From assembly GCA_038207085.1 (NCBI GenBank), contig JBBRAE010000012.1, positions 10,446 to 74,445 on the forward strand: a stretch of DNA of 64,000 nucleotides, in the 5' to 3' direction. The stretch is from Armatimonadota bacterium (GTDB lineage Bacteria; Armatimonadota; UBA5829; DTLH01). A program made the position numbers and the translations under genes. Position 1 is the first letter of the stretch; every line of letters starts with the position of its first letter. The notes under the pieces were generated by a model. The model was given only the letters and a program-made list of their open reading frames with translations, ran no database searches and was not told where the DNA came from. Below, piece by piece: positions 1 through 64,000 of the stretch.

Positions 1-462
1 CACTCGAAGCAGGACGCCACTGATCACCCCCGCCGTAACTACTGCCAAGGCAACGCCGAGCAGGAGCAAACCGGCCCTGATCCCATAGAACACGGTGGCG
101 AGGATGCAGGCAAGGAAAAACAGCACTGTCGACTGCCCGAGTAGCCCAAACTGAAACAGTGTCGCGCAAGCCGCCACCCAAAGCGAAAGAAGTATCAACC
201 CGGCTCGGACATCGGTCGACAGCGCCCCGCGCAGCAGGACTGCTACCCAGCCAAACACCATTGCGGCGATATGAAACCCGAAAACCGACTGCCAACCCAG
301 GTCTATCCCACGCGCAACGGAGGCGACAACAACCGGAGTAGACAGCGCAACCACAACAACGAGCGCTCGGTTCACCAACCGGCTCTGCACCGCCGCCAGG
401 GACTCCACATCCGACCAAGAACCACTCCGTCCCCCAGCACTGTCCCTGTGTTGCTCGACCAA
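1..462 (-). CDS. Multi-pass membrane protein, N-terminal part only (runs off the window); possibly the sensor domain of a signalling protein
   Basis: Not in the ORF track. Manual translation from TTG at 462 (GGGAGG RBS at 469-474) is open to base 1: MVEQHRD...ALVVVVALSTPVVVASV...LFQFGLLGQSTVLFFLACILATVFYGIRAGLLLLGV, with about 5 hydrophobic segments. Confidence 0.7.
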   Translation of the reverse strand, partial: MVEQHRDSAGGRSGSWSDVESLAAVQSRLVNRALVVVVALSTPVVVASVARGIDLGWQSVFGFHIAAMVFGWVAVLLRGALSTDVRAGLILLSLWVAACATLFQFGLLGQSTVLFFLACILATVFYGIRAGLLLLGVALAVVTAGVISGVLLRV

Positions 463-646
463 TACAGGCCTCCCTTTGTATGGGTAGTTATCAATTACCT
501 TGAGCTTTTACCCAAAACCAGGCAGGTTGGAATAGGCAGGTCGAACTGGGTGCGTATCGCTTCGACTGCCGCTCAAACTTGTGGTACCATACCTGACGCA
601 GCACTTGGTGTTTCAAACCGTACAGCAGAGGTATCAGAGTATCATT

Positions 647-1018
647 ATGACGAACTTCACGCTTCCGACGGGCACCAATATAGGCAACGTTCACCTCAGG
701 ATATCGTCGCTTGAGCGTTCGGTGAACTTTTACTCGGCGCTCCTCGGGTTTCGTGAGGTCGACAAGTGGGGGCACACGGCGAAACTGTCGGCTTCTGGTG
801 AGCTTCCGGGGCAGATTCTTCTGACCGAGCTTGAGGACTCCACCGGGCTTGTCTCGTTTGCCCTGGTCCTCCCGGACGAAGCCACGTGGAACGCGCTCAA
901 GGCTCGGATAGAAGAGTCTGGCCTACCGACGCAGAAGCCGGGGCACTCCGACTACGCGATGAGCATGATCGTGCGTGACCCGGATCAAAACGCGGTTGAG
1001 ATAGTGGCGAACGGGTAG
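647..1018 (+). CDS. VOC/glyoxalase family protein (single domain, CatE-like)
   Basis: IGNVHLRISSLERSVNFYSALLGF N-terminal motif and RDPDQNAVEI C-terminal motif; ATG at 647 preferred over 581. Confidence 0.8.
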   Translation: MTNFTLPTGTNIGNVHLRISSLERSVNFYSALLGFREVDKWGHTAKLSASGELPGQILLTELEDSTGLVSFALVLPDEATWNALKARIEESGLPTQKPGHSDYAMSMIVRDPDQNAVEIVANG

Positions 1019-1030
1019 AGCAACGCCGTG

Positions 1031-1060
1031 AACGTAGGGGCGGACCAATGTGTCCGCCCT
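1031..1060 (+). repeat. GTAG-type REP-like palindrome, copy 1
   Basis: AAC-GTAG-GGGCGGAC-CAATGT-GTCCGCCC-T; near-identical inverted copy at 18794-18823. Confidence 0.7.
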
Positions 1061-1132
1061 TTTGCGATTACGCTGGATGCCTGGGCTTGGCTAAGCTTCG
1101 AGTGTGTTGGTGGGAGTTGATTCTTTGGGTGG

Positions 1133-1309
1133 AGCGCACGTTTCGAGAGCCTCAACGTGATTAGATTTAGATTGATCTATATTTGATAAATTGGTGGTCG
1201 CTCACCCTTCGTGCTTCGAAAGCCTCAGCAGGGCTCAGGGTGGATGTACAATCTTCTCATACATCCACCCAAGCCAACCCATCACCCTGAGGCTCTCGAA
1301 GGGTGCGCT
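1133..1309. repeat. REPIN/MITE-like element bounded by 29-bp imperfect inverted repeats, with an internal related copy
   Basis: 1133-1161 matches the reverse complement of 1281-1309 at 25/29; related motif at about 1200-1241. Confidence 0.55.
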
Positions 1310-1344
1310 ACACAAATCAAAGGGCGTACTACAGACTCCGGTAG

Positions 1345-4449
<3,105 letters not shown>

Positions 4450-4478
4450 TCACGGCTCCCTGATATATTCCAAAATCT

Positions 4479-5954
4479 CTAAAATGAGTAGTTCGCCGAA
4501 AGCTGCAGGCTATCCTCCTTCTGGGGCAGCTTAAAACTGTCATATCTTAGCGACACGCTGCCGCGCGGGGTGATGTCCCGGGTAGCGATCAGGGAGAGCC
4601 TGCTCTGGTCAAACGGATTGGGGCCGTCGGATTCTTTAGGCTGTCGGCTAAGGTACTCGGCGATTCCGCTCCAGTAGCTGCCAAACTTGTGGTCTGCGCG
4701 AAGGTAGAACGCCTCACTGTTCGAGCCTACGGGGTGGCCTATCACGAAGTTGTCGTGGGTGTAGGTAAGCCCCTGCACGCCGGGGCGGGTGGCCTGATAG
4801 GTTCCGGGGTCGGTTTGGATATACTCCGCGCGGAAGCTCGTTTGCCCGTCGCCAAGGAGGTTCGGCCAGTAGCCTCCTACCAGATAACCGGTCTTGCGGG
4901 GCAGATTCCAGGCAGCACCCTCGTGCAGATACTGCGGCGCCTGCATGTCGTCCACAACCCAGTCGACGTAGCCCTGGAAGCGCGGAGTGAACCTGTACCA
5001 CAGGTCAATCGACATCATGTTGTTGATATCAGAGTCGACGTCGTAGCGAAAAATGTCCTGGTAAAGATAAAAAGGCAGGACGAAGATCAATGGGTTCGGC
5101 TTGACGTTGGTCGTCTTTGCAGCCTCGTTGAAAGACAGGTAGAGCTTCTCGTTGAATCTCTTTTCCCAGTGGCGCCCATAAAGGTAGTATCTTGCCCCCG
5201 AATCCTCAAAGGAACTCGCGAACTCAGTGATCTTGATGTACCCGATGTGCTTGCCGAAGTTGATGTCAGCGCCGATCTTGCCCATCAAAAAGCCGGGGCT
5301 GTTGTCCGATAGGATCATCGAGCCACTGTAGCCGGGGCTCCACCAAAGATAATCCTGCCCGACTTCCCACTCCCAGTGCTCAGTCTTGCCGCGCACGAAA
5401 TACTTGTCGAAGATCGAGAAGGCGTCGCCGTCGGCTCGCCTCCGGACGTTTGAGAAGGTCGCATCTCCCCATGAGTATTTGCTCGGGCTTACGAGCCCGG
5501 TTGCGCGGTAGTCGGCAAACGCGCCGAGGTCGCCACCTGATAGCTCAAGAGTCGGCGCGACGAAACCAGCCGGCGTCCAAGTCTTGATAGCCGCCCACGG
5601 CAGCGCTTTTTCGTAAGCCGCGCCCGCGCCAAGCATCAGAAGCTCCGCGCGGTAATCAAGAGCGAGCTTGCCGAGGATGGCCCGGTCTGACTCGGGAGTC
5701 GCGTCCGTCGCAGTCTCAATGGCCTGTTTGACGAACCTTGCCATCTCTTCGCGGTCGTAAGCCCAGTTGCCTTCAAAACGCTGGGAGGTCTCACCGGGCA
5801 CAAGCCCACGGCCTGCTAGGTGGATCATCGCGTCGTAGGACCAGTCTTCACGGGGCACACGGTCGACCGACGCGGTCGGGACCGGACGAGACGCGCAAAC
5901 ATTCGCCGTCGCCAGTAACACGGCGGCGACAGCGATTAAACCCTTCACCTTCAT
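4479..5954 (-). CDS. Capsule assembly Wzi-family outer-membrane protein
   Basis: Signal peptide MKVKGLIAVAAVLL (ATG 5954); WWSPGYSGSMILSDNSP Wzi-like motif; IGHPVGSNS; C-terminal YSF. Confidence 0.75.
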   Translation of the reverse strand: MKVKGLIAVAAVLLATANVCASRPVPTASVDRVPREDWSYDAMIHLAGRGLVPGETSQRFEGNWAYDREEMARFVKQAIETATDATPESDRAILGKLALDYRAELLMLGAGAAYEKALPWAAIKTWTPAGFVAPTLELSGGDLGAFADYRATGLVSPSKYSWGDATFSNVRRRADGDAFSIFDKYFVRGKTEHWEWEVGQDYLWWSPGYSGSMILSDNSPGFLMGKIGADINFGKHIGYIKITEFASSFEDSGARYYLYGRHWEKRFNEKLYLSFNEAAKTTNVKPNPLIFVLPFYLYQDIFRYDVDSDINNMMSIDLWYRFTPRFQGYVDWVVDDMQAPQYLHEGAAWNLPRKTGYLVGGYWPNLLGDGQTSFRAEYIQTDPGTYQATRPGVQGLTYTHDNFVIGHPVGSNSEAFYLRADHKFGSYWSGIAEYLSRQPKESDGPNPFDQSRLSLIATRDITPRGSVSLRYDSFKLPQKEDSLQLSANYSF

Positions 5955-5956
5955 AG

Positions 5957-6622
5957 TCAATAAGCGCCTTTTCCTGATAAAACAGCCGGGATTGTTCGTA
6001 AAAGAATGCTGACATCGATCCACACGGAGCGGCAGTCGATGTATTTGAGGTCGAGGAGCACCCAGTCCTCGAAGCTGAGGTTGCTGCGACCGCTCACCTG
6101 CCAAAGACAAGTGATACCCGGCACAACCGAGAGCCTGCGGAACTGCCAGTCTTCATACTTCGCGACCTCGCACGGGAGCGGAGGCCGAGGTCCGACAAAG
6201 CACATGTCACCTTTGAGCACGTTGAATATCTGAGGAAGCTCGTCTATGCTGTATCGCCTAAGCACACGCCCAATCGGGGTGACTCTGGGGTCGTTTTGGA
6301 TCTTGAAGATCGGGCCTGAAGCTTCATTCTTGTCAAGAAGCGTCGCGCGGGTCTTCTCAGCCTCAGCGCACATGGAGCGAAACTTGTAAAATGTGAAGAC
6401 GCGACCGCCCTGCCCCACCCTGTCCTGTTTGAATATGATGGGCCCGGGGCTATCGATCTTGATCATGATCGCGACGATCAAAAACACCGGCCAGATGAGC
6501 AAAAGCAGCCCGACGGCGAGGATAATTCCTATCACCCGCTTGGCGAGTTTATACCTTCGCATGCCTGGCGCAACCGGAATGTCCGGCCAACTTCTCACTA
6601 CATCTTTCTCACGATCAAACAT
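5957..6622 (-). CDS. Priming glycosyltransferase (bacterial sugar transferase, WcaJ/CpsE C-terminal type)
   Basis: One TM segment, then DSPGP..FKQ.RVG, KFRSM, DPRVT..G..LRRYSIDELPQ, GPRP, PGIT..WQV.GR. Confidence 0.93.
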   Translation of the reverse strand: MFDREKDVVRSWPDIPVAPGMRRYKLAKRVIGIILAVGLLLLIWPVFLIVAIMIKIDSPGPIIFKQDRVGQGGRVFTFYKFRSMCAEAEKTRATLLDKNEASGPIFKIQNDPRVTPIGRVLRRYSIDELPQIFNVLKGDMCFVGPRPPLPCEVAKYEDWQFRRLSVVPGITCLWQVSGRSNLSFEDWVLLDLKYIDCRSVWIDVSILLRTIPAVLSGKGAY

Positions 6623-7178
6623 TGCCAGCTGTTATCCAATCGGCTGCAGCCGAAAGATCGACTGCGATATGATCAGGCGCGGGAGTAACCTCCGCGGCAT
6701 CGAGTGCGGTCAGTTTTCCGGAAAGCACGAGCACAGTCTTGCAACCCGCCGCCTTTCCCGCCATGATATCCCGTTCGGCGTCCCCAACGAACACCGCGCG
6801 GGAAAGCTCGATTCCGTAGTCCTGCCGAGCTTGGTGAAGCATGCCCGGAAGCGGCTTGCGACACGCGCACTTCTCATCCGGGTGATGCGGGCAATAGTAC
6901 ATCTTTTCTATCATTCCACCGGCCTCGGCGACTCGCGTGCGGATCACTTCGTTGATCCGGTCGAGCTCGTCCAAGCTCATAAGGCCCTTGGCGATAGAGG
7001 CCTGGTTGGAGACGATGAAGAGCGTCCACCCGTCATTATACAGACGAGCGAGCGCCTCCGGCGTGCCGGGCAAAAACTCGAACTCGGCGACGCTTTTTAC
7101 ATAATCGTCCCGGTCGCGGTTGATGACCCCGTCCCGGTCGACAAATACTACTCTTGTGAAATCTCTTTGTACAGGCAT
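6615..7178 (-). CDS. gmhB: D-glycero-D-manno-heptose 1,7-bisphosphate phosphatase (HAD-IIIA)
   Basis: DRDGVIN, SNQ, CPHH...CACRKP, VGD motifs; ATG at 7178. Confidence 0.9.
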   Translation of the reverse strand: MPVQRDFTRVVFVDRDGVINRDRDDYVKSVAEFEFLPGTPEALARLYNDGWTLFIVSNQASIAKGLMSLDELDRINEVIRTRVAEAGGMIEKMYYCPHHPDEKCACRKPLPGMLHQARQDYGIELSRAVFVGDAERDIMAGKAAGCKTVLVLSGKLTALDAAEVTPAPDHIAVDLSAAADWITAGNV

Positions 7179-7726
7179 ACGTAAATAATGTGCGAAAGGA
7201 CGATGTGGACGTCCTCGATCTGCTGCATGGAGTCGCTTGCGACGACTATCGACTTGGTGGCAAGTTTCGAGAGCTTGCCGCCGCCCATTCCCGTCAGGCC
7301 GATTGTGGTCATTCCCATCTCGTTTGCTGTCTCGACCGCCCGGATAATGTTTGGCGAGTTGCCGCTTCCGCTGATTGCGACCAGCACGTCCCCGGCCTGC
7401 GCCCAGGTCTGCACCTGCTCGACGAAGATACTGGCATAATCGGTGTCGTTTGCCCAAGCGGTGATAAGCGGGGCCGAATCGGTGAGCGCCATCACTTTGA
7501 ACTTCTTGCAGGTGAGGCAGCCGATGCCCTTTTGCAGGTCCTCGGACAGGTGCGACGCCGTCGCCGCGCTTCCGCCGTTGCCGCAGATAAGAACGCGCCG
7601 GCCCTCAAGATATGCCTGCTTGATGACCTGGACTATCCCGTCGATCTGATCGCTCGGAAGCTTCGATATAAGCCCGGCGACTCCGCCGAGATAGTTCTCT
7701 ATAAGCTGTGCTCTTTCGATAATCAT
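7148..7726 (-). CDS. gmhA: Phosphoheptose isomerase (SIS domain)
   Basis: CGNGGSAA.ASH, AND, ISGSGNS.N, QIED.H motifs. Confidence 0.92.
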   Translation of the reverse strand: MIIERAQLIENYLGGVAGLISKLPSDQIDGIVQVIKQAYLEGRRVLICGNGGSAATASHLSEDLQKGIGCLTCKKFKVMALTDSAPLITAWANDTDYASIFVEQVQTWAQAGDVLVAISGSGNSPNIIRAVETANEMGMTTIGLTGMGGGKLSKLATKSIVVASDSMQQIEDVHIVLSHIIYVCLYKEISQE

Positions 7727-7762
7727 AGGTTCCTCCGATAGCGCGATATGCGCGAAATGGCG

Positions 7763-8740
7763 CTATCTTCTGACATTAAATACTACTTTGCTCCCGTCCC
7801 GCTCAAGCCTGAACGGAAGTTCCCTAAGCTCTGCAAGCGCCTTTCGGACCTTGTGCTGGTGCGTAGGCGGGCAGTAGATGAGCAAAAACCCTCCGCCTCC
7901 CGCGCCCGCGACCTTGCCTCCGATAGCCCCGGCCTTGATCGCTTTTTCGTAGAAATCATTGATCTGGTCGTTGCTGATGCCGTTTGCGAGCGATTTCTTG
8001 AGCTGCCAGCCGTCGCCAAGCACGTGCCCAAGCCGCACAATGTTCGACTTCTTGAGCGAGTCATTTAGACTTCTGGCCTGATCGCGCATGGCGATGAGCG
8101 CCTTCAAACGGTCATTGATGTTTTCTTTCTGCTCCGTAAGCACGCTTGCGGACTTGCGGGTGACGCCGGTGTAGAAGAGCATCAGGCTCTCATCCATCTG
8201 GCGGCGCTTGTCATCTTCAAGATCGACGCGCTCTGCGGTCACGCAGCCGTCGCAGCAGAAACGAAAATATTTGAGGCCGCCGTAGGCGGCGATGTATTGA
8301 TCCTGTTTGCCAATAGGCTTGCCGAGGATGTCGATTTCGATCTCACAGGCCTCGCGCGCGAGCACTTCGGCGGGCATGATTTCGCCTTTAAACGCGTGCA
8401 GCGCGTTCAGCAGCCCTACCGTGACGGTGCTCGATGACCCCAGCCCCGAGCCCTCGCTTGGAACGTCGGCCATTGTAGAGATTTCGATACCCTTGGTGAC
8501 GCCGACTTTGCGGAGACACTCGCGGACCAATTCATGCTCGATTTCGTCGATGTGATCGACCATTTCGGTCTGAGAGTAGCCGACGCGGATTTTTTCGTCG
8601 AATCTTTCTTTGACAATTACATAAATGTATTTATCAATAGCCGAAGAAACGACGCAGCCTTCTTCCTGCTGGTAAAATCCTTCGAAATCTGTGCCACCAC
8701 CAGCAAAACTAATCCTAAGCGGGGTCTGCGTGATGATCAA
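7763..8740 (-). CDS. hddA: D-glycero-alpha-D-manno-heptose-7-phosphate kinase (GHMP kinase)
   Basis: TPLRISFAGGGTD, GSGLGSS, GKQDQY, GAGGGGF; adjacent to gmhA and gmhB. Confidence 0.88.
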   Translation of the reverse strand: MIITQTPLRISFAGGGTDFEGFYQQEEGCVVSSAIDKYIYVIVKERFDEKIRVGYSQTEMVDHIDEIEHELVRECLRKVGVTKGIEISTMADVPSEGSGLGSSSTVTVGLLNALHAFKGEIMPAEVLAREACEIEIDILGKPIGKQDQYIAAYGGLKYFRFCCDGCVTAERVDLEDDKRRQMDESLMLFYTGVTRKSASVLTEQKENINDRLKALIAMRDQARSLNDSLKKSNIVRLGHVLGDGWQLKKSLANGISNDQINDFYEKAIKAGAIGGKVAGAGGGGFLLIYCPPTHQHKVRKALAELRELPFRLERDGSKVVFNVRR

Positions 8741-8938
8741 TTGTGAACCTCCTGTTCTAATCGTATTCTAGCACAGCCATTCCGATGCTACAAGAACATT
8801 TGTAGCTATCAGCCATCAGCTGGCAAAGCCCATGCCCCGTTTTACACATGCCGAAAGTGACTCAGCAGTGTACACAGACGCAAATGAGCCTCAGCCGCCA
8901 ACTTCAGAGCTGACGGCTGATAGCTGACAGCCAGAAGC

Positions 8939-9142
8939 CTAACGATGAAACTGTGCGTGTTTCGCGACGCGTTCTTTCGCGCGAGGTTCGCTCCTCAGAT
9001 GAAAGTGAGTATGTTTCTCACCCTTTTCACGTCTTTTGCCAAGAGCGCAGGCGTCTTCAGAACCACAGCATGTGCACGTGACACCGGATAGGTCACACAT
9101 CTGAGTTCCGCCAGCACTCCACCAATAGTCGCATTGCGCCAA
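8939..9142 (-). CDS. Small Cys-rich protein (67 aa), unknown function
   Basis: AAGGAGG RBS before TTG at 9142; MAQCDYWWSAGGTQMCDLSGVTCTCCGSEDACALGK... with a basic/His-rich tail. Confidence 0.6.
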   Translation of the reverse strand: MAQCDYWWSAGGTQMCDLSGVTCTCCGSEDACALGKRREKGEKHTHFHLRSEPRAKERVAKHAQFHR

Positions 9143-9345
9143 CTTAGGAATCCTCCTTGAAGTAACTGCTTCTAAACCGATTATCGGCAAGCAAGTGTCA
9201 CTTGTGGAGATATCACATTCACGGCGGAACTAAACTGGTAATGCCCCGTCTAAAAATATAGCTGCCGAGCCGGTGCGGGCTAAACTACACAGACCTTGCC
9301 CGTTTCCATCCGATACAGACCACACAGGCTCGGCAGATACGAAAA

Positions 9346-10419
9346 TTACCTAAGGGGTGATACTCCAAGGCTTTCGGCGAGCTTGTTCAGTCCATCGACA
9401 TGCTCGACAGACAGTGGAATCCCACACTTGGTCGCCCGATCGAACTTTTCCCACTCCATCTCACCAGGCAGATAAAGCCTCTCGCAGGCTTCAGAGCGTG
9501 GGGTAGCCTTGATCCCCCGGATCATATGGTCCATCCTAGCTTTGAAGTCCTCAATCGGCATCATCTTGCCGATGTCGATGACGATAAACGCGTGCCCCTC
9601 GTCTGTCAGCTCGCCGACTCTCCCCATCCACGGCACGATGTCGCGAGTCATAAGCGAGCCCGTGAGAGCCCCCGCAAGCACCTCGACCATCACAGCGAGG
9701 CCATAGCCCTTGTGCCCACCGGTCGGGAGGAGCATCGCGGAGGTGGGATACTTGCATGCGTCGTTTGTCGGAAGGCCATGTTCATCTACAAGCCAGTTGT
9801 CGGGGACGCGCCCTTCTTTGCCGCCTGCCGCGTAGACTTTGGCGGCGGCGACGACGCTGAAGGCCACATCCAGGAAAACGGGGTGCTCCTCGCCTGCCGG
9901 GACAGCGTAGGCGAAGGGGTTGTTCCCCATCACCCCGCACTTTGCGCCGGGGATCGTCATGTTGACCTCGACGTTGCTCATCGCGATGCCGATCATGTCG
10001 CGCTTGATGGCCATATTGGCGTAGTACCCAGCTGCGCCGAAGTGGGTGCTTCCCTTGACTCCGACGTAGGCTATTCCGACGTTTGACGCCTTCTCTATCG
10101 CAAGCTCCATAGCCCGAACGGAAGAGACGTGCGCCATCCCACGGCGGGCGTCAATGGTTGCCCAGCCGGGGCCGTCGGTTAGAGTTTCGGGGGTGGCGAG
10201 CGGGTCGATCCCGCCTGCGAGGATCTTTTGGGTATAGTTTCCGAGCTGCTTTGTACCGTGGGTCGCGATCCCCCACTGGTCGGTCGTGACGAGCACCTCC
10301 GAGGCGATCCGAGCCTCATCCTCACGCATACCGCAGTGAACGAGCATACCCGTGCTAAACTCCTTCAGGCGCTCGATCTCAAAAGTTATATAACTGACTT
10401 GGGACTCTGTTTTCATCAT
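9346..10419 (-). CDS. Ldh_2 family (malate/L-lactate/ureidoglycolate-type) oxidoreductase
   Basis: G..THG, HFGAAGYY, GNNPFAYAVP, GGHKGYGL, YLPGE motifs; ATG 10419 or 10416 after GAGGA. Confidence 0.9.
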   Translation of the reverse strand: MMKTESQVSYITFEIERLKEFSTGMLVHCGMREDEARIASEVLVTTDQWGIATHGTKQLGNYTQKILAGGIDPLATPETLTDGPGWATIDARRGMAHVSSVRAMELAIEKASNVGIAYVGVKGSTHFGAAGYYANMAIKRDMIGIAMSNVEVNMTIPGAKCGVMGNNPFAYAVPAGEEHPVFLDVAFSVVAAAKVYAAGGKEGRVPDNWLVDEHGLPTNDACKYPTSAMLLPTGGHKGYGLAVMVEVLAGALTGSLMTRDIVPWMGRVGELTDEGHAFIVIDIGKMMPIEDFKARMDHMIRGIKATPRSEACERLYLPGEMEWEKFDRATKCGIPLSVEHVDGLNKLAESLGVSPLR

Positions 10420-10444
10420 GTATCCTCTATCCTCCAAGAATAAC

Positions 10445-11890
10445 TTACTCCGTAACGATCGCCGGTTCATGCGACGGGGCGAACTCTGTTTCATCGTCTG
10501 AGAGCAGGTGTTTGCGAACTATGGGGCGCTTCCACAGCCCCGAAGCGTAGCAGCCGATAGCAAGGCACATACCAAGCGCGGAGCTGATCACGATTGCGTA
10601 CCATATCCCCTCGACGCGCTTCATGTGGGTCGAGAAGAGATAAGCAAGCGGGATGCGCGCGCAGCAGATGCCGATGAACGATATCGCCGTGGTGATAAGC
10701 GTGTGCCCGGAGCCGTTGATAACACCCGTCGCGGCGAGCATCAGGGCGAAAAATATGTAGCACGTGCCGACGGTCCTAAGGTATCCCGCGCCGACCGCAA
10801 TCGCGGCGGGCTCGTCCAAGAACATTGCCATCAAAGCCACCGAAAAGGTCACCGCACACACCGAAACGACGAGAGTTATTCCGCCGGAGAGCAGCGCCCC
10901 CCACTTGAAGATCTCACGGACCCGCTCGATGCGGCCCGCACCGATGTTTTGCCCGACCATTGTCGCGATAGCGACGTTAAAGGTCATAGCGGGCAAAAAG
11001 GCGACCTGGTCGAGCCTGGATGTCGCGCCAAACGCCGCGGCGGCGTCCTGACCGTAGAAGTTTACGAACCGGACGACAAATACTCCCGCAAGAGAGACCA
11101 GCGACTGCTGCACCGAAGACGGGAAGCCGATCTTCATAATCAGCCAAAGCATAGGACGGTTGACCGAAAAGCTTCGCCAGCCCAAGGTCATGATGTGGCG
11201 CTTGCCGCGCAGGTAGATGAGCATCGCGATGAGCCCGGCGCCCTGGGTCACGGCGGTCGCGACCGCTGTGCCGTTTAGCCCCATCTTCGGGAAACCGAGC
11301 CAGCCGAACATCAGCACAGGGTCGAGCACAGCGGTGCCAAGAAGTGAGCCGACCTGAAAATAGAGCGGAGTCTTGGAGTCGCCCATCCCACGGAGAATCG
11401 AGGCCGAGAGAAACATCGCGAACATGAAAGGCGCGCACAGCAGGATCATCCGCAGGTAGCTCACCGCAAGTGGGTAAACGTTCGGGGGACACTCCAGAGC
11501 CTTCATCATCCAGGGGCTATACACTTCCCCGGCGGCTACGAGCACGATACAGAGCGTGAATATGAGCAGAGCCGAACTTTGGATGACCTCTCGCACCTTG
11601 CCCCAGTTGCCAGCCCCGGCAAACTGTGAAACGAGAATACCCGTCCCCATCGTAAGTCCGATCGCAAGCGCCATCAGCAGAAATATGATGAACATCGTCT
11701 CTGTCACAGCCGCAAGCGACGTTTCGCCAAGCCCCTTGCCGACCCAAATCGCGTTTACGATCTGGTAAGCGGTGTGGATAGCGTTGCCCATCAGCATGGG
11801 AATGGAGAAGAGAACGATGTGGCGGGGGATGCTCCCCGTGGTCATATCGCGACCGTATCTGCCTGCACGCTCGCGTGATTGCTGGGTCAT
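10445..11890 (-). CDS. MATE family efflux transporter
   Basis: DMTTGSI..HI..FSIP, RGMGDSKTP, GQNIGAG; about 12 TM segments. Confidence 0.93.
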   Translation of the reverse strand: MTQQSRERAGRYGRDMTTGSIPRHIVLFSIPMLMGNAIHTAYQIVNAIWVGKGLGETSLAAVTETMFIIFLLMALAIGLTMGTGILVSQFAGAGNWGKVREVIQSSALLIFTLCIVLVAAGEVYSPWMMKALECPPNVYPLAVSYLRMILLCAPFMFAMFLSASILRGMGDSKTPLYFQVGSLLGTAVLDPVLMFGWLGFPKMGLNGTAVATAVTQGAGLIAMLIYLRGKRHIMTLGWRSFSVNRPMLWLIMKIGFPSSVQQSLVSLAGVFVVRFVNFYGQDAAAAFGATSRLDQVAFLPAMTFNVAIATMVGQNIGAGRIERVREIFKWGALLSGGITLVVSVCAVTFSVALMAMFLDEPAAIAVGAGYLRTVGTCYIFFALMLAATGVINGSGHTLITTAISFIGICCARIPLAYLFSTHMKRVEGIWYAIVISSALGMCLAIGCYASGLWKRPIVRKHLLSDDETEFAPSHEPAIVTE

Positions 11891-12001
11891 TGACGCTCCT
11901 TGATCTGGCTGTTCTGTCCCGTCTATTATCCCCGATTTGGGCCTGTATGTCGATGGGCTGCTGAGTGGAGCGCTAGCGGGGATTGGCGACTCCCTGGGAC
12001 T

Positions 12002-13204
12002 TTACCAGTCGCTGTCCCCGAGGCCGAAGACATCGTCCCCTATGTCGCCAATGAGCACACGCCCGCCGGTCATCTTGGCGCTGACGATCGCTATGTCATC
12101 GCGAGCGCCGTCTATGGTGATGCTTTGGATGTGCTCACAGATGCGGTCAACCATGTCCTGGGCGTCGAGGTGGGCGTAGGATCTCGCGATGTCGGCGAAT
12201 CGCTCTTCGCCGATTCTCTCGCCTGAGGTCATCTTGGACTCCGTTGCGCCGTCGGTGTAGAGCACGAGCACGTCGCCGTCGCGCATAACGGCGGTGGATG
12301 TCAGGTCTTGCGAGAACGAGTCTGAAACCGCGAGAATCGGCGCGGTCGGGCCTAGCAGGTCTATCACGTCGGAGCTGCGCCGGTAAATGAGACCTTCGAG
12401 GTGTCCGGCGTTGGCGTAATGCACCCTGCCGCTCCCAGGCTCGATCTCAGCATAGAAAAGCGTCACAAAGCGCTCGTCAGGAAGCCCCCGGCATAGCGCA
12501 GGGTTGAGATAACTGACCACTTCCCCACCCCGCAGGCCTCTGCGGTGAGCGTCCTTCAACAGATACTTGAGAAGCGCGGTGAAAAGCGCGGCGGGAGTAC
12601 CTTTGCCGGAGATGTCACCGACGCAGACATAGACTCGGCCGTCTATCAATCCTACGTCGACGAAGTCACCGCCTACTCGAAAGGCATTCTGGAGCCGCGC
12701 GCCGACCTCACAGCCCGGAACCGATGGCAATTCAAACGCAAGCAGCGCCTCCTGGAGCATGCCACCGGCGGAGGCGTCTTCATCGAGGCGATCATAGGTG
12801 TGCCTGAGCTCGACGTTGACCCTCTCAAGCTCCTCGGCGGATCGTCGCGCCGCCCGGTTGCTCTGGGCGAGGCGGACTGTGACTTCGGCCACAAACAGGT
12901 AGACGAAGAACCGCACGATAACCGAACTCACCGCCTGCAGTGGGTCCTGGTCACCGAGACGGATCAGCGAGATGTGGTCCAGGCACGTGGGAATCTCGGC
13001 AAACACCGCAGTCGACAGCGCTCCGCCCCTGCCAATCGCCCACGCGGCGAACGTTATCGGCAGAAAATACACGATCGAAAAGTCGATCGTCGGCCCGGTC
13101 ACGTAGTCGAGGAATGTCACGATGGCCAGAAGCGCGAGCGTGAGCAATACAGGCCTGATCTGACTCTTCATTTGAGAGTTTTGAAGCGGGTCGAGGTATT
13201 TCAT
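12002..13204 (-). CDS. Membrane-bound PP2C/SpoIIE (RsbU-like) Ser/Thr phosphatase
   Basis: N-terminal TM bundle, coiled coil, then VGGDF, GDISGKG, NAGH, YTDG..E, DDIA. Confidence 0.9.
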   Translation of the reverse strand: MKYLDPLQNSQMKSQIRPVLLTLALLAIVTFLDYVTGPTIDFSIVYFLPITFAAWAIGRGGALSTAVFAEIPTCLDHISLIRLGDQDPLQAVSSVIVRFFVYLFVAEVTVRLAQSNRAARRSAEELERVNVELRHTYDRLDEDASAGGMLQEALLAFELPSVPGCEVGARLQNAFRVGGDFVDVGLIDGRVYVCVGDISGKGTPAALFTALLKYLLKDAHRRGLRGGEVVSYLNPALCRGLPDERFVTLFYAEIEPGSGRVHYANAGHLEGLIYRRSSDVIDLLGPTAPILAVSDSFSQDLTSTAVMRDGDVLVLYTDGATESKMTSGERIGEERFADIARSYAHLDAQDMVDRICEHIQSITIDGARDDIAIVSAKMTGGRVLIGDIGDDVFGLGDSDW

Positions 13205-13264
13205 ATCACTTAGAATACGACCGTATTGCAGAGAGGGGTTCCACCAACTGCGAGAAATAAACAG

Positions 13265-13298
13265 CCGGCTTCCGGCCAGTGATACAGCCGGAAGCCGG
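13265..13298 (-). terminator. Stem-loop downstream of the 13313-13999 gene
   Basis: CCGGCTTCCGGC / GCCGGAAGCCGG 12-bp stem. Confidence 0.65.
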
Positions 13299-13312
13299 TG
13301 ATATAAGGGATG

Positions 13313-13999
13313 TTAGAATCGGAGCGCGTAACTTGCTCCAAATCCGATGCTATCGAAGTCGACCCAGCTCACGTCAAGCCGCAGATCTTTGGTAGCAGCA
13401 TAACGCAGGCCGAAGTTTACCATGTTATCTTCGTCAAGCGCTGATCCACCACTCAAGTACTCGGCCATCACGCTGAGCTTGGGATTGTATGTCCAGTCCA
13501 GCCCTGCAAAGAGCCCATCATAGAACCCGCTGCCAAACCCGAGTGTGCCTACAAGCGGCTTGGATTCGCCTGCTACTTCCGTTGCAGTCCGGGTCAGGTT
13601 CTTGCTTACCAAGATATAGAGCGTCGGATCGTCATCAAGTGCGTTTCCAAGAAGATCGATCACACCGACCGCCACCGCGGGCTTGGTGGCTGTCTCATCG
13701 ACGAAGCGCCACTTGCCGTTGATCGCAACCTCGTTGTCATTTTCAGTATCAACGCCTGAGATGCCGACTTCAACGTTGGGAAGCAGACCAAAGTGGCCGT
13801 GCCAAACGTTGAGATCAGAGTCTCCCCCACCAACGTTTAGATCCTGAATTGAGTGATACCCTACACTAAGACTGCCCTGGGGCACGGTCAGTGCATCGGG
13901 AGTCAGAATGTTGCCTGACGGTCCGAGATAACTTGGAGCCGCCATACCTGGAACCGCCAAAACGGCGACGAGTAAGCAATACGTACCTAATTTCTTCAT
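13313..13999 (-). CDS. Secreted beta-barrel-like protein (YjbH-like)
   Basis: Signal peptide MKKLGTYCLLVAVLAVPGMA after AGGAGG; GPSGNILTPDA; amphipathic strands; terminal Phe. Confidence 0.65.
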   Translation of the reverse strand: MKKLGTYCLLVAVLAVPGMAAPSYLGPSGNILTPDALTVPQGSLSVGYHSIQDLNVGGGDSDLNVWHGHFGLLPNVEVGISGVDTENDNEVAINGKWRFVDETATKPAVAVGVIDLLGNALDDDPTLYILVSKNLTRTATEVAGESKPLVGTLGFGSGFYDGLFAGLDWTYNPKLSVMAEYLSGGSALDEDNMVNFGLRYAATKDLRLDVSWVDFDSIGFGASYALRF

Positions 14000-14550
14000 C
14001 TCATTTTCCTCCTGAAGGAATTTTGCCGTCACCTGCACGGCGCTGTTAAGTCGCTACCTGACTACAGTTTTCCCCAAATGACATAAATTAACAGCCTAAC
14101 GGGGCAAAAAATAGTCACTTGCGCAGATTATTTTCACAGTCCGAGAATGACCAAGATTGTAAGCTCGGTGGCGCATAGCGCCAGCCCTTTCGCAGCCTTT
14201 GGCTGCTGTCACAGTGGCGCATGCGCCACCGGGGTCGACAGCGGCGCTAGCGCCGCGATAGACCTTTAAGAGACGGCGCAGATAGCGCCGTCGATTCTGT
14301 ATTGTGCCCTCCGGAAACACGTCACGGGCTCTCGTGTTCGCTTCTCGACCTCACTTGTCCAGATTGAATTGAACTGTATCCACACTATACCCAACTAGCT
14401 TTGCATTGAAATATAAGGTTATATGCTTCGCGCGCTTTATGATGGGGTATTAACATGTTATAATGGAGCACGTCAGGAGCTGCGGCAAGAATATGCTTGG
14501 CGCGGCGTTTTTGTGCGTACATATCCCGCCCAGACCAGGAGTTTTGATCT

Positions 14551-15249
14551 ATGAATCTCGAACAGGAGCAGCGTGACCACGGGTCAGGCGTCCTTATTGT
14601 TGTCGAAGGTATCGACGGATCGGGCAAGAGCACGCAGATCCACCTGCTGCACCGGTGGCTCGTAAGTGAGGGTTACAGGGTGTTTTTCAGCGAATGGAAC
14701 TCGTCTGAGCTCGTCAAAGGCACGACCAAACTCGGCAAGAAACGTAAGGCGCTTACACCGACCACCTTCAGCCTGATACATAGCACCGACTTCGCCGACC
14801 GCACCGAGCATCAGATCATTCCGGCGCTCAAGGCCGGCGCGATCGTGCTCGCCGACCGGTATGTGTACACCGCGTTTGCCCGCGATGTCGCACGAGGGGT
14901 CTCCCCCAAGTGGGTGCGCAACCTTTATGAGTTCAGCGTCAAACCCGACCTTGCGTTCTATTTCAGGGTGCCACTTGAAGTATCGCTCGACCGAATTCTC
15001 ACAGGCCGCGCCATGCTCAAATATTACGAAGCGGGGATGGACCTCGGACTTTCCCGAGACATCAACGAGAGCTTCAAGATCTTCCAGGAACGGATCATGA
15101 ACCAGTATGACTCGATGGTCGACGAGTTTGGCCTGACGGTGATCGACGGCACGCGCTCGATTGAAGAGCAGCAGGCCCAGATGCGCCGGATAGTGGCGGG
15201 TCATCTGAAAAACCATGATGACATATACGGCCCGGGAAGGAAGGAATAA
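14551..15249 (+). CDS. Thymidylate-kinase-like P-loop kinase, paralog 1
   Basis: EGIDGSGKST P-loop, DRY motif, PDL. Confidence 0.85.
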   Translation: MNLEQEQRDHGSGVLIVVEGIDGSGKSTQIHLLHRWLVSEGYRVFFSEWNSSELVKGTTKLGKKRKALTPTTFSLIHSTDFADRTEHQIIPALKAGAIVLADRYVYTAFARDVARGVSPKWVRNLYEFSVKPDLAFYFRVPLEVSLDRILTGRAMLKYYEAGMDLGLSRDINESFKIFQERIMNQYDSMVDEFGLTVIDGTRSIEEQQAQMRRIVAGHLKNHDDIYGPGRKE

Positions 15250-15250
15250 G

Positions 15251-15961
15251 ATGGCGCGTTTCAAGTTTTATGGCGAAGGCATTCCAGACGTCGACCTTGA
15301 GTCGCTTTCGGGGCGACTTATTGTGCTTGAGGGGCCGGACTCGGTGGGGAGATCCACCCAGCTTGCACTTGTGCGCGACTGGCTTGAAAGCCGGGGGCAC
15401 GCGGTCTCATACACCGGGCTCAGCCGCTCGGAGCTCACCCAGCAGGGGCTCGACCAGGCAAAAAGCGGGCATACGCTCGGCAGGAAGACCATGAGCCTGT
15501 TCTACGCGACCGACTTTGCTGACAGGCTCGAAAACCAGATAATTCCCGCGCTTCGGGCAGGGTATTACGTGCTTTCGGACAGGTATTTCTACTCCGTCTG
15601 CGCGCGCGACATCGTTCGAGGCGCAGACCGGGAGTGGCTCGAAGGGGTCTACGGAATCGCGCTTGTGCCGGATTTGACGCTTTACCTGAGAGCCGAAGCC
15701 GAAGACATAGTCCCGCGCGCGCTTTATGGCAAGGGGTTCAACTACTGGGAAGCCGGGATGGACCTTGCGCTTGGAGATAACCTGTACGACAGCTTCCTTG
15801 CGTATCAGGCGAGGGTGATCGAACAGCTCGACCGGATGGCCGAGGGCTATAACTTCGTCACCATCGACGCCTCACGCGAGCCGCAGGAGATTTTTACGGA
15901 CCTGCAAAACACCATCACGCCGATCCTGCCAAAGGAACTCGGCGCAGAGTTGGAGGTATAA
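15251..15961 (+). CDS. Thymidylate-kinase-like P-loop kinase, paralog 2 (atypical P-loop)
   Basis: EGPDSVGRST, DRY, YWEAGMDL; clearly paralogous to the upstream gene; ATG 15251. Confidence 0.85.
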   Translation: MARFKFYGEGIPDVDLESLSGRLIVLEGPDSVGRSTQLALVRDWLESRGHAVSYTGLSRSELTQQGLDQAKSGHTLGRKTMSLFYATDFADRLENQIIPALRAGYYVLSDRYFYSVCARDIVRGADREWLEGVYGIALVPDLTLYLRAEAEDIVPRALYGKGFNYWEAGMDLALGDNLYDSFLAYQARVIEQLDRMAEGYNFVTIDASREPQEIFTDLQNTITPILPKELGAELEV

Positions 15962-15964
15962 CAA

Positions 15965-17278
15965 TTGACTGATTCGCCGATTGAGATAACAGGAACGACA
16001 CCGCTTGGCGTCGCTGCACAGACGACCATCTCTGGGCTCACAAAGCAGATGATGGCGAACCTGCCCGGCACGCGTAGTGGCGCCGACATAGAGGCGCTTC
16101 ATGACATGCGAGTCGCATCAAGGCGGCTTCGGGCGGCGCTTCGGGGGTTTTGCGAGGCTTTTGCGCCGGAGGCGCTTAAGCCGGTGGCAGATGAGGTCGG
16201 CTCCGTAACGCGGGCGCTTGGAGAGGCGCGCGATCAGGACGTCTTTATTGAGTTTTTACAGGGCTACGCCCAGGCCAACCCAGACCAGATTATCGTCTGG
16301 CTGGTTGAGCGCGAGGAACGCATCCGCGACGGGGCGAGGCTGCGCCTGCTCGATGAGCTTGAGAGGCTCGAAGAGTCCGACATGCCGGGGATTATCTCTT
16401 CGCTTCTGTCGGGGGCGCAGTTGGTAAGCGAAGACGGCTACGCGAGCTCGTTTGCGGCCCACGCCGAGCCGCTTATCCGCCTCAGGATGTCAAAGCTAAA
16501 GTCGCTCGGCAAAGCGATACATGACCCCAAAAACGTCGCGGAGCTTCACCTGATGCGCATCGCCGCAAAGCGGCTTCGCTACAGTATGGAGCTTTTCGTC
16601 CCGGCGTTCGGCAAAGATATGAGCGACAAGATCTCCGATGTTAAGCTCCTGCAGGAGCAGCTTGGGACCGTCCACGACTGCGATGTCTGGGTCGACAAAC
16701 TAAATGGCTACCGCGAAGAGCCGGGCCTTGCTCCCGAGCGCCTCGCGGCGGTAGACGCGGTCATTGACGAGCGCACGAAGAAGCGACAGGAGACCTACGC
16801 CGAAGCGCTCGCGCACTGGTGCGGACTTGAGAAGTCGGGGTTTGATAAAGGTCTCGTGAAGCTTGTATCTACCAAGCCAGCCAAGGTAAAGAAAGCTAAT
16901 CAGGCGAAAGAAACGCCTGAAAGACCGGCAGTCGAAGCGCCAAAGCAGCGCGTGCCGAAAAAGAAGGAGACAATTATTATGCCCAAGCCTCCTACCGAAG
17001 TTGAACTTGCGCGCACGGCGGTCGAACAGGCTGCGTCAACGCTTCTGGTGGCGACATCTGGGTTTTCCAAGCTCGCAAAGCAGGTGGAACTGCTCGACGT
17101 GACACTTGTGGGGCTCCCCGAAGGCGATGCAAAGGTCGACAAGCGGCTGGCGAAGCTTCGGCAAGTGCTCGAAAGCCTGCCGCAGGATGGCGCAATCTCG
17201 GACAAAAAGGCTGAAAAGCTTGCAGAAGAGGTTCGTGCTATCCGAAAGAAGCTCGACGCGGACGGGAGCCAGTCCTGA
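15965..17278 (+). CDS. CHAD domain (polyphosphate-binding) protein with Lys-rich C-terminal extension
   Basis: EALHDMRVASRRLR, LGEARDQDV, LHLMRIAAKRLRY, QEQLGTVHDCDV. Confidence 0.9.
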   Translation: MTDSPIEITGTTPLGVAAQTTISGLTKQMMANLPGTRSGADIEALHDMRVASRRLRAALRGFCEAFAPEALKPVADEVGSVTRALGEARDQDVFIEFLQGYAQANPDQIIVWLVEREERIRDGARLRLLDELERLEESDMPGIISSLLSGAQLVSEDGYASSFAAHAEPLIRLRMSKLKSLGKAIHDPKNVAELHLMRIAAKRLRYSMELFVPAFGKDMSDKISDVKLLQEQLGTVHDCDVWVDKLNGYREEPGLAPERLAAVDAVIDERTKKRQETYAEALAHWCGLEKSGFDKGLVKLVSTKPAKVKKANQAKETPERPAVEAPKQRVPKKKETIIMPKPPTEVELARTAVEQAASTLLVATSGFSKLAKQVELLDVTLVGLPEGDAKVDKRLAKLRQVLESLPQDGAISDKKAEKLAEEVRAIRKKLDADGSQS

Positions 17279-18210
17279 TGGTCAGGATAGCTGCGGGCAT
17301 TGACGTGGGCACAAACTCGGTCAAGATCGCGGTCGGGAAGATCGAGCCCGATGGGGCGATCACCATTTTGCATGACTCAAGCGTAAACGTACGCCTTGGG
17401 GCGGGGTCGGATGCGACCAAGAGACTTCAGCCCGAGGGGCAGGAGCGGGCGATCGAGGCGCTCCGGGTACAGCTCGCCACCGCACGTGAGATGGACGTCG
17501 AAGCCGTGAGGCTCGTCGGCACAAGCGCGATCCGCGACGCCGAGAACCGTGATGAGTTTGTCGCCCGGGTCAAAAGTGAGCTTGGGGTCGAACTAGAACC
17601 GATCAGCGAGCAGGACGAGGCCCGATTGGCTTACCAGTCCGTCACTCTCGATCCAAAGCTCAGACACTACGACGGAGATCAGCTCGTGGTCGATATCGGC
17701 GGGGGTTCGACTGAGATGATATTCGGCAGGGGCGGCAAGACTACGCTTCGCGAGAGCCTGAAGATCGGCGCGGTGCGGCTGACGGAGCGGTTTCTCAAGC
17801 CCGAAAAAGGCCCTATCTCTCAGCTCGACGAGGCCGCCGCGTTTGCCGAGGAGATGATTGCTGAACTTTGCATTGGGATGAGCGTCGGCCGCGTCGTTGG
17901 GGTTGGAGGAAGCGTCGTCAACCTCGCACGGATGATGATGGAAGTGTCCGTCGATCACACAGAAGAGGTCCACACCGTCCCGATGAGCTACCGCGACATC
18001 CGCCAGTTGATGCACATGCTCTGCGCGCTTTCCCCCGAAGAGCGAAAGAAGCTCATCGGCCTTGAACCGGAGCGCGCGGATATCATCCTCGGCGGCACTG
18101 TGATTCTCGAGCGCCTGCTTGCGTTGCTTGGAGCTGAGAGTATCGTCGTCTCGACGCGCGGGCTCAGGCACGCGGTGCTTTACGAATTGTTGGGTAGCCA
18201 TGCCGGTTAA
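17278..18210 (+). CDS. Ppx/GppA phosphatase, short form (ASKHA domains only)
   Basis: IDVGTNS, TSAIRDA.N, EARL, DIGGGSTE, GAVRLTE, RADII. Confidence 0.9.
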   Translation: MVRIAAGIDVGTNSVKIAVGKIEPDGAITILHDSSVNVRLGAGSDATKRLQPEGQERAIEALRVQLATAREMDVEAVRLVGTSAIRDAENRDEFVARVKSELGVELEPISEQDEARLAYQSVTLDPKLRHYDGDQLVVDIGGGSTEMIFGRGGKTTLRESLKIGAVRLTERFLKPEKGPISQLDEAAAFAEEMIAELCIGMSVGRVVGVGGSVVNLARMMMEVSVDHTEEVHTVPMSYRDIRQLMHMLCALSPEERKKLIGLEPERADIILGGTVILERLLALLGAESIVVSTRGLRHAVLYELLGSHAG

Positions 18211-18787
18211 ACGAGCATCTATTGAGGCATTCGCCGCAGGTTTTGACCACGACTTCGACCACGCAAAGCAGGTCGCGAAGATTTCGGGGGAGATGTTCGA
18301 CGCCTGCCGTGAGCTGCATCGCCTGGGGAAACGCGAGCGCGAGCTATTGGTCTCCGCGGCGCTTCTGCACGACATCGGCTGGGTTGGCGGGCAGAAGAAA
18401 CACCACAAACGCTCACTTGAGCTTATACTTGAACACGGGATCGACGGGGCATCGAACCGGGACCTTGGGATCATCGCAAACGTCGCCCGCTACCACAGAA
18501 AGACGCTTCCCAAGCTCTCGCACGCCGATTTCGTTCGGCTTTCCTCCACCGATCGCAAGCTCGTGCAAAAGCTCGCAGCCCTGATCCGGGTCGCCGACGG
18601 ACTCGACCGCACCCACCAGAACCTGGTCTCAGTTTCGACCTGTTCGGTATCGGGAAACACTGCTATAATCGGTGTTGAAACGAGCGCCGACGCAAGCCCT
18701 GAGTTTGAGACGGCACGAGAGAAGTCGGACCTGTTTTGGGAAGTCTTTGGGCTTAAAGTCGAGTTTCTCTCAAGCAATGGCGGTTGA
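18200..18787 (+). CDS. HD-domain protein resembling the Ppx/GppA C-terminal domain
   Basis: H..QV, LLHDIG, HHKRS, ARYHRK, ADGLD; ATG 18200 overlaps the upstream stop. Confidence 0.85.
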   Translation: MPVKRASIEAFAAGFDHDFDHAKQVAKISGEMFDACRELHRLGKRERELLVSAALLHDIGWVGGQKKHHKRSLELILEHGIDGASNRDLGIIANVARYHRKTLPKLSHADFVRLSSTDRKLVQKLAALIRVADGLDRTHQNLVSVSTCSVSGNTAIIGVETSADASPEFETAREKSDLFWEVFGLKVEFLSSNGG

Positions 18788-18793
18788 CGGGAC

Positions 18794-18823
18794 AGGGCGA
18801 ACACATTGGTCCGCCCCTACGTT
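18794..18823 (-). repeat. GTAG-type REP-like palindrome, copy 2
   Basis: Reverse complement differs from 1031-1060 at one base. Confidence 0.7.
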
Positions 18824-18871
18824 TGGGATGGGCACAACGTCAGTTGAAACTCAGTAGATCGGCAGGATGCT

Positions 18872-20425
18872 ATGAGAACCATCGGGGCAATGGATATCGG
18901 CACAAACTCTATTCGGATGCTCGTAGTTCGGATCGAGGAGGGCCACGATTGCAGCGTGCTCTCGACCTACAAGGAGGTCGTTCGGCTCGGTGAGGGCGAG
19001 TTTACCCACAACAAGCTCACCCGTCCCGCTATGGAGCGGGGGCTTCTGGTCGTGCGCAAGTTCGCCGACATCGCCCGACGCTGGGGGGCCGAGAAGATCA
19101 TCGCCGTCGCCACTTCAGCCGTCCGGGAGGCCCAGAACCGAGGCGAGTTCGAGGAGCGTGCGCTCTCCGAGTGCGGAGTGGACGTTCGGGTCGTCTCAGG
19201 AGTTGAAGAGGCGCGGCTTATCTACCTCGGAGTGGTTTCGGGGGTCGACATCGGAAGCTCGCGGGGGATGTTCATCGACATCGGCGGCGGCACGACCGAG
19301 CTGATCATCGGCGACCACCGCGACTACCAGTTCCTCGACAGCCTGAAGCTCGGCGCGATCCGCCTCGCAAACATCTTCCTCGCGGGAGAAACCGGGCCCG
19401 TGAGCAAGAGGAAATACCGCCAGATGCTCGACTACTCCAGGGGGGTCTCGAACCTCGCCGTGCGCAAAGTCAACGAGATCGGCTTTGACCAGGCCTACGG
19501 CAGCTCCGGCACGATTATGAACCTCGCCGAAATCACCGCCAAACGCAAAGGCGCAAGCGTTTCGAGCATGCGCAACTTCAACTTGAAGTATGATGACCTC
19601 GCGGAGACGATTCAGATACTCTGTGGGCTTTCGGTTGAGGAGCGGAGGAACGTTCCAGGGATCAACCCCGAGCGCGCCGATATCATCATCAGCGGCGCGG
19701 CTGTGCTCGACTCGATCCTGACGAGCGTCGGCGCACCGAGCATCACCGTGAGCGGCCGCGCGCTTCGCGAGGGGATCGTGGTCGATTACCTATTTGAAGA
19801 AGAACACGTCCGCGAGGAGTTCTTGCAGATATCGGCGCGCGAGCGGAGCATCATGCAGCTTGCCCGCACTTGCCACTTCGAGGAGGGCCACGCCGTCCGG
19901 GTGCGCGACCTCGCCGTCTCGCTCTTCAGGCAGCTAAGAGATATGGGCCTGCACGCCTACGGTGACGTCGAAGAGGACCTGCTCAGGCACGCCTGCATAA
20001 CCCACGACATCGGCTCGTTCGTATCGCACACCAACCACAACAAGCACAGCTACTATCTTCTGAGAAACTGGGATTTGCTCGGTTTCGACGACGAAGAGAT
20101 CGAGATCATCGCGACGACTGCGCTATGCCACAGAAAGCTGACCCCCAAACAGGTGCGCGGCAAGAAGCTCGACGCCTCGGCGCTCAGGCTGGTTGAAGTG
20201 CTGACAAGCGTTCTGCAGGTCGCCGATTCGCTCGACATAAGCCAGCTCGACCTCGTAAACGATGTGGCCGTGCGAGACCACCGCGACGGCCGGATAATCC
20301 TCGAAATCTTCGCCAGGGGCGCATGCGAGCTTGAGATGTGGGCGCTTGAGCGCAAGAAACGGCTCTTTGAGCAGACGTTTGGCGTGAAGCTCGACGTAAG
20401 AGTTATTGTCGCTGGCGGCGGTTAG
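18872..20425 (+). CDS. ppx: Exopolyphosphatase Ppx/GppA, long form with HD domain
   Basis: DIGTNS, TSAVREA.N, SG.EEARL, DIGGGTTE, LREG, THDIG, ADSLD. Confidence 0.9.
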   Translation: MRTIGAMDIGTNSIRMLVVRIEEGHDCSVLSTYKEVVRLGEGEFTHNKLTRPAMERGLLVVRKFADIARRWGAEKIIAVATSAVREAQNRGEFEERALSECGVDVRVVSGVEEARLIYLGVVSGVDIGSSRGMFIDIGGGTTELIIGDHRDYQFLDSLKLGAIRLANIFLAGETGPVSKRKYRQMLDYSRGVSNLAVRKVNEIGFDQAYGSSGTIMNLAEITAKRKGASVSSMRNFNLKYDDLAETIQILCGLSVEERRNVPGINPERADIIISGAAVLDSILTSVGAPSITVSGRALREGIVVDYLFEEEHVREEFLQISARERSIMQLARTCHFEEGHAVRVRDLAVSLFRQLRDMGLHAYGDVEEDLLRHACITHDIGSFVSHTNHNKHSYYLLRNWDLLGFDDEEIEIIATTALCHRKLTPKQVRGKKLDASALRLVEVLTSVLQVADSLDISQLDLVNDVAVRDHRDGRIILEIFARGACELEMWALERKKRLFEQTFGVKLDVRVIVAGGG

Positions 20426-20620
20426 AGTCAGTTAGACTCGCAATGGCCGAGATCATTTACGAGATTGCTCCTGAGCGCAAAGAAGTATGAGGACTTTAGT
20501 CCGGGGAGTGGGCTTCTGCCGACTGAGCGGGAGTAAACTCCCTTGTTGTTCTTTGCGTGCGCGATGAATATCGCACACGATCACCGACGCGCCTTCGTCA
20601 GAGTTAGTTACACTCGGATA

Positions 20621-20649
20621 TTGACGGGGAATAATGATGGTGATACACT
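20621..20649 (+). promoter_or_regulatory. Putative sigma70 promoter of the TA operon
   Basis: TTGACG-N17-TACACT. Confidence 0.5.
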
Positions 20650-20680
20650 GTAACCACTAAGTGAGAACGCAGGTGCTACC

Positions 20681-20908
20681 ATGATCAAAAAACTGACCAA
20701 ACACGGCAATAGCGCGGCACTTGTCATCGACAAGGCGATACTGGACCTTTTGAATATCGACACGGATACGCCGCTTGAAATATCCACCGACGGGCGCGCG
20801 CTTATCATATCCCCGGTGCAGGATGATGAGCGACGGAAGAAGTTCCGTTCGGCTCTTGACGAGGTTAACCGCGAGTACTTCGACGTGCTTCGAGACTTGG
20901 CTAAATAG
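20681..20908 (+). CDS. AbrB/MazE-type antitoxin
   Basis: MIKKLTKHGNSAALVIDK swapped-hairpin motif; immediately upstream of doc. Confidence 0.88.
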   Translation: MIKKLTKHGNSAALVIDKAILDLLNIDTDTPLEISTDGRALIISPVQDDERRKKFRSALDEVNREYFDVLRDLAK

Positions 20909-20909
20909 A

Positions 20910-21296
20910 ATGGAACCGATATTCCTCGAACTCGACGAAATTCTTGAAATCCACACCGACGAGATCAACCTGCACGGAGGTTCGCTCGGCGTTCGCGATA
21001 CCGGGTTGTTGCTTTCAGCTATTGCGGCGCCAAGAGCGACATTTGGCGGCGAATACCTGCACACCGACGTGTTTGAGATGGCTGCAGCCTATTTGTTTCA
21101 CATCGTGCAGAATCATCCGTTTGTCGACGGCAACAAGCGGACGGGTGTTGCTGCGGCACTGGCTTTTCTAATTTTGAACGACGCACGAATAAGAGCGGAC
21201 AAGGAAGCGCTGAAGGAATTGGTTTGGAAACGGGCGCAAGGGCTGGTCGAAAAGAGCCACATTTCCGAGTTCTTCAGAAATTCGCGCGGAGCCTGA
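20910..21296 (+). CDS. doc: Doc (death-on-curing, Fic family) toxin
   Basis: HPFVDGNKRT Doc motif; GVRD.GLL.SA; ATG 20910. Confidence 0.92.
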   Translation: MEPIFLELDEILEIHTDEINLHGGSLGVRDTGLLLSAIAAPRATFGGEYLHTDVFEMAAAYLFHIVQNHPFVDGNKRTGVAAALAFLILNDARIRADKEALKELVWKRAQGLVEKSHISEFFRNSRGA

Positions 21297-21331
21297 TCGG
21301 CCTGCCACCTATAATGTAGAGGTAAACACAG

Positions 21332-23029
21332 TTGCTTGAACGACTCGGGGGACTTTCCCCAAAAACCAGATGGGCTATTTTGATCGCGGCTTGCGCGGTC
21401 TTTTTCTTTGCTTGGTTTGTGCGGGTGCCGCTGACGGAGATCGACGAGACTCGTTTTACCGAGTCTAGCCGCGAGATGATCGAGTCGGGCAACTGGGTCA
21501 TCCCATACTGCAACTACGAGCCGCGCTACCGTAAACCGATCGGCTTCTACTGGGTGCAGGCGGCGGCGATGAAGACGTTTGGCAACAACGAAGTGGCCGC
21601 ACGGCTGCCATCAGCTGTGTCGGCTACGGCTCTCGTGCTTATGATGTACGGGTTCCTCCTTGGAAAGCTCGCCGGGGAGGCTGAGTCGAAAAAACGGGCT
21701 GGGGGGGCGGCGTTTTTGGCGTCGCTCGCGCTTGTGGTCTGTCCGCTTGTTGCGGTGTACGCGCGGGCGGCGGTGACTGATCACGTGCTGACGCTCTTTA
21801 TCACAGGTGCGCTTCTATCGATCTTGAACGCTGACCTCGCGACCGACAGAAAGTCGATCAGGCGATGGTATATGCTCGCGGGAATCTCAGCGGGCCTTGC
21901 GTTTCTCACCAAGGGGCCGCAGGGGCTCGTGATTCCGGGGGCGGTGTGGTTTCTTTATCACGCTAGTCGACGAAATCTAATGAACGCGGCAAAGAGCGTG
22001 CCTTGGGCGTCGACGATCGGGCTCTTTGTGCTTGTCGCAGCGCCCTGGTATGTGGCGACCTATGTCGTCGACGGCCCGGCGTTCCTCAGGTGGTTTTTTC
22101 TGAGAGAGAACGTCGCCCGGTATTCTTCTACGATGGAGGGGCACGGGTCGAACAACCCGCTTCGGGTGTTTATCACACCGCTGATGTCGATTCTGCTTAT
22201 GTTCCCGGTGAGCGCCTACGTGCTGAACGAGCTTGCAAGGCCGTTTGGCGGCGCAACTGACGCAAAAACCGACACGCTTGCCCGGATGCGGCGCTTTGCC
22301 ATCGTCTGGCTTGTGGTCGTGGTCGGAATATTCTCGATCTCCAAGACCCAGCTTCCCCAGTATGTGATGAGTATCATCGGCGCGTGCGGGGTTCTCTTTG
22401 CGATCAACCTGCTCGGGCGGTTTTCGATCGAGAACAATCGGGCGCGGTGGGGAGAGACGGCTATCATCTCGATTGTTGGCCTGGGCTACGGGTTTCTGCT
22501 CCTCAAGGTGCTCCAGCGCGGCGACGCGACGGTGAAGCTCCCCGCGATGCCATTTCCGCAGCCCATTACCACAATCGTTCTGATCTCGGGCATTGTGCTC
22601 GCGCTTGCAGTGGCAGTCGGGGCGATCGTACTTGGGTCGATGCGAAAGCAAAGCGTCGCATGGACGATCTCGGTCTGGTCGCTCTTTATGGCGGTGTTCG
22701 TCCTTGGGGTGCTCCCGATCTGGGTCAGAAGCGCATATATGCCATCGGTCAGGGTCGGCGAGTATTTGCGGACGCTCCCCAAAGGTGTGACCGTCGTCAG
22801 CAACACCAAGAAGAACTCGGAGAGCCTCTACTATTACGCAGAGCGGCGGGTGGAGTCAGCGCGGCAGAGCGACCCGAAAACGCTTGGCAAGCTGCGTGCT
22901 ATGCTTCAAAAGACGGGCAAGCTGGCTGTTGTTACCGACGATCATGGGGCCGAGGGACTGAAGAGCTTAGGGCGAGTCGCCGAGCTTCGCAGGTTTGGGA
23001 AGATTGTGGTTGTTGGTGTGAGCAAGTAG
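21332..23029 (+). CDS. ArnT-like GT-C glycosyltransferase (PMT_2)
   Basis: DETRF...REM..SGNW..P..N..PRY.KP..YW, ARLPSA, KGP, PWY, SKTQLPQY; multi-TM. Confidence 0.88.
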   Translation: MLERLGGLSPKTRWAILIAACAVFFFAWFVRVPLTEIDETRFTESSREMIESGNWVIPYCNYEPRYRKPIGFYWVQAAAMKTFGNNEVAARLPSAVSATALVLMMYGFLLGKLAGEAESKKRAGGAAFLASLALVVCPLVAVYARAAVTDHVLTLFITGALLSILNADLATDRKSIRRWYMLAGISAGLAFLTKGPQGLVIPGAVWFLYHASRRNLMNAAKSVPWASTIGLFVLVAAPWYVATYVVDGPAFLRWFFLRENVARYSSTMEGHGSNNPLRVFITPLMSILLMFPVSAYVLNELARPFGGATDAKTDTLARMRRFAIVWLVVVVGIFSISKTQLPQYVMSIIGACGVLFAINLLGRFSIENNRARWGETAIISIVGLGYGFLLLKVLQRGDATVKLPAMPFPQPITTIVLISGIVLALAVAVGAIVLGSMRKQSVAWTISVWSLFMAVFVLGVLPIWVRSAYMPSVRVGEYLRTLPKGVTVVSNTKKNSESLYYYAERRVESARQSDPKTLGKLRAMLQKTGKLAVVTDDHGAEGLKSLGRVAELRRFGKIVVVGVSK

Positions 23030-23042
23030 CGGCACACCTGAT

Positions 23043-23158
23043 CGCGCCGGTTCTGGAGAACCGGCGCGGATATTCCCAGGGTCTCCTGACCCCATAGCGC
23101 ATGGATCGGGGTCTGGAGACCCCTCAAATGTGCGTGCCGCGTCTGGAGACACGGCACG
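23043..23158. repeat. Cluster of four REP-like hairpins sharing a TC(T/A)GGAGA core
   Basis: Hairpins at 23043-23068, 23079-23092 (inverted), 23108-23123 and 23133-23158, between convergent genes. Confidence 0.6.
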
Positions 23159-23180
23159 ATCAAGGCACGATCAGATCAAA

Positions 23181-24182
23181 CTATACTTTGCAGGCGTCAG
23201 CATCCTCGTCGCTTACATCTTCAAACTCAGGAACCGGCGCAGATTTCCCCGCCATGATCGAAGGGACGAACGCCGCGCCGGGGGTGCTCGCTAGCATCAT
23301 GATCGTTCTGTAGAGCAACGCCGCAGCGGTGGCGGTGGCGGTTGAGACTCCCATGTGAGAGAATACATAGACCACGGAGAGCTCCTGCACGCCCAGGCCG
23401 TTGATTGAGATCGGCACCAGGGTCACGAAGTAGACTATCGTCCAAAGCCCGGCGATTGTGGCAAACGGGACAGGCTCGCCCATCACGACGAAGAGCAGCG
23501 CGAAAAAGCCGAACGTGGCGAGCATATGGACCCAGGTGCAGACTATCGCGCCAAAGAGATGGTAGGGACGGGTCGCGCCCTGCAGAAGCGCGCGCAGCAT
23601 CCGTCCGAGTATCCCCTTCACTTTGCCTGCAATTCCGCCGCCGGAGATCGCCGCTACCTGGGGGCAGGCCAGCATCGAGCTCTTGTGAAACGGCATGTGG
23701 AAGCGCAGTACATGCGTAAACGCGGGCAGGCCGAACGGGATGGCGACGACCATTCCAAGCAGCCCAACGAGCCGGTCCAGCACCACCGATGCGGCGCTCT
23801 TTGAACCGCTGTAACCAAGCTGCATAAGCGCGGCGAGCCTGGCGGCGTCGCCTCCGACGGTGCTCGGCAAGAAGTTCGAAGCAAATAGCCCGGCGAAGGT
23901 GATCTCCATGCTGCGGCGAAACGGCATCTCAACCCCAAGCCCGCGCAGCAGCACATACCAGCGGACTCCGGTCGCGAGGCGCGAGACCATCATCAGCGCG
24001 CAGCAGGCCAGAATGCACCAGATGGGGATGCTCCGAAACGCTCGGATGATCTCACCCCAACCCTGTTTTTGAAGCAGAAATAGGAGCAGGCCGAACGAGC
24101 CGACGCTACCTGTCAGACGCAGAGCCGAGGTCTTCGAGACCTTGCGAAACACCGAGGGCATCTCCGGAATCCTTTCTCCCAA
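23181..24182 (-). CDS. Lysylphosphatidylglycerol synthase TM-domain (flippase-like) protein
   Basis: RWYVLL, F.SNFLPSTVGGD, DR..G, PISINGLGVQE; start may be 24161. Confidence 0.85.
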   Translation of the reverse strand: MGERIPEMPSVFRKVSKTSALRLTGSVGSFGLLLFLLQKQGWGEIIRAFRSIPIWCILACCALMMVSRLATGVRWYVLLRGLGVEMPFRRSMEITFAGLFASNFLPSTVGGDAARLAALMQLGYSGSKSAASVVLDRLVGLLGMVVAIPFGLPAFTHVLRFHMPFHKSSMLACPQVAAISGGGIAGKVKGILGRMLRALLQGATRPYHLFGAIVCTWVHMLATFGFFALLFVVMGEPVPFATIAGLWTIVYFVTLVPISINGLGVQELSVVYVFSHMGVSTATATAAALLYRTIMMLASTPGAAFVPSIMAGKSAPVPEFEDVSDEDADACKV

Positions 24183-25119
24183 TGACCTTTTTCAGGTGGT
24201 AAATGGGCATCGACTGCGACTCGTGGTAAGTGCGCATCAAGACCTCGGCGACAAGCCCGAGCATCACGCTCTGCGCGCCGATCGCGAAAAGCACCGCCGA
24301 CGATGTGAGAAGCGGCACAACAGGCTCGTGCGCTCCGAAACCGAGGTTGGCGGCGAGCAGGTAGGCTATCGGGAGCAGCCCAGCCGCCATCGCCCAAGCA
24401 CCGACCTTGCCGAACAGGTATATCGGCTTGGTGCTGTAGCGGACGAACATGTTCACCGTGCAAAGGTCGAGAATGACCTTGAAGGTGCGCCCGAGGCCGT
24501 ATTTCGATGTGCCGAAGCGCCTCGCGTGATGGGTCACCGGGGTCTCAAGGATCTTGCCGCCGGACATCGCGATGTAGGCGGGGATAAATCTGTGCATCTC
24601 GCCGTAAAGCCTGAAGCTCTTCACGATCTCGCGCTTGATCACCTTCAGGGTGCAGCCGTAATCGTGGAGGTTGACGCCGGTCACCTTGCGGATCAGCCGG
24701 TTTGCGATCACGCTCGGGAGTTTTCGGCTGAGGAGCTTGTCCTGTCGGTTTGCGCGCCACCCGCAGACGGCGTCGTAGCCCTCGTCGAGCCGCGCGAGCA
24801 TCATCGGGATATCGGCGGGGTCGTTTTGGAGGTCGGCGTCCATCAGTGCGATCACGTCGCCTGAAGCGTGGTCCATCCCGGCCATCATAGCGGCGGTCTG
24901 ACCGTGGTTTCGTCGGAACTGGACTACGACCACATGCTCGGAGTCGTCGCGAGCGAGCTGTTCGAGCACCGCGACACTTCCGTCGCTGCTCCCGTCGTCC
25001 ACATAGACGACCTCCCAGGCGCACTCAAGCGCGGAAAGCGCCTCCCCGAGCGTTCGGTGCAGATGCGGAACGCTCTCCACCTCGTTATAGACCGGTATCA
25101 CGACCGATAGCAGTTTCAC
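24106..25119 (-). CDS. GT2 polyprenol-phosphate glycosyltransferase (ArnC/GtrB-like)
   Basis: VIPVYNE, VDDGSSD, N.GQTAA, DADLQNDP, GEMHRFIP, R.FGTSKYG; two C-terminal TMs. Confidence 0.92.
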   Translation of the reverse strand: MKLLSVVIPVYNEVESVPHLHRTLGEALSALECAWEVVYVDDGSSDGSVAVLEQLARDDSEHVVVVQFRRNHGQTAAMMAGMDHASGDVIALMDADLQNDPADIPMMLARLDEGYDAVCGWRANRQDKLLSRKLPSVIANRLIRKVTGVNLHDYGCTLKVIKREIVKSFRLYGEMHRFIPAYIAMSGGKILETPVTHHARRFGTSKYGLGRTFKVILDLCTVNMFVRYSTKPIYLFGKVGAWAMAAGLLPIAYLLAANLGFGAHEPVVPLLTSSAVLFAIGAQSVMLGLVAEVLMRTYHESQSMPIYHLKKVIGRKDSGDALGVSQGLEDLGSASDR

Positions 25120-25286
25120 TTGCTGTCCACCACCTTGCGAATTTGTCGCCGCCTCATGCGGCAGCCTCTATTATACAACCTCAAGCGGAAACTGTCGAAG
25201 ATATGTGAGCGAGTGAGCGAACCGCGCTTGACACATGGCGCGCGAGGGAACTACACTGTGGCGGATTACTTACGGAGGAAAGAGAA

Positions 25287-25802
25287 TTGCCGACGGTTGA
25301 GATTGAGGTTAGCCCGGAGTTTATCATAGACATGCGCCGCAATATCGTGAAGAAACGCTCAGCGGCGGAGGTGGTGATGGTCGCCCCTCGGACAGGCGGC
25401 ACAGTGCTGCTCCACACCAAGGCGTTCTATCCGCCGGACACGTTCAGGCTGCCCACGGGTAGGCTCCACTTCGAGGAAAACCCGGACGAGTCGTTTTTCA
25501 GGGAGTACCGCGAGGAGCTCGGGCACGACGCAGAGCTCGATCGCAAGCTCGGAGTCGTGGTGCAAAGGCTGATCTCAGGGGACGAGTCGCTTGATTTCAC
25601 CTCGCACGTGTATCTTGCCAAACGAAGTGACGCGCCTCCGGTCCCGGAGGACACCTCAGAGCAGATAACGGAGTTTATCGAGGTATCGGTCGCGGGGATT
25701 CGGGATACGGCAGAGAAGCTTCGGAACATGCCGGAGGGATGGAGCGATTGGGGCAAGATGCGGGCGGCGGTGCACGACTTTGTCGCCGAAGAGCTCACGT
25801 AG
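25287..25802 (+). CDS. NUDIX hydrolase
   Basis: PTG.....E.......REYREELG Nudix box. Confidence 0.85.
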   Translation: MPTVEIEVSPEFIIDMRRNIVKKRSAAEVVMVAPRTGGTVLLHTKAFYPPDTFRLPTGRLHFEENPDESFFREYREELGHDAELDRKLGVVVQRLISGDESLDFTSHVYLAKRSDAPPVPEDTSEQITEFIEVSVAGIRDTAEKLRNMPEGWSDWGKMRAAVHDFVAEELT

Positions 25803-25816
25803 CTTTCGGGAAGAAG

Positions 25817-25850
25817 CGTTCGCGCCGAGTCGGGTGACGCGGCGCGAACG
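25817..25850. terminator. Stem-loop between convergent genes
   Basis: CGTTCGCGCCG / CGGCGCGAACG. Confidence 0.55.
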
Positions 25851-25858
25851 GGGTTTCT

Positions 25859-26503
25859 CTATTTCTTCTTTGCCGGGGCCGGTTTGGCAGCGGGCTTCTT
25901 TGCAACAGGCTTGGCGACAGGTTTCTTCTTGGCCTCAAGAGCCGTGAAATACTTCATCGAGTTTCCTGCCCACGCGGCAAGCTTCGGCACGTTTACGAAC
26001 CCTACGGTGCGCACTGCATAGACGGACTTTTTGACCGGGTCCGTGCCGACGACGAAAAAGTCCTGGGAGTCGCGCGCGTAGACCGACACGGTCCCTTTGC
26101 CTACTACCGAGGCGTCGTAAAGCACTCTGCTCCAACCATCCTCAGCGGTAAGTTTGCCTGCGTAGAAACTCATCACGCTTGCTGGAGTCGTCGTCGCGGC
26201 AAGGCGGAACTGCATCGCCCGCACCACCTCTACGTCCTGAAACGCATCAACGAGGGTGTTCAGATCAGCGTTTTTCAGAAACTCGCCGAGCTCGCCGCCG
26301 CTCACCTGCGCCGTCTGCACGAACGCGGGAACAGCCTGCTTGATCATGCCGAGGATGTCGTTGTCGGTTATGTTGATCTCTGTTAGCAAGGTCGTCCCCG
26401 GAGCCACGGGGATCTCTGGCTGAGCGACGACCTGCGGCTGCTGGGCACATACCAGGACCGGAAGAACCATTGCCGCAAATGCGGCAAGAAACATTTTTTT
26501 CAT
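25859..26503 (-). CDS. Secreted hypothetical protein with Lys/Ala/Pro-rich tail
   Basis: Signal peptide MKKMFLAAFAAMVLP; AGGAGG RBS; C-terminal KKKPVAKPVAKKPAAKPAPAKKK. Confidence 0.8.
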   Translation of the reverse strand: MKKMFLAAFAAMVLPVLVCAQQPQVVAQPEIPVAPGTTLLTEINITDNDILGMIKQAVPAFVQTAQVSGGELGEFLKNADLNTLVDAFQDVEVVRAMQFRLAATTTPASVMSFYAGKLTAEDGWSRVLYDASVVGKGTVSVYARDSQDFFVVGTDPVKKSVYAVRTVGFVNVPKLAAWAGNSMKYFTALEAKKKPVAKPVAKKPAAKPAPAKKK

Positions 26504-26530
26504 TATCGTCAATCCTCCTTGATTGTGGGC

Positions 26531-27097
26531 CTATTTACCGATTTTCGGGGCCTTCGGGGTCACGCCAAGCTGCTCCATAATGGGAAACACAATACGGACC
26601 GCGTTCGCCGGGTCGAAAAACCCCTTGGTGCATACGGCCTTGATTGTCCCTGCGACGAGCCTGCCCTGCTTGGAGATCGTCGGCTTGATCTGCGCGCCGA
26701 AGTAGCCACCCCCCGAAGTCGCAATGAGCACCATGCCGCTCCCGGGTTTGCCCTGGGTGTTCCAGAGCACCCGCCTGCCGGGAACCTGCTTCTCAAAATA
26801 GGAAAGCATGTCGGCGGCGGCATATTTGGTCGACAGCTTGATCTCGGCGAAGTCCACCGTCTCAAGGTTTCCAAGCGCTGCATGAAGCTGGGTAGGGTCG
26901 AGATCGATCTGTTTGCCGGTCTGAAGGGAAAGCATCATCCCAAGCTGGGCCTCGATCTGCTCGCGGCCAAGGCTCATCTCGGTCGTGACCTTGCCACCGG
27001 ACGGGATGGGAATGCTAAGCACTGCGGACTCAGTCTCCTGGGCGAAGACGGGAGCCGCGAAGACGAGTATAGCAAGAACTGCGAAGAGTCGTTTCAC
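26531..27097 (-). CDS. Secreted hypothetical protein, probable paralog of the neighbouring gene
   Basis: GTG start after GGAGG; signal peptide; shared IP...G....TE pattern and W/RVL motif. Confidence 0.75.
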   Translation of the reverse strand: MKRLFAVLAILVFAAPVFAQETESAVLSIPIPSGGKVTTEMSLGREQIEAQLGMMLSLQTGKQIDLDPTQLHAALGNLETVDFAEIKLSTKYAAADMLSYFEKQVPGRRVLWNTQGKPGSGMVLIATSGGGYFGAQIKPTISKQGRLVAGTIKAVCTKGFFDPANAVRIVFPIMEQLGVTPKAPKIGK

Positions 27098-27328
27098 TGA
27101 CAATTCCTCCAATGTGCAGACGCCACAGAAGCAAGCCCGTGGCGGGTGTATATTACCATAAGTCGTTTCCTCTCACAACAAATCGACCATTTAAGGTTGG
27201 CCATATCAACTTTCTGCGCAATCTGAGCTGGAAATGTGGAAAATCAATACTGAAAGCAAGTATAATTCACTGTTCGATTCTACGGACAACCGCGTCGACG
27301 CGGTTCTGATACCACGTTAGCCAGGTCT

Positions 27329-30300
27329 ATGACTGACTTTATAATTAACCAAACAGATTATATTCACTTCATCTGCGGGCTCGTCTACGTATTAGTGGCG
27401 ACGGTGTGTTTCACCGCCCGCCGCACTACAAGGTCGCGCCTCCCCTGGGAATGGATGGGGTACCTCGCAGTTCTCCATGCCGGAAACAGCTGGATGGACG
27501 TGGTGTCGCAGTCGTTCGCCAATGACTCAGCGATGTCTGTGGTAAGGCCCATTCTGCTCATTGCAGCGTGCCTCTGCCTGATAGAGTTTGCCCGCGTCGG
27601 AACCTCTCGCATAACCGACAGATCCATCGGTCGGTGGGTCTACATTCCACTGCTGATAGCGGCGGGCTCTGGCGGGTTGATGGGCCAGCATGGTCTGGTC
27701 ACATCGCTAAATACCGTTCTGGGGGCTGTGGGTGGGCTGTGGTCGGTTGTCGTAGTGCTGGTAGAAGCGCGAAAACAAGCAACTCTGGCTGGTCGGGCGC
27801 TTAATAACTATGCGACCGCATCAGTGCTGATCGCAGTATCCAGCGTGCTCAAAGACATTGCCCCGCGCATCATGCTCGCACACAAGATTCCCGTAGGTCT
27901 GGTCAGTGTCGCTAACGTATCCATTGAGGTAGTCGCGACTGCACTTGTTATGTGGTCCGCCTTATCCCTGATGATCTACACCCAGGAACTGACGGAGAAA
28001 TCGGACCCACTCAGGCTAATTTGGAGCGCCCGCCACCGAATAATGTGCCGCACACTTGCAGTGATCACGCTCATCGTTTGCTGTGGCTGGATTGTCGCGA
28101 ATGTGGCAGGAACCAAGGTGGACAACGATATCAGAAGGTCACTTCTGACCCGCGCAAGGACGACCGCAGCAGCCATCGACTGGCACAAAGTGAAGTCGCT
28201 TGATGGAAGTCCCTCAGACACCCGAAAGCGCGCCTTTGCGGAACTCAGGCAGCAATTGAGATCCGTAAAGGCATGCAACTCCGACTGCAGGTTTGTCTAT
28301 CTTATGGGCGAGCGCAAAGGCGGTGTGGTCTTTCTGGTCGACTCAGAGCCGACTTCGTCTAGCGACTACTCGCCTCCCGGAGAGCCCTATAATGAGGCTT
28401 CCACCGATATGAAAGGTGTGATTGCGCACCCAGGGGCCATTGTGGAAGGACCAGCCGCTGACCAGTGGGGAAACTGGGTATCCGGGCTGGTGTCTATCGT
28501 CGATACACATACAGGCAAAGTCTCCGGAGTGCTCGGCATGGACACCGACGCCCACAACTGGGCGCAGATGATCGCCAAACAAAGGCTTCTGTGCATCGCG
28601 TTTGTGCTGCTGCTCTGCATAATAACTATAACGTTCGCCTATATCCTGCAGACAACCACAGAAGCCAGCGCCAAAATCTCCCAGTCCGAGCTGCACTACA
28701 GAGGTCTTGTGGAGGGCTCACCAAACTGGGTATCGCTCTTTGACGGCGAAGGGAAATTCCTGTCTATCAACCAGATGGGCGCTTCATGCACGGGCTGGAC
28801 AAGCACCGACCTGCTGGGAACAAGGTTTCACGAGATATGGCCCGAACCGATGCGTGCGATGGTCGAGCGGACGATTACCCGCGTGCTTCGCGGCGACAGA
28901 TGCTCCTTTGAAGGCGAATGCGCGCCACCCAACGGTCGTGCAACGTGCATGAACGTCGTGCTAAACCCAATCCAGGACACGGACGGTGTGACAAGACGGT
29001 TTGTCGGCATCCTGACCGATGTAGCGGAACAGAAGAAGGCCGAGCAGGCCCTTGAGGAAAGCCGAAGGGCGCTTTTCACCCTGCTTGGAAACCTGCCGGG
29101 CATGGCCTATCGCTGCTCCAACGATGAAGGGTGGACTATGGAGTTTGTAAGCGACGGCAGCGTTGAGCTAACCGGCTACAGACCCCAGGAACTCGTCGGT
29201 ACCAGAAGTGTGCGCTACGGAGAGCTGATCCATCCCGAGGACCGCGACAACGTCTGGCGGACTGTTCAAGAGGCGATAGACAACGACAAAGGATTCCGTC
29301 TCAACTACAGGATAGTCACCTCCGAAGGCGTCGAAAAGTGGGTATGGGAACAGGGACGCGCGATAATCCGCAGGTCGGACTCACACATCGTCCTTGAAGG
29401 GTTTATTGTAGATATCACAGATCAGAAACGCGCCGAAGAGGCACTTGTCGAAGGTGAGCGCAGATACCGACTCCTTGCAGAAAATGTCCGAGACGTCATC
29501 TGGACCACTGATCTTGGCCTGAAAACAACGTTTGTCAGCCCGTCGGTCGCAGCCCTCACCGGCTATGTGCCCGGCGATATGACCGGGATGAACGCCCGCA
29601 ACATGATGACCCAGGCAAGCTACACCGCGATGGTCCGGGCGATAGCCTCGGCAAGGCAGGCGGAGTGCGAGACAGATAGGCCGCCTGATCCGCGTTCGAT
29701 AGAGCTTGAGTTTGTTCGTAAAGACAGCGACACCGTCTGGACCGAAAACGAGCTTTCGTTCCTTCGCGGATCAGACGGCAAAACGATGGGGATCATGGGC
29801 GTCGCCCGGGACATCACCCGACGCAAGCAGACCGAGTCGCACCTGCGTCTTCAGACATCAGCCGTAAACGCGGCAAGTGACCTTATAGTCATTACCAACG
29901 TGCAGGGCGGAATCGAGTTCGTGAACGCCGCGTTCGAGCAAGAAACCGGCTACGAAATGCGCGATGTGCTCGGACAAAAGCTGAGCCTCCTGAAATCCGG
30001 CAAGCAGGAAGAACCTTTCTACTCTGAGCTCTGGCAGACGATCCTTGCGGGATATACCTGGCAGGGTGAGATGGTCAACAAACGCAAAGACGGCAGCATC
30101 TACGTCGAGGACATGTCTATCACCCCAATCAAAAACGACACCGGAGCGATAGAGCACTTCGTCGCGATCAAACGCAACATCACGGAGAAAAAGGTCTACG
30201 AGCGCAAGCTCGACCATCTCGCGCACCACGATCACCTGACGGGGCTCCCGAACAGGCTCCTCTTCAGCGACCGGCTGACCCAGAGCATCGCGGTCGCGCA

Positions 30301-31534
30301 GCGCCGAAACAAGCTCGCCGCAGTGATGTTCCTTGACCTCGACCGGTTCAAGTATATCAACGACACCCTCGGGCACAACGTCGGCGACAGCCTTCTAAAG
30401 CAGGTCGCGCACAGGCTTTCACTGACTCTAAGGCGGGCCGACACGATCGCCCGGATGGGTGGCGACGAGTTTACGATCATCCTCGGCGACATCGACTCTC
30501 CGCAGGACGCAACCCGCGTGGCAAAGAAGGTGCTAGACTCGCTCACAAAGCCGTTCCTGCTTGACGGGCGAGAGCTGTTTGTCACAACAAGCGTCGGCAT
30601 AAGCGTCTACCCCAATGACGGGGTCGACGTTGAGACTCTCGTTAGAAACGCCGACACGGCGATGTATCAGGCCAAGGAGGAAGGTCGCAACTGCTACCAC
30701 ATCTACACCAATGAGCTGAACACCGCCGCAATGGAGCGGATGACGATGGAGAACAGCCTGAGGAAGGCGCTTGAGCGCGAAGAGTTCGTCGTCTACTACC
30801 AGCCGAGGGTCGACCTGAAGACGGGACAGATCCTTGGAGCCGAGGCGCTCGTGCGCTGGCGTCACCCTGAGTTCGGGCTTGTCGCGCCGGTCCAGTTTAT
30901 TCCGCTCTGCGAGGAGACGGGGCTTATCGTGCCATTGAGCGAGTGGGTGCTGCGCGAGTCGTGCAAACAGAACAAGGCCTGGCAGGACGCGGGGTATGAC
31001 CCCATTTCGATCGCCGTCAACATCTCAGTCAAACAGGTGGAACAGCGAGGGCTGCGGGCGACTGTCACAAGAGCCCTTCGGGACACAGGGCTAAACCCGA
31101 TCTATCTCGACCTTGAGCTAACCGAAAGCACACTTATGCAGGACCCCAAGCGGACTATCACGGTGCTTGGCAAGATCAAGGATATGGGCGTGCAAATATC
31201 GATCGACGACTTCGGCACGGGGTACTCCTCGCTTAGTTACTTGAAGCAGTTCCCCGTGGACGCAGTGAAGATCGACCAGTCGTTCGTCAAACACGTGACG
31301 ACCGACCCCGATGACGCCGCAATCGCGGGCGCGGTGGTCGCGATGGCCCACAGCTTAAAACTGCGCGTAATCGCTGAAGGCGTGGAAACCCTCCAGCAGC
31401 TCGAGTTCCTGCGGGAGCTGAACTGCGACGAAATGCAGGGCTACTTCGTCAGCCGCCCCGTCCCGGCAGATGAGTTCGAACACCTGCTCAGGCAGGCAGA
31501 CGAGAACTCATTTTGCTGGGCCGAAGCAGCGTAG
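27329..31534 (+). CDS. Membrane-anchored multi-PAS diguanylate cyclase/phosphodiesterase (GGDEF+EAL)
   Basis: TM bundle, extracytoplasmic domain, about 4 PAS/PAC repeats, HDHLTGLPNR, RxxD and GGDEF, EAL, DDFGTGYSS, EGVE, QG. Confidence 0.95.
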   Translation: MTDFIINQTDYIHFICGLVYVLVATVCFTARRTTRSRLPWEWMGYLAVLHAGNSWMDVVSQSFANDSAMSVVRPILLIAACLCLIEFARVGTSRITDRSIGRWVYIPLLIAAGSGGLMGQHGLVTSLNTVLGAVGGLWSVVVVLVEARKQATLAGRALNNYATASVLIAVSSVLKDIAPRIMLAHKIPVGLVSVANVSIEVVATALVMWSALSLMIYTQELTEKSDPLRLIWSARHRIMCRTLAVITLIVCCGWIVANVAGTKVDNDIRRSLLTRARTTAAAIDWHKVKSLDGSPSDTRKRAFAELRQQLRSVKACNSDCRFVYLMGERKGGVVFLVDSEPTSSSDYSPPGEPYNEASTDMKGVIAHPGAIVEGPAADQWGNWVSGLVSIVDTHTGKVSGVLGMDTDAHNWAQMIAKQRLLCIAFVLLLCIITITFAYILQTTTEASAKISQSELHYRGLVEGSPNWVSLFDGEGKFLSINQMGASCTGWTSTDLLGTRFHEIWPEPMRAMVERTITRVLRGDRCSFEGECAPPNGRATCMNVVLNPIQDTDGVTRRFVGILTDVAEQKKAEQALEESRRALFTLLGNLPGMAYRCSNDEGWTMEFVSDGSVELTGYRPQELVGTRSVRYGELIHPEDRDNVWRTVQEAIDNDKGFRLNYRIVTSEGVEKWVWEQGRAIIRRSDSHIVLEGFIVDITDQKRAEEALVEGERRYRLLAENVRDVIWTTDLGLKTTFVSPSVAALTGYVPGDMTGMNARNMMTQASYTAMVRAIASARQAECETDRPPDPRSIELEFVRKDSDTVWTENELSFLRGSDGKTMGIMGVARDITRRKQTESHLRLQTSAVNAASDLIVITNVQGGIEFVNAAFEQETGYEMRDVLGQKLSLLKSGKQEEPFYSELWQTILAGYTWQGEMVNKRKDGSIYVEDMSITPIKNDTGAIEHFVAIKRNITEKKVYERKLDHLAHHDHLTGLPNRLLFSDRLTQSIAVAQRRNKLAAVMFLDLDRFKYINDTLGHNVGDSLLKQVAHRLSLTLRRADTIARMGGDEFTIILGDIDSPQDATRVAKKVLDSLTKPFLLDGRELFVTTSVGISVYPNDGVDVETLVRNADTAMYQAKEEGRNCYHIYTNELNTAAMERMTMENSLRKALEREEFVVYYQPRVDLKTGQILGAEALVRWRHPEFGLVAPVQFIPLCEETGLIVPLSEWVLRESCKQNKAWQDAGYDPISIAVNISVKQVEQRGLRATVTRALRDTGLNPIYLDLELTESTLMQDPKRTITVLGKIKDMGVQISIDDFGTGYSSLSYLKQFPVDAVKIDQSFVKHVTTDPDDAAIAGAVVAMAHSLKLRVIAEGVETLQQLEFLRELNCDEMQGYFVSRPVPADEFEHLLRQADENSFCWAEAA

Positions 31535-31561
31535 GAAAAACGACGCCCAAAACCAGCCTTG

Positions 31562-31591
31562 TTGACACCGTAGTCGGGCGAGCCATATAAT
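31562..31591 (+). promoter_or_regulatory. Consensus sigma70 promoter
   Basis: TTGACA-N18-TATAAT. Confidence 0.6.
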
Positions 31592-31625
31592 TGATTCATA
31601 CAATATAGACCATGGAGAAACGGAA

Positions 31626-32354
31626 TTGCTTAGACCCGATGATCTGTTTGATCTGAATGAATACGAATATCGCGGAGTTTTTGATGGCTGCGAGTTCGTT
31701 TGGCAGTCGATTCACAGGATAGGCGCGTTTGTCCTTGAGTATATCACCGAACTCGACGGCGACACCACGATCTTTGGCGAAGTCCGCCCCGGCGCACATA
31801 TCGACGACCGAAATATCGTCGTGATCGGCGATGGCACAGTCATCGAACCCGGCGCATACATCCAGGGGCCAGCGATAATCGGTAACGACTGCCAGATCCG
31901 CCACGGCGCTTATATCCGAGGGGACGTCATTATCGGCGATGGCTGCATCGTCGGCCATGCAAGTGAGCTCAAAAATGCTATCATGCTCGACGGCGCACAG
32001 GCACCGCATTTCGCCTATGTCGGCGACAGCATCCTCGGTCGGAATGTAAACCTTGGCGCGGGGACCAAGCTGTCCAACCTGCCAGTGGTGAGCGAGAAGG
32101 ATATGAAGACCGGCAGACGCCCGAGCATCAAGATCACCCTAAACGGCAAGGAATACGATACGGGTTGTGCCAAGCTCGGCGCGATTCTCGGGGACTATGC
32201 ACAAACCGGCTGCAACGTAGTCACCAACCCCGGCACCATCATAGGCCAGCGCACCCTGATTTATCCGAACGTGTCGCTCAGAAAGGGCTACTACCCGGCC
32301 GATCACATTGTCAAGCTGAAGCAGCAAACGGAGCTTTCAACAAGGCAGGCTTAG
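31626..32354 (+). CDS. Left-handed beta-helix (hexapeptide) acyltransferase-like protein, GlmU/G1P-TT C-terminal type
   Basis: Hexapeptide repeats, HFAYVGDSILG..VNLGAGT, KLGAILGD; no nucleotidyltransferase domain. Confidence 0.85.
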   Translation: MLRPDDLFDLNEYEYRGVFDGCEFVWQSIHRIGAFVLEYITELDGDTTIFGEVRPGAHIDDRNIVVIGDGTVIEPGAYIQGPAIIGNDCQIRHGAYIRGDVIIGDGCIVGHASELKNAIMLDGAQAPHFAYVGDSILGRNVNLGAGTKLSNLPVVSEKDMKTGRRPSIKITLNGKEYDTGCAKLGAILGDYAQTGCNVVTNPGTIIGQRTLIYPNVSLRKGYYPADHIVKLKQQTELSTRQA

Positions 32355-32409
32355 ATAGTTCAAAACTCGGTTGTTTCGGGGACCCAGTCCCCGAAACCTG
32401 CCTCCCAGT

Positions 32410-32802
32410 TTACACTCCCTTAATGACTTCTTCGGCCCGGTCGTTGTCCTCGGTTGAGATAACGGCTTGCGCGACGCCTCCGCCTGGGGTGACGGTTGCG
32501 TAGATGTAGCGGATATTTATATCTGCGTCGGCGAGTTTGCAACAGAGTTCGGAGAGCGCGCCGGGACGGTCGGGGATTTCCACCAGGACCACCTCAGTTG
32601 CGACAAACGAGCAACCCATTTCACAGAGCGCCGACACTGCGCGGTCGTGGTCGTTGACGATCAGCCGAGCTACACCGTAGTCCATTCCATCAGCCACCGA
32701 AATCGCCTTGATGTTGATGTTGAACCGCGCGAGGTGGCTGGTAATCCTGGCAAGTTCACCGGACTTGTTTGCAAGAAACGCCGAGATCTGCGTCGCCTTC
32801 AC
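32410..32802 (-). CDS. Tandem ACT-domain protein
   Basis: QISAFLANKSGEL....NI.A and D.PGAL....INIRYIY. Confidence 0.88.
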   Translation of the reverse strand: MKATQISAFLANKSGELARITSHLARFNINIKAISVADGMDYGVARLIVNDHDRAVSALCEMGCSFVATEVVLVEIPDRPGALSELCCKLADADINIRYIYATVTPGGGVAQAVISTEDNDRAEEVIKGV

Positions 32803-32907
32803 GTCATGATACCTCCAAAGATAATTATCCCCGAAAAACGACGAGAATCACACCGGGCAGGCGATGGCAGAAATAATCCAACCCGCATTATTCACGAATA
32901 AAGCGGG

Positions 32908-33231
32908 CTAAGCAGACTTGGGGAGACCTTCCGAGCAGGATATATCAAGTCGACGATTAAGTCCCAGACAGATGCGCCACAAAAGCTCAAGACTGCTTCC
33001 GTCATAGTCCGCATTCTCAAGTTTCGATATCATAGACTGGGTCGCTCCTACCTTCTGCGCAAGCTCGTTCTGAGTCAGTCCAGAACGTTCGCGCAGATCG
33101 AGGGCTATCTGCGAAACTCGAACCTTGAGCTCCTCTTCCGCGACAATGCGATCCCACTCATCATCCCCTCCATACCTGCGATCGAGAATTTCGACTGCAT
33201 CTTTAGTCTTACTGGTTCGTTTCATAGCCAT
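32908..33231 (-). CDS. XRE-family HTH antitoxin (HigA-like)
   Basis: R...GLTQNELAQKVGATQSMISKLEN; downstream of a RelE-like toxin. Confidence 0.88.
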   Translation of the reverse strand: MAMKRTSKTKDAVEILDRRYGGDDEWDRIVAEEELKVRVSQIALDLRERSGLTQNELAQKVGATQSMISKLENADYDGSSLELLWRICLGLNRRLDISCSEGLPKSA

Positions 33232-33593
33232 ACCTCTTGGGATCTAATTCGTACAGCTTGCGCCGTTTCACCGCCAGCTCGATTTCTTTTGTCGGGGATC
33301 CTATCCTCTTTCATTAGTCCGTGCGACAAAACCGCTGCGACCGACCCACTGAAAAAGTATAGGATCCGATAGTTTGAGCTTCCGTACCTTACGCGCAGCT
33401 CATAAATACCGTCTCTGAGGTAATCAGCGGTCGGCCTTCGAATATCCCGCCCCTGGGATGCCAGCACATTGATCACAGCCCTGCACTTTGCGGCGACACG
33501 CCGGTCACGCCTTGCCACCTCACCATCCAGCCAATCAAGAACAGGGACAGAACCATCGTCGTCCCGGAAGAATATTATAGAAGTCTTGGCCAA
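33209..33593 (-). CDS. RelE/ParE (HigB/Gp49-like) toxin; C-terminus apparently frameshifted
   Basis: G..PV.DWL, RP.ADYLRDGIYELRV...NYRILYFF...LSHG..K; as sequenced ends at 33222, but removing one base at 33287-33290 gives a family-like tail ending at 33209. Confidence 0.85.
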
Positions 33594-33660
33594 TAGTCTA
33601 TCCGCACGACATTATACCATATTTTGCATATTCGCAACCGAACACCAGCCGACTGCGCAC

Positions 33661-33698
33661 AAAAAGCGGGCGCAATCCCGAAGACCTGCGCCCGCTTT
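33661..33698 (-). terminator. Intrinsic terminator after the activase gene
   Basis: AAAGCGGGCGCA / TGCGCCCGCTTT stem followed by a T-run on the minus strand. Confidence 0.7.
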
Positions 33699-33720
33699 GA
33701 CTTGTGACTCGAACTGTGAG

Positions 33721-36700
33721 CTATTCCTGCTGCCCGGCCCAGCGTTCTTTTACCTGCCACATGAAGTTCGCGACTTTTGCATCGCGACTTGAATCGATGA
33801 ATCCATCGTAGTCGAGGTTCAGGAACGGCAGGTTGTTGTGCGCCTTTCTCAGGGCCTGAGAAAGCGCGGTTACGGTGTTTCCGGGCATGCAGTTGAACGG
33901 GATCACCGAAACGATACCCGCCATGCCCCGGCGCGCGAAGTCCTCGGCCTTGCCCATGCTGCAGATCGCCTCACCGCCGAAGGTATAATGGACATATTTC
34001 TGGCCCTCTTCGATTACTTCATCCGGGCCGATATCATCGTAGCCGTCAAGGAACGGAAGCGTCGCGTGGTAGAGCGCGTGCTCGTCGCGTTTGGCGAGTT
34101 TGTCGTTCATTACGCGGGCATAATACTCTTTCATACAGTTCTTGTCGCCGGTGTCCTCCCAGCGCTCTTTGGCGAATATCTTGCCGATCGCGTTGGCGTA
34201 GATGAAGAACTCGGTCGCAGGAGCCATCCATACTTCGCCGCCGCAGGCTTCAATCTTGCGGATGATCTCCTGGTTGGCGTCGCCGTTGATCCTGACGTAA
34301 AACTCGCCGACCATCCCGACCATCGGGCGCTTCTCATCGCGCTTGGGAACTCGTTTAAATTCCTTCGTGGCAAGGCGCAGCACGTCTTCGATCGGGCCGA
34401 GATGACGCGTGCCCAGAAGCGAGCCGAACTTGCCGAGCCCGTCCTGAGTGCGCCGCTTGTGCTCGGACATCATATCGCAGATCATTTGCAGATACTTCTC
34501 AAAGATCGCGTCGCTTTCGCCGGGGTTGATCTCGTAGGGCCGGGTCTTGTGGAGCATCTTCTCCAGTAGATCATGAGCGACAAAGCCGTCCCAGCAGATC
34601 AGCGCGAAATGCGTCCCAAGGCCGCCGTGCTCGCTCTTTTCGCCGAGCGTCACCATATCTACCGACTGCATCCCGAGCTTGTCCAGGATGCGCCGCTGGA
34701 GCAGAGAGTACATCCCAAACCGGCACGGTCCCTGGGCGTTCCCCTGGAAGAAAGCTTCCCTGCTCGGATCAAAATCCGGCTGGCTTGTGCGATAAAGCAG
34801 ATCTTCGGTGGTCATAAGGGCGGGCAGACACACGTCTTCGCTGATCGCTTTTCGGGCGAGGTTCATCCCCTGGTCGGGGCTCTTTGGTATAACCTCAGCC
34901 TCGACTCCGTAGGCACGAAGCGCGGCGGCAAGCACCCGCGCAGCCTCAGAAGCGTAAGGAATCCAGACCTTCTTACCGCGAACCGAGGTGATCGACTTAT
35001 CTGACGTGTCGATCACCTCGTAGTCGCAGTGGTCGCCCTTGGAAATCGCGGTGTCGGCGAACGCCTCGATGCGGGTGATGACGCCGGCGTCGGCGGTGTG
35101 CTCGTCGATCTGCATGATGTAGCAGGGCTCGCCGATCTCGTCTTTGAAGAATGGGTTGGCAAACGAGTCCGGGCCGCACCCAAAGAACGTCAGCACAACC
35201 GCTCGCAGCCGCACGTCCTCGCGGATGATCCGCGCGGCTGCAAGCTTCTTCTGGATCTGCCGGGAGAATGTGTTCGGCCACGAGTCGGATATATCGACCG
35301 AAGAAAGCGGCAAAAAGTCCTGCGGGATCGCGACGATTCCGAGATCGCCGACCTTCTTGCCGATGTCCATGTTGATCGCCTGTTCGTAGAGCGAGTAAGG
35401 CCGCCCAACGATCACAAACGCGGTCTCATCCGGGCGAAGAGACTCCAGGACCTCGCGTCCCCTGTCCTCCTGCCACTTGCGGAACCCCTCAAGGGCCTTC
35501 ATCCCGACTTCAAAAGCACGCGCAGCCTGCGCCGGAGTCTTGCCCATCTCCGCCGCGAGCTTAGTAAACTCCTTCAGGAGATGCTTCTTGCCGCGCCTGA
35601 AGTGGAACCTGGGGGTGAGATACTTGGCCTTGCCATCTTTGACGCCGGTGCAGGTCGCGATGACCTCCGGGGCAGCCTGCAGGTATGGGCAGGTCTGGGT
35701 CTTGGGCAGGTTCGGGTTCGTCTGCTCACCTGAGATCACGCCGGGCATCAGGATGTAGTCGACATCCTTTTCCATCAAAAACTTGACGTGCCCGTGGGCG
35801 ACTTTGAACGGGAAGCACGGCTCACCAATCGAATTTGATAATCCCAGCTCTACTATGTGCTTGTTGGTCGGGTCCGAAGGTGTCACATTGAACCCAAGCT
35901 CCGTGAAAAACCCGTTATAGAGCGGATAATACTCGCTGAACATCAGGCCTCGGGCGACTCCGACCGTCGGCGCGCCCTGGGGGGCTTTGCCCGAGTAGGC
36001 GTTGATCAGCATCATCTCCCGCTCTTCAAAGAGGTCGGGCAGGTGTTCGCCGAGCTTCTTCTTGTGGACGGCGCTGAACTTCTCGCAGCGGTCGTTGTAG
36101 TAATATTTCGGCCCGCTTGCCATCTGGAAGGTGTTCACGTCGCATGCGTTCGCACAGGACTTGCACTCAAATGAGCTCATCGTGTAGTCCCCGGCCGAGA
36201 TCGCGTCAAAGCCGACAAAGCTCGACTTTTCAGGCTTCTGCCGAAGCGCCAGACGCGCCGCGCCGATCGCCCCTGTGATGTGCGGATACGGAGGGACGAC
36301 GATCTTGCGGCCAAGCACCGTCTCGTAGGCCGCGACCATCCCCTTGTTGAAGGCCACCGCACCCTGGAAGACGACGTTCTTGCCGATCTCCCGGCTTGAA
36401 ACGTTTTTGGCCATGTAGTTCTTGACCGACGCAAAACACGTCGCCGCGCAGAGTTCCTCGATCGGAACCCCGGCCTGCTGGTAGTAGACCATCGCCGACT
36501 CGGTAAAAACCGTGCATGTCCAGTCGAGGTCGGGCGGGTTCTGACCTTTAAGCGCCCAGTCGCCGAAATCCTGAATCGGGAGGCCGAGGCGGGAGGCCTG
36601 TTTCTCAAGAAAAGCTCCACACCCGGCGGCGCAGGCGCGGTTCATTTCAAAGTCGATGATGACCTCGCCGTCAAGGCGTATAAATTTCGAATCCTGACCG

Positions 36701-37983
36701 CCGATCTCAATGATCGTGTCGGCATCGGGGGTGAACGCAAGCGCGCCGTTGGCCTGGGCGGTGATCTCGTTTTTGATCAGGTCCGCGCCGATGTAATCGC
36801 CTGTCAGATAGCGCCCCGAGCCGGTCGTCGCTGCGACGATCTCGCCGATCTGGTAGCCTTTTTCTTTGATCTGATCGTTGATATTTGCGATCGTATCGCG
36901 GACGGCGGCAAGCGGGTCGCCGTCGGTCCTGCGATAGTAAAATGCGAGCACGTGGAACTTGCCGTCGACCTCGGTGACGAGCGCGGCCTTGGTAGAGACC
37001 GAACCGATATCGACCCCAAGCGCCGCTACGGCGATCTCGGTCGGGATCCCCTCGCCGGTTGGAGGAGGAAGCATCTCCGAGAGCTCCAGGCGAAGCGGGT
37101 CGGTGCCGTCATACTCGATCGGGCGGTCCATCTGGTCGGCAAGCGCGCCAAGGGCGCTCTTGATATCAACCGGCGTGGAGGCCCGAAGGGCAGCGCCAAT
37201 GGCCCCAAGAGTTCTGTTGTGCTCAGGAATAAACAGGTCGCCGTTCAGCCCGAGCTCTTTTGATAAATACTTCACTACAGCAGGGTTTTCAGAGACGCCG
37301 CCGATAAAGGCGACCTGGCTCTTGAACTGCTTGCCCCGGGCAAAAGTCGAGCGATAGTTGCGGCAGATCGCGTGATGGATCCCAGCCGCAATTCTTTCAC
37401 GCGGCGTGCCTTTTTGATAAAGATGTACGATATCGCTCTCGGTGAACACGCTGCAGCGGCCCGAAAGCGACGCGGGGTTCTCCGTCTCAAGCGCTACCTT
37501 CGCGAAGGCGTCGATTGCCCCGAAGTTCAGGCGCTTGGTCATGTGATCGAGGAACGAACCGCTTCCGGCGGCGCACTTGTTGCCGAGGTTCGAGTCGGCC
37601 ATAAGCAGCCGCCCGGAGACCTCGTCGCGCTCGAACAGCAGATATTTCTGCTGCTCCCGGCCCATTTCGACCACGGTGCGCACGTCGGGATAGAGCTTGT
37701 CGATACTTGCCGCGATGGCGTTGGGTTCGTCGATGCAGTCCGCGCCGATCAGTTCGGCGACACCTTTCCCTCCCGCGCCGGTGATCCCGAGCACGGTCTG
37801 ACCACCATCGTTCATATCCCCGGCTATCTTGAGAGCCTCTTCAAGCGCATCTTTGGCGCGCCTGAGCGGCTGACCTTGAATCTGGAGAATTGGAAGTTCT
37901 TTAACCTGGATGGAATCAGTCCCGCAGACCACCACGGTCTTGACGGTGTCGGACCCGATGTCCATTCCGATGCGTAAAGCCAC
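33721..37983 (-). CDS. CoA-substrate-specific enzyme activase (two HgdC/BadF-type ASKHA domains plus DUF2229-like region)
   Basis: DIGSDTVK...CAAGSGSFL...RCSVFTESD; second DIGSVSTK, TGSGR, EIGGQDSK, CAAGCGAFL; CFPFKVAHGH, FGCGPD, DEH, GPCRFG, PFNCMP. Confidence 0.9.
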   Translation of the reverse strand: MALRIGMDIGSDTVKTVVVCGTDSIQVKELPILQIQGQPLRRAKDALEEALKIAGDMNDGGQTVLGITGAGGKGVAELIGADCIDEPNAIAASIDKLYPDVRTVVEMGREQQKYLLFERDEVSGRLLMADSNLGNKCAAGSGSFLDHMTKRLNFGAIDAFAKVALETENPASLSGRCSVFTESDIVHLYQKGTPRERIAAGIHHAICRNYRSTFARGKQFKSQVAFIGGVSENPAVVKYLSKELGLNGDLFIPEHNRTLGAIGAALRASTPVDIKSALGALADQMDRPIEYDGTDPLRLELSEMLPPPTGEGIPTEIAVAALGVDIGSVSTKAALVTEVDGKFHVLAFYYRRTDGDPLAAVRDTIANINDQIKEKGYQIGEIVAATTGSGRYLTGDYIGADLIKNEITAQANGALAFTPDADTIIEIGGQDSKFIRLDGEVIIDFEMNRACAAGCGAFLEKQASRLGLPIQDFGDWALKGQNPPDLDWTCTVFTESAMVYYQQAGVPIEELCAATCFASVKNYMAKNVSSREIGKNVVFQGAVAFNKGMVAAYETVLGRKIVVPPYPHITGAIGAARLALRQKPEKSSFVGFDAISAGDYTMSSFECKSCANACDVNTFQMASGPKYYYNDRCEKFSAVHKKKLGEHLPDLFEEREMMLINAYSGKAPQGAPTVGVARGLMFSEYYPLYNGFFTELGFNVTPSDPTNKHIVELGLSNSIGEPCFPFKVAHGHVKFLMEKDVDYILMPGVISGEQTNPNLPKTQTCPYLQAAPEVIATCTGVKDGKAKYLTPRFHFRRGKKHLLKEFTKLAAEMGKTPAQAARAFEVGMKALEGFRKWQEDRGREVLESLRPDETAFVIVGRPYSLYEQAINMDIGKKVGDLGIVAIPQDFLPLSSVDISDSWPNTFSRQIQKKLAAARIIREDVRLRAVVLTFFGCGPDSFANPFFKDEIGEPCYIMQIDEHTADAGVITRIEAFADTAISKGDHCDYEVIDTSDKSITSVRGKKVWIPYASEAARVLAAALRAYGVEAEVIPKSPDQGMNLARKAISEDVCLPALMTTEDLLYRTSQPDFDPSREAFFQGNAQGPCRFGMYSLLQRRILDKLGMQSVDMVTLGEKSEHGGLGTHFALICWDGFVAHDLLEKMLHKTRPYEINPGESDAIFEKYLQMICDMMSEHKRRTQDGLGKFGSLLGTRHLGPIEDVLRLATKEFKRVPKRDEKRPMVGMVGEFYVRINGDANQEIIRKIEACGGEVWMAPATEFFIYANAIGKIFAKERWEDTGDKNCMKEYYARVMNDKLAKRDEHALYHATLPFLDGYDDIGPDEVIEEGQKYVHYTFGGEAICSMGKAEDFARRGMAGIVSVIPFNCMPGNTVTALSQALRKAHNNLPFLNLDYDGFIDSSRDAKVANFMWQVKERWAGQQE

Positions 37984-38241
37984 GAATGTTTGCCTCCTGC
38001 CACATTAGTCCGCCACGGGCAACTCTCGCCCATCGGCTTGGTGAGGGGCTGCTTGTACGCCAGCCAATCACATCAGTATATACCCCAAAACCTCTGCCAG
38101 TCAAGCTCATCCGCCCCTTTGGAGTCGGGCCGGTGACACTGAAGTGACCGCCATTTCTCCCTCTTTGTCACTCAAAATCACCCCGCACAGGCCTGCCTGG
38201 TGTATAATAGAGGCAGCTTGATCCAACAGGAGAATAGAGTA

Positions 38242-39420
38242 TTGTCCACACAAGTGTTTTTCGGGAATGCAAGGCAGAGCCGGCTTCGAGCCGACGAGAC
38301 GCTGCCCGCAAAGCTCGACCTTATCATCGATAAACTGAACCTTCGCGAGCGCGTGAACGGCAAAACGGTCGCGATCAAGATGCACCTTGGCAGCAACATC
38401 GGCTACAGCACGATCCACCCCGTTTTCGTCCGCAAGCTCGTTCAGGCTGTGAAAGACGGCGGCGGCAGGCCCTTCGTCACCGACACCGCGCACGCGTGCG
38501 CCTCGGCTCACGAGCGCGGCTACTCGCACGACACCATCGGCTGCCTGATCCTGCCCTGCGCCGGGCCCGATGAGCGCTATTTCAAGACTTTTCCGGCCGA
38601 CTTCAAGGGGATTACCGAGTATAAAGTCGGTGGGACGCTGATTGACGCGGACTTCTTGATCGACTTTGCACATGTAAAAGGCCACCCCAGCTGCGGAATG
38701 GGAGGGGTCTTCAAGAACCTCGCTCTTGGCGCGATGATCGGTGAAACCCGAGGCAAGCTCCACGACACGGTCCACTTTGACCAATACTGGTTCAAAGACC
38801 GGTGCCCGGACGCTGAGATCAGAAAGAAGATCATCGAGAGCTGCAGCATGGAAGCGCTCGTCATCGACAAAAACGACCCGGACAACGTCCACCTGCACAC
38901 CGAGCCCTGCAACCAGTGCGGCGACTGCGCGAAAGTCGCGCCTGAGGGCGCTCTTAGGATCGACGGCGCAAACTTCTTTGCCTTCCAGCAGGCGTGCGCG
39001 ATCGGTGTAAGCCATGTGCTCTCGCAGTTTGACCCGGCAAACACCGTGTACTTGAACCTGGCGACCCAAATGACCGCGGTATGTGACTGCTTCGGCTTCA
39101 CAGGCGCATCGGTCTTGCCCGACGTGGGGATATTCGGCGGAAACGACATCTGCGCGGTAGAGCAGGCGATGCTCGATGAGGTCGGCAAGTGCGAGATCAT
39201 CGAAGAAAACGTCCCGATGTCCATGCAACTCCAGCCCGGCGTTGGCCGACACCCGTTCCAGGTGCTCCACGGCGTCCTCAAAGACCCCTACAAGGTGGTC
39301 GAATACAGCGCAGCGCTCGGCCTCGGCAGCCAGAGCTACGAGTTTGTCGACGTATTGCCCCTTGAGACGCAGGACAGCTCCAAATACGAAGACATGGTCG
39401 TCAGCGCGGACGAGCTTTAG
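38242..39420 (+). CDS. DUF362-domain Fe-S protein with ferredoxin-like insert
   Basis: VAIKMHLG, HVKGH...GG..KNLALG, CNQCGDC, CDC, D..A.EQA; TTG 38242 after AGGAG. Confidence 0.85.
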   Translation: MSTQVFFGNARQSRLRADETLPAKLDLIIDKLNLRERVNGKTVAIKMHLGSNIGYSTIHPVFVRKLVQAVKDGGGRPFVTDTAHACASAHERGYSHDTIGCLILPCAGPDERYFKTFPADFKGITEYKVGGTLIDADFLIDFAHVKGHPSCGMGGVFKNLALGAMIGETRGKLHDTVHFDQYWFKDRCPDAEIRKKIIESCSMEALVIDKNDPDNVHLHTEPCNQCGDCAKVAPEGALRIDGANFFAFQQACAIGVSHVLSQFDPANTVYLNLATQMTAVCDCFGFTGASVLPDVGIFGGNDICAVEQAMLDEVGKCEIIEENVPMSMQLQPGVGRHPFQVLHGVLKDPYKVVEYSAALGLGSQSYEFVDVLPLETQDSSKYEDMVVSADEL

Positions 39421-39430
39421 AGATACGCAG

Positions 39431-39466
39431 AAACGGGGCTCGACCATGTATGGGAGAGCCCCGTTT
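39431..39466. terminator. Bidirectional stem-loop between convergent genes
   Basis: AAACGGGGCTC / GAGCCCCGTTT. Confidence 0.65.
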
Positions 39467-39476
39467 GGTTGGATGT

Positions 39477-41309
39477 CTAAGGGTTCTTGGCCCTGATGTC
39501 GCTTGCCCAGAGGGCGTTCTCCATCAGCTTGTCGACCCCCTGGCGAAGGGTGAGGGTGAGAGCGTTCTGACCGGTGAGATAGGTGTCCGGCCTCCACTGC
39601 TTTAGCGGCTCGGCCATCACCACCGGGACGGGCTCGTTCTTGTCGCCCCTGATGCGCACTGTCTTTGTAGAGACTGTGGTGGACTCGCCCGATTGGTTGG
39701 CTTCGGTGGGGGTGCTCCATATCTGTCGGCTGCTCGCAAGGTCTATCAGGCTCAGATCCGCGACGACGCGGGCGCTCGGGTACGAGAGCACAGTCAGCCT
39801 CCAGTCGACCTGGCGGTTCTCACATTCATACTCGTAGTCCCGCTTCTTGCGCTCCCACTCGTAGTGATCGTCCCGCCATCTGCGCATGTCTCGCTTGTAA
39901 TCTGAGGAGCGTTCCCTATCTCCCGTGTCGTCGCCGGGGTATTTCTTTGGCCCTGCTATGCCGTATTTCCTCTCGTCGGGGCTCGGCCTGCTCGGCTCCT
40001 GATCGCGAAACTCAGGGACGGGAGGGGTGATTCTCTCTTTGATGCACTTGAACTCGACCGTTGGCTCAATCTCGCGCACTCGAAGAAGCAGCAGCGCATC
40101 CGACCCACTCGCCTTGACGACCTTCTCTGCCCCCACGTGCGCAGTTTGCGACCCGAATGCGTCTTGGACCAGCTTTCCCCAGTCCTGCGAGGAGTGCGTG
40201 ATTTTCACCTCGGACTTCACCTGTTCAGCCGTGGCGGTTTCTATCTCCTGCGCCAAAACAAGCTGTTCCCTGGCGATATCTTTTTCGACAAAGCACACGC
40301 CGACTGCCATGCTCTTCACGCCACTTAGGTCGATGAGTTCGATCTTGTGTTCGCCGGGTTTCAGGTCCTCGGTGGTCACCTCGCTTACGAGCGAGCGAAG
40401 ATGCCTCTGTGTAGGCGCACGGATGACCCAGGTGTCAGGAGTCGAATCGTTTCCCTTGAAGAACGAGGCATTAGCCTCGCGGCAAAACCTGTCCCAGCTC
40501 GTGAGCTTCCTGCCGTCAGGGGCGTCCAGTTTGCACAACCGGGAAAGCTCTGCTGGCAATATGCTCGCCGCGACGCTCGGGCTGCACTTTTTCGCTGCGT
40601 TCCAATCAAGAGCGATGACCCTGAGGTCAGCCCCGGTGTTTGACAAAAAGTCTCCCACCCCATCTGTCCCGTACTGCTTCACATCACTGTAGCGGAGCGC
40701 CTTTAGAAGCGACTCGGCGGAGGCGTCATCGTTTGTAAGCAGGCTGGCGGAGTATACGGGGTGACTTGTCTCAAAGGGATCGGTTCGTGATACAAGCGCC
40801 CTGTGAAGCGTCCAAAGCTCGTCGGCAAACGGCTGCAATAGCGTGGCCCGGGGAACGATGACGAGCGCCTGCATAGCGTTCTTGCCGACATTCTGCACAT
40901 AGGCGGCCACCTTGTGCTGCTTGCCGACATCTTCGGTCATCGCCGGAAAGAGTTCGTTTTTCAGCCTGCTTAGGGTGACCTTTTCCGCGTTGTCGAGCCT
41001 GGAGGAGTCTACGACGATCACGGTCTCGTTCTTCTCGCGCCAGTTATAGCTCAACAAAGCGCCACTCTTGCCTTTGTCGACCTCTGACAAGGCTATGTAA
41101 TGGCACTTACCTTGCCTGTTCAGCCCCTGCCTACAGACCGGGCGCATAACGTCCGACTCCGGTAGGTTGCTGATAATATACGCGCTTTCCTCTTTGCGGT
41201 TGACGATGTCGTCCATCAAAAGCGTAGGTTCGGCGCTTGAAACGCCGGGCAATAGAGTGGTCACGGCCACCAGGGATATAAATATCGATCTTGCGAAACT
41301 CACATTCAT
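39477..41309 (-). CDS. Secreted hypothetical protein (610 aa)
   Basis: Long ORF, GAGGAG RBS, signal peptide MNVSFARSIFISLVAVTTLLPGVSSA. Confidence 0.8.
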   Translation of the reverse strand: MNVSFARSIFISLVAVTTLLPGVSSAEPTLLMDDIVNRKEESAYIISNLPESDVMRPVCRQGLNRQGKCHYIALSEVDKGKSGALLSYNWREKNETVIVVDSSRLDNAEKVTLSRLKNELFPAMTEDVGKQHKVAAYVQNVGKNAMQALVIVPRATLLQPFADELWTLHRALVSRTDPFETSHPVYSASLLTNDDASAESLLKALRYSDVKQYGTDGVGDFLSNTGADLRVIALDWNAAKKCSPSVAASILPAELSRLCKLDAPDGRKLTSWDRFCREANASFFKGNDSTPDTWVIRAPTQRHLRSLVSEVTTEDLKPGEHKIELIDLSGVKSMAVGVCFVEKDIAREQLVLAQEIETATAEQVKSEVKITHSSQDWGKLVQDAFGSQTAHVGAEKVVKASGSDALLLLRVREIEPTVEFKCIKERITPPVPEFRDQEPSRPSPDERKYGIAGPKKYPGDDTGDRERSSDYKRDMRRWRDDHYEWERKKRDYEYECENRQVDWRLTVLSYPSARVVADLSLIDLASSRQIWSTPTEANQSGESTTVSTKTVRIRGDKNEPVPVVMAEPLKQWRPDTYLTGQNALTLTLRQGVDKLMENALWASDIRAKNP

Positions 41310-41557
41310 CTCAGACCCTCCTCGGTCGCTATTATATTACACCAAATCGACCTGATGTATAAAGACGATGCATTTCTGGCGCGCTTACGCATAACTTTAC
41401 CTGTTTGTGCTTGGGAAAGCTTTCTTCGTTAAAATAGCCGCCTGTTTTAGCACAATTGCCCCCCTTACGTGCCGTACAGGTTGCAGGCAGGCGTGGTTTA
41501 GTGTTAGCATCATTGGGCAATCATAAGCTCAGCATGAGACAATAGGAGGCGCGGCAA

Positions 41558-42673
41558 TTGTTGGACCCACGGATGAAGAAACTCGCTGATCTTTTGGTCA
41601 GTTACTCTGCAAAGGTAAAGCCTGGCGAACGGGTGCTTGTAAGCAGCTACGAGATCCCCTCGGATATGGTCGTGGCGCTCGTCAACAGAATCGCTCTGGC
41701 CGGTGGAATCCCCTTTGTCGAGACGATAGACCAGCGAGTGATGCGAGCAATCTATATGAATGCGACCGAAGAACAGATGAAGGTCCTCGGCAAGACAGAC
41801 CTTGAGTTTATGAAGGAGATGCAATGCTTCATCGCACTTCGAGGCGCAGGCAACATCACGGAGATGTCCGACGTCCCGGACGAGCGGATGAAAATCGCAC
41901 AGCAGCACTGGCTGAAACCCGTGCTCGACTACAGGGTAAACCACACCAAGTGGGTGGTCTTGCGCTGGCCGAGCCCGTCGATGGCGCAGCTTGCGGGGAT
42001 GAGCACGGAGGCGTTTGAGGACTTCTACTTCGACGTCTGCACGCTCGACTACGCCAAAATGGCGCGTGCCGAGGAGCCTCTAAAGGAGCGAATGCTCACC
42101 GCCGACCGGGTGAGAATAATCGGCCCGGGAGAGACCAACCTTGAGTTTTCGATCAAAGGGATCGGGGCGATCCCCTGTGTCGGTGACCGCAATATACCCG
42201 ACGGCGAGGTCTACACCGCCCCTGTCCGTGACAGCATCAATGGGGTGATCCAGTATAACGCGGGGACGATCTACCGGGGGAAAGCGTTTGACAACATCAG
42301 GCTCGTCTTCAAAGACGGCAGAATCGTCGAGGCGACAGGCTCGGACACGAAGGCGCTAAACGAAGTGCTCGACACCGACGAAGGGGCGCGCTACATCGGT
42401 GAGTTTTCCATCGGTTTTAACCCCTACATCAAGCGGCCTATGCGCGACATTCTCTTTGATGAGAAGATCAATGGCTCGATCCACTTCACGCCGGGACAGG
42501 CCTACGACGAGGCTGACAATGGCAATAAGAGCAAGATTCACTGGGATATGGTGATGATCCAGACCCCGGAGTACGGCGGCGGGGAGATCTATTTCGACGA
42601 CGAACTGATCCGAAAAGACGGTCGCTTCGTGCCGGATTATCTGCAATGCCTGAATCCCGAGAACCTCGTGTAG
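41558..42673 (+). CDS. Aminopeptidase, family M29 (AmpS/aminopeptidase II)
   Basis: DPR..KLA.LLV.YS..VKPGE, NIPDGEVYTAP, GEFSIG.N, LFDEKI..SIH..PG..Y, S.IHWD. Confidence 0.92.
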   Translation: MLDPRMKKLADLLVSYSAKVKPGERVLVSSYEIPSDMVVALVNRIALAGGIPFVETIDQRVMRAIYMNATEEQMKVLGKTDLEFMKEMQCFIALRGAGNITEMSDVPDERMKIAQQHWLKPVLDYRVNHTKWVVLRWPSPSMAQLAGMSTEAFEDFYFDVCTLDYAKMARAEEPLKERMLTADRVRIIGPGETNLEFSIKGIGAIPCVGDRNIPDGEVYTAPVRDSINGVIQYNAGTIYRGKAFDNIRLVFKDGRIVEATGSDTKALNEVLDTDEGARYIGEFSIGFNPYIKRPMRDILFDEKINGSIHFTPGQAYDEADNGNKSKIHWDMVMIQTPEYGGGEIYFDDELIRKDGRFVPDYLQCLNPENLV

Positions 42674-42784
42674 CCAAGCGCTACCGGCTTAACACATTAT
42701 CCCATCTGATCTTTAGAGCTGGTTCGGCATATGCCTGGAAACGGTACAAAGACACCAAAAAGCACCGATAGCCAAAACAAACAA

Positions 42785-42816
42785 ACCGAGGCGCTTCCAA
42801 CGGGAAGCGCCTCGGT
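42785..42816. terminator. Bidirectional stem-loop between convergent genes
   Basis: ACCGAGGCGCTTCC / GGAAGCGCCTCGGT perfect 14-bp stem. Confidence 0.75.
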
Positions 42817-42844
42817 ATTATCTAAAGATCGTTTTGGGATTCCC

Positions 42845-43864
42845 CTACTGGATCTTTCGTTCCACCATATAGACTCTGGCTCCAAGCGACCTCCATCGGA
42901 GGTTGGTGCTGTTTGTGAGCTGATAGAGCGCGTCGTCCACGGTTCCGCTCGTCACTGTGACATCGCCGATCACCCGGTTGATATCACCGTTTACAAGAAT
43001 GACCGCGCCAAACGCTCCGCTGATCTCCTGAAGAGCCGAGTAAAGTCCGAGCTTGTCGATCTCTACGCTGCCCTTGGGAGCGGCGCTGCCCTGGCTTGGT
43101 CTCATAGGAATAAATACCACCTCGGCAAACGACCGATTGCGGTGATCCCAGCGCACGAGCGCAGTCGCCACGCCGCTTGCATCGGTGCTCTGTCCGAGGA
43201 CAAACGGGACAACCTGTCCGCTCTCGGTCACGTCACCTTCGAATATCTGGCGGGCTCCGGCCAAACCGTCGGAATCGAAACTCGGACGCCCTGGCTCCAT
43301 AATATAGACAGAAACATGTTTTCCGGTCGCGTCCTGCGACTTGATGAGCAGCTTGAACACGCTCCATCCGCTGCGTGAGCTTGATGATTCAAGCCCAAAG
43401 CTGAGCCCGCTTTCAAGCCATGCCATACCCGGCTCTACGGTGTTCCATTTGGCTGTCTTTGCAGGTTCGGCGACCCTATTGAGGCCCAAACTTGCGCCGA
43501 CGTAGTTCTTGACCGGGCTTACAACCACCGCGCCAAGCACTACAGCAGCCGCTGCAGCCGCAAACGCTCTGGTTGGAACTTTTGACGCGACCAGATCGCG
43601 GAGAGTTCTTCTCCACCAGCTGGCGGCGGCCTGTTCGGCCTCGCGCCGCGCCTGCACCTCAGCGACGACACCGTAAGCAAAGCCGACGGGCGGCTCCACC
43701 TCGGGCAGCGTCTCCAGCATCTGCCAAGTCATCCGAAACACGCTGTACTCTGTTTCACAGTCCGGGCACTCCGCCAGATGCCGCTCGAACGCGACAGCCA
43801 TCGGACGCTCCAGAGCGCTTTCCAGATGCTCAGAAAACAGTTCTTGGGCTTTATCACACTTCAT
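42845..43864 (-). CDS. Zinc-binding (zf-HC2/ZAS) transmembrane anti-sigma factor
   Basis: MKC....L..HL...L......HLAECPDC; one TM; directly downstream of the ECF sigma. Confidence 0.88.
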   Translation of the reverse strand: MKCDKAQELFSEHLESALERPMAVAFERHLAECPDCETEYSVFRMTWQMLETLPEVEPPVGFAYGVVAEVQARREAEQAAASWWRRTLRDLVASKVPTRAFAAAAAAVVLGAVVVSPVKNYVGASLGLNRVAEPAKTAKWNTVEPGMAWLESGLSFGLESSSSRSGWSVFKLLIKSQDATGKHVSVYIMEPGRPSFDSDGLAGARQIFEGDVTESGQVVPFVLGQSTDASGVATALVRWDHRNRSFAEVVFIPMRPSQGSAAPKGSVEIDKLGLYSALQEISGAFGAVILVNGDINRVIGDVTVTSGTVDDALYQLTNSTNLRWRSLGARVYMVERKIQ

Positions 43865-44030
43865 AAATCGTTAGCCTCCAAGCCGCTAACCTTGTGCTTT
43901 CGACTGGAGTCTTACTACCATGCCGTAAGCTAACATTGTCACATCCGACTGACGAGCAGTCGGCTCGCCTGCACTATGCAGACGCACCAGACGCCCATAA
44001 TCTCTCACTCTTCCAACATGATTGACTGCG

Positions 44031-44630
44031 CTACAAGTTGAAAAGTTCCCTCACGGGTTCAAGTTTTTCTTTAAGTGCCAAACGAGCTCTATTTAAGCGT
44101 GACTTCACGGTCCCGATCGGAAGTTTCATAATCTGGGCGATCTCTTCATAGGACTTGTTCTGGGTGTGGTAGAGGATCACCATCATCCTCTGATACTCCG
44201 GGAGGTCCTGGATCGCGCTGCGGAGCAGGGTGTCGCGTTCGCCGGTCTCGGCTATATGGTCTGGGAGCGGGCCGGGGTCTTCGATCTGGCGCGTGACGGT
44301 GTTTTCCTCAAGCTCGATATAGTCCTCAAGCGAAGTGTGCATGTGCGACTTCTGCTTTTTACGTTCGTCGAGGAAGACGTTGGTGACGATGCGGTAGAGC
44401 CATGTGGTGAAGTTTGCGTCGCCGCGGAATGTGCCGATGGCGTTGAAGACCCGGATAAAGGCTTCCTGGGCGACATCGTGGGCGTCGTCGTAGTTTCCGG
44501 ACATGTGGTAGGCGAAGTTAAAGACCCGCTTCTCGTACATCTGCACAAGCTCGTTAAACGCGCCGATATCACCCTGCTTACATCTCTGTATCAGGGCAGC
44601 TTCAACGATCTTTTTATCCGGGTCCATCAT
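44031..44630 (-). CDS. ECF sigma-70 factor (RpoE/SigW-like)
   Basis: GD..AF..LV..Y, DA.D..QEAF, F.TWLYRI..N, SYEEIA.....PIGTVKSRLNRAR. Confidence 0.93.
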   Translation of the reverse strand: MMDPDKKIVEAALIQRCKQGDIGAFNELVQMYEKRVFNFAYHMSGNYDDAHDVAQEAFIRVFNAIGTFRGDANFTTWLYRIVTNVFLDERKKQKSHMHTSLEDYIELEENTVTRQIEDPGPLPDHIAETGERDTLLRSAIQDLPEYQRMMVILYHTQNKSYEEIAQIMKLPIGTVKSRLNRARLALKEKLEPVRELFNL

Positions 44631-44670
44631 CCGCGTAGCCTGGGGTCGCGTATCAGGCAGAGTTGCCTGA

Positions 44671-45180
44671 TCATCTCTTGAGTTCGCTTGCCCGTCGAAG
44701 AGCTTCCTTCTCCTCGTCCGAAAGCGTGCTCTGAGATCGACCCACTGTGATCTCCTTGGCATACACGCGCGAGTCGTTTCGGCTGTAAAGGTTGCTTATC
44801 ACGACTCCGCTCAATTCCCTGTCGAGCAAAGCAAGCGCAAAGCTCTGTTCGCCTCCCACGTCCGGGAAGGCGTCGAACTTCACGAGCCCCACTCTCTGGA
44901 TGCTCCGCGCAAGCGACTGGTCAAACGACTCTTGCACGCCTGCGAGCTCGGCAATCCGCATGTCAGATCCATCAAGCCTGCGGGTCCACTCGTCGATGTC
45001 CCAAAGCGGTGACGCGCCACCTGAGGCCGCCGCCTTTCCCACTTTCCTCGCGAGTCTACCCACTTTGGCGAGCAAGAGCAAGTTACAGATTACAAGAATT
45101 GCTGAAAGCGCGGATAGAATGAAGATAAACGCGGTTTCGTTCGCACGAATGAAACCGTTGACGGTATAAACCCAGTCCAT
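44671..45180 (-). CDS. DUF4446-family membrane-anchored protein
   Basis: N-terminal TM; QRVGLVKFDAF.DVGGEQSFALALLD, SR.YAK.I, LS.EE. Confidence 0.8.
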   Translation of the reverse strand: MDWVYTVNGFIRANETAFIFILSALSAILVICNLLLLAKVGRLARKVGKAAASGGASPLWDIDEWTRRLDGSDMRIAELAGVQESFDQSLARSIQRVGLVKFDAFPDVGGEQSFALALLDRELSGVVISNLYSRNDSRVYAKEITVGRSQSTLSDEEKEALRRASELKR

Positions 45181-45292
45181 AATTCCCCGTTCTCCTATGC
45201 TGGGTTCATTATATCATGGCCGAGCTTGTAAAGGTAGTGTAGTCTGCAAGCTCCGTAAAAATAACAGGGCAAAGAAGTGACACCAGTGTTTA

Positions 45293-45326
45293 GCACACCG
45301 GGGAAGCAGCAGCTTTCCCGGTGTGC
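45293..45326 (-). terminator. Stem-loop after rsgA
   Basis: GCACACCGGGGAAGC / GCTTTCCCGGTGTGC. Confidence 0.6.
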
Positions 45327-45339
45327 CGAGGCGAGATTT

Positions 45340-46413
45340 CTAGCCGTACTTTTGCTTCATTATCTTGCCGGCCTCTTTGTGGATCTTCTTCCATTTAGCT
45401 CGATGGGCGGCCTCGGCGCCTTTGTCCTGTTTGCGGGCAAGGTAGCCGAGTTCTTTTCCCATCTTCTGGAAGTTCTCGAAGCGGGCCGGGTCAAGGCCCC
45501 CATCATCAAGTGCCTGCCTGATGCGGCATCCGGGCTCACCACCGTGAGAGCAGTCGGCAAACCGACAGCCTTCGGCGAGCCGAACGATGTCTGCAAACGC
45601 GCCGGAGAGGCCTTCGTCGACCCCCCAAAGTCCAAGCTCACGCATCCCAGGCGTGTCGATCACGAGCGCACCGGACGACAGAGCAAACATCTGCCGGTGG
45701 GTAGTCGTGTGGCGGCCCTTGCCGTCGTCCGAGCGGACTTCCTGAGTGCGCTGGGTCGTTTGCCCCAAGAGGTAGTTGATTATGGTCGATTTGCCGACTC
45801 CCGATGAGCCGACAAGCGCAAGCGTCTGACCGGGCCTCAGATACTCATCGAGCACTCCCAAACCGACCCCTGCGATGGCGCTTAGGGCGTGGACGGGAAC
45901 GCCGGGAGCCGACGCCTCGACCTCAATAACCCGCGAAGCGACCTCGTGGCAGACGTCGGACTTGCTAAGAAGCACCACCGGACGCGAGCCGCTGTCCCAG
46001 GCAAGCGTGACGTACCGTTCGACGCGGCGCAGGCTGAAGTTGTCATCGAGCCCGACTACGATCAGCAGGGTGTCGATATTTGCCGCAAGAGGCTGCTCGC
46101 CTGTGCTCTTTCCCGCCTGTTTTCGGGAGACTTTGCTCGTGCGCGGCAGCAACGCGTGAATGACGGCGTGCGGGTCGCACTCGTCCAATATCTGCACGGC
46201 GACCCAGTCGCCTACTGTTGGCAGGTCGCCCCGCGTGTCGGCATCGAAGTACATCCGACCCGACGGCACAGCAGGCATCTCGCCCAGTTCCGTCCAGACG
46301 ACAAACGAGTTCTTGTGCTCAAGAGAGACGCGCGCGGGGACGAACCCCTGTGGGTGATATATACGGAAACTATCGGCGAAGAAAGGCTTCCAGCCGAGTA
46401 TATCGAGCTTCAA
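45340..46413 (-). CDS. rsgA: Ribosome small subunit-dependent GTPase A (long form)
   Basis: OB fold VGDWV, ANID, SKSD (G4), GSSGVGKS, GRHTTT, DTPGMRE, CRFADCSH..EPGC. Confidence 0.95.
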   Translation of the reverse strand: MKLDILGWKPFFADSFRIYHPQGFVPARVSLEHKNSFVVWTELGEMPAVPSGRMYFDADTRGDLPTVGDWVAVQILDECDPHAVIHALLPRTSKVSRKQAGKSTGEQPLAANIDTLLIVVGLDDNFSLRRVERYVTLAWDSGSRPVVLLSKSDVCHEVASRVIEVEASAPGVPVHALSAIAGVGLGVLDEYLRPGQTLALVGSSGVGKSTIINYLLGQTTQRTQEVRSDDGKGRHTTTHRQMFALSSGALVIDTPGMRELGLWGVDEGLSGAFADIVRLAEGCRFADCSHGGEPGCRIRQALDDGGLDPARFENFQKMGKELGYLARKQDKGAEAAHRAKWKKIHKEAGKIMKQKYG

Positions 46414-46440
46414 TTCCTGGTTCCTCCATTATAGGTACAC

Positions 46441-46474
46441 AAAAAAACCGCAAGCATAACCGTCGCGCCTGCGG
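46441..46474 (-). terminator. Intrinsic terminator in the rsgA leader (attenuator)
   Basis: Minus strand CCGCAGGCG...TGCTTGCGG followed by T7, 27 nt upstream of the rsgA start. Confidence 0.75.
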
Positions 46475-46524
46475 CCTGTGTGCAAGAGAAACCCCTGCCT
46501 AAATAAAAGCTGATGTGGGAGGCT

Positions 46525-46590
46525 CTAGCGGGCTCCGCCCAGGCGCGACGAGTGATCCAGTATTCTCGATATCTCAAACACAGCGACCAT
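46525..46590 (-). CDS. Leader peptide (uORF) MVAVFEISRILDHSSRLGGAR upstream of rsgA
   Basis: AGGAGG RBS 6 nt before the ATG; 21 codons; lies between the promoter and the terminator. Confidence 0.65.
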   Translation of the reverse strand: MVAVFEISRILDHSSRLGGAR

Positions 46591-46619
46591 ACGCCGCCTC
46601 CTTTCGGGACATTTTTATT

Positions 46620-46647
46620 ATTATACCACCAATAAGCGGGCAGTCAA
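46620..46647 (-). promoter_or_regulatory. Sigma70 promoter of the rsgA leader
   Basis: TTGACT-N16-TATAAT with extended -10 TG. Confidence 0.65.
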
Positions 46648-46721
46648 TACCAAAACTGGCATGGTGATCGCTTTTTCTGCTAAAATTGAATTGCATTTGA
46701 ACAAGAGGACTGGAGATACTG

Positions 46722-47357
46722 ATGAACCCTGAACTTTTCACGCTTCACCGACTGACCGCAGGAATGCTTTACCCACCCTTTGGGCTGCAGCCGGTCGATG
46801 TCAACCGAATATATGCCGCGATCACGGAGCGCTACCCGTATCAGTCGCTTCAGCACCTGCCCGACGGCGCACGGATGGCTAACGCCGAAAACGACTGCTT
46901 TATCCAGCAGACACGTATACAGATCAACGAAACCGTGCAGCTTCATTTTGAGGCCACCAAGCAGAAATGCGTCGATATGTTCTCAGTGATCCAGAACCAT
47001 CTCCACATCCCACAGTTTATGACATTTGGAATCAAGCTTACGTCGCTTCTGCCGATGGAGCAGACTACGAACGCCGCGCGGTTCGTCGAGAACAACATGC
47101 TCCCGGAGGTCACCCGCAGGCTCGATATGCTCGGCGAGGGACGCGAGGGAGTCGGGCTCAGACTCATAATGCACAGGGAAGCGGTTTACGAGCTCAAGAT
47201 CGAGCCATTTTTCGGCGATCTGTCGCAACTCTACGTGGAGCTCGATGTGCAGCACACGAACCCGTTTGCCGACCTTGCAATGGTCCCGACCTGGATGGAC
47301 TCGGCTTACAACTACCTGTTTGGCGAAGTGAAGAACTTTATCGGAAGCTTTGCCTGA
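46722..47357 (+). CDS. Hypothetical protein (211 aa)
   Basis: GGAG RBS; globular-looking ORF; abuts the next gene. Confidence 0.75.
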   Translation: MNPELFTLHRLTAGMLYPPFGLQPVDVNRIYAAITERYPYQSLQHLPDGARMANAENDCFIQQTRIQINETVQLHFEATKQKCVDMFSVIQNHLHIPQFMTFGIKLTSLLPMEQTTNAARFVENNMLPEVTRRLDMLGEGREGVGLRLIMHREAVYELKIEPFFGDLSQLYVELDVQHTNPFADLAMVPTWMDSAYNYLFGEVKNFIGSFA

Positions 47358-47377
47358 CGCGATCGACCCAAAACCCG

Positions 47378-48334
47378 ATGCGCACCATCACAGTGATTCT
47401 TGCAGCACTGATCCTTGCCGGGGCGCTTCCCGCGCAGGAGGCACAACTCAGCCGCGAGCAGATTATCGCCCGCTGCCCAACGCTCGCTCGTCTGTTTGAA
47501 ACCGGGCAGGTCCATCAGCTCCAGGACCCTGTATTCTCCGACCCGGCGGAGGCCAAATCGTTTGGAAAACTCTGTCGAAAGGTAGTCGCGGAGCTCGATG
47601 AGGTGGCGCTGCTTCCCGGAGATATGACGGAGATCAGGCAGAAGGCAGAGCTAGTCGGCGAGTTTCTGCAGGGGGACGCCTATGATCTGTCGACCTCGGA
47701 AATTGGATCGGTCATCAAACTTCGGGAATGGGTGAAGGTCGCGCCACCGGAGGGACTCGTATACGTCCGCAAGTATCAGGAGGGAGACAAGGTCCCGGAG
47801 CAAGTCTCACAGGCGTTTGCACAGATGTCCGAGCGTCCTGATGGAGCAAAAGTTCAGGGGATTACAATTTACGGCCGCTACATCGCCGTGCTCCACTCCA
47901 AGTATCATGATGAGCTCGTCGACACCATCGCCCACGAACTAGTCCACGCCTACATCACGCTCGCCTCGCCCCGTCAGCTGCCGAGATGGTTCCAGGAAGG
48001 CGCGGCGGTCTACTTCTCAACGGGCAAAGACACCAAGCTCTACGGAATAACCGGTGACCCCGTGATGAGGCAGGTCACACTCCCCGAAGACTACAAGACC
48101 CGACTCTATTCCTTTCAGTATATAGAAAAGAAAGCCGGAAGGCCGAAGCTTTTCCAGTTTGTGCGCGACGCGGTCGACACCGGCAAGCCCAAACCACGCG
48201 AGGCGCTCGGGCTCGCGCAGCCGCCGAAACCGTTCAAGCCGCCGATATTTTTGATCTCATGCGTGGTCGGGGGAGTGGCGATTCTCTTTGGCGGCGCATG
48301 GTATATCTCCAACCGCCGCGAGCTTGCAGACTGA
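47378..48334 (+). CDS. Exported, C-terminally anchored HExxH zinc metallopeptidase-like protein (clan MA)
   Basis: Signal peptide from ATG 47378; HELVH...PRWFQEG.A.Y; C-terminal TM. Confidence 0.75.
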   Translation: MRTITVILAALILAGALPAQEAQLSREQIIARCPTLARLFETGQVHQLQDPVFSDPAEAKSFGKLCRKVVAELDEVALLPGDMTEIRQKAELVGEFLQGDAYDLSTSEIGSVIKLREWVKVAPPEGLVYVRKYQEGDKVPEQVSQAFAQMSERPDGAKVQGITIYGRYIAVLHSKYHDELVDTIAHELVHAYITLASPRQLPRWFQEGAAVYFSTGKDTKLYGITGDPVMRQVTLPEDYKTRLYSFQYIEKKAGRPKLFQFVRDAVDTGKPKPREALGLAQPPKPFKPPIFLISCVVGGVAILFGGAWYISNRRELAD

Positions 48335-48722
48335 CCCTGGAAAAATCTTAAGGTTGCTTAGGTTTTAACGGACAGACGTTGAGGTATATCTTAAATAGAC
48401 GAGGTCGTAGCCTGGTCTAACAAGAAAGAGTCTCCAAATCTGCAGCGCGCAAGCAGATCCCCTGGTCGCCTCCAAACGGCCAACAGAGCAAAGTGTGAAG
48501 TGGAAAGTGAGACACTTCCCCGATCCCCCCGCCACTTTCCACTTCCACTTGCCCTCACCATACTTCCCCCTATGTTTGCCCGCAACACATGCTAGGGTAC
48601 TAAGCAAAAGAGAGTTTCTCCTCTGTCGAAGGAACGCTCGACAAGAGAGACACGTCCAAGCATGCAGAGTCCGGGAAAGTCTGGACAGACTCGGGGGCGA
48701 CAAAGTAAATGGAGAGCATACA

Positions 48723-49103
48723 ATGGTCCGAAGTATAATTCAGACCGCCCTAGTCGCCGTATTTGCGGTGATAACAGCTGGCACGTGCCAGAATACGCTT
48801 GTAGAGGCGGCGACGCTGGGCGTCGGGGTGATGATCCCACCCCAACCCACGCAATATCCGGCGCAGCTTTCGTTTGAAAGAGACATCAAGCCGCTCGCCG
48901 ACTCGCACTGCAAGGAGTGCCACGGCGAGATTATGTCCGACTACGCAAATATCGCATCCAAGAAATACATAACCCCCGGCTCGCCTGACCAGAGCCGATA
49001 CTATACCAAACCGACCGGCAAGGCAAGCCACGGCGGCGAATCGGCATGGAGAGACAAAGCCGACACCATCAGAAATTGGATCGAGACCGGAGCGGCGGGC
49101 TAG
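48723..49103 (+). CDS. Small exported monoheme c-type cytochrome (planctomycete cytochrome c-like)
   Basis: Hydrophobic N-terminus; SFERDIKP....CKECH...PGSPDQS...IRNWIETGA. Confidence 0.75.
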   Translation: MVRSIIQTALVAVFAVITAGTCQNTLVEAATLGVGVMIPPQPTQYPAQLSFERDIKPLADSHCKECHGEIMSDYANIASKKYITPGSPDQSRYYTKPTGKASHGGESAWRDKADTIRNWIETGAAG

Positions 49104-49801
49104 GCCTTGCCCCTCCAGCACTCTTCTCTTCTTGAGCCGAGCGCGGCGATGACCAGGTCGGCGATGCCCTCGGTTCCGAAACAGTCGGCTACTGCCATCA
49201 GGTCATAGGCGAGTGGCTCGTTGATATCCTTGCCGTAGACGCTCTTGATAAAGGCTGCGCGGTCACGATCGGAGGCTCGGATGCGGTGACAAGCCTCGTC
49301 TTGGGTCAGCCCTTCGAACTCGACCAGGTTGCGGACCCTCAAATCCTCGGAGGCGATCACCCTCACGCTCAGGGCGTCAGGCAGAATGAAGTTTGCGCCG
49401 CGCCCGACAATCACCGCGTCGCCGTGCTTTGAGATCGACAAGAGCGCGCGGGCGAGGTGTCTCTTATAGAGGAACCCACCGGCGTCCGGCTGACCGGCGA
49501 ATATGCGGGCGAGTTGCTCGATGTCGGAGACGGTGTGCTCGTCGAACGCTTCAACGATCCGGCGGCTGACGTAGGCGTCGTTTGCAACGGCGTCGACCAA
49601 GTTCTTGTCCCAAAGTGTATAGCCAAGTTTTTGGGCTAGCTTCTCGGCCACGAGCTTGCCGCCGCTTGCTAGTTGACGGGAGATGACGATCGTCGGCCCG
49701 TGCGGAAGCGCCGGCTCTGTACCAGCGGACTTGGCCGCCTCACGGAGTATGGACGAACGATAGACCTGTTCGTCGACCAGTCGAACTATGTTGTTTGTCA
49801 T
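49100..49801 (-). CDS. Cytidylate-kinase-like family protein
   Basis: ISRQLASGG..VA..LA..LG....D, VIVGRGANFIL, D..R, YDL. Confidence 0.85.
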   Translation of the reverse strand: MTNNIVRLVDEQVYRSSILREAAKSAGTEPALPHGPTIVISRQLASGGKLVAEKLAQKLGYTLWDKNLVDAVANDAYVSRRIVEAFDEHTVSDIEQLARIFAGQPDAGGFLYKRHLARALLSISKHGDAVIVGRGANFILPDALSVRVIASEDLRVRNLVEFEGLTQDEACHRIRASDRDRAAFIKSVYGKDINEPLAYDLMAVADCFGTEGIADLVIAALGSRREECWRGKA

Positions 49802-49925
49802 GTTCGCTCCCCTTTCCTTTACATGTTATATGTATATACCCATTCAAGGTCAGGGGTTCATTCACGTGTGGGGGCAGTTGGCAGAAGAAAACTTACAGAG
49901 CACAATTTAAGCCAAAACCTGGCAA

Positions 49926-49942
49926 TTGGCACAGTTCTTGCA
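49926..49942 (+). promoter_or_regulatory. Sigma54 (-24/-12) promoter, copy 1
   Basis: TTGGCAC-AGTTC-TTGCA; GG-N10-GC spacing exact. Confidence 0.85.
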
Positions 49943-49952
49943 GTATATATAA

Positions 49953-50055
49953 GTGAGAAGATAATTCTCTTTTTCTCCTTCCTAAAAATGTGTTGTGAAT
50001 TAAGACCGCGGCTGGCCCGCGGACCCGGTGGTGAAAGCCAACCGGGTATTTTTTT
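49953..50055 (+). ncRNA. Putative sigma54-dependent small RNA, sibling 1 (about 103 nt)
   Basis: Predicted +1 12 nt after the GC; conserved core; CCGCGG hairpin; terminator ACCCGGT-GGT-GAAA-GCC-A-ACCGGGT followed by A and T7; no ORF. Confidence 0.75.
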
Positions 50056-50143
50056 GTCTGGGCAGTGGCTTCAAGCGTGCCCACCCTGCTCCAAATGCCT
50101 CTGTGTAAAAATATTTTTCAAATTCCTGTAAAAACTGCGAGCA

Positions 50144-50160
50144 TTGGCACGGGTTTTGCA
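50144..50160 (+). promoter_or_regulatory. Sigma54 (-24/-12) promoter, copy 2
   Basis: TTGGCAC-GGGTT-TTGCA; GG-N10-GC spacing exact. Confidence 0.85.
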
Positions 50161-50170
50161 GTATATATAA

Positions 50171-50279
50171 GTGAGAAGATAATTCTCTTTTTCTCCTTCC
50201 TAAAATGTGTTGTGAATTAACCGAAGGGACGCAAGTCCTGGAGGACCCGCAGAACTCCTAGTCCTGCGGGATATTTTTT
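50171..50279 (+). ncRNA. Putative sigma54-dependent small RNA, sibling 2 (about 109 nt)
   Basis: Same 5' core; GGGAC-GCAA-GTCCT hairpin; terminator CCCGCAG...CTGCGGG followed by ATA and T6; no ORF. Confidence 0.75.
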
Positions 50280-50289
50280 GTACCAGCTA

Positions 50290-51357
50290 TCACCCGAGAA
50301 TTCGCCGGTAGACCTGCTCGACCTCGTCGGCCATCCTCCGGGAGGTGAATCTATCACAGACGACCTCGCGCGCAAAACTGCCGAGTCGCTTTGCCAGGTC
50401 GCGGTCTGAGATCACCCGCTCGATCGCACGTGCGAGTGAGTGGTGGTCCCCCGAAGGCACGAGCAAACCGGTTTCGCCGTCGCGAATGAACTCAGGCACA
50501 CCACCAACGGCTGTGGCGACGATCGGGAGCGCGCTTGCCGCCGCTTCGAGCAACACCATCGGCAGCCCCTCCCGCAGTGACGACATGGCAAAGACATCCA
50601 GCGAAGCGAACACTCCCCAGGGAACATCGACGCGCTCGAAGATGAAAAGTCTGTCGCCAACGCCAAGCTCCTGCGCCAGCCGCCTGAGCTTCTTCAGATA
50701 TCTGGGTTTCCCATAGCCGACAAGCACTATTTTTGCTTCAGGAAGCAGCGCCGCCGCCCGAACAAGCATATCAAACCCTTTGACCGCCGCCAGCCTGCTC
50801 ACCGCGCCAACGAGGACGTCACCGGGCGCAAAGCCGTGATCTTCTCGGAAACCCGCATTGGGGAGCGGGTATTCGGGGAGGCCAATGCCGTTTTGTATGA
50901 CGTCGACTCTGCCACGGAAGCCCCGAGACTCAATATCGCACCGAATATCGTCAGACACCGTGATCGTCGCATCGGCGTCCATGCAGTAGAGCGGCTCCAA
51001 AAGCCCGTGCACCGTGCAGACGGAGCGCACCCCAAGCCGCTTCGCGACCGGAAGCGCAATCACCGAGTCGAGCTTGAGGTGAGAATGCACGAGGTCTACC
51101 CTGTGGCGCTCAATGATCGACTTGATGCGACGCGGCCCGATCAGCTTGGAAGACAACCCCTTCATAGGAAGCGTCTCGACGGGCACCCCCCTGTCGATCG
51201 CACACCGCTCAACCCACGATCCCGACCGGCACGCGAGCACGGTGCGGTAACCGCGGGCCACAAACTCATCGATCAGACCCAGGACAACCCGCTCGGCCCC
51301 TCCGATGGAGCGACCCGACATGACATGAAGAATGGTTGGCGTGTGGCAAGAATGCAT
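50290..51357 (-). CDS. GT4 (GT-B) glycosyltransferase
   Basis: GGAER, HSH, TVHG, NGI, RL...KG, EGLPMVLLEA, VGGVPE. Confidence 0.92.
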   Translation of the reverse strand: MHSCHTPTILHVMSGRSIGGAERVVLGLIDEFVARGYRTVLACRSGSWVERCAIDRGVPVETLPMKGLSSKLIGPRRIKSIIERHRVDLVHSHLKLDSVIALPVAKRLGVRSVCTVHGLLEPLYCMDADATITVSDDIRCDIESRGFRGRVDVIQNGIGLPEYPLPNAGFREDHGFAPGDVLVGAVSRLAAVKGFDMLVRAAALLPEAKIVLVGYGKPRYLKKLRRLAQELGVGDRLFIFERVDVPWGVFASLDVFAMSSLREGLPMVLLEAAASALPIVATAVGGVPEFIRDGETGLLVPSGDHHSLARAIERVISDRDLAKRLGSFAREVVCDRFTSRRMADEVEQVYRRILG

Positions 51358-51629
51358 GACTCAATTATACCGCACAACCACGCAAGTCGGAAAGCATAAC
51401 CATTGTTAATGGGTCAGCTAGCCCGCTTCCAAGATTTTGACCTTTCTGATATAATATACAAGAGTGATATAGAGGAATCCGTCGCAAGCCCGAGAGATCG
51501 AATGGCGTCGGGCTTGTTTAGCGCCTGAGAGAACTTCGATTGGGCCAAAGACGGGCTTTTTAGTTATTTGGGAGCCGCAGCGCAGCAGCGCCCCGCGGCC
51601 TTTTGTCCTGTACAGGAAGACTATTTTAG

Positions 51630-52226
51630 ATGTATTACGCAAAACCGCTCGCGAAACTGGTGGGAGAACTCGAACGACTCCCGGGCATCGGCCCCAAGTC
51701 CGCGCAGAGGCTTGCGTTCCATATTCTCAGGTCGTCGGAAGAAGAAGCCCGACGGCTTGCAGAATCCATCGCCGAAGTAAAGTCCGCGATCACACTTTGT
51801 CCGGTGTGCTTCAACTTCACCGACAAAGAAATCTGCGAGATCTGCCGTGACCCGAAACGCGACCGATCCGTAATCTGCGTTGTAGCCGAACCGCGCGACC
51901 TCGTAGCGATGGAAAAAACCAATGAGTTCAAAGGGCTGTATCACGTCCTCGGAGGAGTCATCTCCCCCATGGACGGGGTGGGCGCGGAGATGCTCAAGGT
52001 TCGTGAGCTAGTTCAAAGACTGGGCCAGGACGACGTAAAAGAGGTCATCCTCGCGACCAACCCGACCATCGAAGGTGACACCACTGCGATGTACCTCGCA
52101 AGGCTCATCAAAGAGTTCGGGATCAAAGTCTCAAGGATCGCACACGGCATGCCCGTCGGCGGCGACCTCGACTACGCGGACCAGGCCACACTGATACAGG
52201 CGCTGGAGTGGCGCCGAGAAATGTAA
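51630..52226 (+). CDS. recR: Recombination mediator RecR
   Basis: LPGIGPKSAQRLA, CPVC...CEIC zinc finger, YHVLGG.ISP.DG, ATNPTIEGD.TA, G.P.GGDLDYAD. Confidence 0.97.
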   Translation: MYYAKPLAKLVGELERLPGIGPKSAQRLAFHILRSSEEEARRLAESIAEVKSAITLCPVCFNFTDKEICEICRDPKRDRSVICVVAEPRDLVAMEKTNEFKGLYHVLGGVISPMDGVGAEMLKVRELVQRLGQDDVKEVILATNPTIEGDTTAMYLARLIKEFGIKVSRIAHGMPVGGDLDYADQATLIQALEWRREM

Positions 52227-52300
52227 TTTGGGATCGGGGCCGGGATCTGGTTTTTCAGTCCCCACCCTTACCCCCAACACCTGATAAGGAGCCAGTACAT

Positions 52301-52876
52301 ATGGGAAAACTTACTGAGATCCGTTGGCACGGACGAGGCGGACAGGGCGCAAAAACCGCTGCCCTGCTGTTCGGCGACGCTGCGCTCTCGGAAGGCAAGT
52401 ATATTCAGGCCTTCCCCGAGTATGGTCCTGAACGGACCGGTGCCCCGGTGCAGTCGTTCAACAGAGTCAGCGAAGAGCCGATTGACCTTCACTGCCACGT
52501 GAAGAGCCCGCAGGTTGTGGTCGTGCTCGACCCGACCCTGATCGGTCCTGTCGACGTGACCGCCGGACTGCCCGACGACGGAGTCATTATCGTCAACACC
52601 AACATGTCTGCAGCCGAGATGGGCACAAAGCTCAACCTCAACGGCCGCAAGCTGTACATCCTCGATGCTTCCTCCATCGCCAAGGAGACCATCGGCCGCG
52701 ATATCCCGAACACCCCGATGCTCGGAGCGCTCGCCAAGGTCACCGGTCTGCTTTCTTTTGAGACCCTGATGGATGACACCCGCAAGAAGCTCGAGAAGAA
52801 GTTCCGCAACAAGCCCGAGGTCATTGAAGGCAACCTCAAGGCTATCGAGCGCGCGTTTAACGAAGTGAAAAGCTAA
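52301..52876 (+). CDS. porC: Pyruvate/2-oxoacid:ferredoxin oxidoreductase gamma subunit
   Basis: EIRWHGRGGQGAKT, FPEYGPERTGAP, NTPMLGA; ATG 52301 after AAGGAG. Confidence 0.92.
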   Translation: MGKLTEIRWHGRGGQGAKTAALLFGDAALSEGKYIQAFPEYGPERTGAPVQSFNRVSEEPIDLHCHVKSPQVVVVLDPTLIGPVDVTAGLPDDGVIIVNTNMSAAEMGTKLNLNGRKLYILDASSIAKETIGRDIPNTPMLGALAKVTGLLSFETLMDDTRKKLEKKFRNKPEVIEGNLKAIERAFNEVKS

Positions 52877-52936
52877 GAGTGACGAGCGACGAGTGATTGC
52901 CACTCTGAACTCTGAACTCCTCTAGGAGGATTTACA

Positions 52937-54172
52937 TTGGCAAAAGTTCTTGATGAGGCCGCAATGGCCGCCGCGGGAAAGAACGGCAGGGGCGCAGGCG
53001 TGAAAAAGGCGCTTACGGGAAACGAGTCAGTCGCTTATGCGATGAGACAGATTAACCCCGACGTCGTCGCAGCCTACCCGATTACCCCGGCAACTGAAAT
53101 AGTACAGATTTACTCGACCTACGTCGCTGACGGACTGGTCGACACCGAGTATGTTGCAGTCGAAAGCGAGCACTCCGCGATGAGCGCGACCATCGGCGCA
53201 TGCGCTGCTGGCGCACGCTCCATGACCGCGACGAGCTCCCAGGGCCTTGCCCTTATGTGGGAAATGCTCTACATCGCGGCAGGCCTCAGGCTCCCGATCG
53301 TTATGCCTGAGACCAACCGCGCGCTTTCCGCACCGATCAACATCCACGGCGACCACTCCGACACGATGGGCGCACGTGACGCGGGATGGCTCCACATCTT
53401 CAGTGAGAACTCCCAGGAAGCTTACGACAACGTCATTCAGGCGATCCGCATCTGCGAGCACCCTGAAGTTCTGCTCCCTGCGATGGTCACGATGGACGGG
53501 TTCATCATCAGCCATGCTATGGAAGTCGTACAGGTGCTTGAGGACAAGATCGTTAAGGATTTCGTCGGCACCTATAAGCCGGAGAAATACCTGCTCGACA
53601 TCGACAACCCGATAACTGTCGGCGGCCTCGACTTCACCGACTACTACTTCGAGCACAGAAGAAGCCTCGCGGAGCCGATGTTCCAGGCGAAGAAGTACAT
53701 TCTTGAGATCGCCGAGGAGTATGCAAAAATCTCCGGGCGCAAGTATGGCCTCTTCGAGGAATACATGATGGACGACGCCGAGTATGCAATTGTCGTGCTC
53801 GGATCGACAGCCGGAACCGCAAGACTCGCAATCGACGAGCTTCGCGCACAGGGCGTCAAGGCCGGTCTCGTGAAGATCAGGGTCTTCAGACCGTTCCCTT
53901 ATGAAGAGCTCGCCGAAGTCCTACAGGGCTGCAAGGTTGTTGCAGTTATGGACAGGAGCGACGGCCTAGCAGGATTTGGCGGACCGGTTTTCGGAGAAAT
54001 CCGAAGCGCGCTCTGCGACTACGAAAAGAAACCCGTTACCGTCGACTATGTATATGGTCTCGGCGGACGCGACATCAACGTTGAAATGATCAAGAGCGTT
54101 TACCGCGACTTGCAGGAGATCGCTGCAACGGGTAACAAGAAGCTCGTGAACTACCTCGGAGTGAGGGAATAG
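52937..54172 (+). CDS. porA: Pyruvate:ferredoxin oxidoreductase alpha subunit
   Basis: AYPITP, ESEHSA, TATSSQGL, NRALSAPINIH.DHSD, FRPFP, GLGGRD. Confidence 0.95.
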   Translation: MAKVLDEAAMAAAGKNGRGAGVKKALTGNESVAYAMRQINPDVVAAYPITPATEIVQIYSTYVADGLVDTEYVAVESEHSAMSATIGACAAGARSMTATSSQGLALMWEMLYIAAGLRLPIVMPETNRALSAPINIHGDHSDTMGARDAGWLHIFSENSQEAYDNVIQAIRICEHPEVLLPAMVTMDGFIISHAMEVVQVLEDKIVKDFVGTYKPEKYLLDIDNPITVGGLDFTDYYFEHRRSLAEPMFQAKKYILEIAEEYAKISGRKYGLFEEYMMDDAEYAIVVLGSTAGTARLAIDELRAQGVKAGLVKIRVFRPFPYEELAEVLQGCKVVAVMDRSDGLAGFGGPVFGEIRSALCDYEKKPVTVDYVYGLGGRDINVEMIKSVYRDLQEIAATGNKKLVNYLGVRE

Positions 54173-54176
54173 TATA

Positions 54177-55103
54177 ATGGCGAATATCAAAGAACTCTCA
54201 AAACTCGAAGAGAAATTCAGCTCGGGCCATAGGGCGTGCGCCGGTTGCACCGCGCCGCTCGTCGTCCGAATGCTTATGATGGCCGCGGGCGAGACCCCGG
54301 TTGTCTCCGGAAGCGCGACCGGGTGTCTTGAGGTCGTCACGACGATCTTCCCTTACACCGCGTGGAAGGGCCCGTTCATCCACAGCGCGTTCGAGAACTC
54401 GGCTGCGACCGTTTCCGGCGTCGAGGCTGCCTACAAGTCGCTTAAGAAGCAGGGCAAGTACGACAAGGAAGTGAAGTTCGTCGCGTTCGGCGGCGACGGC
54501 GGAACCTACGATATCGGTTTCCAGTCGCTCTCAGGAGCGATGGAGCGTGGACACAATATGGTCTACGTCTGCTACAACAACGAGGCCTACATGAACACTG
54601 GAATCCAGCGTTCATCGGCGACCCCTCGTTACGGTGATACCACAACAAGCCCTGTCGGGCAGGTTGAGCCCGGCAAGAAGCAGTTCCCGAAGGACATGAC
54701 CCAGATCATGGTCGCCCACGAGATCCCCTACGTCGCACAGGGCACCCCTGGCATGTGGAACGACCTCATAACCAAGTTCCAGAAGGCGCTTACGGTCGAC
54801 GGACCCGCGTTCGTGAATGTTCTTGCTCCCTGCCGCCTTGGTTGGGCGGTCCCGAGCGAGAAGGCGATCCAGATCGGCCGCGACGCAGCAGACGTCTGCA
54901 TCTGGCCGCTCTACGAGGTCGTAAACGGTGAGTACAAGATCACCTACAAGCCTCGCGAGAAGAAGCCGGTAGAGTATTACCTCAAGCAGCAGACCCGCTA
55001 CCGCCACCTGTTCCGCCCTGGAATGGAGTCTGCGGTGGAAGAGATCCAGAACTGGGTCGACGCCCGCTGGGAGAAGCTGAAGAGACTGGCTGGAGAAGAG
55101 TAA
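54177..55103 (+). CDS. porB: Pyruvate:ferredoxin oxidoreductase beta subunit (TPP-binding)
   Basis: GHRACAGC, TGCLEV, GGDGGTYDIG, NEAYMNTGIQRS..TP, PC..GW. Confidence 0.95.
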   Translation: MANIKELSKLEEKFSSGHRACAGCTAPLVVRMLMMAAGETPVVSGSATGCLEVVTTIFPYTAWKGPFIHSAFENSAATVSGVEAAYKSLKKQGKYDKEVKFVAFGGDGGTYDIGFQSLSGAMERGHNMVYVCYNNEAYMNTGIQRSSATPRYGDTTTSPVGQVEPGKKQFPKDMTQIMVAHEIPYVAQGTPGMWNDLITKFQKALTVDGPAFVNVLAPCRLGWAVPSEKAIQIGRDAADVCIWPLYEVVNGEYKITYKPREKKPVEYYLKQQTRYRHLFRPGMESAVEEIQNWVDARWEKLKRLAGEE

Positions 55104-55128
55104 ATCAGCTGTTAGCTGTTAGGTTAAG

Positions 55129-55163
55129 AGAGCCCGGGGCAGAGATGCTCCGGGCTCTTTTTT
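55129..55163 (+). terminator. Intrinsic terminator of the por operon
   Basis: AGAGCCCGGGGCA / TGCTCCGGGCTCT followed by a T-run. Confidence 0.85.
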
Positions 55164-55247
55164 GCGTTGCCTATGTGTTGGCCTCAAGTCTTGACAGTGC
55201 AGCACACGGGGCTATACTGCAGATGCTGCATACAGCACTCGTCACGA

Positions 55248-55880
55248 CTACAAGGTGCGATATATCAGGATGTTGTCTATTCGGACCTTGTAGGAGGTGC
55301 TGAAGTATCCGCAGCCGGTGATCACAGCGTCATTGGTCATCGCGCCCGCCCAGATTCTGATCGGCTGACCAGACCTGACAGCGACATTCACAAAGGTGGA
55401 GCAGGGATAGTAGGCAAATGTCTTGCTCTGGTTCGTGGTCTTGTAAGCTGTGAGATTCAGGTTTCTGAACTCGCAGATGCCGTAAGCGCCATTGTTCGTC
55501 TGCAGATAGACAGTCGAACGAATCATCTCGTATCCCCACGGCGAAAGCACAGTCGCGCTGTCTTTGCCATAGATGTGAGAATTAGTGATGATGCGCGCGG
55601 TGCCGGTGAAGTTTGGCGTCCAGTAGACATAAACTGCGCACTTGGCCGAAACCGATGACACCTTGCTTCCGCTGGTGTCGATGAGGATATCTCCCCACCG
55701 AACAGTGCCGGAAGCAGTAGCCGTAGCAGCGCCGACCGTGTTCGTGGAGATACCCTCTATCCCCTTGTAGGGCGCGCCAAACGACTGCCACAGCAAGACT
55801 GCGTGGGCTGCGGTGCTGGAAAATACGCAGATGCCCGCAAGTATAACAGGGAAAATTGTCAGTGAAATGCGTGGTCTCAT
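55248..55880 (-). CDS. Secreted beta-rich hypothetical protein
   Basis: Signal peptide MRPRISLTIFPVILAGICVFSSTAAHA from ATG 55880; Thr/Ser/Tyr-rich. Confidence 0.7.
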   Translation of the reverse strand: MRPRISLTIFPVILAGICVFSSTAAHAVLLWQSFGAPYKGIEGISTNTVGAATATASGTVRWGDILIDTSGSKVSSVSAKCAVYVYWTPNFTGTARIITNSHIYGKDSATVLSPWGYEMIRSTVYLQTNNGAYGICEFRNLNLTAYKTTNQSKTFAYYPCSTFVNVAVRSGQPIRIWAGAMTNDAVITGCGYFSTSYKVRIDNILIYRTL

Positions 55881-56141
55881 AGTGAGCCCCCATTGTAGTT
55901 TAATTTTGCTGCAATAGTCGCATGAGGTCAGTGCTGTCCATTGGCACATGCCTGTCTGCCACATTTTACAACTGACACAGTATAGGCTCACATATGGCCG
56001 CTTGTCAACCTTTGTGGACTACAATTCTTCTGAAGTGAGTCCAATGGTCACTTTTGACACGCCAAGCAACTCAACATGTCCGCCAGCTCGCTGATATGAG
56101 CCCGCAGAAACCTGCTATAATTAGTGTGCCAGCATCAATAA

Positions 56142-57251
56142 ATGGGAGGACGTCAAGATTTGAAAAAGGTTTATATAGCTGCAACACGACAGAATGATGG
56201 CAAGACGATCACCTGTCTCGGCCTGATGTCAGCGTTCAAGAGGAGATCTCCGAATGTCGGCTACATCAAACCCGTCGGGCAAAGGTTTCTTGAGATAGAC
56301 GGCTGCAGAGTCGACGAAGACGCTCTTTTGATGCGTGACGTCTACGGCATAGAGGGGAATATCGGGGATATGTCCCCGGTCGCCATCCCGCATGGGTTCA
56401 CAGAGGCCTACATCGATCACCCCCACCGCGAGGACCTTGTCGACACAGTCGTCGCCGCGTTCAACCGGGTGTCTACAGGCAGAGACATTGTGCTTGTCGA
56501 GGGCACGGGGCATGCCGGGGTCGGCTCAGTCTTCGATATGTCAAACGGTGACGTCGCCAAGCTTCTGGGCACCAAGGTGATTCTCGTCTCAAGCGGCGGG
56601 ATTGGCCGCCCGATCGACGAAATTATGCTAAACAAAGCGATGTTCGACCAGGTAGGTGTCGATATTCTCGGAGTCATCATCAACAAGGTGCAGGCAGACA
56701 AGTTCGACAAGGTCAACCGGGTGGTGCGCCAAGGGCTTGCCCGAAAGGGCCTTGAAGTGCTTGGGGTGATGCCCTACCTGGCGGTGCTTTCAAACCCGAC
56801 GGTCGAGCAGCTGCTCGACGATATCGACGGCGAACTGGTCAGCGGCAAGGAGGGACTTTCAAACTCCGCGTCGCGAATGGTCATCGGCGCGATGCCACCT
56901 CATGAGGCGCTGAACTACTTCAGTCCAGACGCGATTTTGATCACCCCCGGAACCCGCGAAGACCTGATTCTTGCGGCTATGAGCTCGTGCGCGGTGGGCG
57001 CCGCAAAGACCCACTGCGTCGCGGGGATCATCCTGACCGGCGGAACAAGACCCCATCACAATATCATGGAGCTGATAGAACGAACCACTATCCCTGTGAT
57101 ACTCGCAGAAGATGACACGTTTTCCGTCGCAAGCAAGATCGCCAAGCTTATCGTGAAGGTGCGATCAACCGATACCGAGAAGATTGCGACCACCGAGCAG
57201 ATCGTAGAAGAGTTCGTCGACGTCAAACGCATATATGAGCTTCTGGGCTAG
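56142..57251 (+). CDS. BioD-like P-loop + DRTGG protein (phosphotransacetylase N-terminal region only)
   Basis: T....GKT, GYIKPVG, VEGTGH, IINKV, ITPGTREDLIL, GIILTGG, DTF; no Pta catalytic domain. Confidence 0.85.
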   Translation: MGGRQDLKKVYIAATRQNDGKTITCLGLMSAFKRRSPNVGYIKPVGQRFLEIDGCRVDEDALLMRDVYGIEGNIGDMSPVAIPHGFTEAYIDHPHREDLVDTVVAAFNRVSTGRDIVLVEGTGHAGVGSVFDMSNGDVAKLLGTKVILVSSGGIGRPIDEIMLNKAMFDQVGVDILGVIINKVQADKFDKVNRVVRQGLARKGLEVLGVMPYLAVLSNPTVEQLLDDIDGELVSGKEGLSNSASRMVIGAMPPHEALNYFSPDAILITPGTREDLILAAMSSCAVGAAKTHCVAGIILTGGTRPHHNIMELIERTTIPVILAEDDTFSVASKIAKLIVKVRSTDTEKIATTEQIVEEFVDVKRIYELLG

Positions 57252-57331
57252 AACAAGCGTCGGGGCTCCGGCCCCCGGCGAACGTTTCGCGCAATAGCGG
57301 GTAAGCTTCCCCTCGATTGGAGAAGCCACCT

Positions 57332-58420
57332 ATGCCATCCTCACAGTCACAGGCATATGTCTCTCAGTCGGCTGAATCGAAGCCTTCGTCGCGCGCCGGC
57401 AGGGTGTTTCTGATCCTGCTTGCGCTGACGGCGCTTGTGGTCCACCAGATGGGCCTAAGCGAGTGGAGCACGAGGATTGTGCCTGCGATCTTTGGTATTG
57501 CGAAACGGGGGATGATCTATCTGCTCTCAAGAAAGACTTTTGGCGATCTCCCCCTGGCACCTCTACTGGAGTCAGATGGCCCGATTCTATGCGATGACGC
57601 TCTTCTTTTCTGCGGCGTCGGTGCTTGCCCTTGTCCGTGGGCTTGAAGAAAACAGCCGCGCATGGACCGCCGCAGCAGGAGTTCTCCTTGCCCTGGGGAC
57701 GCTTTCCCACTGCTCAGCGCTTCTGATCATGCCCGGCATCGCCCTCTACGCGGCGTTGATCGCGCTTCTTCGATGGCCAAAACCCCGTGGGTTCACCAAA
57801 ACAAACGCACTGATATTTCTTGCCCCGTTTATCCTTGGAGGGATCGCTGCAGGGACGCGCGCGGGCTCGCTTATCGGCAAATACCTCGGCGGACACCCAA
57901 CGGGCACGCTGATAGCCGACCCCATAAAAGCGGGAGTATATATGCTCGCCTCACTTGCCTACCGGATGGAGATTGGGTTATGGTGCTTGCTCTGGCGGCG
58001 GTTGGGATTCTTGCAATATTTGGGATGATGTCACACGCCGAAAACCGCTATGGGTTTGTGATCTTCGGCAACGTCGCGCTGCTCGCGGTGATCGTCCCGC
58101 TTGCCATTGCGCTTCCTATGCTCGGGCATGACGCTTCATACTTTAGCCGAGTTTCGATGGGAGAGCGATGGAACTACAAAGCCGCCGCGGGTTTCCTTAG
58201 AGAACACGCCGGGGCAGGCGAAACGGTATACTCATCGATGCCTTACCCGCTCCAGTATTACATGAAAGGCTCCGGGATCACTGTGGCAGATCTTGACCCT
58301 GGCGCCGAGCTCGCCCGCGGCCGACTACGGCCTGTCCGTGTACTCCCACTACAAGTGAGAGCGCCGAGGCTACAATTTGCCATTTCGGTATTATTGACAG
58401 TGGACATGCGTGTGGTATAA
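57332..58420 (+). pseudogene. Fragmented GT-C (GT39/PMT_2-like) glycosyltransferase
   Basis: Family-like segments in three frames: SEWSTRIVPAIFG; AISPWHLYWSQMARFYAM..LSHCSA; RY...W.YKAAAGFL....YY; much shorter than a full GT-C. Confidence 0.65.
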
Positions 58421-58421
58421 T
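58394..58421 (+). promoter_or_regulatory. Consensus sigma70 promoter of the S41 protease operon
   Basis: TTGACA-N16-TATAAT with extended -10 TG; argues against the 58410 start. Confidence 0.65.
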
Positions 58422-58559
58422 GCTATAGAAGCGAAGGCGCGTGGTGGCTTTCGCTTAATATTTATGTGTCCGGGCTTTCCGGATGCAGTCGAGATAATCG
58501 CCTCGGGTATTCGCGCGAGCGTGCGGGTGCGACAGGCCTCCCCGAAAGAGTGGTTCAAA

Positions 58560-59957
58560 TTGCGCATTAAAGAGCAGTTGGTAATAACCGTGTTGGTCGT
58601 AGCTGCAATGGTTGCGGGCTTTGCGGCCAGGTCCCACGTGAACGCACGAGACCCCGAAGCGCGAGTCCTTCGTGAAGATACCCGTCAGCTTTCGGCCTAC
58701 GCGTCGAACACGTCGTCTGATGCGGGCGGACGCTCCGACGTCGATCTGAGACCCCTTGAAGTCTTCTACAGCGCGCTTCAGCACGTGCGAGAAGATTACG
58801 TTGAACCGATCCAGAAGAATCAGGAGCACGAGCTCACCTACGGAGCGCTCCGGGCGATGCTCGATTCCCTTCGCGACCCGCAGACCCGGTTCCTTGAACC
58901 CAAAGAGGCTGCAATCGTCGAAGCCGCCGGACACGGCAAGTTCAACGGCATCGGCGCTGCGCTTTGGGTGAGCCGCGCCAAGGTGAGCGGTGCAAACGAG
59001 GAGCAGGTGGTCGTGGAAACCACGCTTCCGGGTAGCCCTGCTCGAAAAGCCGGACTTCTGACCGGCGACGTGATCACCACTGTCGACGGCAAGAATGTGC
59101 TGCCCTACAACCCGTTCGCCCGCGTCGAGAATATGATCAAGGCTACCAAGAACGGCCAACTGACCCAGGACAAGCTCCAGAAGATGCTTGAGAGCGAAAA
59201 CGAACGAATCAAGAATGGAATAGGCTTCCAGAAGGCGATCGATCAGATGACGACCGCCGGTGACAAGGAGATCGCGCTCACCGTTTCGCGGCCCGGAGTC
59301 AAGGCCCCGGTCAAGATCAAGGTGCAGCCCGCACTTACCACGGTTGACCCCGTCAGCTTTGCCAAGATCAACCCCACGGTCGGCTATATCCGGGTGAACC
59401 TGCTGATAGACCCGACCAAAACCGGCGTCGCCGACGCAGTTGCCGAATTCAGGAAGGACGGCGTCAAGTCGATCGTTCTTGATCTTCGGGACTGCCCGGG
59501 TGGCAGTTTTGACGTTGCACAGACAGTCGCAGGCAGCCTGATGTCCGACCGAAGAATGTCGATCCTTCAGATGGCCCACGGCAAGCAGCGCTCGCTCAAA
59601 GCGAATGTGTCCGAGGATGTGAAGACGCCCTGGACCGGACCAGTCGCAGTGATCGTGAACAAGGGAACAGCTGGGACCGCTGAGGTCCTGGCGGCTGCGG
59701 TGCGTGACGGAGTCAATGCGCAGCTTGTGGGTTCGACCACGTTCGGTGACAACCTGCAGCAGACCTATGTAGCCCTACAAGACGGCTCCGCGGTGACTAT
59801 GACCACCGGCAAATACCTCACCCCCAAGGGTGGCGACTATCAGAACAAGGGACTCGTCCCGAACGTCGTGATCGCCGCCCCAACGACCGATGCGCCGGCT
59901 GCAAACGATCCTGTGGTCGCCAAAGCCGTTCAGTCGCTTGCCGGAAACAAAGGATAA
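58560..59957 (+). CDS. S41/CtpA-family PDZ protein lacking the catalytic Ser and Lys (pseudoprotease)
   Basis: N-terminal TM, GA..AML.SL.DP.TRFL, F.GIGA, PGSPA..AG, LDLRDCPGG; TAGTAE and TFGDN in place of SASASE and TFGK. Confidence 0.85.
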   Translation: MRIKEQLVITVLVVAAMVAGFAARSHVNARDPEARVLREDTRQLSAYASNTSSDAGGRSDVDLRPLEVFYSALQHVREDYVEPIQKNQEHELTYGALRAMLDSLRDPQTRFLEPKEAAIVEAAGHGKFNGIGAALWVSRAKVSGANEEQVVVETTLPGSPARKAGLLTGDVITTVDGKNVLPYNPFARVENMIKATKNGQLTQDKLQKMLESENERIKNGIGFQKAIDQMTTAGDKEIALTVSRPGVKAPVKIKVQPALTTVDPVSFAKINPTVGYIRVNLLIDPTKTGVADAVAEFRKDGVKSIVLDLRDCPGGSFDVAQTVAGSLMSDRRMSILQMAHGKQRSLKANVSEDVKTPWTGPVAVIVNKGTAGTAEVLAAAVRDGVNAQLVGSTTFGDNLQQTYVALQDGSAVTMTTGKYLTPKGGDYQNKGLVPNVVIAAPTTDAPAANDPVVAKAVQSLAGNKG

Positions 59958-59961
59958 GTTG

Positions 59962-61269
59962 ATGAGCAAGAGGATTCTTTATATACTGCCGGTGCTGCTG
60001 CTTGTGGCGATGGCGTTTTTTGTCGGGTTTGTTGCGCAGGACGTGAGCGCGTCGCACGGGGACCCAAGAGAACTGATCGCCTCGATCCGCCTGCTTCCAA
60101 GCAGGATGGAACTGCTTAGCGGCGTGCCGGAGAAGCCACAGGCTGAGCTTCCCGTGCTCGAAACCTACCACAGTGTGCTTGACCGGCTTCAGTCCGAGTA
60201 TTACGGGGGGAAGGTCAACGACCGCGAGATGACGTACGACGCTATCCGCGGGATGCTCGCGTCGCTCAATGACCCCTACACACGGTTCCTCGACCCCACG
60301 AGCTACAAGCAGATGCGTGAGGAGAACGAGGGCAACTTTGTGGGGATCGGCGCGCAGCTCGACGTCAACACAAAACAGCAGGTCTACATCAAAGAGCCGC
60401 TTCCCGACAGCCCTGCAATTTTAGCCGGGGTTAAGGCTGGGGACATTATCCTGAGGGTCGACAACAAGCCGATCGCCGGGCTGGACATCGATCAAGTGGT
60501 AAAAAAGATCCGCGGCGCTGAAGGCACCAAGGTCAGACTTACCCTGCTGCGCGCGCCTAAGCAGACGCCAGTCGAGATTTACATCGTGCGGCGTGTCGTG
60601 GAGTTTAGGATGGTTCGCTCCAAGATGCTTGATAAGACAAACAAGATCGGGTATGTGAGGCTTTACGGTTTCAATGAGCACAGCGACGGACAGATGGACG
60701 ACGCGCTTACCGAGCTCGATCGACAAAAGATGAAGGGACTCATCCTCGATCTGCGCCAGAACCCCGGCGGGCTGCTGCCGGTCGCAATCGACATCGGGAG
60801 CAGGTTCGTCGAGAGCGGCCCCATCGTGATCATTCAGGAGCGTGATGGACGCCGCGACCCGCTCAATGTGGACGACTCTAAGCACAACCACAAGAAGCCC
60901 CCGCTCGTAGTGCTTGTCGACAGGTCCAGCGCGAGCGCCTCGGAGATCGTCTCCGGTGCGATCCAGGACAACAAGACCGGAACGCTTGTCGGCACCCGGA
61001 CGTTCGGCAAGGCACGTGTTCAGACGGTTACGGCACTTGTGGACGGGTCCGCGATAGCTATTACGACCGCGAAATATCTTACACCTAAAGGCCGCGACAT
61101 CAACAAGGTTGGCGTCCAGCCCGATGTTCAGGCTGATAGCCCGAAGACAGCGGTGGAGTTCGGCGACCCCAAGGTCGACACGCAGCTCGTCAAGGCGATG
61201 AATGTATTGAAAGGCAAGATGGGCCTGCCGAGTTCTCAACCGGCAGTCGCATCCGGCGGTTCGCGCTAA
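59962..61269 (+). CDS. ctpA: Carboxyl-terminal processing protease, S41A
   Basis: LNDPYT, F.GIGA, DSPA..AG, DLRQNPGG, SASASE, TFGK..VQ, KYLTP.GR.I. Confidence 0.93.
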   Translation: MSKRILYILPVLLLVAMAFFVGFVAQDVSASHGDPRELIASIRLLPSRMELLSGVPEKPQAELPVLETYHSVLDRLQSEYYGGKVNDREMTYDAIRGMLASLNDPYTRFLDPTSYKQMREENEGNFVGIGAQLDVNTKQQVYIKEPLPDSPAILAGVKAGDIILRVDNKPIAGLDIDQVVKKIRGAEGTKVRLTLLRAPKQTPVEIYIVRRVVEFRMVRSKMLDKTNKIGYVRLYGFNEHSDGQMDDALTELDRQKMKGLILDLRQNPGGLLPVAIDIGSRFVESGPIVIIQERDGRRDPLNVDDSKHNHKKPPLVVLVDRSSASASEIVSGAIQDNKTGTLVGTRTFGKARVQTVTALVDGSAIAITTAKYLTPKGRDINKVGVQPDVQADSPKTAVEFGDPKVDTQLVKAMNVLKGKMGLPSSQPAVASGGSR

Positions 61270-61329
61270 AGAGCGCTTAGAAAGTTGGGGCGGGCCGGGA
61301 ACGGTCCGCCCTACCCCTTGAGGCAGTTA

Positions 61330-62256
61330 ATGCTCAGTAATTCTACCCGACGTTTCACCATTTTTGTCATTGCAGCCGCCCTCGCCTTCGTTGCAAGCTT
61401 GCTTGTGTCGTGCGGCAGATCGACTCACTCATCCGGCACGAACTATGCGCCGCCTTCGCGCACCGAAACACCATCCCCTAATGAGCGGAGTGTCGAGCAC
61501 CCGACTGCGCCACGAGCCACGGAAGACTCTTCGCAGGACACGGAGTCTGAGTCGCCGCGTATGGTGGCTGGCGAACACAAGACTGACGCTCAGTCTCAGG
61601 TCGCTCCCCCTTTGCTCTCCACTCCGCGAGCTACTTCCTCGCCGATCGATGATATCGGGGTCGAGCTGAAGCGCGGGTCGGCGGGTGAGAACCGGATCGC
61701 ACTTACCTTTGACGCCGGTGCAAGCGCGGCGCCGACGCCTGCGCTTCTGGATGTGCTAAAGAAGAACGGTCTGCGCGCTACGTTCTTTCTCACGGGGCGA
61801 TGGGTCGCGCAGAACCCCAGGCTTACGCGTAGGATCGCGGCTGAGGGGCACGAGATTGGCAACCACACCTATTCACATTCTGATCTTAGGACACAGTCCG
61901 ACGACGATATTAAAGATCAGCTTGCCCGGACTGAGGCTATCGTCCAGGAGACTGCCGATGTTTCGACGAAGCCGCTGTTTAGGCCACCGTTTGGGGGCAG
62001 GGACGCTCGGGTGATCGAGGTTGCGGCTGCAGAGGGATATCGGTGCGTTTACTGGAGCGCGGACAGTTGGGATGCGTTCAAGAAGGGGATCAAGTCAGAT
62101 GAAATCCGGGATCGGGTGCTTGATAGGGCGACTGACGGATCGATCGTGCTTATGCACTGCGGCAGTTGGCCTACGGTTGAGGCACTTCCCGACATTATCT
62201 CAGAGCTTAAGGCACGCGGCTATGAGTTGGTGACCGTCGGGGAGCTTGTTCGATAG
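61330..62256 (+). CDS. Polysaccharide deacetylase (CE4/NodB), probable lipoprotein
   Basis: Lipobox-like LLVSC, Ser/Pro/Thr linker, TFDAG, ATFF..G, GNHTYSH, FRPPFG, D.WD, IVLMH. Confidence 0.88.
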   Translation: MLSNSTRRFTIFVIAAALAFVASLLVSCGRSTHSSGTNYAPPSRTETPSPNERSVEHPTAPRATEDSSQDTESESPRMVAGEHKTDAQSQVAPPLLSTPRATSSPIDDIGVELKRGSAGENRIALTFDAGASAAPTPALLDVLKKNGLRATFFLTGRWVAQNPRLTRRIAAEGHEIGNHTYSHSDLRTQSDDDIKDQLARTEAIVQETADVSTKPLFRPPFGGRDARVIEVAAAEGYRCVYWSADSWDAFKKGIKSDEIRDRVLDRATDGSIVLMHCGSWPTVEALPDIISELKARGYELVTVGELVR

Positions 62257-62265
62257 TTGTCTGAC

Positions 62266-62733
62266 CTAGGGAACCAGCACGTCCCGGACCAGGGAGATAT
62301 CGGACTGTCGGCGCGGGCGGATTTGGCGGAAGTAGAAGCCGTTGTCGCCTATGAGGCAGCTTATGCCGGTGACTGCGACGATCTGACCCGCAAGTGGGGG
62401 GGTGATGCTGTTGCCGGTTGCGAGGCCACCGTAGTAGACGCGAACGCCGATGCCTTCGGTGTAGTAATCCATCATCCCGCTGCCGTCGTCGATGTAGAAG
62501 TAATCGCTGGAGCTGTCTACGAAGGTTACGACGCCCCAGGAGCGAATCAGCAGTCCCACATTGTTCAGTCCCTGGCCCTGGTAGACACCGGGAGTTGCAG
62601 CATTCAGGTCACCGCCGCCGATGGCCCGGTTGCCCATTCCAAGCGGGGCGATGGTGTCGGCGCTGGCCACGGAGGAAATCGCGGCCGGTGCGATGAGCGC
62701 TGCCATTATGAGTACTGCTAGGCGTATAGTCAT
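62266..62733 (-). CDS. Small secreted protein with an OB-fold-like domain
   Basis: Signal peptide; LIRSWGVVT...FYIDDGSG...GVRVY...GQIVAVTGI...IRPR..SDI. Confidence 0.7.
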   Translation of the reverse strand: MTIRLAVLIMAALIAPAAISSVASADTIAPLGMGNRAIGGGDLNAATPGVYQGQGLNNVGLLIRSWGVVTFVDSSSDYFYIDDGSGMMDYYTEGIGVRVYYGGLATGNSITPPLAGQIVAVTGISCLIGDNGFYFRQIRPRRQSDISLVRDVLVP

Positions 62734-62902
62734 GACTCTGTGTCTCTCCAGGTTGGGCCAGTATTGTCTCATCTATAGCTTTTGCAAACTGCGTACCAAA
62801 ACGCCGGTCTGCACTTAATTAGACTGAGCGATCGCCCCCACGGTTCCCGCGGATTGGATATTTCTCTTTAAGACTGGAGCGGGCCTGGCGGGCAATACAT
62901 GT

Positions 62903-62941
62903 AAAAAGGGTGGCTGCGGATTCTGGTCCGCAGCCACCCTT
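62903..62941 (-). terminator. Intrinsic terminator
   Basis: AAGGGTGGCTGCGGA / TCCGCAGCCACCCTT followed by a T-run on the minus strand. Confidence 0.8.
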
Positions 62942-63032
62942 CTTGTTGGGGGACAATCGTCCCTCCTTAATTATGTTCGTAGTGGCCGGATATCTCGTTT
63001 CTTAATGTCTCTTCAATTGCGTTTTCGGATTC

Positions 63033-63710
63033 TTACGGGATCTTTGCAGGAATGATCAGCGCCAGATTGTTGACGTTTGTCTTGATCCAATATCCCTGAC
63101 TTTTCAGCAACTCCTGGTTAGGAGCATAGGACTCCACGCGAACGTCGTAGTAACCATTGGTCGAGGTATTCCAACCCTTGGCGATACCGGTGGTCCAGTT
63201 ATACGGGGCACCTTTAGCCTGTGTGACGGTAATGGTGACGTTGCCGTCTGTCATCAGGCAGTTTGCCCAGACAATGCTCTCGTAGAACGGGTTACCGATC
63301 AGAGTGTTGCCAGCCTTTGGGAGACTGATCCACATATCGGTCTTCTTGGAGGAGCCGTCCGGAACTCCGTTCGGAACTCCCTCGTAAACCCAAAACACGG
63401 GGGCAAGGGGATTCTTTAGCCAAGCACCGTCGCCGAGCAGAACCTTGCCATATAGAGACGTCTGATACTTGTTGTAGGGAACGTAGCTCTGGTTCGAAGC
63501 GTTCCATCGCTGAAGCTTCAAGTGCAGATCGATGGGCATTGACGGTTCGAAGTCATCCCTGAAGCAGGTTGACGGTGTCGGATCGTAAGGAACGAGAGAC
63601 GCTGCTATCAGGTTCTGTCCGGTCTTGAGTAGCACGACGCTGGTACTGGCTGAAGCCATGACTCCAAGGGTGAGGAGTCCAAGAACCGCGAGTGTGATTG
63701 CTTTCTTCAT
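63033..63710 (-). CDS. Secreted hypothetical protein
   Basis: AAAGGAGGTGA RBS, MKKAITLAVLGLL signal peptide; two internally similar halves (L..G.NLI / LPKAGNTLIG; G.G.W / QGYW). Confidence 0.8.
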   Translation of the reverse strand: MKKAITLAVLGLLTLGVMASASTSVVLLKTGQNLIAASLVPYDPTPSTCFRDDFEPSMPIDLHLKLQRWNASNQSYVPYNKYQTSLYGKVLLGDGAWLKNPLAPVFWVYEGVPNGVPDGSSKKTDMWISLPKAGNTLIGNPFYESIVWANCLMTDGNVTITVTQAKGAPYNWTTGIAKGWNTSTNGYYDVRVESYAPNQELLKSQGYWIKTNVNNLALIIPAKIP

Positions 63711-63809
63711 AGTATCACCTCCTTTCGAGATATTGTTCGTAGATTTGAGTGTAATCATTGTGTCGTCCCCCTTTCTCTGGGTCGTCTTTCGACGTTTGTA
63801 TTGAATTGC

Positions 63810-63838
63810 AAATTAGCACTAGGCTATCGGGCTGTCAA
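63810..63838 (-). promoter_or_regulatory. Putative sigma70 promoter
   Basis: TTGACA-N17-TAATTT with TG extension. Confidence 0.45.
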
Positions 63839-64000
63839 CTAGTTCGTTGAAGTGTGTCGATATGATTGCAGAACGAAAGATGTGACGTATCGCGACCAGG
63901 ACATCCCGGCGCAGCCTATATGTGGTTCTTCTCCTTCTGCTAATTCCCGTCTCTGAGGCGGGTTAATCACACTTGCTTACTTTTAAAGGGCCGTCGGGCC

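Follow-up and report, generated by a model that had tools for sequence, protein, structure and literature searches.

The region between positions 49802 and 50289 of the window, i.e., of the whole 64,000-nucleotide stretch of Armatimonadota DNA that was analysed, raises the question of what a tandem repeat lying between two protein-coding genes may encode. In this inter-gene gap only mechanical ORFs of 51-152 aa were found, with no Pfam matches, and the plus-strand ORFs across it were rejected as protein genes. A sequence-only reading of the same DNA had claimed two sibling small-RNA genes, each with a consensus sigma-54 promoter, an anti-Shine-Dalgarno (SD) core and its own terminator, and the presented results support this claim. 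To judge from sequence comparison, the two units are members of a real, conserved RNA family of one Armatimonadota class. The family probably consists of trans-acting sibling sRNAs that are under sigma-54 control and carry a seed directed against ribosome-binding sites (RBS), a mechanism that we infer.

Anatomy of the two units

Both units lie on the plus strand (49927-50055 and 50145-50279) and have in common a near-identical 5' half, in which a TGGCAC-N5-TTGCA promoter is followed by GUGAGAAGAUAAUUCUCUUUUUCUCCUUCCUAAAA(A)UGUGUUGUGAAUUAA. The repeat search paired 49925-49987 with 50143-50205 (63 nt, 95%, spacing 218) and, as a second block, 49985-50003 with 50202-50220 (19 nt, 100%, spacing 217); the shift in spacing means that the A-run is one A shorter. 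Three substitutions separate the promoters of the two copies, and every one of them falls inside the N5 spacer. The sequence kinship between the copies ends after 50003/50220, and the 3' halves show no resemblance in sequence but the same architecture, a short GC hairpin and then a terminator hairpin with a U-run. The direct repeat with its period of about 218 bp, the substitutions confined to N5, the one-A difference and the diverged 3' parts of the same architecture had all been pointed out by the sequence-only reading, and they were borne out by the repeat search, by reading of the sequence and by RNAfold. The features of the region are listed below; R1 is a covariance model that covers the RNA but not the promoter, and A1 is an alignment of the family.

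49100..49801, minus strand: cytidylate-kinase-like gene, divergent (Pfam PF13189, 3.1e-35); context only
49927..49942, plus strand: sigma-54 promoter of copy 1 (-24/-12), TGGCAC (49927-49932), N5 AGTTC, TTGCA (49938-49942); read from the sequence
49953..50055, plus strand: predicted sRNA of copy 1, about 103 nt (R1 58.4 bits, E 2.7e-11; RNAfold)
49965..49983, plus strand: pyrimidine-rich core of copy 1, UUCUCUUUUUCUCCUUCCU, complementary to AGGAAGGAGAAAAAGAGAA; nearly invariant columns of A1
49990..49997, plus strand: GUGUUGUG motif of copy 1; present in long-form family members only
50006..50022, plus strand: middle GC hairpin of copy 1, CCGCGG-CUGGC-CCGCGG (RNAfold)
50024..50055, plus strand: intrinsic terminator of copy 1, CCCGGUGG-UGAAAG-CCAACCGGG, then UA and U7 (RNAfold)
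50145..50160, plus strand: sigma-54 promoter of copy 2, TGGCAC (50145-50150), N5 GGGTT, TTGCA (50156-50160); read from the sequence
50171..50279, plus strand: predicted sRNA of copy 2, about 109 nt (R1 75.7 bits, E 2.9e-15; RNAfold)
50183..50201, plus strand: pyrimidine-rich core of copy 2, of the same sequence as that of copy 1
50207..50214, plus strand: GUGUUGUG motif of copy 2 (read from the sequence; A1)
50226..50239, plus strand: middle hairpin of copy 2, GGGAC-GCAA-GUCCU (RNAfold)
50246..50279, plus strand: intrinsic terminator of copy 2, CCCGCAG...CUGCGGG, then AUA and U6 (RNAfold)
50280..50283, plus strand: GTAC right after the U-run of copy 2; family-associated, absent from copy 1
50290..51357, minus strand: GT4 glycosyltransferase gene, convergent (Pfam PF00534, 9.4e-37); context only

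The predicted +1 positions (49953 and 50171) were derived from the -12 GC, whose C lies at 49941 and 50159, and the 3' ends from the U-runs. The folding energies of copies 1 and 2 are -32.9 and -31.9 kcal/mol, with z of -2.8 and -2.5, respectively. A simple terminator scan missed both terminators, its sole report being a minus-strand site at the copy-1 GC hairpin; they are shown instead by RNAfold together with covariation.

The orientation of the neighbours bears on the idea that the units are cis-acting leaders, in which the sigma-54 promoter would drive a downstream gene and the terminator would serve as a regulated attenuator; we consider it quite improbable. The GT4 gene next to copy 2 is convergent, and copy 2 can therefore not act as a leader for the gene beyond it. 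In a sister family, four loci from two genera (L004, L005, L073, and L076) have the RNA gene or genes directly upstream of a phosphofructokinase (pfk) gene in the same orientation, with a gap of 70-130 nt, and a cis effect is conceivable there. However, only these four loci show a constant place upstream of one gene family, the pfk start regions beside the RNA in the sister genera contain generic SD sequences only, and no alternative anti-terminator pairing is conserved. Moreover, the tandem units carry a full promoter and a strong terminator each, and their neighbours vary from locus to locus (an Rce1-like protease, a cytidylate-kinase-like gene, peptidase C25 with ParA and FlgM, and others).

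Conservation across the class

The R1 model found five copies in the own genome and copies in 32 of the 53 genomes of the same class. When 151 genomes sampled from the phylum were scanned, eight had matches, and all eight belong to four families of this class. An exact promoter-plus-core pattern was also scanned against a collection of 185,579 species with a single genome per species, which gave 34 loci. Seventeen of these carry Armatimonadota or Armatimonadetes in their titles and another 11 are MAGs, and these 28 were read as having the same architecture; in the remaining six, from other taxa, the architecture was absent by eye, and they are probably chance matches. Within the own genome, canonical sigma-54 promoters precede three copies, namely the two in the window and one on contig C26. 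The two diverged copies differ in this respect, the one on C5 having a defective promoter, in which GG and GC stand one base too close together, and the one on C31 having no sigma-54 promoter.

The C26 copy matches window positions 50028-50279 with five substitutions and one indel; the match breaks off within the terminator of copy 1 on one side and immediately past the U-run of copy 2 on the other. It is the product of a recent segmental duplication, or possibly of strain mixing in the assembly. This copy speaks for a non-functional repeat, i.e., a mobile element, a REP/MITE-like repeat or an assembly duplication of the MAG, a reading which we regard as extremely improbable. The repeat search revealed no terminal inverted repeats, and tandem arrays of units recur in at least 11 other loci, in many independent assemblies. 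Synteny extends across genera of the family: an Rce1-like neighbour is common to L008, L016, and L070, and the cytidylate-kinase-like neighbour of the window is found again at L012 in a relative of the same family (PF13189, 3.4e-37). Promoter and seed are conserved throughout the class while the hairpins covary. The claim that selection rather than a recent duplication or artefact accounts for the repeat is supported by class-wide conservation, covariation and the recurring tandems, but two 5' halves of identical sequence, each followed by a 3' half of its own, appear to reflect partial duplication or gene conversion more than long-term purifying selection alone.

Covariation was assessed on 56 distinct sequences. 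Changes on both sides occurred in five of five pairs of the middle hairpin and in eight of 11 pairs of the terminator helix. Paired cells amounted to 88.4%, compared with 71.5% in shuffles, and 132 double-change cells were counted vs. 44.8 in shuffles, a value reached by none of the 500 shuffles; in slid controls, 34-54% of cells pair. Both hairpins covary strongly. The small 5' hairpin that had also been proposed can be folded in the two window copies, but it shows no covariation across the family and was rejected as a conserved structure.

The same helices contain many G-U pairs, which would not pair on the other strand, and this is relevant to the reading of the minus strand as a gene for a tiny protein. 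AGGAAGGAGAAAAAGAUG, the core read in antisense, amounts to a perfect ribosome-binding site plus start codon, and an ATG follows GGAG by 5-7 nt in 39 of the 52 unique sigma-54-linked copies. It is absent from the other 13 (the window copies and 10 others), and the open frames range from 3 to 53 codons, the longest ending at the edge of the context read. The promoter is crossed in three different frames (CKNRAN, ARIVP, and LQDSCQ), and therefore no conserved peptide exists. No terminator follows the frame on the minus strand, and the U-runs and the hairpin covariation, like the G-U pairs, fit the plus strand. The minus-strand ORF was rejected on account of the varying frames and the missing conserved peptide, and the reading as a whole is very improbable.

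The most constant part of the RNA is the pyrimidine-rich core. Its family consensus, ACAUCUUUUUCUCCUUCC, comprises 18 nearly invariant nucleotides and is the exact antisense of an SD-spacer-AUG arrangement; no column of it in A1 falls below 90% conservation, in contrast to the changing hairpin sequences. The CUUCCU of the core is predicted to be unpaired, with a mean probability of 0.79 over 42 family members, in comparison with 0.07-0.16 for the helices. The shared anti-SD-like core thus stands as it had been described. For the UUUUUCUC part of the seed the value is 0.47; this part is able to pair with the purine-rich 5' end, so that some of the seed may be masked. AAGGAG, GGAGGA, and AGGAGG occur most often among the hexamers that precede 950 long ORFs of the own genome. 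Two conserved 3'-terminal 16S motifs had no match in the assembly.

Two further motifs accompany the family. Among the 27 sequences of A1, GUGUUGUG shows no variation at seven of its eight positions and at least 90% conservation at the remaining one; the proposed sRNA model gives this motif no role, which counts against the model. GTAC follows the U-run in 26 of the 52 unique sigma-54-linked members. In the 4-mers that come after 155 simple hairpin-plus-T-run sites of the genome, it does not rank with the 15 commonest, each of which occurred at least twice.

Promoters and the proposed mode of action

The promoter element of copy 1 stands at an equal distance from the RNA in homologues, and the promoter of copy 2 is one of 23 strict sigma-54 promoter matches in the genome. 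R1 does not contain the promoter, and outside its seed sequences it has 25 matches: TGGCA[CT]-N5-T[TC]GC occupies the expected place in 15 of them, four more have a promoter with a single mismatch (by eye), and six, including the own-genome copies on C5 and C31, have no sigma-54 promoter. The N5 spacer is itself conserved, with G at the first position in 47 and T at the fourth position in all of 52 promoters. The genome encodes the components whose presence the sequence-only reading had asked to be confirmed, namely two rpoN genes (129.5 and 119.2 bits), three NtrC-type REC-AAA+ activators, of which two have HTH_8 and one has no DNA-binding domain, and hfq (97.1 bits). NCBIfam naming of the three activators gave only scores under the equivalog cut-offs, and no activator gene adjoins the sRNA at the loci read. 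For the suggestion of the sequence-only reading that each copy may answer to a different activator, the genome offers no more than these three candidates. Just upstream of -24, the motif CC[TCA][GC]-N6-8-T[GAT][CA][CGT] occurs in 19 of 52 promoters vs. 0-5 in control windows. Footprinting of the upstream region against one syntenic relative revealed no conserved block beyond the promoter. The sigma-54 promoter originally claimed is present in most matches but not throughout the family: because of the six matches that lack it, and because related CU-rich RNA genes stand behind ECF-like or sigma-70-like promoters in place of sigma-54, the family is not strictly sigma-54 dependent.

Each unit has the features general to trans-encoded sRNAs: its own promoter element, as known from the sequence, a Rho-independent terminator and a conserved, accessible seed. 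Each would be an independent gene for a trans-acting sRNA of about 100-110 nt. Sigma-54 RNA polymerase would bind TGGCAC-N5-TTGCA, and an NtrC-type response-regulator activator, phosphorylated upon some signal, would open the promoter. Transcription would begin about 11 nt beyond the -12 GC, to end at the unit's own intrinsic terminator. The RNA would then expose its single-stranded pyrimidine-rich seed (ACAUCUUUUUCUCCUUCC in the family, UUCUCUUUUUCUCCUUCCU in the window), which may pair with the translation-initiation regions of target mRNAs and block ribosome loading, so that regulation would presumably be negative; Hfq bound to the U-tail probably helps this pairing. The presumed sibling set with the same seed comprises the two window copies, the near-identical third on another contig and the two more diverged ones.

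The search for targets yielded little specificity. An RNAduplex energy scan of the own genome returned 7721 sites at or below -17 kcal/mol and was unspecific, and scans for contiguous pairing and duplex energy gave many generic purine-rich sites. The best non-self sites in the own genome were other sRNA-like genes or unremarkable ORFs. Across 36 genomes of the order, a core-complement pattern matched about 150 times vs. about 17 for the reversed control (hand tally). Long complements of the core were considered as mRNA start regions and rejected, as all seven loci inspected were antisense of further sRNA-like genes. Feedback pairing, scored at the starts of the three activator genes and of one of two kinase genes, proved weak (-10.7 to -16.0 kcal/mol).

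The core is antisense to an idealised SD-spacer-AUG and not to any one identifiable mRNA, its extreme conservation over 18 nt goes beyond the usual need of a short seed, and the own genome has at least 11 RNA-like genes with such a CU-rich core behind differing promoter types. These observations would suit a decoy or sponge RNA, whose core mimics the 3' end of 16S rRNA and titrates a protein, an RNA or SD-led mRNAs as a global throttle. No partner for titration is known, however. The core lacks GGA, the motif of CsrA-type sponges, and it is therefore not a sponge of this type. Moreover, the anatomy, with a single-stranded seed, a U-tailed terminator and hfq in the genome, is that of an ordinary base-pairing sRNA, and we hold the decoy to be unlikely. 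A further reading, likewise unlikely and speculative, is a seed-sharing sRNA superfamily of the class, with 11 or more genes per genome in which one anti-start-site module would be joined to promoters of the sigma-54, ECF, and sigma-70 types. Unrelated signals might in this way reach a common set of start regions or bulk SD-led translation, the RNAs acting as a competitor of the 16S anti-SD and as a global throttle, possibly tied to a sigma-54 regulon of PEP-CTERM surface proteins and flagella.

Relation to known small RNAs

The proposed trans-acting sibling sRNAs had no counterpart in Rfam, whose families include Qrr, Pxr, NrsZ, GlmY/Z, RsaE, AbcR, and cuckoo; the sequence-only reading had named this outcome as support for novelty. 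The 64-kb window gave no match at the gathering score, and 14 homologous loci searched up to E 0.1 gave none at the sRNA sites. In a 651-nt region searched up to E 10, the only match was AaHKsRNA41 (13.1 bits, gathering 97), which is terminator-like and on the minus strand. Armatimonadota are a little-studied group known almost only from metagenomes. In titles and the opening parts of abstracts, no description of this family or of any Armatimonadota regulatory RNA was found, and a term search of the main text of a preprint on mapping prokaryotic noncoding space gave no occurrence (10.64898/2026.10.21.760802). The RNA family is thus apparently undescribed, while its kind, i.e., sibling sRNAs with an anti-RBS seed and sigma-54, is already known.

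The quorum-regulatory sRNAs Qrr1-5 of Vibrio depend on sigma-54, LuxO, and Hfq; they are sibling genes with a sigma-54 promoter and a terminator each, one conserved single-stranded seed and an NtrC-type regulator. For Vibrio fischeri Qrr1, two activators are reported (PMC10162802). The Armatimonadota family resembles Qrr in having several sibling genes per genome, each with its terminator, and one seed; a canonical sigma-54 promoter stands in front of three of the five own-genome copies, and an NtrC-type response regulator would drive them. Unlike Qrr, it belongs to another phylum, has no activator gene beside the loci read and includes paralogues on other promoter types; its seed is a plain pyrimidine tract antisense to SD-AUG, its copies are often in direct tandem, and neither sequence nor structure similarity was detected (Rfam, E up to 10).

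CU-rich anti-SD seeds that act against many mRNA starts are known from AbcR1/2, NfeR1, and the Rhodobacter CcsR1-4 'cuckoo' RNAs of Alphaproteobacteria. The CcsR1-4 genes lie in tandem behind RpoHI/HII promoters, and in AbcR, NfeR1, and CcsR a motif of the CCUCCUCCC type is placed in hairpin loops; none of these RNAs is known to have a sigma-54 promoter. NfeR1 is presented as an anti-SD-motif sRNA of Alphaproteobacteria in two reports (PMC10746234; 10.1101/2025.11.14.688489). The anti-SD motif and the tandem or sibling copies are shared with the present family, whose motif, in contrast, is linear, about 18 nt long and near the 5' end, behind a sigma-54 promoter and without an Rfam match. In Neisseria, the NmsRs (NgncR_162/163) are described (PMC5362039) as tandem siblings with anti-SD pairing at metabolic mRNA starts. 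They too combine tandem sRNA genes with an anti-SD sequence, but differ in promoter type, sequence and phylum, and no homology was detected.

Small RNA genes with sigma-54 promoters, as predicted here, also include Myxococcus Pxr, Pseudomonas NrsZ, whose repeats are processed from one transcript, and Campylobacter CJnc230, itself RpoN-dependent. To these are added the enterobacterial GlmY/GlmZ, transcribed from sigma-54 promoters (PMC3045617), and, according to PMC11187230, two Campylobacter sRNAs that tune RpoN-dependent flagellar genes. The family differs from Pxr, NrsZ, GlmY/GlmZ, and CJnc230 in that no Rfam match was obtained and in its anti-RBS core, which is absent from those systems, and from NrsZ in the separate promoter and terminator of every unit.

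Summarizing, the family offers a concrete entry point to regulatory RNA in Armatimonadota, with its promoter class, seed, and predictions of start, end and size defined, and its covariance model can be used to annotate such genes in MAGs. It would extend the Qrr-type logic of enhancer-dependent sibling sRNAs to a distant lineage, and, together with the ECF-like and sigma-70-like paralogues, it may show how, in nature, different sigma factors have come to govern RNAs with one and the same seed.

The tandem pair and its near-identical 5′ halves

The gap between two minus-strand genes holds two plus-strand copies of a predicted small RNA (sRNA) gene, and mechanical ORFs spanning this gap gave no Pfam match.

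49100-49801, minus strand, cytidylate-kinase-like gene
49927-50055, plus strand, copy 1 from promoter through terminator; predicted RNA 49953-50055 (about 103 nt)
50145-50279, plus strand, copy 2 from promoter through terminator; predicted RNA 50171-50279 (about 109 nt)
50290-51357, minus strand, GT4 glycosyltransferase gene

By the repeat scan and direct reading of the region, 49925-49987 and 50143-50205 share 95% identity over 63 nt at a spacing of 218, and by the repeat scan 49985-50003 and 50202-50220 are identical over 19 nt at a spacing of 217; the copies therefore differ by one A in an A-run. Each copy opens with TTGGCAC-N5-TTGCA, and all three substitutions between them are confined to the N5 promoter spacer (AGTTC versus GGGTT). 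No sequence is common to the copies past 50003 and 50220; both nevertheless fold alike, each forming a short GC hairpin and then a terminator hairpin with a U-run (-32.9 and -31.9 kcal/mol; z -2.8 and -2.5 versus shuffles). Direct reading, repeat scan and folding thus confirmed the 79/78-bp direct repeat that the sequence-only reading had described, with its shared promoter, diverged 3′ halves and common architecture.

That reading had also preferred selection to duplication as the origin of the pattern, a view that class-wide conservation supports in part. However, the copies are near-identical from the promoter to +51, bar the N5 substitutions and the one A, including positions at which orthologues differ freely (the stretch from -11 to -1, and a lineage-specific 5′ variant in which GAUAAUUCUC replaces AAAACAUC), whereas their upstream regions are unrelated, as are their 3′ halves. 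For this reason partial duplication or gene conversion among siblings would fit the window copies better than selection alone. A further copy, on contig C26 of the same genome, differs from window 50028-50279 by 5 substitutions and 1 indel, a likeness that indicates recent segmental duplication or strain variation.

A class-wide family of structured RNAs

The search for further siblings proposed by the sequence-only reading was productive: a BLASTN query of the 79-nt repeat recovered a third copy elsewhere in the window's genome, on a separate contig, and matched 15 of 41 related genomes. A collection of one genome per species, its size stated as 185,579 species, was also scanned with an exact pattern (promoter, gap of 14-40, TTCTCCTTCC); this yielded 34 loci, of which 28 read as the same build (17 titled Armatimonadota or Armatimonadetes and 11 MAGs). 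The other six lie in Ottowia, two Lachnospiraceae, Longimicrobiaceae, a deltaproteobacterial MAG and Prolixibacteraceae, and were judged to be chance matches, the rest of the build being absent by eye. The covariance model R1, built from the RNA part without the promoter, found five copies in the window's own genome, namely the two in the window and the following three.

C26:4414-4521, R1 copy
C5:54614-54723 (locus L070:1501-1610, plus strand), R1 copy, long form
C31:18619-18701 (locus L072:1501-1583, minus strand), R1 copy, long form

R1 matched 32 of 53 genomes of the class, with 1-5 copies each (family f1, 5/5 plus the window's genome; f2, 19/28; f3, 2/2; f4, 1/6; f5, 4/11). Of 151 genomes sampled evenly across the phylum, 8 were positive, and these belong to four families of this class, although this search used stricter filters and the long-form model, so that short forms may occur elsewhere. 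The long form, to which the window copies belong, measures about 100-120 nt and comprises a purine-rich 5′ end, CAUC, UUUUUCUCCUUCC, UAAA, GUGUUGUGGC, a variable hairpin and a terminator; in the short form (about 60-70 nt) the terminator directly follows the core. Elsewhere, two or three units stand in tandem at 11 or more loci, among them L005, L006, L008, L025, L030/L092, L035, L041, L049, L057, L079 and L097, and so the window's pair is no assembly oddity. Conserved neighbours (the cytidylate-kinase-like gene in the window and L012, an Rce1-like gene in L008, L016 and at the C5 copy), together with class-wide conservation, likewise contradict the view that the sequence is a mobile repeat or artefact. 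One family member, in an uncultured Armatimonadetes genome, has a c-di-GMP-I riboswitch about 190 nt away on the other strand (L044:614-704, plus strand; 74.7 bits, E 4.3e-13).

Covariation was assessed on 69 matches (56 distinct) aligned to R1. Over the 56 distinct sequences, 88.4% of cells were paired versus 71.5% in shuffles and just 34-54% in slid controls, and two-sided changes filled 132 cells versus 44.8 in shuffles, a level reached by 0 of 500 shuffles. Compensatory changes affected 5 of 5 pairs in the middle hairpin and 8 of 11 in the terminator; the R1-fitted alignment favours the modelled structure, but RNAalifold, run on a plain MAFFT alignment, had already found 4 of 8 terminator pairs compensated. 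G-U pairs, which are compatible with the plus strand only, are frequent in the helices. The small 5′ hairpin of the sequence-only reading, between the purine-rich 5′ end and UUUUUCUC, did not gain comparative support: 70.4% of cells were paired, as in shuffles (70.4%), and 78.8% after sliding by 3. It was rejected as a conserved helix, the pairing being that of purines opposite pyrimidines.

Predicted unpaired probabilities over 42 long-form RNAs
CUUCCU: 0.79
UUUUUCUC: 0.47
GUGUUGUGG: 0.46
Middle hairpin: 0.07-0.09
Terminator: 0.16

A minus-strand micro-ORF, suggested by AGGAAGGAGAAAAAGAUG, was also rejected, since its ATG is missing in 13 of 52 copies, including the window's, and its open frames are 3 to 53 codons long and read across the promoter in three registers. 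In 26 of 52 unique family members the terminator U-run is directly followed by the tetramer GTAC, at 50280-50283 in the window. Genome-wide it follows 34 of 14,674 T-runs, and at 155 simple sites of a hairpin plus T-run it is not one of the top 15 following 4-mers, each of which occurs at least twice.

Sigma-54 promoter and candidate regulators

Because the promoter was left out of R1, its presence at new matches is a fair test. TGGCA[CT]-N5-T[TC]GC was found at the expected distance in 15 of 25 matches outside the seed alignment and, with one mismatch by eye (TGGTAC or T(A/G)TGCA), in 4 more; it was absent in 6. The N5 spacer is conserved as GATTC (G in 47/52, T at the fourth position in 52/52), which agrees with the extended sigma-54 consensus. 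The C5 copy has no canonical promoter (GGCAT...GCA, one base too few between GG and GC) and lies downstream of the Rce1-like gene that also neighbours the sigma-54-driven copies in relatives. The C31 copy, also without a canonical promoter, lies about 4.3 kb from an operon of a hybrid kinase, an activator and rpoN2.

All the regulators that the sequence-only reading had called for are encoded in the genome: two rpoN paralogues, hfq, and three NtrC-type activators (two REC-AAA+-HTH_8 proteins and one REC-AAA+ protein without a DNA-binding domain), one of them housed in the C31 operon. None of these activators passed an NCBIfam equivalog cut-off. The genome holds 23 strict sigma-54 matches, some of which precede the sRNA genes and five PEP-CTERM proteins (loci L138-L142; four above the Pfam cut-off). 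The promoters of the sRNAs and of these five proteins are of one type, TGGCAC-N2-TTCTTGCA, which hints that the sRNAs could belong to a PEP-CTERM branch of the sigma-54 regulon. Those before flagellar rod and FliO genes (L143-L144) read TGGCACGG(T/G)AATTGCT, a sequence present three times in a flagellar cluster on C6, and the two promoter types might be partitioned between the two rpoN paralogues. Just upstream of -24, a weak motif, CC[TCA][GC]-N6-8-T[GAT][CA][CGT], occurs in 19 of 52 promoters versus 0-5 in control windows. Often reading CCTGGTAAAAATGCCGGG, it is partly dyad-symmetric, lies about 3-26 nt upstream of TGGCAC, and may be a regulator site unusually near the -24 element. It is found before copy 2 (window 50126-50141, CCTGTAAAAACTGCGA); copy 1 has a different sequence upstream of its promoter.

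The seed, its proposed action and related RNAs

In the alignment of 27 long-form RNAs from predicted +1 to U-run, ACAUCUUUUUCUCCUUCC is almost invariant, and all sequence 3′ of it varies. Its complement, GGAAGGAGAAAAAGAUGU, comprises a Shine-Dalgarno (SD) sequence, a 6-nt spacer and AUG; the top hexamers upstream of 950 long ORFs of the genome, a crude gene set, are AAGGAG, GGAGGA and AGGAGG. The simplest reading is a trans-acting RNA whose seed would occlude translation-initiation regions; the U-tail and the hfq gene suggest that Hfq would assist it. Scans for contiguous pairing and duplex energy gave too many purine-rich sites to single out specific targets, and the long seed complements examined in this genome and relatives are antisense of further RNA-like genes. 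It is also possible that the sRNA mimics the 16S anti-SD and acts as a decoy or global throttle. In the window, the convergent orientation of the next gene excludes action as a cis-acting leader. A local cis effect is possible at L004, L005, L073 and L076 (two genera of a sister family), where sRNA gene(s) lie between a PPDK_N-domain gene and the phosphofructokinase gene (pfk), directly upstream of and co-oriented with the latter.

Further sRNA-like genes of the same genome combine a CU-rich core (e.g. AACAUCUUUUUCUCCUUUCACCUCCUUUCCU) and a terminator with other promoter types.

C30:30230-30345 (L111:1472-1587), plus strand, CU-core gene, ECF-like promoter
C20, about 21254-21350, minus strand, CU-core gene
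C9, about 82822-82925, plus strand, CU-core gene
C22, about 7790-7990, minus strand, two CU-core genes in tandem
C28, about 15560-15714, minus strand, CU-core gene, sigma-54 promoter

Their promoters include ECF-like (GGGAAC-N17-CGTA(G)TA; GGAAC-N17-TCTT) and sigma-70-like (TTGACG-N17-TAAAAT) forms. Relatives (L116, L124, L126, L127, L130) carry C30-type orthologues with the ECF-like promoter of the C30 gene, and GTAC follows the U-run in several ECF-like paralogues.

Rfam gave no family at the gathering score in the 64-kb window (no tRNA, riboswitch or other known RNA), none in the sRNA region at E up to 10 and none at the sRNA sites of 14 homologous loci, which supports the novelty suggested earlier. 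The literature, as far as it was accessible, yielded no description of such an RNA in Armatimonadetes. Closest in kind are the Qrr-type sigma-54 sibling sRNAs and the anti-SD-motif sRNAs of Alphaproteobacteria and of Neisseria, but the Armatimonadota family is a member of none of these groups. The sRNA family appears to be new, though akin in kind to known sigma-54 sibling and anti-SD sRNAs. Its significance would rise if a wider CU-core superfamily, placed behind several sigma factors, shares one target set.
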